A stretch of DNA of 64,000 nt from Narcine bancroftii (Eukaryota). Numbering within the stretch: the stretch's first letter is position 1; every line of letters begins with the position of its first letter. The notes under the pieces are model-generated. The model was given only the letters and a program-made list of their open reading frames with translations. It searched no databases and was not told where the DNA came from. The position numbers and the translations under genes are program-made. This document shows, piece by piece, positions 1 to 64,000 of this stretch. The stretch is from contig NC_091478.1 of assembly GCF_036971445.1 (NCBI RefSeq), positions 95,418,001 to 95,482,000 on the forward strand, written 5' to 3'.

Positions 1-149
1 AGCAGTTGATGTGTTAAAAGTCCAACGGTTCCTGGGAGTCAGTTATACTGCAAGGAAATAGGCTCTTTGGCCAAATGCACCCTTGTGGACCAAGCTAGTC
101 CTCCCATTTCCTGCTGTTGAATAAAGACCATGGGGTACAAGTCCATGGT

Positions 150-1055
150 CCCCTAAATGTAGGATCAGTGGTGGTGGAAGTGTATGGCATGCTGACCTTC
201 ATTGGCTGACACAGTGAGTATAAGAGTTGGGACATCATGTTATATAAAAAAAGTATTGTGTACAGTTCTGGACATCCCACTTGATGGATAATAACAGGCC
301 AGAGGGATAATGATGCTGCGTGGAGTGGTGGGCTTGAGTTATCAGAGAGATTGGACAAAGCTGGGACTATTTCGCTTTGAGTGGAGGTTGCTGGGTGACC
401 TGATGAGTGATACAATGTTTGTGACAGATAGTGTTGCAGGCCAGTGTCTGCTTTTCGTGGAAAGGATGTTCAAACCGAAAGAGTACAGGTTGAGAGGGAG
501 GATGTTCACAGGGGGATCTGATGGGTAAGTTTTTTCACTTTGGTACAATTCTGATTGCCCCATTACAGGAAAAATGTGGAGTCTTTGGAAAGGCTACAGA
601 AGAGGTTTACCAGGATTAGAAGGTAATGAGTTATGGGGGAGAGTTTGGACAAACTTGGGGTGTTTTCTCTGGAGCATTGGAGACCAAGGGGAGACCTGAT
701 AGAGGTGTATAAAATGACGAGTAGCATTGATAGGGTGGACTGTCAGAGTCTTCCTCCTCAGGTAAAAATGACAAATACTACAGAACGCGCATTTAAGATG
801 TAAAGGGGGTCGGGGAGATGAAGATGTGCAGGGTGTGTTTTTACACGAAGTGGTGGGTGCCTGAAAGGGGCTGCAAGGAGTGCTGGAAGCAGATAGAATT
901 ATCGTGTTTAAGAGGCTTTCAGATAGACATATGGATATGAAGCACACGGTGGGAAACAATCACATGGAGATAGTTTTTATTGAACTGGTACCATGCTCAG
1001 TGCAGGTATTGTGGGTTAGAGGGCCTGTTCTTGTGCTGTATTGTTCTGTGTTCAC
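150..1055 (+). mobile_element. Degenerate CR1 3' fragments
   Basis: Decayed CR1 3'-end motifs (tacagttctgg, agaggtttaccaggat, gggagacctgatagaggtgtataaaat, agggcctgttcttgtgctgta). Confidence 0.7.
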
Positions 1056-1533
1056 ACAACAGGAATGAGCTTGCAGAGGTGGTGAAAGCAGGAACAATAA
1101 TCCCAGTTACAAGCCCATTCTGCCCATGGGCATAACAGGGCTTGCAGCAACCTGCCTCAATATTGGCAGCCCTTCCAAAACATGCCTCTGCAAACTTAGA
1201 AAGTGATACTTTGCAAGTCACCGATAACTGAAGCCAGCACCGATCATGGTGGAACACCGTACTCCAAAGTGTGAACAGCTGGAGACATGCAGCATCTACA
1301 GCAACCTTTTCCCTTCCACTCACATCCCACTTTAAGTAATCGCTATGCCATAGGTGCTCTGTGATTATAAGGGATTGCTTAAGGTGGGATGTGAGTGGGA
1401 AGGGAAGGCTGAGAATCAGTGCTCTAGACCCAATTGTTACTGAAATATTTTGCTTGAGAAAAATTGTCATTGGCCCATTTCTTTTGGAGTTCTGAAACAG
1501 TGCACATAACAAGTCAATGAGGTACATTTCAAA

Positions 1534-1666
1534 CAGTGGTTTTCAAACTTTTCCTTTCCACCCACATACCACCTTGAACAATCCCTTACTAATCACAGAG
1601 CACCAATGGCATAGGGAATACTTAAAAGTGTAATGAGAGTGGAAAGAAAAAAGTTGAGAACCACTG
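1534..1666. mobile_element. hAT-like MITE
   Basis: TIRs cagtggttttcaaactt ... aagttgagaaccactg; a second, oppositely oriented copy at about 1302-1421. Confidence 0.7.
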
Positions 1667-2703
1667 ATCTATAGGAAGTAAAAGGCAGTCTATGTTTTGG
1701 GCCTGAGCTCTTCATCAGGAAGGAATAGGCTCAGAACTGAAAAGTTGGCTCCCCTTTACTTCCTATGTATACCATGTGAGTTGCTGAGTTTCCGCACATT
1801 TGTACACTGCAGTCGACCTCAGTGTTCGTAGACTTGGTCAGCGTGGTGGGCAAATACCAAAGGGCCAGTTTCCATGCCGTATGATTCCGTAACTATAAAT
1901 TTGAATTTTAACCTGCCTGCTACCCAACAAACAATTCTAAACCTTGACCCCTTACTGGATACACTCAGTCTTCCCCACTAAACTACTATTTGGAACCCCT
2001 AAACACATTGACATTTAGTGCTCCAGCCCATTCACCCTTCGTTTCCACTTGCTGTTTGAAATCTACACTAACCAGTCTCTCTCCCTCCCTCCTTCGGCAG
2101 AGATTCTATTAAAACCCCTGATATCCAGCACCTACTGGTGAATTTTCTAGTTGCTTGAGATTGTGTGTTGCATGGATTTGCAAACTAACAGTGAGGAGCT
2201 ATTTTTAAACTTCCGTAATTTTTTTAACCAATTAATTTTCCTTGATTTTTTTTTTTGCCAGTTGCTTGAATTCTGGATAAGAGGTTTTACTGTACTTTCT
2301 TGGGCATCTGGACAGGTACTTGAATGAAGCAGCGAGATGCAGGTAAGTGGGATTATTGAAGAAATGTATGGTGGTGGCACAGCCACAGCAGGCAAAGGGG
2401 CTTCTTTGATACTGCACCACTCTGTGGCTTTATGATGTTAAGCTCTCCTTGTTCCCTGGACTGTTCTAAATTTCTACCAATATTCCCTCTGTGCATTTAT
2501 TAACCAGTGTAAGTGGACTCCTAATATCTCCACTCTAGATTCTTTTAAAATGCTCAGCTGTCTGGACCAAGGACTTTATCCTCTTTTGTAACTAATCTCA
2601 TGTTATTCTTTCTCCTTGGTCTGTGCTGAGCGAGTGGCATTGCCTGGACACCTAACACTCCCATTTCTACAGCTCCAGAGTACATTCAGGCTGATTGTCC
2701 TCA

Positions 2704-33956
<31,253 letters not shown>

Positions 33957-34569
33957 GGCGTGCGGGTAAATGGGACCTGCGAGCAAAGAGAATCTGCTGC
34001 TTGCACTTCGGGGCCCGAACGAATGCTTCCCACTCCAAACTGCTACAGTGTATCCGGGCAAGGTGCTGGCTCCGCCAATTAGCAGCGTCCGAACCGCCGA
34101 CTGCCGGCGCGCTCAACCAATAGTTCTCTGGGGCGCGTCTGATGTCACAATACCATGTAGAAGTGGCTGGTCATGTTGCACCCTTTCGAAGCAACGCTGT
34201 TGCATTAGGCCCCTTTCACACCGCCAAATAAGGTGGGTTGAACCGGCCAATTTAGCGGGTCCGTAGCGGGTAATCTTGGGGTTGTGAAAGGTCCCAACTG
34301 GGTCGGGCGACCGGACTTGCCTGCGTGCGTGCGACAGCCTGGCGGGAAAAAGGTCAGTGTGGTCAGATAGTTTAGAGATAAAGGTCAGTGTGTTCTTCTT
34401 TGGTAAACTTTTAGTGTAGTTTGTAGTGTAGTGGAAGGATTTTAGTGTAGCTTTTAGACTAGTGTGTAGTATTGTTAATATTGTCTGCTTTGGAAGTATT
34501 TTAGTGTATTTTTAGTGTAGTGGAAAGACTCTAGTGAATCTTCGAAAACAGACTTTTACTGTTTTGATA

Positions 34570-35170
34570 ATGGCAGCCTACTGGGGGGATGGAGAGGTGC
34601 GGGAGCTGCTCTCCATAAGAGCAGAGATGGCCAAACATTTTACTCGCACTGTAAAAGATGGCCTAATTTATCAGAGGATAACCACCAGGCTCAGGGAGGC
34701 AGGGTTTTTAAGGGACAAAACCCAAGTTATAAATAAACTGAAGAATATGCGCAAGAGATTTCTTCAGCTGAATGATCACAATCGTAGGAGTGGAAGAGGG
34801 CGGATGGAGTGGCCTTACTTTGATTTGGCCTACCAGATCTGGGGTGTCAGCCCATCGGCATCCCCTGTGGCCCTGATATCAAAGATGGAGAGGCCAGAGT
34901 CCAGCGAGAACCCATGTCCCACCGAGACAGCCACCTCCAGCGAGATATCCACCCCCAGTGAGACCCCTGTCCCCAGCAAGCTGGGCTACCATAACAAGAC
35001 TGGTCACCTCAGTGAGACTGGCCAACCCAGTAAGATGGACAATCCCAATGAGGCGGCCCCCATCAGCGAGATGACCTCGGAGCCCATGCTCTCAACCAGT
35101 GTGAAGGACATGTCCACGAACGTCACAAATGCCTCCAGCAGGTTCACGGCAGAGCCACCACAGCAGCCAG
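34570..35170 (+). CDS. Myb/SANT-like (trihelix, Myb_DNA-bind_4 type) protein, exon 1
   Basis: MAAYWGDGEVRELLSIRAE...IYQRITTRLREAGFLRDKTQVINKLKNMRKRF...RRSGRGRMEWPYFDLAYQIWG fits the trihelix W..E...LL / G..R...Q...K.K.L / WPYF pattern; phase-1 donor CAG|gtaaaa at 35170/35171. Confidence 0.85.
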
Positions 35171-35274
35171 GTAAAACTGCATTGCGCACGAACACAATTT
35201 TTCCAAAGTGTTTCCTCAGTGTTTGCCCATGAAGAAGCCATCTAACTTATTTCACGTGTTCCATTGCTCTGCAG

Positions 35275-35621
35275 GATCGGAGAGGAGGGGGAAGAGGAGG
35301 AGACTCACCCGGTCGCAGGAGGTTACTGCGGAGATCCGAGGGCTGCTGATGGAGATCGACCAGAAAGACCAGGAGCGTGACCGCCTGCGTCATGAGAGGA
35401 GAGCAGAGCGGGAGGAGAGGATGCAGCGTGCACACCATAGTGTGTGGGAGCGCAGCATGGATCGGTTTGCAAGCATGATCGCAAGCCTTCAACGTGATAT
35501 CCAGGAGCAGACTGGCATGATGCGTGAAATGCTGCGTATGATGGGCTCTCCTGCACGCCCCCCTGCGCCACAATCCTCCCTCCACCCTCTGCCCTCCCCT
35601 GATTCAAGTGGGAGAGGTTGA
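35275..35621 (+). CDS. Myb/SANT-like protein, exon 2 (basic NLS-like stretch plus coiled-coil)
   Basis: Acceptor ttccattgctctgcag ends at 35274 and joins exon 1 in frame (G+GA=Gly). Reads SERRGKRRRLTR..., then an E/R-rich helix; TGA at 35619-35621. Spliced CDS 948 nt = 315 aa. Confidence 0.8.
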
Positions 35622-36849
35622 TGGAGGAGTGTCAAGGAGCCCTGGCTTCCTCCTGCTGCCTACCCTCCCTTCACACATCCCCTCTCCCTGCCCCGTGGTG
35701 GAGCGAGCATGCCCCCACTCCCTCGGTGAAGACGTACAGTCTGCAACCTTTGCTGGGAGGGCCCGCGTGTCTAAAGGTTAAAGGATGAAATCCAATCTGA
35801 AGGAGGAACTTGCCTTCAAATAGATAACTGTCCTTTCATCCACGACAGTGTAAAAAGTGAAAGGGTTGCTTTTATTTAGTATTTTTTATTGTCTTAACGA
35901 GCGATGATACACACAAAATAGTGTTAAACTGGAAAGGATGCAAAAAATAATTTGAATTTCTGTCTCATGTCATATTATGCTCATTAGTAGTCATTACTAT
36001 TGTAGTTCGTGTATTTTACCAATCTGTATAGGGCTGCAGAAAGTAAGAATTCTATCTATACATTGTATCATATAAAAAAAACTATCATGTGTATATAAAG
36101 ATTATCACAAGGGTGACAGGTTTGAATTAATACAGAGAGGCTGGGTCGGCTGCCACTTTTTCCCCGGAGAGAAGGATGCTGAGGGATGACACAGAGGTTT
36201 ATAAAATCATGCGAGGCATGAACGAAGTGAATGGTCAGTCTTTTACTCAGGGTACAAGAGTCCAAACCTAAGGGGTGCAAATTGAAGGAGAAAGGTGAAG
36301 GGTCCTGGGGGTGGTGAGTGTGTGGAACAAGCTGCCAGAGGAAGTGGGACTATTTTGACGTTTATACATTTGGACAGGTGCATGGATAGGAACGCTTAGA
36401 ACAAAACAGTTCATGATTGTGCAGAGGATAATGTCCAAACCCAAACTTAAGAGGGATGTGGGTCAAATGCAGGTGAATGGGACTGGCTTGGTCGGCATGG
36501 ACAAGTTGGGCCGAAGAGCCTATTTCTGGGCTGTAAATTTTGCCCTCTACTCTTTGAGGCAGGACATTGCACTCTGTCAAATCAATTCCAGCAAATCACC
36601 ATCTGGGTTACTCTCTGCAAAGTGATGTAAGGGAATGCTGACAATACTCTTCAGTGGTTTACACTCCCTTGGGATTGAGGGCCTCTTCCATCTGCTTCAG
36701 GTGTGTAGGTGCCCAGGTGACGGATAAATTGTTGAAGTACAGACTCATCCACAGTAGGGCAGGATATGCCTGACAGAGCAGGTGGGTGACTGGTTGGAGG
36801 TTATGCCATGCACTGACAGGTGCTTAATGCTATCCAGAATTTTCAGCAC

Positions 36850-36997
36850 TTTTAAGTCCAGTTTATTGTCATCTGATAGTACAAGTACAACCTGATGAAA
36901 TGGTGTTCTCTGGTCCTCGGTGCAAAACATGCTGACATAAAACCAGATAACATATGTATAGACAAACAATACACATGCAGGACAAGTATTCATGAAC

Positions 36998-37059
<62 letters not shown>

Positions 37060-38110
37060 TTGTGGTATCATGAATATGAGAGTCTCGGATGGTCAATGTG
37101 AGTAGTTCCTTTGGTTGTTCAGCGTTCTCACTACCCATGGGAAGAAGCTGTTCCTCAGCCTGGTGGTGTTAGCCCAATGGGAGCAGCTAAAAGATGCTGT
37201 GTGCTGGATAGAAGGGATCCTCACTAATTTTGTGTGCCCTTTTCAGACAATGATCTTGGTAGATCTTGTCGTTGGGGGGGGGGGGGAGACTCCCGTGACC
37301 CTCCCTGCTGCTTTTATGGTCCTGTGGTTTGCCCTCTGATCCATTTCTCTGCAGCAACCGTACCACACTGTGATGCAGCCGGCCAGGACGCTCTCGATAG
37401 AGTTCTGATAGAAGGTTTACATGATGGTGGCTGGTAGCCTTGCCCACTTCAGTCTTCTCAGGAAGTGCATTCACTGTTGCACCTTCCTGATAAGTGAGGA
37501 GATGTGTGTCCACGATAGGTCACTAGTTATGTGAATCCAAGGAACTTGGTACTGACCACTTTCTCTACTACAGTTTTGTTGATGTGTAGTGAAGGGTGGC
37601 CATTCCTGGTCCTCCTAAAGTCCATGATCATCTCCTTCACCTTGTCCACGTTGAGACTCAGGTTGTTATTCTCACACCATTTTATGAGATTTTTCACTTC
37701 TCTGTAGTCCGACTCATTGTTGCTGATGAGGCCAACTGCTGTGGTGTAATTTGCAAACCTGATCACACTCTCTGTTGGAGCTGATGTGGTGATGAAATTG
37801 AGGGTTAGTAGCATGAACAGGAGCAGCTGACATACAGCCCTGAGGTGCGCAAGTGCTCGACCCGTTAGGAAGTCCAGCATCCAATTAGAGAGAGGGGTGT
37901 TGAGTCCCAGCTTCTCCACCAGCCTCTGGGAAATGACCATATTAAGTGCCAAGCTGATGTCAATGAGCAGCAGGCCTGGTGTATGAGGGGTCGTTCTCCA
38001 GGTGGGTCAGGACGGAGTGAAAGGGTAAGGCTATAGCATCGTCTGTGGAACAGTTTCTTCTAGAGTGAATTGAAATGGGTCCAGTGTCTCTGGGAGGTGT
38101 GCTTTGATGC
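36850..38110 (-). mobile_element. Degenerate Rex1/L2-like LINE 3' part, containing a (CA)n tract
   Basis: [10 protein letters not shown], decayed FADD ([16 protein letters not shown]), [23 protein letters not shown]. Confidence 0.75.
37002..37053. repeat. (CA)n microsatellite
   Basis: About 26 CA units. Confidence 0.95.
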
Positions 38111-39869
38111 ATAATGGAGGAGGTTACAGGGTGGAGTCATTGAGGCCTGTTATTGTCACCCTCTTGGTGGTAATCAGTGCAGGTGAGGTACCACATCTCA
38201 TCCATGATCGCACTCAGCACCGGCTCTCCTCAACGATTCTGTCCCTTCCTGCAATCCCTCTTCCTTAACATGCTGTCCTTGCTTGGTACTAACTGACCCT
38301 TCTTTTCACTGTAATGATGTTCTTTAAGTGGCTGTTTGAATGTTAGAGATCCGTAGCAGTCTGCTTGCAGAACCCTGTACTAGGTATTTTGTGACAAATA
38401 AACCAATACTTAGCAATGTAAGCAGAACCGGGCATTATCATTAACAGCCTTGGCTCCACCCAAAACATCAAACATTCTTTGTCTCCCACTGATGCAGCTC
38501 GCCCTGCTGAGTTCCTCCAGGTTCCAGAATCCACAGTCTCTTGTGTCTCTCTAGACTTTATCACCACTAATTACACCAGCATAACTGCAAAAAAATGGTG
38601 GAAACGTTCAGTAAGTCCAAGAGTGTTAAAACAGTGTTAAAACAGGCCCTTGTCCATACTGTCAGGTTGTCTGTCTAAACCCATTTGCGTATCCCTCTCA
38701 CCCTTGCTGTCCATGTACCTGACTAAATGTCTTTTATTGTCCCAAACATTATGGTGCCCTGAAATGAGGGGACTACATATACAAAGTATTGTAATTTCTA
38801 CATGGTCAAACCAAAATGTATACAAATAACTTGAATAAAATCCAGAATGTGTACTTTAATTCCATGTGAATTATTTGATTACAAATTTAAAACTGTGGAG
38901 CTCAGGGACAATTGAAGGAAAAAAGTGTATTTGTCCCAACATAATGGAGGGCACTATATATTCGTCAGTGACCTCGTGGTGTTGCAGAAGCCGAGGACTG
39001 TCGCATGGCACCGGAAAACGGGTAATCCACCCCCTCCCCCCCCCGTTTGAGAATGAGAAGCAAAGCAGATGACCCATGGGATGGTGACCATGGCAGTGGA
39101 CTAGTGAGAGACTCTGGGGCTGAAGGACACACAGGCGGCGGGTTGCTCGTAGTTCAAGGGGTGGAATCCATGCAAGCTGTGGGCTGCTGGCGACTGGGGT
39201 CAAGGGCCTTGCAGCAGGCTGCAGAACTCTGGAGACTGGCTGAAGGGGTACCAGGTATTGGAACTGAGATGTGAGAGAATGCGAGGACGTTGAGCCCGGA
39301 TTGCCGATAGTTTGGTGGCTGTGGAGGCTGCAGGAGCCCTGGAGTCGAATCTATGGACTCTCAGGGGATATTCTCTTCTGCTTCTTTTTCTCTGTAAGGG
39401 GTGCCGTGCAATTTCTGCTGATAGCTCAAGGAAGTTTTGTGTAATATCACATTCTCTGTTTTATTACGTGGCAATAAAAGAACCTTGATCTTGAAACTTG
39501 AATTTAAGGTGAGAGGGGAGAGATGTCAAGGGGCCTGAGGGGCACCTTCTTCACACTGAGGGCTGGGGGTGTGTGGGATGAGCTGCAGAGGAAGTGGTAG
39601 AAATGGCGACTGTGGCTTAAAAGTCATTTGGTCAGGTAGATGGATGTTCAGAGGGATGTGGGCCTAATACAGGGAAATGACTCGAGCTTAGGTCAGCATG
39701 GATGAGTTGGGCCAAAGGGCCTGTTCCTATGCTGTATGATTTTATGACTGCATTGTACATTCATGGTCCTCAGACACACATCGTGCACACATCTGGTTTT
39801 TTCCTCATTCCACATTATGATTTTGTTTAGATATTATCAATCCATTGTTAATCTATCCCTTTTTTGTGT

Positions 39870-41210
39870 TTTCTTTTTAAAATATATTTATTGAATTTAA
39901 TTAAAAAAACATACACACATATAAATCCAACTATAAGAAAAGACAGATAATTTGTTCTTCTCAAATAGTACCTTAACCATACATAGTATAAACTGTGTGT
40001 ATCCTTCTCAACCCATTTTGTCAAAATATCTCAAAAGAAAAAAAACAGTAAAGAAAAAAGGACCACTCCCTCCCAGTTAATCGAACCCCTCCCTCTAAAC
40101 CAGGTTAACTTGCATATCAAATATACATAGGAAACAAAAGATGACGTTCGGAAACCAGACAGCACTTCTGAGGAGCAGCCAATATGCTCCATGAACGGGC
40201 CCCAGGTCTTCGTAAAAATTCACTGTGCATCTGATTTATTTTCTAAACTTAGGGAGGACGTAGCTTCCTGTAACCAGTGAGTATGAGTAGGGTGGAGCGC
40301 TGTCTATCCATTTCATCAAAATTGCCCGTCTCACTATCAATGAGGTAAAAGCTAAAATTCGCTCTGAGATGAAGTCAAAATATTTCTTCTTCTTGAGAAA
40401 ACCAAATAAAACAATCTTGGGGCCTGGTTCTAATCTGATCTTAAAAATGACTGATAAAGTTTGAAAAAAAATTACAAAAATTTTCTAATCTAGGGCAAGC
40501 CCAAAACATATGGATCAATTGAGCCTCAAAAATATTACACTTTTTTTTGAATATTTTATTTTTGATTTTCCAAAGACTTGTGCAAATCCAATTAACAAAA
40601 ATATTATATTCTCTTTCCACGTAATATGATTTATTTCCCTTCCCTATCCCTTAAATTACACAAATGCCAAAATATAAAAATGCAAACATACAGAAACCAC
40701 CTAAATACTGACAAAGACAACAATCCCCTTCGAGGCCAGAGGACCTCGGATGTTAAATAAAGACAAAAATTTTACACTTGGTACATATTGAATCGATATC
40801 AGAATAGATGGGAGGTAGATTAACTTTTGAAATATGTGCTCTTTGCACCATTTTGAATTGCAGCAAACAATGTCATGCACAGAAGGAGCATTCATTAATC
40901 AGATTTAGAACAGTGCCCCAAACCTCATCTGTAAGTGACAAATCCAAGTCATGTTCCCAATCACTCTTGATCTTAACTAGTGAGGCTTTTCTCGTCTATG
41001 AGAACATTGAAAGTCAAAAAATAAATCAAGAATGTTTGTTGATTTTCAGAAATCCGTGGAAAATCAGAGAACTTGGACTGAACAAAATGTCTGATTTTTT
41101 TTTGTCTTTTGCCAGAACAGTTTTATTTGTAAAATATTCCAGTCACAAGCAACTATTTCTCACTGATCTGCTCCGGCATAATTCTGATGATGCCAGAATC
41201 ACCTGGATTA
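39870..41210 (-). mobile_element. Old decayed L1-like fragments
   Basis: AT-rich sequence with remnants resembling the L1 ORF2 C-terminus and 3' UTR; no long ORF. Confidence 0.5.
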
Positions 41211-42886
41211 GTAATGGAGAGTGTGTACACCTCCGCAGTGTTTACCATAAGTAGTACTTCGCTCAATATTGTTGCTTCTGTAATGATGCAGACCAGACTT
41301 AGTCAACATGGCATAGTATAGAATTCCATTTCTGATTTCTTCAGGGCTGTCCTTCACACGACCTGCTCTTGGCCTGTCATGGCAGCCAGGCACAGCAGAT
41401 GGCGGTATCCACCAACACAATGGTAGAGGTGACCAAATTTACAGATGCTCAAACGTTTCTTTTTATTGTCAAATAATAATACACAATAATATATGATATG
41501 CTTCCACCATTTGCCTGCTTAAAGGCAAACTAAGATTGCCATGAACATTGCTTAGCACCCCCAATAATAAGAGAAAGAGAAGCATAAGAGATCCTCTTCA
41601 GAGACACTGAGGGTTTGTGGATTTGCCACCAGCACTTCTGCAGCCTCATAGACTCCTGTTCAAACCATTGGCAACCCGAGCTTCAGATTCAAGCCTCTGA
41701 TATGATCAGGAAGTTTTCAATGCCTGAAGGCCCTTCAAGGGCCCTTCTTGCTCTCAGCACCTTCTTTAATTCTGGTTCCGATACTTGGTTCCTCATGAGC
41801 TGGTCTCCATCAGCCTGCAGCCTGGTGTGAGTCTTTCGACTGCAAACCACCAACAGCCCATAGCTGCTGCTGAGCCCCTCATTGGTCCACTGCTGTGGTC
41901 ACCTTTCTGCATGGTACGCTGCCCAAGACAGGTGCTGACATGTTGAGCACAGATCTCTGAGGTTGCTAGATGTTAGAAAAAAAACACGGTCATCTCCTCT
42001 AACATACTGTTTAAAGCCTGTATGGAGCCATTGGCATCATGACCGGGCAGTTGGACCCTGCAGAGAAGGGTTGTGTCTCAGTTCTGCACCAGTAGCAGTG
42101 TTGCTGTTACCAGCAGCTCCAGAACCGCCATTTTTTAGGGGTCTAGTGCAGATCACAAAAGAGCTGGAAAAACTCAGCAGGTCACACAGCATCTGTTGGA
42201 ATTAAAAGGTTATTGATATTTTGGGTCTGGGCACTTCGTCACGACATCGAGTGAAGCTGCCTCCACCCAGTGAAGGGCTTGGGTTTGTGGGGTCAAACAG
42301 CAGCTGATCAATGCCTGCTGAGCTCAGGCCTGCAGTGGTGGCACGGAGCCCTGTGGCTGGGAATATTACAGCCGGCAGCATTCCCTTACAGTGAACTTGT
42401 TGTAACGGAAGACCAACAGGTTTCAGGGAGACCAGAATGGGCCTTTCACCCAACTGATGATCAATATCATCTCCTTGTGTGTATCCAGGATCAGCTGGAG
42501 GTTCAGACAGTCCTCTGTTACGTGATTATTTTGGATGAACTTCAACGAGAACCTTGCATCCTTTTCCTGACATTAACGTGAATGGCTACAGTTAGTGCCA
42601 AACCTGGGCCATCATGGGCTCCAACCTCCTGTCAATTGAATACATCTATGTGAGGTGCTGCCTCATGAACCCAACATCATAGGACCCTTATCTCCCTGGT
42701 AAAACCTCTTCTCACTGCTACCTTTGGGCAGAAGGTACAGAAGCCTGAGGTCTAATGCCTCTGGGATCAAGAGCAGTTTTTGCACAACAGTTATCATGCT
42801 CTTGAACCTAACCCTAACCATAAATTACTCTGTAGATCTGCTGCACAACTGAAAGGTCCCATGATGTCAAAGGAGTGGGTGGGATG

Positions 42887-43139
42887 GATGAGTGGAAGTC
42901 CGAGATCCATCACCCTCCTTCCCTGGTCCACCAATCACCTCCTGGCTGCTGGGTGAATGGAAGTCTGAGATCCATCATCCATTCTCTGGTCCACCAATCA
43001 CCTCCTGGCCGCTGGGTGAATGGAAGTCTGAGATCCATCATCCATTCTCTGGTCCACCAATCACCTCCTGGCCGCTGGGTGAATGGAAGTCTGAGATCCA
43101 TCATCCATTCTCTGGTCCACCAATCACCTCCTGGCCGCT
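42887..43139. repeat. 63-bp minisatellite, about 4 copies
   Basis: Unit gggtgaatggaagtctgagatccatcatccattctctggtccaccaatcacctcctggccgct, starting at 42951, 43014 and 43077, plus a diverged first copy. Confidence 0.92.
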
Positions 43140-44700
43140 GTCTCACCTCTCTATACCCCCAGTCCTGACGCAGAGACATAACTGGAGACATCGACAATTC
43201 CTTTTCCCCACTGATGCTGCTCGACCAACTGAGTTCTCCAGCAGATTCCAGCATCTGCAGTCTCTTATGTATCTTATCCTATCCCCTTTCTCCACAAATG
43301 CTGCCCGATCTGCCAGGTGCCTCTAGCATAATCAACATCTGCAGTCGTTCTGATTTTTGGACAACAGCAGCGGCATTAAGTGGCCCAGAGCAAGCTGCTT
43401 CTCTGCAAACGTGCCAGCAGGGGGAGGCATCCATCAGCCCCACTCTCCAAGGTGCATGGTTGTGGGACAACCTCATGCACGAGGTGCCCTGTGTCAGGGT
43501 ACTGACAGGGCTAGGTCCCCTGTCCTGTTCTCTGTCAAACCTATCCATTTGCAGCGTGTACAGAATCAGGCCATCTACTGCATTGAAACATGACATTGCT
43601 CAAAGTACCACTGTTTGCGAGACGTTTGACCACATCTGGTCGAGTATTGTTGAAATGGAAATCTGTATGTTGGATAAAATATTTAATTTTGAAAAAGAAA
43701 ACTGCATTGAGCAGCATAAGTTATCGGAGAATCTAAATGTGTGTGAGAATGAATATGAGTGATGTGTGCCTGCATATCTATTTTTATGTGGGTAAGTGTG
43801 AGTTACTGTATACGTGTTTATGCATGAATATGTGTCGGTACATAGGGGTGTGTGTGTGTGGGAGAGAGACTGTGGTGACAGACTGTTGTAAACTCACAAA
43901 ATCCTTGTTGAGTTGCTTCCTGAGAAATGTCCTTTCAGACAAATGATAGTCAAAGCTCCCCTTTTCCTTTTCTAGGGGAAATAAAGCGAGTGGCTTTCAC
44001 AAAGCTTCCAGAACCCTTTTGTGGTTCAGGCGAAATGATCCTGACAATGGTCACAATCCAAATGCACTATTTCTCTGCTTCCAGAAGCCTTTCGTGGGTC
44101 AGCCATTCAAAGTGACCTTCCCTTTTGGTCACGGTGTGGTACATTAATTCCCCTTCAAAAGTGACTGTTCCTTTGGCCACAGTGGGGTATACGTTCTCCT
44201 GACAGAAAGAAATCAGACAAATTGTCTCTTACCTCATGAGGCCACATCAGCACCGTATCCCTTCAAAGAGATGTTTCTCCAAGTGCTGCTTCCTTAAAAT
44301 GGCCCCAGATCAAACCGAGTACTGTTTCTTTAACATGTTGGTTACGTGGTCTCTGCATCTGTGTTCCAGGATCTTCCTCTCTTCTGAAGTAGTGATCCCA
44401 ATGCTGTCCCCAGCCTGTCAGGCCACAGACAATCTCCAAAGTTTGCAGGGCTTGATTTGTTCTCTTAAAGTGACAGTCCCACTCAAATGAAAATGAACTG
44501 GGAGCACTTATTAGTGTTTACAATGTGTGAATGTGTGTGGCTACATGTGTTTGTGTGTGTGACTATTTGTACATATGTTTGTGTGTGTGTGTGTGTGTAT
44601 ACAGGAAATGCCCGACATGGAGGAGAGTGCAGAGGCATGTTACCAGGAGTTAAAGGATGGTTCAGGTTGGGGTTTTAGTTGGAAGTGAAGTGTAACATTA

Positions 44701-46468
44701 TGAATGATGGCAATGAGTTTATTGTTATACACAGTGTACAAAGTCCACGTGCACCAAGGTTCTTAACTGCTGCAGCCGAACAGGCACTTTTGGTTAAAAA
44801 TTCTCTAATAGTATACATTAAATCACCCCAGTATACACAGAGATAATAAATATAAAAAAATAAACAGAGAATAAATATTCACATTTATAGTTTGTGCAAG
44901 AAGTTAAGAGGCATTGTAATAGTGTAGCAAGGCCTTTTGTGTTGCTGTAGGAGTTTATAGTGAGGGCAGTAAGAGGAGGCTACTACAAACAGTAAATCAG
45001 TTACCCTGAGGAGAGGATTGAAACACTCAGTCTGATCTGTACTGGCCAGGTCCTCTTCCATTCATTGATCTGTACAATATTTATCCAGCAGCATTTTAAA
45101 TATCTCTAATGAACCAGTTGCCACTACACACTGGGCTAGAGAATTCCCTCTGCAAGAAGAAATGTCCATGGATATTTGTAATTAACTGCCCCCCCCATCA
45201 TCTAGTTATGTCCCAAAGCAAAGTTATATATCGCTGCAACATGACCTTCTCGCTCTTATACTCAGTACCCCGGTCAATAAAACCAACCATACCACACACC
45301 AACTTTACCACCTGATCTACATGCGTGGCCACTTTCAATGAACTACGAACCTGGACCCCCAAGATCGCAATGCTTTAAGAGCCCTCTATACGCTCCCCTT
45401 ACATTTGACCTCTGAAAGTGCAACACCTCACAGTTGCCCGGATTAAACCCCATCTGCTGTGTTCTTTGTTAGCCTGCTACACCGTCCACAACTCCACCAA
45501 TATTCATGTCATCTGCCACTTATGAACCGACCAACCTGCACTTTCATCTGTCATTCATGTATATCACAAAAAAAACCTGATACAAACAGAAAATGGTGGA
45601 AGAACTCAGCCAGTCAGGCAGCCTCAGTGGAAGAAGAAACCAATCACCGTTTCAAGTTGAAGACCCTTCATCAGGATCCTGAATGGAAATGTTCACTGGT
45701 TTCTCCTTCTACACAGAGACTGTCGGCAGGCTGAATTCTTTCAGCATTAAGTAATAGAAGGGTATGAGATTATGAGGGACTTATATAGGGTGGACAGCCA
45801 GCGCCTTTTTCCCCGGGCAATACCAGAGAACATTAGCTTAAAGTGAGGGGAGGAAAGTTTAGGGAGATGTCAGAGGTAGAATTTTTACAGAGTAGTGGGT
45901 GCCTGGAATGCATTGCTGGGGATGGTGGTGGAGGCTGGTAGAATACAATAGACACATGGATATAACAAAAATAGAGGGCAATAGGTGTGAGGGAAGGAAA
46001 GATTAGATTAATGGTGGAGTAGATTTACGTAGGTCAGCACAACATCGTGGGCAGAAGGGCCTGTAGGGTGCTGTAATGTTCTATGTTCTGTGGACAAAGG
46101 CTTGCTTTGATCCCATATCCTGGAAGCAACCTCTCCAGCGGGCTGGGGCGTTGGGTTGGGAATGCTCAGTACTGCCTACACGGGTTTAATCCCACTTCCC
46201 TCTGATGAGAGGCCACGGAGTCAGGATCTGATTGCAAATGGGAGAAAGAAAGGTAGGCCAGCTGATCCCCATCACATTTTAACAGGCGTCAGAATGAGCA
46301 TTTAGTGCAGTAAACGATAGGAGAATGAAGACCACAGTAAATTGGGCATGTGAGACCGCAGAAAGCACGGAGAGATCTGTCCGGAGAGATAGGCTGCAGC
46401 AGGTAAGAACCTTGGTGCACGTGGACTTTGTATACTGTGTATAACAATAAACTCATGGCCATCATTCA
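44701..46468. repeat. 77-bp inverted repeat pair (44701-44777 and 46392-46468)
   Basis: Arms match at 74/77 positions when one is reverse-complemented. Confidence 0.9.
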
Positions 46469-46605
46469 GTTCATTGTCATGTGTTTAAGTTGTACCTTGT
46501 ACAGTGAGAAGGGTTCTTTTGTGAGCAATCTAACAAGTTATTTCTAATATTCATACAGCTGTGTAAAAAGCACAATTTACATGCATGTTGTCCCTGAGGT
46601 GATCG

Positions 46606-47247
46606 CAGTGCCGGATCAACTACCACCCGGGCCCTAGGTTGAGCCCCCCCCCCCCCCCCGCCCCGCGTCCCCCCATCTTTCGTTGGATAGAATAAAGTGA
46701 AATTGTTCCATTTGTTAGCTTTTGCGTGCTATGCCCTCACCTATTCTAAATTTATCTGCCGGGTATAGGCTGGGAATACACCACTTGGTGTTTGGTTGGA
46801 GGAAGGGAGGAAAACTTCATTAAAATCAAACTAAACTTACAGGAGCCCCGAATAATTTGATAGTTACAAAAGGATAAATAAAATCAGCTCTCGGTACAAA
46901 ATAACACAGGAGAATGGAGAGTCTTTTTTTAAAATAAGTCAACCTCCTGTGAGTGACGCTGCTTGAGCCAAGCTCTGCTGCAGGAGGCAGATCTCAGAGT
47001 CGAGCGCGTACAAATACAAGTGTGGACAGGTAGCATTAGGACCGGCGGAGTCCGAATTGATCGATGGGACTGAGACCCCGCTGCTGATTGACAGATGAAG
47101 GCGGTACTTCCGCGAGCCTTGATTGACGGGTGGATCCAGGACTAACGCGAGCCCATATTGACAAGGGATTACATTAGTCTACCGGGGGTTGTGACGGGTC
47201 CCCCTACCTTCCAAGTCCCTAATTAGCCCAATGGTTAATCTGCAGTG
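46606..47247. mobile_element. Possible non-autonomous hAT-like element with CpG-rich interior
   Basis: cagtgccggatcaac ... ggttaatctgcagtg are imperfect TIRs; subterminal gggccc motif. Confidence 0.4.
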
Positions 47248-48284
47248 GAGTGCAGGCAGTCACCCACTTCTTTGCAGAGTGCAGATTTGCTCATAATGTG
47301 TGGAGAAGGAGACAAGAGTCTTTGTCACGGTTCATCCCCAGCAGCGTGACAGAGGACTCTGATTTACGATCTGTTCCCGGAGATGCATTCAGGGCACATC
47401 AAATCAATCAAATTCATATTTATTGCCAGAGTACATTACATCAGTTACAACCCTGCAGGCCAGGCAGAATTTTTAATTACAGGTAACTGTAAACTATACT
47501 CAAAGAAAGAAAGACAATTAAACAAACTGATTGTGCAAATATGGAATATAAATATTCAGTAATAAATAATGAGCAAAGTACAAGACCTTAATTGAGTCTC
47601 TGAATGAATCTGTTGTTCAGGAGTCTGATGGTGGAGGTCGAGCAACTGTTCCTGAACCTGGAGGCACATGTCCTATGGCACCTCTACCTCTTTCCTGATG
47701 GCAGCAGCAAGAACAAAGATCCTTGTAGATGCTCTCCAATAGAAACCTTCTATCTAGATGTTCTTGATGGAGGGGAGAGATTTGCCTGTGTTGTACTAGG
47801 CTAAGTCAACTACGTTTTTCAGGGGTTTTCACTCAGAGGTATCGGTGCCCCCATGGTAGGCCATGACAGAGTGTATAGGATTGGAATGAAAAGGAATATA
47901 AATATAACCCCAAGGGCATGGGGTTCATTCAGGAGCCTGATGGCTGCAGAGAAGAAAATGTCTTTAAGCCTGTTGGTTTGTATTTTTACACTCATGATGG
48001 GAGGAGGGAAAAGAGTGCATGTCCAGGGTGTGATGGGTCCTTCAGTGTGTCAGATGCCTCTCGCAGGTAGTGGGAGATGTCAATGGAGTCCACAGAGAGG
48101 AGGGAGGTTTGTATGATGTTCTGAGCTGCATGCGCCATCTTCTGCAACTTTGTCAGATCTTGAGCAGAGCAGCTCCCATCCCTCGCTGTGATGCAACCTG
48201 CAGGTATGCTCTCGATGGTATATCTGTAGATGTCGTTGAGGTGAAGCACTTACATCCATCTCTGTGTGGCTGGGGACAATTCAA

Positions 48285-49092
48285 GTGCTATCTACCAATT
48301 TGCTAATGACACGGTTGTCAGCAGAATCACAGAAGGCAATGAGGGAGATAGATCAGCTCGTTGAGTGGTGTCACAATAACAACCTTGTACTCAACGTTAA
48401 CTAAAACAAGCAGATGATTGTGAACTTATGGAAGAAATCAGGAGAACATGAACCAGTTTTCGTTGAGGAGTCAGTAGTGGAGAGGGTCAAGAACTTCAAA
48501 TTCCTGGGTGTCAGCATCTCCAACGATCTGTCCTGGAGTCTCCATGTTGAAGCACTCACGAAGAACACTCGCCAGTGGCTAGACTTTGTGAGGAGTTTGA
48601 GGAGATTCGGTACATCACAGAAGACACTTGAAAACTTCTACAGGTGTACCGTGCAGAACATTTTACTGGTTGTAACACTGCTGGTTCACCTCATGCTCAG
48701 GACAAGAAAAAACTCCAGAGGGTTGTTAATTCAGCCTCCGACATCACAGGCATCAGGTTTCACTGCATTGAGGAGATCTCCAAGCAGTGATGTCTTTAGA
48801 AAGCAGCCTCTATCCTCAAGGACCCTCACCATATAGACCATACCCTCTTCTCTCTGCTACCACTGGGAAAAAGGTACAGGAGCCCAAAGACGAACACTCA
48901 GCGGCACAAAGGCAGCGTCTTCCCCTGCTACCATCAGGTTCCTGAATAAATTACGAACCACAGAGATGGTCTTATTTGACCTTTTCTTTTTCTTGCACTA
49001 TTTTTATTTATTTTGCAAGGTAGTTTATATAATGTTTGGACTATGATGCTGCAGCAAAACAATGAATTTCTTGACAATAAATTCTGATTCTG
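48285..49092 (+). mobile_element. Degenerate Rex1/L2-like LINE 3' part
   Basis: FANDTVV..., WCHNNNLVLNV, VERVKNFKFLGVSISNDLSWS, LRRFG..LENFYRC; ends in aataaattctgattctg tail. Confidence 0.78.
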
Positions 49093-49739
49093 TTCAGGAT
49101 GCTCCTTATCGACCACAGTTCGGAATCAACTAAAAATTGATCAGCAAACTCCAAGCCCTGGAGCTCAACACCTCACTGTGTAAATGAATCCTGGATTTCC
49201 TCGCCCCCAGACCCAAAGAGCATGGATTGGCAAGAGCAACTCTTCCGCGATACATGAATACTTGTCCTGCATTGTTTGTTTGATTGTGTGTCTGCGTGTT
49301 ATTTTTTTCAATCCTCTTATCAGGGCCAGATGTCTTCAGCTCGACCTCAGACTCCAGCTGTGGGAGAGGCTTGTGGTTGCCACATTGGCCTCATCAACCA
49401 CTTCAAAACCCACAGAACTGAGTGCAATCAAGTCATCCTCGACTGGCCGGCCACCAACACACTGCACTGCTCGTGTCCTGCTGCTGGAGCCGGCGATGGA
49501 CGGAACTCTCCCTTTGAACGAACCAGAGGTGCCTGTCCCTTTAACTGCAGACTGGGGATCGAACGACAATCTCCAGAATGCACCGCGCCACATACGCTTG
49601 GAAATACACCAAAATATTCATTGAGAAGTAAAGAAATTGCACGAAATATTATATTAATTACAATAAAAAATAGGAATCAAACGTTAAAACGTGAGTCCAT
49701 TCGATATTTATCGCGTTTAAAACATTTTCATTTAGGAAA

Positions 49740-50165
49740 GAAAAATTGCCTGGCATTTAGTTCAAACGTCACTTCCTGATGAAACCGGACGGGCCCATTT
49801 GTTGTTGCTGAGAGGGGGGTGGTTAGTTTACAGGAGGCGCGGAAAATGCAATATTTCCAGATTTGCAGGCCTGTTGTATTCATAGTAATATTAATTAAGC
49901 AACAAATTAGATTTTAAATGAGAGTGTTGAATTATTGCATGGCGCTTAATTGGTTGGTAGCAGGTGAGGCTGAATTTCACCCCCCCTGCACCAAGTTTGG
50001 GCTTGCAACGGCCGGCATCCAGTTCAGGGCGCGCACCCGGTGGCTGCGGCGCGCGCGCACGGGAGCGACAGCGACAGGCGCGCGAGAGAGGCACCTCCCC
50101 CTCGGAGCCTTCCCGATCCGTCAGCAGTGGAAGTCGGCCCGGGGCCGCAGACCGCCGGAGCCCAG
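49740..50165 (+). promoter_or_regulatory. CpG-island promoter and probable non-coding first exon of an unidentified plus-strand gene
   Basis: CpG-dense 50000-50190; composite CRE/ETS acgtcacttcctg (49766-49778); reverse CCAAT (attgg near 49949); NRF1-like gcgcgcgcac; donor CAG|gtaggg at 50165/50166; intron-like sequence downstream. Confidence 0.65.
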
Positions 50166-50261
50166 GTAGGGAACGGGGGCCGATGCCGGTGCCCAACAGA
50201 TTGAGGGGGGGGAGGGGAATGGTACATATACAGAGCGGGGGGGGGGGGGGTGTTGCAGTGT

Positions 50262-50690
50262 CCGTGGGTGAGGGGGGGGTGGATGCAAGGGTGCCCGTGG
50301 GTGAGGGGGATGCAAGGGTGCCCGTGGGTGAGGGGGGATGCAAGGGTGCCCGTGGGTGAGGGGGGATGCAAGGGTGCCCGTGGGTGAGGGGGGATGCAAG
50401 GGTGCCCGTGGGTGAGGGGGGATGCAAGGGTGCCCGTGGGTGAGGGGGGATGCAAGGGTGCCCGTGGGTGAGGGGGGATGCAAGGGTGCCCGTGGGTGAG
50501 GGGGGATGCAAGGGTGCCCGTGGGTGAGGGGGGATGCAAGGGTGCCCGTGGGTGAGGGGGGATGCAAGGGTGCCCGTGGGTGAGGGGGGATGCAAGGGTG
50601 CCCGTGGGTGAGGGGGGATGCAAGGGTGCCCGTGGGTGAGGGGGGATGCAAGGGTGCCCGTGGGTGAGGGGGGATGTAAGGGTGCCCATG
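50262..50690. repeat. 28-bp G-rich minisatellite, about 15 near-identical copies
   Basis: Unit gggtgcccgtgggtgaggggggatgcaa. Confidence 0.95.
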
Positions 50691-52934
50691 GGCGCCCATA
50701 TGAGGTGGAGGGGTGGTTGTACTTGCTTGTGTGCCGATGATTTGTGAGGAGGCATTTCAGATGCCCCAAAACAGGGAGGGTTGGGGGAGGTTGGGTATGA
50801 AGATATCTGGACTGGGTGAGAGGTGCATCGCTTTGTATTTTGGTGAGAGGTGTATGGGACTGGTTTGTGAGATCTATTGAGATGGGTGGAATGTTTGTGC
50901 CTCAGTGGTGCTGCATGTTCAACCCAATGGGTATGGGCTTGGGATTGGAGTGGGAAGTATGGTCAGAGGTAGGGGAAAGTGGAGAGTCTGTGTGCTCTGG
51001 ATTAGGTAGAGAGCGATGTGATGGTAAGGATTGGGCAGATTGATGGTGGATAGGGAGGAGTGGGATCTGAGGTGGACTTTGAGGTGAGCTGTGTCACTGG
51101 ACTGGTCTGGGGAAGTAGAATGTCCTTGCTGCAGGAGTTCTGAGGAATCTGTCCTCCCCACTCTCTGCTCTGGTGGCTTGGTGTTGGAACTGGACCTTTG
51201 GTTCTTCCACAGCTCAATTGTGGGAGCAGGTGTTAGGAATGCTGAAATCTGAAATATAATTGTGCTGTGATATAATTGATGTGTTGTTTAGGTGGTGTCA
51301 CTCATTAACAGACCCGAGGACTGGTGGTAACAGAATGAAACAATTGAAAGTGTGTTGGAGTTGATGTTTCTTGACACATTGGGTGAGGAAGGGATTTCTG
51401 TTCCTTTGGTAACTGAATAATTCCTACTGGAGGAAAAAGACATGTGTTTGAGGGTTTTTTTTTAAACCTTTTGGCTTGAATCAAATAAATGTTTACATTT
51501 TATGACGGAGATTTGGTTTTCTTTAAACTTTGCTTATTGATCTGTAATCTGAATCTGATTTCAAATTACCCATTTTACAAAAAAAATTCAGACCATTCTC
51601 ATTTTTCCATTCTGTCCAAGGTTAGATTGCTGCTGTTTGCTGAGATCGTTTTAATCTTCTGTATTACAGTACTTGGCATTTGAAGTATTAATGTGGAACA
51701 GTTCTATGAAATAATATTGATTGTGAGGTTTTTCTTTGAATTTTGAGTCTTCCCCTGGGTATGATTTTGCTGCTTTGCTGTGGAATGTTCCTGTGGTTTG
51801 TAGTGGCTTGTGAGCATTCTTGGGGTGTGATCTCATGAAGTGTAGATTTCCGATGCTTTGTGAATGGTCAAGTTTAGAGATGAATTGAAAACTCAACCCA
51901 ACTCCAAGCAGATTTTAAGATTCTAATTTGATTTCCTTGGTTTAGAAGATCGAGTAGGGAAATGGCCAATTGTTTTGGTACAGAGTTTTGAACAAGGAGA
52001 TGGATCATTGTTCAAAATTCTTGCAGGCTTTGACAAGATAGATATGAGGAAGATGTTTTCCTTGGCTGAGAAATCTTGAATGAGTGGTCAATTTTAAAAT
52101 GTAGTGTTGGCATTTGGGATTGAAAAAAAGACATTTTGGAATTCTCTACTTTTGGGGGAAGTGTATGGGACTGGTTTATTGTCCTAAACACAAGTATAAT
52201 ATACATGAAGTCTACTTGCTCCAGCTTTCTGGGTGAATAAAAATGCAGAAGAGAGAAAAAAATATATAAAAGGAAGAGGGTTAAAAAAAAATCAGTGTTC
52301 ACCATTGGTTCATTCATTTCAATAGATTTCTGGATATCGGTGGAATTGTGGGAAAAGGGGCTAGGTCTGAAAAAATAGTGTTGATGTAGAAAATCAACTG
52401 TGGTCTTGTTGAATAACAGAACAGACTCAAGGGGCTGAATGTCCTGATTCTGTTCCCAATGTCTGAGCTTTGATATTCAGGAGTGAAATCAGGAATTATT
52501 TCTTCCTTCTGTAACTCCACACAACCTGAAGTCTCTTCACATTAGGGTAATTGAAATCTGGAACTCTTTCCCCAAAAGTCTGAAGCCGCTGGGATTATTT
52601 ATTTATTTATTACAGCTTTCAAAGCAGAGAAAGGTGCTATCAAGAGCAGTGTGATTCAGTCCAGTCTGATGTCCCTCATACTAATTTTTTTGGGAATTGT
52701 GTATTACTTAGACTGCAGCACATTTGTCTCAAAGCAGATACATTCCAAGAGGCAATACGTGTTAAAGTCAGGGGCACGTGAGGGTCTACATACTTGATTT
52801 AAATTTTTGCAACATGACAGTTCGCTGCTGGATATCATTTTGTTGGTCAGAGGATAGCAGTTTCCATTAATTGCTGGACAATTAATGACCAACATCCATG
52901 GGATCTCAGGCAAACACCTGTTCCAGTGTTATGG

Positions 52935-53590
52935 AGATCTACAGCACACAAACAGACCCTTTGGCCAACCTTGACGATCTGTCCCACATCACGCTAATCC
53001 TTTCCTATCCCTGTACCGATCCAAATGTCTCGTAAACGTTCTAATTCTCCCTGCCTTACCACTTCCTCTTGCAGCTCCTTCCAGAAACCCACCACCCTGT
53101 TTAAAGAAAGTGACCATTAAATCTTTCCCTCTCACCTTCAATCTGTGTCCTTTATATTTTCCTACCATAAGACTGTTTACCTTGTCTATGTCCCTCATGA
53201 TTTTATAAACGTCCATAACCTTCTCCCTTAGCATATTGCATTCCAGGGAGAGAAGTCCCAGCCTATCTAGCCTTTTCTAATTCAAGCCTACCAGTCCTGG
53301 TTATGTCCTGTGAATCTTTTCTTCACCCTTTCCAGCTTAATGATATCTTTTCTAAAGCTGGGTAACCTGAGCTATGCACAGTATTTCAATTGTGGCCTCT
53401 CCTACGCCTTGTGCAATTGCATTGTTTAGTCCATGCTCCTGGACTAAATGCCCTGAATGATGAAGGCAAGCATCCCAAACCCCAGAATCGTCACTTTCAC
53501 GGAACTGTGCACCTGAACTTTAGAGTCTCTTTTGTTCTACAGCACTCTTTGGGATCCTACCTTTCACTGTGCGTGTTCCCTGTCTTGTTT
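52935..53590 (-). mobile_element. Degenerate CR1 3' fragment
   Basis: MDVYKIMRDIDKVN...GHRLKVRG...FTRHLDRY. Confidence 0.7.
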
Positions 53591-56500
53591 TAACTTGGAT
53601 GTGTTGGGTAGTGATGCCATGGTTTCTGTATCCAGGTAGTTTGGGTCATCTTTGTCTTGACTGTCTCAGTTGTACTTTTGGTGAAGAAGCATTTTTTTTG
53701 TGTTGGGGGGGGGGGGGTGCGGTAGGGTGGTGTTGGTTTAGTCGGTGCAGGAAAAAGAAAGATGAGAACTTGACATCATTATGATGTCTGTGTTCTGATA
53801 AATTCTGATTCACCATTAAACATGTTGCTAGTCTTTGGCTTCCAGAATGGCAGTGCATTGCCCTTGGCACATCTTCAGAGTTTAAATTCTCTCATACTTT
53901 TCTACCTCCTTCTTTGAATTGCTCTGTAGACACTAACCTTGTGTGAGCGTTAAAGGCATGTACTGAGACAACTTGTGTTTTAGTGTGGAAAGGAGCCAGT
54001 GCTAGGGGGTGCTGTCCTTTATATAGAGAGAGTAGGGGGCAGTTTAATGTGTTGAATGATTTAGCAGTTCCTTTGCCATTCAATGGAAAGTTTTGCAAAT
54101 AAATTCCAATCCTCAAAAAATACCTTTGAAGTACTGTATTGTTGCAGAGGATGCTGTCTTTAGTCCAGCATGTCCCGCAGGAGACTTGCAAAAAAGACAC
54201 GTGCTTGAACTAGACTTCAATTTTGCTGCTTAAAATGTGACGTTGGCAGCGTTACTAAATGCATTTAAATTGAGGACAGATTGCTGTAGGAAAAATATTA
54301 GTGGAGCCAGTCCTCTTAACAGCAGCCTCTTGTATGGTTATTCAATTTTGATGAGGAGCCACCTGTGGCTCAGCTGGTAGAGTTCCTTCCTTTCATGCAA
54401 GATTATTGGTTTAGGTCCTGTTGCAGAAACAGAGGTGCAAAAGCCTTGCTGATGCTCCAGCCAGTACAGAAGCAGTGCCACGGTCTCAGATGAGCAGTTG
54501 ACATTTTTCAGGTTGATGGACTGAACTCTCACCTGGATGCTGCCTGACTTACTGAGTATTTCTAGCATTGTCTGTTTCAGCTTTCCGGTATTTCTTTTTA
54601 CTTTGGGGCTTTTTCAGAGAGCTGTCATTGGACTTGGATGGTTTCTGTGCTGAATAACTATGCAGCCAATGTTTCAAAGGAGACTATTTATTATGCTGAA
54701 TATACTTCTGTATTGGTATGGGTTTTAGAGACTTCTATTGATTATTACTCCCATGAAGGGTAAATGCCACCTCTTGTTTCATAACAGCTTAATTTTCATC
54801 CCTCTGCCTCAGTTTACAAAGTATATGTACCATATTAACCCAACATAATTTTGAAGATCTGGTTACGGATACTTTTAAGCTCCTCTGTCCTGATTTCCTT
54901 TTAAATTTGGATAATTTGGAACTTACTTAATGTATTCTCTTTGTTCTTTATACTAAGCCTTTCCCTATCTTCACCTCCCGCTGCCTCGGCACCAGGATTC
55001 ATCCCACCCCAGTCACGTACATCATCCTGTCCTTTGAGACAGAAGATGCACACATTTGAAATTGCCCATCTCCAGATTTAGGACAGTTTATTTCCTTATC
55101 ATTCTCTTGAATGGACCTCCCATTAATAGAAGATGATGCCTTGCATCATCTTAAATGTACTTTTCCCTTTAATTCTATGCACTCTTGGCCTATGTAGCCC
55201 TATACCCTGCACCTTTGTTTCATTGCAGCACGATTTGTATTCTTGCCCTTGCACAATACAGAGATTGACTTGCCTGGATAACATGTAAAACAAAGATTTT
55301 CATGGTATGAACTATTCAAGCAAGCCTATCATCTCGCTCTTAAAGCATTGAGTTTTGTCTGTCATGTGTCATCAGTGAAGTTTATTAAAGACTTCCTTTT
55401 TGAATTACTTTCTGAAGTCTACCATTTGCTCTTACTGCCCATCTCGTTGGGGAAGGTGTTGATTACTGCTTTGAAACAGTACCTGTTGTCTCTGCTTACC
55501 TAGCCTGAGCAGGACCAGGGTCGACCTCTTGGTCTCCCACCAACTGAGATTGTGGAAAAACAAACGGAGGTAGATGCATGTATCCTGCATCTGTCATTAA
55601 GTAGCAGTCGCAGCTCTGCAGGCACATCTGGGACTTGCACGTGATAAATTGTTGCTGGCAGATCTCTTGGGGGTTGGGGGGGGGGGGCATCATATCAAAA
55701 GCAGAGTGATTGCTGAAAACTAGGAAGCTTGGCGTACAGGATTACAGTCTCAGCTGGCAAAGGGCAAATGCTCATTGTTGTTTTCCATAGATTGGCAAAC
55801 TTCGTGTCCATCCTGCCACACACAAAACTGCTGGAGAAACTCAGCAGGTCAAGCAGCATCAATTGATGTGCCTTTTACTTCCTTTTGTGTTTTAGTAGTG
55901 CAGGCAGATCTTTTGGTTGTCTTGGAGTAGTTTATGGTGATGGGGAGGTTCAAATGCTTGATGGGTGTTGTATTAAAGCTCGAGCTGCTGGAATTAAGGC
56001 TTCTGCGCATTTTGCCTGAAGGTATCAGTGAGAAGAGATTGTGATCGGGGGGGGGGGGGGGGGGGGCCTTCGTGAGGCAGCCCTCACATTGATGTCTTCA
56101 ATGGAGAGGAGGTTGGAGCTTGTGATGGACTTGGCCAGATTTGTCACTTTCTTTAGCCTGCTTCATTCCTGGGTCTGTGTTTGAAAATCCTCTGATTTCC
56201 TTCAGTTCTGTCCCTTTTGTAGATCCCTGATTTTTCAAAGCTCTAATGGTTGCAGTTCTCTTCTCTCTTTCCACATTATTTTCTTATTTTTACTCCTAAA
56301 AATCTATGACCAAATGGTTGGTCACTGTTTTTATAGTGTTGTTTGCTGATGCGACTTTCTGCCAACTCTTTTGTGAAACGTCTTGAGATGCAAAAAAAGC
56401 AGTGTTGGAGGAACTCAGCATGGCAGTTCACATCCATTGCAGATAATGTCCTTCAGTAATTTAAGGGATGTGGATATAAGCTGTGTCCAGTTAAATCCTT

Positions 56501-56811
56501 TTCCTTGTAATGTCAGCCAGCTCTGAAAGTCAACAATCCAGCAGTGCAACATTCCTTCATTACTGAACTGAAGCATCATCTAGATCAGGATTTTGATTGA
56601 ACTGCAAATCTAATTTCCGATTTTATAAAGTGATTTAAAAGGGCAAATTTGGTAACACTGCTTTTGTCTGACTTGAGGACAATGAATAGAGTATTCTGCA
56701 AACAAAAATATACCGTTCTATTGCAGAAGGTCAGCCAGAGATTTTCTTGATTATACGACAGTTAATTGGATTGTTTGGTTCCAATAGCCATCAGAGACTG
56801 ATGAAGAAGAT

Positions 56812-57372
56812 AGATATATACTCATGTAAAAGTCAGTCTTATGTAAAAGTTGACCCCTATTTTTGGACAAAAAAATGGAATTTTCCATATACCCTGTAAA
56901 AGTCAACTCTAGTCTCTCACCTTGGCCCCAGCTATGCACAGGCCAGAGCTCCAGAAGCCTTGAACGCAGAATCTCAACTGCCCTTTGGAGCTCCTGATGC
57001 CTTATGTGTGGACTTGCACCTCAGTCCTGGCTGCCCACAGGCCAGAGCTCCCAATACCTCAAACATTGACTCATTCCTTGGCCCCGATCACAAGCCAATC
57101 GGGACTACTGACAACGCAGATATCTACCGCAGTCCCAGCCTTCACTGCTAGGAAGCATTTTTTGATGTGCAGACTATTATTAATTTAATTCATTGTGTTT
57201 TTGTTTTTTATTTGTTTAGAGATCATTTGAACTTCCACTACTGATGTTGCATTTTGGATTCTAGTGTGAATTTCAGCCTCTCAAAAGTAGTATCCATGTA
57301 ATAGTTGACCCCATAAATTTAACATTAAAAAATGGTCTATAAAATTTGTCTTTTGCACAAGTCTATGTGGTA
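56812..57372. mobile_element. Degenerate Tc1/pogo (Tigger-like) MITE
   Basis: Left end tatatactcatgtaaaagtc...gttgacccc; right end gttgacccc...cacaagtctatgtggta; both resemble CCGTATATACTCG-type TIRs. Confidence 0.4.
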
Positions 57373-57899
57373 TATTGGTGGCAAGACTAACTGTGCAAAA
57401 TCCTTATTCCTCGACTCCACAAGTTGATGTTTGGTTTATTTTGGACTCTACAGTAATACTAGTAAAGCACATGAACTTCTGTAGCTTGAGAGTATTCACT
57501 TCAGAGGTGTATGTTCATCATTACCTTTCATCTTGATTGATGGTGTTTACTCTGGTCTCTTTCATTGTTCGTTGGAGATCTGGTGTAAGAAGAACTTGGG
57601 CAATATTGGTGGGATGCCCCACTGGGCTTTACAGCCTTTCAAGTACTCTGAAGCGATAGGGAACAAGTTAGCTACAAACTGATCCCATCACTGTGTGATC
57701 ATAGAATAAACAACAGATTATTGGAAAAACTCAGCAGACCAAGCAGCATCTGTGGAGGCAAAACGTGGATATTGATGTGTCCATTTACGATCCTGCGTGT
57801 GGGCCTGAACTATTGAGCACCTTTGGTGCTTGATTTGGTGAAAACTTCAATGTTCTTTTTCGGCATCTGCAGTCACTGAACTGACCCGATGGTGATGTG

Positions 57900-58231
57900 C
57901 AATGTTCCCTCTAATTTTTAGTAGTCAGTGTGTACAAAAATCTTTCTTTTCCTGTGACAAAAATATGTGCACACTGAATGTGTAAATGTAAACATGAAAT
58001 TGTTTTGATCATTTTGGTACAGCCTATCTCTTGTAGCTAATGAAACTGTTTTGGCATGTTTTAATATAACATAAGTATGATTGCATTCTACAAAGTAATA
58101 TATTTAGTTAAGATTTTAAGGAATCATTATTTTAGGTAACTAACCTTTTGTGCGCACATAAATTTCCTTTGAGCTCTGGTTGCAAAATGTGTGTGCGTGT
58201 GCACACACTCGCCAGCTTAGAGGGAACAGCG
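57900..58231. mobile_element. hAT-like MITE with target-site duplication
   Basis: TIRs caatgttccctctaa / ttagagggaacagcg; flanks ggtgatgtg (57891-57899) / ggtaatgtg (58232-58240). Confidence 0.8.
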
Positions 58232-61200
58232 GGTAATGTGGAAAATATTGGCCTAAGGGGGCTCTAAGGATTGCTCACTCTCTGGGGAGGGGGAACCCTC
58301 ATGGAATGTTTTGGCTCTCCCAGGCATTATAGTTGGGGCTATTGATGTCTTGATATTCCGGACTGAAATGTTTTTTTATATATTTTTTGTTTTCTTTTCA
58401 AAAAATTACAGAGCTATTTTAAATATACAATATATTAAACATTTTCTCACAAACACAACAAACAAAAACAAAATACTCCCTCCCTCCTCCCCTTCCATAC
58501 ATCCAGATTAGTTCACTGTCAGAGCTTATATATATTTTGAGTGTATCAAGTACAGTTGGGGAAACTACGTTTTTATATTTATAATAGTTATTTTTATACC
58601 CATTTTTTGTTCCTTTTTATGACTGTATCTGGGACCCTATATATGACCCAGTCATATCTTGCTCCATTATTCAACTAGACCGTGGCCAACCTGTATTTCA
58701 GGTATGACTGCCAGAACTTTAAGTTATGAGATTATTTTTCCATAGGTATGCAGCTGTTCATTTCTGCAGTCCATCGTGCTATAAGTAGAAGGGAGTTGGA
58801 CTTCCATCTTTCCCTTTGACCTCTGGAACCCTGGTTTTGCACTTTCGCTCTTTTATAAATTTGGATGCATTTCCCATCCAAACTGTTCATTTTCACTAAT
58901 TTCAGGTGGGGTCACCATTGGTCCCCATCTTTCTCCAGACTGAAATGTTGATTTTTTTTTTCTCCCAGTGATATTGCTCTGATGGTCAAATTCCTTCAAC
59001 AGATTTTCTTTGCACCACATCCCAGCATTTGCAGTCTCTTGTGTGTCGCTGTGAATGTTTCATCTGAAAGGTGGTTTTCCTGGCGAAAGCACAGGTCAAT
59101 GAGCCTGGCAGAATTGATGCACTGAGAGCCACCATAGGCTTGACAAGCTTAATGGCCACTTCCTATGGCTTATTGATTTTATAAAGAATGTTGGTTTGAG
59201 ATTTCTGAAGAAAAACCTATATGTGGGGAGGATTAGTAAATTGGGTTGTTACTTAACAATGAAGGGTTAGGACAGGGGAATGACTTCATCAAGTTTTGAG
59301 AACTCTTTTGAAGGTGGAGCTGGGAACAGCAAATCAAAGGGGTTTAAACCATTGAGTTTTAGAATGAAAGATTGGGGGCTGGAAGGGTGGGGAGGGAAAT
59401 TAGGTTCATGCAGTTAGTGCTGGGGCAGACTGTATGGGGTGGGAAGGTTTTGGAGATGGAAATGAGTGGTGAGGATTTTTAATGTGATATAATGAGCTAG
59501 TGTAAATTAGCAAGGAAGTAGGTAATTGGGAAGTGTCCTGATTATGGGGTGGTAGATGTTCAGTGTTTATGGAGATTGCAAAATCTTGGAATGTCTTTTT
59601 GTGACTCTGAACTTGCTCCATTATTCAACTAGATCGAGGTCAACCTGTATTTCCTCTTTAGCTTCATGCCTTGCTGTTCGATCCCTCAATATTCTTCCTT
59701 TATTGGTCTGTCTGCATTGTGTTTTTACAAATACCATAGTATATCTGTTTAAGGTGAATGGAGGAACATTTAGGGGAGACGTCAGAGAGTGGTTTGTGCT
59801 TGAAATACATTGCCATGGGTGGTGGTGGTGGTGGAGGCTGATACAAATGGGAAGTTCAAAATACTCTTAGAGGGGCACATAGATAAAAGAAAAGTAGAGG
59901 GCTATGAGGTCAGGAAGGATTAGATTGTTGGGGAGAAGGTTTCCATAGATAAGCGCAATGTGGTGGATTGAAGGGCCTGTTCTAGATCGGGCAACGTTGG
60001 TGGACTGAAACCAACTGCACCATTTAAACACAAGAATTTTAGGGGCTGGAATCTTGAGTGTAGAAAAGAGAGAGAGAGACATAGTCAATGTTGGGGTGGG
60101 ACCCTTTATCAAGACTGACTTCTACCCAAAATGTTGACTGACTAGCTACACTGCAATACACTAAAGTGCTGGAGAAACTCAGCAGGCTACACAGCATTCA
60201 TAGGAAATAAAAGCCAATCAGTGTTTCGGGCCTGAGCTCTTTGTTAGGAATATGGAAATTGTTATTGCTTTTTACTTCCTATGGATACTGTCTAACCTGC
60301 TAAGTTTCTCTTGCCCATTAATGTATTGCACTTGACCCCAGCATCTGCAGATTTTCTTATTTAACTGTCTGTTAATGGATGAGGGCATTTCTTAAAACCC
60401 GGTCATAGATGGTCTCTTGTGGTTTGATTATTTTCTCCTGCAGTTGCAGGAACGTTACTGGTAATTGTGAAATATTCTCTTGTCTTGAATTTGTGAGATG
60501 TGGAAGTAACTCTGTGTGATGGTAACAAGGTGGGCAGGGCATTTTGAAATACCAGTGCTGTTTCTGCAGCTGTCATTTACTGATAAAATGGTTAATGTTC
60601 CTATTGAGTGATCTAGTACCTGGAGTGCAGCAAATTTGTGCTAGAACTGTTGATTCCGCTCTATACTGTAGATTCAAACTTCCCTTGATGGTCCACTGGG
60701 TTGGTGAGATCACTGGGACCTTTGAAAGATTATGATTGTTTTTAAAGAAATAATGCTGTGGATAGCTTGCATTCTTTTGCTGAATTCAGGGTGGGTCAGT
60801 TAGAATCCTGGTTCATGTCTGATACGAGTCAGCATTTTATACACAATGGACCCTTCAGCCTGGGATGTTCCTGTAGATTCTTGCCAACAGAATCAATATT
60901 GATCTTTCTGAAGCTTTGGCCAGTCTATATTGTAGATGTATGGCAGAGTATTTGGGCCACTGTGTCCAGAGAAGGAGCTTTGAGGGTGGGATAATTCATA
61001 CATAAATACACCATTCATTCTCAATGTGGGCCATGGACTGAAATCATAAAATATTTTTTGTTCTTTATGTAATCGGTAGGAGAGAAGTATGGAAGAAATC
61101 AACTAAACTTGACTGCTTTACAAAGAAGGGACCCCATAAACTGAACAGAGTCCTAAGGGGGCCATAGCCAAAAATAAAGTTGAGAATGACTTAGCTCTTA

Positions 61201-61695
61201 GTCAGGAATATGATTGCTTTTTCATTCCTTTTCATCGAATACAACACAGAGTCAGAACGTTTTGGACCAACTATCCTGTGTTCCTTGTGAGCTTCCTCTC
61301 AGTCATCATGGAATTGTATTGGATTATGTCAGATGTGCAGCCCAAGCCAAGCCATCTCCATCTCCTGCCTTTCCTTGTCTAATCCTAACAGAGGAAACCT
61401 CTATTTCTTTCTCCCTCATTCTTGTCCAGCTTCTCTTTAATGTATCTGTACTAATGTCTTTAACTAGACCCTGTTGTAATTCATGTCATTCACTCTGGAG
61501 TCTAGTTTTTTTTTGAATATTGAATGGTGCAACACAGCAAAACCCCATGATATCTGAGCTAACCATGATGCTAATTTAAGATACATATCTGTCTGCCATG
61601 GTGTAAACCCCTCCATTTCCTGCCCGTTCATAAGCCGATTTAAATGCCTCTTAATCATTGTTATCATATCTGCTTCTACTACTTTTTCTGGCAAT

Positions 61696-61756
61696 GCAGC
61701 TGACGTGGACTTTTTACCCCCTCCATAAATCTTCGTCCGCGAAGCCAAGCCAAAGA
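61696..61756 (+). mobile_element. Extremely 5'-truncated (about 60 bp) RTE insertion inside a CR1 remnant
   Basis: Identical to the reverse complement of the RTE 3' end at 24736-24796. Confidence 0.85.
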
Positions 61757-62004
61757 CAAAGATTCCAGGCACCTATTACTCCTTATGTAAAATAAAACTT
61801 GCCACGCACAATTCCTTTCAGCTTTCTCCCTCTCACCTTAAAACTGTGCCCTGTATCAGTAGTTTCCCAAGTGCGAGCTTATCTCTTTTTGCTGTTTATT
61901 TCCTTTCTTTGCTGTTGTCTTCACTTTCAACGTTATGGAAATAGCCATGCTGCTTGAAGATGTAGCCTGATGTCCGTCACTGCAGCTTGAACATTGGTCA
62001 CTAG

Positions 62005-62618
62005 TGTTACGAGCACAGAGGACCCCAAAACCCAGCAGTGATAGAAATTCACCAAGACAGATGATACTTAATAATTATCTTTAAAAATAAAAACAGGATC
62101 AAACTCTAACTTATTACTATTAACTTACTTAACCTAACTTAACCCTCCTTCTAATTCTAAGTGCACATGTATGTAATGTGTGAATAAGTTTAGAAAAGTT
62201 CTTCCTCCAAGTTCACTGGTTGTAGGCAATTCTTATACTGTGCACAGAATTTAAGATTCATGAATTTCACCAGGCTTTGGCCCTTGAAAGGTAGATGGTT
62301 ACCACTCAGGAAGGTTCTTATCGGTTTTCAGAGAGAGATATTCCTTTTACTCAGCCAAGTCAGTGTCTTGCCGAAGAAACTTGCTCCCATCAGGGTTTTC
62401 CAGATGATAACCTTTTTCTTTCAGGACGCCACGGAGTTCTTTTGTTTCCCTTATTTCAAGTGAAACATTAGGCAGCCAGTCCTCTCCTCTTGTATGGACC
62501 ATAAGGGCTTTGACCAGGCTGAACTAAGAACTCACAACCCGTCTTCAAGATGGGTTTTTTCCAAACGTTTGCCAGCTTGTCCTGTTCCAGTGCCAGCTGC
62601 TGCTGCTGACTGTAGAAC

Positions 62619-62657
<39 letters not shown>

Positions 62658-62962
62658 AAAAGCCTGTTTGACTCCCTCTTTGCTTGCAAACTGCACTCAA
62701 ACAGTCTGCGCTCCGGACCTAATCCTTTGAGTTCTTTCATCTGTTGCTTTTCAAAACAGCAATTCATTAGTGAAGTCCCTTGGGCACTCTTCAAAGTTTT
62801 TGCAAAGGCACTCAGAGCCAGGCCTGTCTGGATTGAGCAGCGCTCCAGTATTTTAATGCGATCTCTTGTGAAGTGTTTGTATGTGACCTACACTAAAAAC
62901 CTGCCACAATTTATCTCCTTTAAAACATCTATATACAATCTAAAATATAACAATCTGTCACA
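62005..62962. mobile_element. Solo LTR (Gypsy-like), 958 bp
   Basis: Begins TGTTAC, ends GTCACA, flanked by 4-bp TSD CTAG (62001-62004 and 62963-62966); no internal coding region; contains (CT)n at about 62624-62654. Confidence 0.8.
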
Positions 62963-63129
62963 CTAGACATAATCAATTTAACTTCCTCCTGAGTTTTAGA
63001 GAATCATGACCCTGGTTTTGATAATTCATATTATTTATATTCCTCATCATCATTTGTTGTGCTTAATTGTTCATTAGACTTTTGCTGAGGTGATATTGCT
63101 GTGTAGTTGCATGCCCACCTTCTAATGTT

Positions 63130-64000
63130 CAGTTAGGAAAGTACTTTGGTGTTGTTAGAAAATAATAACTCCACGCTGTGAAGAAATATGAGTGGAGACA
63201 CATAGGAGGGTACAAAATGTTCACTGGGTGCTTGGTTTCTATGTCTCGGTATACAGGACAGGTGAGGTTGTACAATCTGTACTGTATAATCATTTGGTTC
63301 ACTGGATATGACCTTGAACCTGTAAACTTTTTCCAACAGTGTAACCAAGAATGAGGGAGTTCTGAAGAGTTGGAGGCTTTTTATCCCTGTGTTCCAGATT
63401 CTGTGGTGTATGATGGGGGTAGTTTCTATGTGTGGCATTTCACTGTTTGGGTGGGACAGAAGAGGCTCTTGTGGCAGTTGATATTAGGAGCCCAAATAGG
63501 CACTTCACTTATTTGACACTTTAAAAAAAAAATTCCAGGCAAGATTGGTTGTTGAGAAATGGAAGAGATATTTAATAGGCATGGTAAAGAGAAATTGTTT
63601 CCATTGGAAGGAGGATTAGTAAGAACAAATAAAGCTGAAATAGCAAAAGAACCACTTGTTTTAAGTGGCATGTTTTGATCTGGAATGTGTTGCTTGAAAA
63701 AGTGATGGAAAGATGCGTCATAATTGAAAAAAAAATTGATGGGGAGGGGGATAAAAAGATTGGATTGGGGAATGACCATGGAAAGTGGGACTTTTGTGTA
63801 GCCATTCCAAAGAGACCATACCAATGCAAAGGGCTGGAGAGCCTCTATCAGTATGAGGGACCTGCAGTAAAAAGCAAGGTGGAAAGGGTAGATAAAAGGT
63901 GAGTAAAGTATTAAGCGGTTGCTCTGTTTAAGGTTGGATTACAGGAAGAAGCAATGTTGTCCGCTATTGGAAATGTAAAATTTGTAGCCGACAGTGTGGA
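63130..64000 (-). mobile_element. Old decayed L1-like ORF2 fragment
   Basis: Faint similarity to the L1 ORF2 C-terminal region, many stops. Confidence 0.4.

What the first reader, a model, noticed from the sequence alone, without database searches (positions are those of the whole stretch)
34205..35865. Intact Harbinger-type Myb/SANT gene head-to-head with GPI: candidate domesticated transposon gene on a housekeeping promoter
Seen: a two-exon, stop-free 315-aa ORF (34570-35170 + 35275-35621) with a trihelix Myb/SANT-like domain, S/T/P-rich linker, basic RRGKRRR stretch and E/R-rich helix. Its ATG is about 610 bp from the GPI ATG on the opposite strand. Upstream is TTA|GGCCCCTTTCACAC with an internal complementary motif at about 34282-34291. 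The right terminus is barely recognisable and no DDE transposase is visible. Known: PIF/Harbinger elements target TWA and encode a transposase plus a Myb-like DNA-binding protein, and vertebrates have domesticated such genes (HARBI1, NAIF1, MSANTD family). Inference: an intact ORF and splice sites despite a decayed terminus suggest selection and expression from the GPI CpG island, i.e. a lineage-specific transposon-derived regulator co-expressed with a glycolytic gene.
Basis: partly seen in the sequence, partly recalled or inferred. Interest (0 to 1): 0.8.

Follow-up and report, generated by a model that had tools for sequence, protein, structure and literature searches.

The report
Electric-ray transposon gene facing GPI
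In an electric ray, the front half of an old jumping gene sits back-to-back with the sugar-metabolism gene GPI and makes a spliced transcript with an unbroken code for a predicted DNA-binding protein, while the related copies examined are all broken, so it is likely a young tamed host gene, formed by a route already known in mammals.

Summary
The gene is real. A two-exon, 315-aa Myb/SANT plus coiled-coil ORF lies 614 bp from the GPI start codon on the other strand. Its junction is spliced in 4 of 4 runs (one study), and NCBI already annotates the protein as uncharacterised (Narcine bancroftii). It is the left 1.4 kb of an old, roughly 3.5-kb two-gene Harbinger family. No near-identical copy was found (best 83% over a piece). 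All 16 siblings scored are disabled (mean 7.9 breaks); this copy has none (P about 0.01 at its own rate). Amino-acid constraint is only suggestive. Overall dN/dS is 0.65 (0.42-1.0) against 0.81 in siblings. Replacement sites in the two folded domains are slowed about twofold against non-coding DNA (post hoc), but not significantly against silent sites there. No orthologue was found, and synteny could not be tested. Best reading: a lineage-restricted domestication on the GPI CpG-island promoter (0.62). Both the gene class (MSANTD/NAIF1) and the promoter route are published, and this scan noted other Harbinger-Myb genes on other DNA, including this genome.

The parts
33000..34250 (.). CpG island over GPI exon 1 and the shared upstream region (approximate limits)
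   Evidence: CpG observed/expected 0.76-0.89, GC 0.51-0.60 in 500-bp windows starting 33000-34000
33832..33956 (-). GPI first coding exon (ATG at 33956, GT donor after 33832)
   Evidence: contigs leave the stretch at 33832 in 4 of 4 runs and intron 1 has no cover; later exons hit PF00342
33957..34206 (.). Host DNA between the two genes, likely a bidirectional promoter; CCAAT at 34075 and 34117; upstream ATGs at 34142, 34155, 34173
   Evidence: motifs; GPI-side contigs end at 33941-34027, Myb-side contigs begin at 34110 and 34144, one run joins both. Contigs cannot show true starts
34204..34206 (+). Likely left target-site copy (ATT)
   Evidence: inferred from family copies with both ends
34207..34226 (+). 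Left terminal inverted repeat, one extra G relative to the family; lies inside the transcript's 5' part
   Evidence: 269 exact 18-mer matches in the genome, 0 for the reversed control
34277..34288 (-). Inner inverted copy of the terminal motif, 2 mismatches; about 120 bp of subterminal sequence is missing near 34316
34570..35170 (+). Coding exon 1: Myb/SANT trihelix domain (aa 4-92, with a private in-frame 6-nt deletion near 34621) and S/T/P-rich repeat linker
35171..35274 (+). 104-nt GT-AG intron, inherited from the transposon family
   Evidence: skipped in 4 of 4 runs; aligned in siblings
35275..35621 (+). Coding exon 2: basic RRGKRRR stretch, predicted long helix 213-289, P-rich tail; last 7 codons or so and the stop lie in non-family DNA
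34207..35600 (+). Remnant of the Harbinger element (left 40% of about 3.5 kb)
   Evidence: family profile positions 6-1477 of 3710 match 34205-35599 and nothing else scores
35601..35956 (+). Non-family DNA joined at the deletion; supplies the stop codon and the start of the 3' UTR
   Evidence: no other match in the genome among 27 of 27 candidates; chance-level similarity to sibling right ends
35622..36400 (+). 3' untranslated part, with an unrelated repeat at 35957-36080; contigs run about 490-590 nt past 36400

Best explanation
An old Harbinger transposon sits about 250 bp upstream of the GPI start codon facing away from it and has lost its transposase and right end; its Myb/SANT gene is transcribed and spliced, likely from the GPI CpG-island promoter, and has likely been kept intact by moderate selection as a lineage-restricted host gene whose protein is predicted to bind DNA in the nucleus. 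Shown: family origin, truncation, open frame, splicing, transcripts reaching into host DNA upstream of the terminal repeat, and broken siblings. Inferred: the promoter is shared; selection acts on the protein; the trihelix binds DNA, the basic stretch is a nuclear signal and the long helix binds a partner protein, as reported for Harbinger Myb-like proteins and NAIF1 (PMC9392472, passages). The most likely DNA targets are the family's own terminal motifs, one of which lies in its own 5' region (untested). It would then act as a chromatin or transcription adaptor without its parental transposase.
For: Junction spliced in 4 of 4 runs, with GPI intron 1 uncovered as an internal control. 0 of 16 siblings with both domains are intact (mean 5.4 frameshifts and 2.5 stops), against none here. 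Expected breaks at this copy's own branch length are 4.7, P(0)=0.0096, linker excluded. Four private non-triplet indels lie in 362 bp of 5' non-coding DNA, against one 6-nt in-frame deletion in the two domains (read by eye). Siblings evolve neutrally (0-fold 0.130 = 4-fold 0.130). In this copy 0-fold sites of the Myb and helix domains run at 0.39 of the sibling rate, linker at 0.93, 4-fold at 0.83, non-coding at 0.77; double ratio 0.52 (0.33-0.91), lowest of 18 tips. This holds with CpG-prone columns masked (0.30-0.45). The fold is predicted intact despite the two-residue loss (pLDDT 86-98 over residues 1-90), nearest to the GT-1 trihelix (E 0.05, weak). Precedent: 23 of 63 human TE-derived genes are head-to-head on CpG-island promoters (PMC2777200, Table 1).
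Against: The first three selection tests were not significant. Against the sibling majority, dN/dS was 0.59, inside the sibling range 0.36-0.84. On the tree it was 0.65 (0.42-1.0) against 0.81 (0.72-0.93), and 0.86 (0.35-5.1) in the Myb domain alone. Codon positions 1+2 and 3 are equally slowed (0.58, 0.57). The profile-score test was inconclusive. The domain partition was chosen afterwards, and within the domains silent sites are slowed nearly as much (double ratio 0.76-0.88, P 0.34-0.44). Siblings were picked by similarity to this copy. The locus looks slow throughout (left end 0.039 vs 0.082; neighbouring repeat 0.188 vs 0.225 pairwise; both biased). No orthologue was found among 98 and 1558 candidates, and its 90% cluster has one member. 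Three upstream ATGs could damp translation. All RNA evidence is from contigs of one study, and there is no protein evidence. The copy was flagged because it is intact, out of a family of at least about 90 candidates.
Confidence: 0.62

Rival explanations
1. Neutral passenger: the truncated element is transcribed only because it landed on the antisense side of a housekeeping promoter. An unmethylated, slowly mutating locus plus luck kept the frame open, and the protein has no selected role.
For: Shorter branch at most site classes. CpG observed/expected 0.48 against 0.12-0.40 in 17 siblings. dN/dS not significantly below siblings. Two residues lost in the Myb domain. PMC2777200 (abstract) argues that CpG-island promoters shield adjacent elements before any function arises.
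Against: P about 0.01 of no break even at its own slower rate. Non-triplet indels occur only outside the coding region. The linker is not slowed while both folded domains are, also after CpG masking.
Confidence: 0.22
2. Late insertion: the copy comes from a master lineage that stayed active after the main burst. Its open frame and constrained domains then reflect selection for transposition, and it has not yet had time to decay.
For: Shortest branch of 18 (0.077 vs 0.127-0.180). Internal branches show dN/dS 0.26 in the Myb domain. Silent sites in the domains are also slowed.
Against: No young relatives: best other matches are 65-90% identical, only short pieces above 83% (only 40 candidates scored per search). 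Sequences needed for mobility have decayed: extra base in the TIR, damaged inner motif, 120-bp subterminal loss, right 60% gone. No intact transposase of this family among the 12 best of 150 listed PF13359 loci.
Confidence: 0.13
3. Cis or RNA-level role: the inserted 5' end became part of the GPI upstream region, and selection acts on the DNA or transcript rather than the protein.
For: The left 92 bp are about half as diverged as sibling ends (biased). Silent sites in the domains are slowed.
Against: It does not explain the lack of frameshifts, and the 5' non-coding part has taken several indels.
Confidence: 0.03

Closest known systems
NAIF1 and MSANTD1-4, vertebrate genes from Harbinger Myb-like ORFs (PMC9392472: abstract, section 5 part 1 of 2, section 8 and passages seen)
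   Same: Trihelix Myb/SANT domain from a Harbinger second ORF, immobile, spliced and expressed, similar size to MSANTD1/3/4 (275-345 aa).
   Different: Those arose 430-500 My ago, are syntenic across vertebrates and under strong purifying selection. This one still carries a TIR, is about 8% from its dead parent family in the same genome, shows at most moderate constraint and has no orthologue found.
TE-derived genes on bidirectional CpG-island promoters in human and mouse (PMC2777200: abstract and part 1 of 5 seen)
   Same: Element inserted antisense within 1 kb of a CpG-island host promoter, transcribed head-to-head, sequence better preserved.
   Different: Harbinger is not a named row in that paper's Tables 1 and 2 (it could sit under 'Others'; supplements not read). 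This case is a Myb ORF in a cartilaginous fish.
Two-gene PIF/Harbinger transposons of fish (PMC9179366: passages seen)
   Same: The parent family has TIRs, a 3-bp target duplication, and convergent Myb-like and DDE transposase ORFs.
   Different: This copy lacks the transposase and right TIR, so it is neither autonomous nor a mobilisable non-autonomous element.
Other intact Narcine Myb/SANT genes, e.g. XP_069798291.1 and its tandem twin (L005, L007)
   Same: Same two-exon layout, 56% identity in the Myb region, open frames.
   Different: No family TIR was found in the 3.3-kb loci, so they are probably older, separate captures.

Membership tests
PIF/Harbinger transposon (this copy as an element) | Myb/SANT-like second ORF | tested here: met
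   PF13837 E 1.1e-13; trihelix model
PIF/Harbinger transposon (this copy as an element) | Terminal inverted repeats at both ends | tested here: not met
   left TIR present; no right end in 64 kb. Siblings have both
PIF/Harbinger transposon (this copy as an element) | DDE transposase ORF | tested here: not met
   absent here; present in the family (DDE motifs; a PF13359 hit at C11:36004946 lies about 1 kb from, and opposite to, a DNA match)
PIF/Harbinger transposon (this copy as an element) | 3-bp target-site duplication | tested here: inconclusive
   seen in 6 of 18 two-ended family copies; this copy has no right flank to compare
Domesticated Harbinger Myb gene (MSANTD/NAIF1 kind) | Intact ORF in an immobile single copy | tested here: met
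   searches score only the best 40 candidates
Domesticated Harbinger Myb gene (MSANTD/NAIF1 kind) | Expressed and spliced | tested here: met
   4 of 4 runs, one study, contigs whose RNA label is a guess
Domesticated Harbinger Myb gene (MSANTD/NAIF1 kind) | Purifying selection on the protein | tested here: inconclusive
   frame preserved, P about 0.01; dN/dS 0.65, 0.42-1.0; domain contrast significant against non-coding sites, not against silent sites in the domains
Domesticated Harbinger Myb gene (MSANTD/NAIF1 kind) | Same position in divergent species | not testable with these tools
   no related genome held; protein searches return only itself or 44-55% relatives
Domesticated Harbinger Myb gene (MSANTD/NAIF1 kind) | Orthology to MSANTD1-4 or NAIF1 | not tested
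   no direct comparison made; descent from a family still about 75-83% identical at DNA level in this genome makes it very unlikely (inference)
Bidirectional TE-gene pair on a CpG island | Head-to-head 5' ends within 1 kb on a CpG island | tested here: met
   start codons 614 bp apart; contig ends 33941-34027 and 34110-34144; CpG o/e 0.76-0.89. True start sites not mapped
Bidirectional TE-gene pair on a CpG island | Co-expression across tissues | not testable with these tools
   only contigs of four runs; contig depth is not an expression measure

The most novel reading that the evidence does not exclude
An electric-ray-specific transcription factor caught part-way through domestication. It binds the terminal motif of its dead parent family, at hundreds to thousands of genomic sites and at one site about 250 bp from the GPI start codon, and so ties a new regulatory network to a glycolytic promoter in a lineage with an energy-hungry electric organ.
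Probability: 0.07. Interest if true: 0.75.

Novelty: new member of a known kind. Interest (0 to 1): 0.42.

Why it matters
Known vertebrate Harbinger-Myb genes are over 400 million years old and have lost their transposon context. Here the dead parent family, the terminal repeat, the inherited intron and the borrowed promoter are all still readable. That makes this a clean case for testing how a bidirectional CpG promoter turns a transposon ORF into a host gene, and whether frame preservation comes before strong amino-acid constraint. The class and the route are both published, no function is shown, and the gene is already annotated as uncharacterised.

Tried and rejected
Right terminus near 35865: rejected, chance level. 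TTA target site: the family points to ATT. Young multicopy element: no copy above 83% over any long piece; the many hits to the left 100 bp are 0.45-1.4 kb non-autonomous copies at 84-90%. Fused or longer forms: none among 734 candidates (weak). Co-domesticated transposase partner: none of the 12 best PF13359 loci matches the family profile (12 of 150 listed, 1405 candidates). The loose contig end at 33991 comes from two other places in the genome, not an alternative exon. Pfam scan of 74 long frames right of 36000 gave one LINE-type hit and no gene. The sigma-70 promoter scan does not apply to a vertebrate. The Atlas returned only generic PF13837 clusters. Foldseek gave no hit at E 0.001. The short terminal motif is not enriched in the window (14 vs 12 expected). 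No listed holder is on record as RNA. There is no control for transcription of a dead sibling and no complex model, so those questions stay open. Five of 22 sibling rows (L060, L070, L074, L076, L077) were left out of the tree for covering under 700 columns; 16 of 22 had both domains for the break count. Long insertions were cut from sibling rows before alignment. Paper searches: 'Narcine' + 'genome' + 'transposon' 0 papers; 'Harbinger' + 'Myb-like' + 'domesticated' + 'cartilaginous' 2 papers, which did not show this locus in the parts I saw. Sinzelle 2008 was not seen and is cited through PMC9392472. Supplements were not read.

Full report
Observation. Joining 34570-35170 and 35275-35621 gives a stop-free 315-aa protein with GT..AG intron ends. 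Residues 4-86 match PF13837. The AlphaFold model has confident helices at 7-92, a low-confidence linker and one long helix at 213-289; its nearest solved fold is the GT-1 trihelix, below significance (E 0.05). The GPI start codon is at 33956 on the other strand, 614 bp away, inside a CpG island, and GPI's later exons hit PF00342. The identical protein is in NCBI as XP_069758116.1, uncharacterised, Narcine bancroftii, in a cluster of one.

Expression. Four runs of one study hold the stretch; their RNA label is a guess. In all four, contigs skip exactly the 104-nt intron, GPI intron 1 is uncovered and GPI exon 1 leaves the stretch at its donor, so these behave as RNA. Myb-side contigs reach 34110 and 34144, upstream of the terminal repeat at 34207, and one run joins both genes in one contig. 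This fits divergent transcription from host DNA, which has CCAAT at 34075 and 34117, but contigs cannot show true starts, strand or level. The 3' part runs at least to 36400. Three upstream ATGs lie at 34142-34173.

Origin. The genome holds a large old Harbinger population: 1477 candidates for the Myb domain, best other match 67% identity among 150 scored. DNA relatives are 65-83% identical over long pieces. Twenty relatives fetched at length define a roughly 3.5-kb element with AGCCCCTTTCACAC termini, a 3-bp target duplication, the same intron, and a DDE transposase on the opposite strand. Short non-autonomous copies share the ends, and an 18-mer of the terminus occurs exactly 269 times. The window copy matches the family profile only at 34205-35599. 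The transposase and right end are therefore deleted, and 35601-35956 is unrelated DNA that supplies the last codons and the stop.

Selection on the frame. Of 16 siblings covering both folded domains, none is intact; they average 5.4 frameshifts and 2.5 stops. This copy has none. Its terminal branch is shorter than all 17 siblings' (0.077 vs 0.127-0.180); after scaling for that, 4.7 breaks are expected and P(0)=0.0096. Read by eye, its private indels are four non-triplet events in the 5' non-coding part and one 6-nt in-frame deletion in the Myb domain. The copy was flagged for being intact out of roughly a hundred, which weakens this. Its position on an active promoter is a second coincidence.

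Selection on amino acids. The first tests were not significant: 0.59 against the sibling majority, siblings 0.36-0.84; 0.65 (0.42-1.0) vs 0.81 on the tree, Myb domain alone 0.86; equal slowing at codon positions 1+2 and 3; profile score between the neutral and constrained expectations. A later split by site class showed siblings neutral (0-fold equals 4-fold). In this copy, 0-fold sites of the two domains run at 0.39 of the sibling rate against 0.77 for non-coding DNA and 0.93 for the linker; the double ratio is 0.52 (0.33-0.91), lowest of 18. It survives CpG masking, but against silent sites inside the same domains it is 0.76-0.88 and not significant. I read this as a somewhat slow, CpG-retaining locus (CpG o/e 0.48 vs 0.12-0.40) with moderate purifying selection that these data suggest but do not prove.

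Range. Word-based searches returned only the protein itself. The HMMER search of cluster representatives gave 44-55% relatives; of the nine looked up, two are other Narcine genes and the rest are teleost, frog or unnamed. No related genome was available, so synteny is untested; lineage restriction is an inference.

Mechanism. Harbinger Myb-like proteins bind the TIRs and bring the transposase into the nucleus, and NAIF1 does the same for HARBI1 (PMC9392472 and PMC9179366, passages). This protein keeps the trihelix, the basic stretch and the full long helix, and has lost only a P-rich tail. I infer a nuclear DNA-binding adaptor working without its own transposase; none from this family was intact among the 12 best PF13359 loci. 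The family's terminal motif, including the copy in its own 5' region, is the first candidate target. None of this was tested.

Comparison and verdict. The gene class (PMC9392472) and the promoter route (23 of 63 human TE-derived genes head-to-head on CpG islands, PMC2777200) are published. Earlier notes of this scan report other Harbinger-Myb genes in sharks and rays, one in this genome (unchecked); none matched this protein by sequence. My paper searches found no description of this locus. It is a new, young member of a known kind: domestication 0.62, neutral passenger 0.22, late insertion 0.13, cis role 0.03. Interest 0.42.

Noticed in passing
window 49700-50200 and G000:C22:95539112-95539522 (L150): A second CpG-rich stretch with a GT donor near 50166 on the + strand. 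A PF15923 (DUF4745; GARRE1/KIAA0355 by recall) exon lies on the + strand 57 kb past the window end. GPI and this gene thus face away from each other here; by recall they are on the same strand in human, which would imply a local inversion.
   Followed up: partly
L005 and L007 (G000:C11, 14 kb apart): Tandem pair of intact two-exon Myb/SANT plus coiled-coil genes without family TIRs, with near-identical upstream parts; L005 is XP_069798291.1. They are among the closest intact relatives of the window protein and may be the twin pair of note e1-9397215.
   Followed up: partly
L138, L139, L140: Three long open HARBI1-like transposase frames (387-428 aa) unrelated to this family's profile. L138 and L139 show changes at motif positions where the first and second catalytic aspartates are expected (by eye), so they may be domesticated, catalytically altered genes.
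   Followed up: no
L141-L144, L147-L149: A different, apparently younger Harbinger-like transposase family with long open, mutually similar frames.
   Followed up: no
L093-L118: Non-autonomous copies of about 0.45-1.4 kb that keep about 265 bp of the left end and 190 bp of the right end of the family.
   Followed up: partly
window 17300-25700: Several LINE reverse-transcriptase-like fragments, including a 525-aa open frame at 18342-19916 on the minus strand, inside a GPI intron (by eye).
   Followed up: no
window 50270-50690, 42836-43323, 13083-13643: Tandem repeat arrays giving long repetitive open frames.
   Followed up: no
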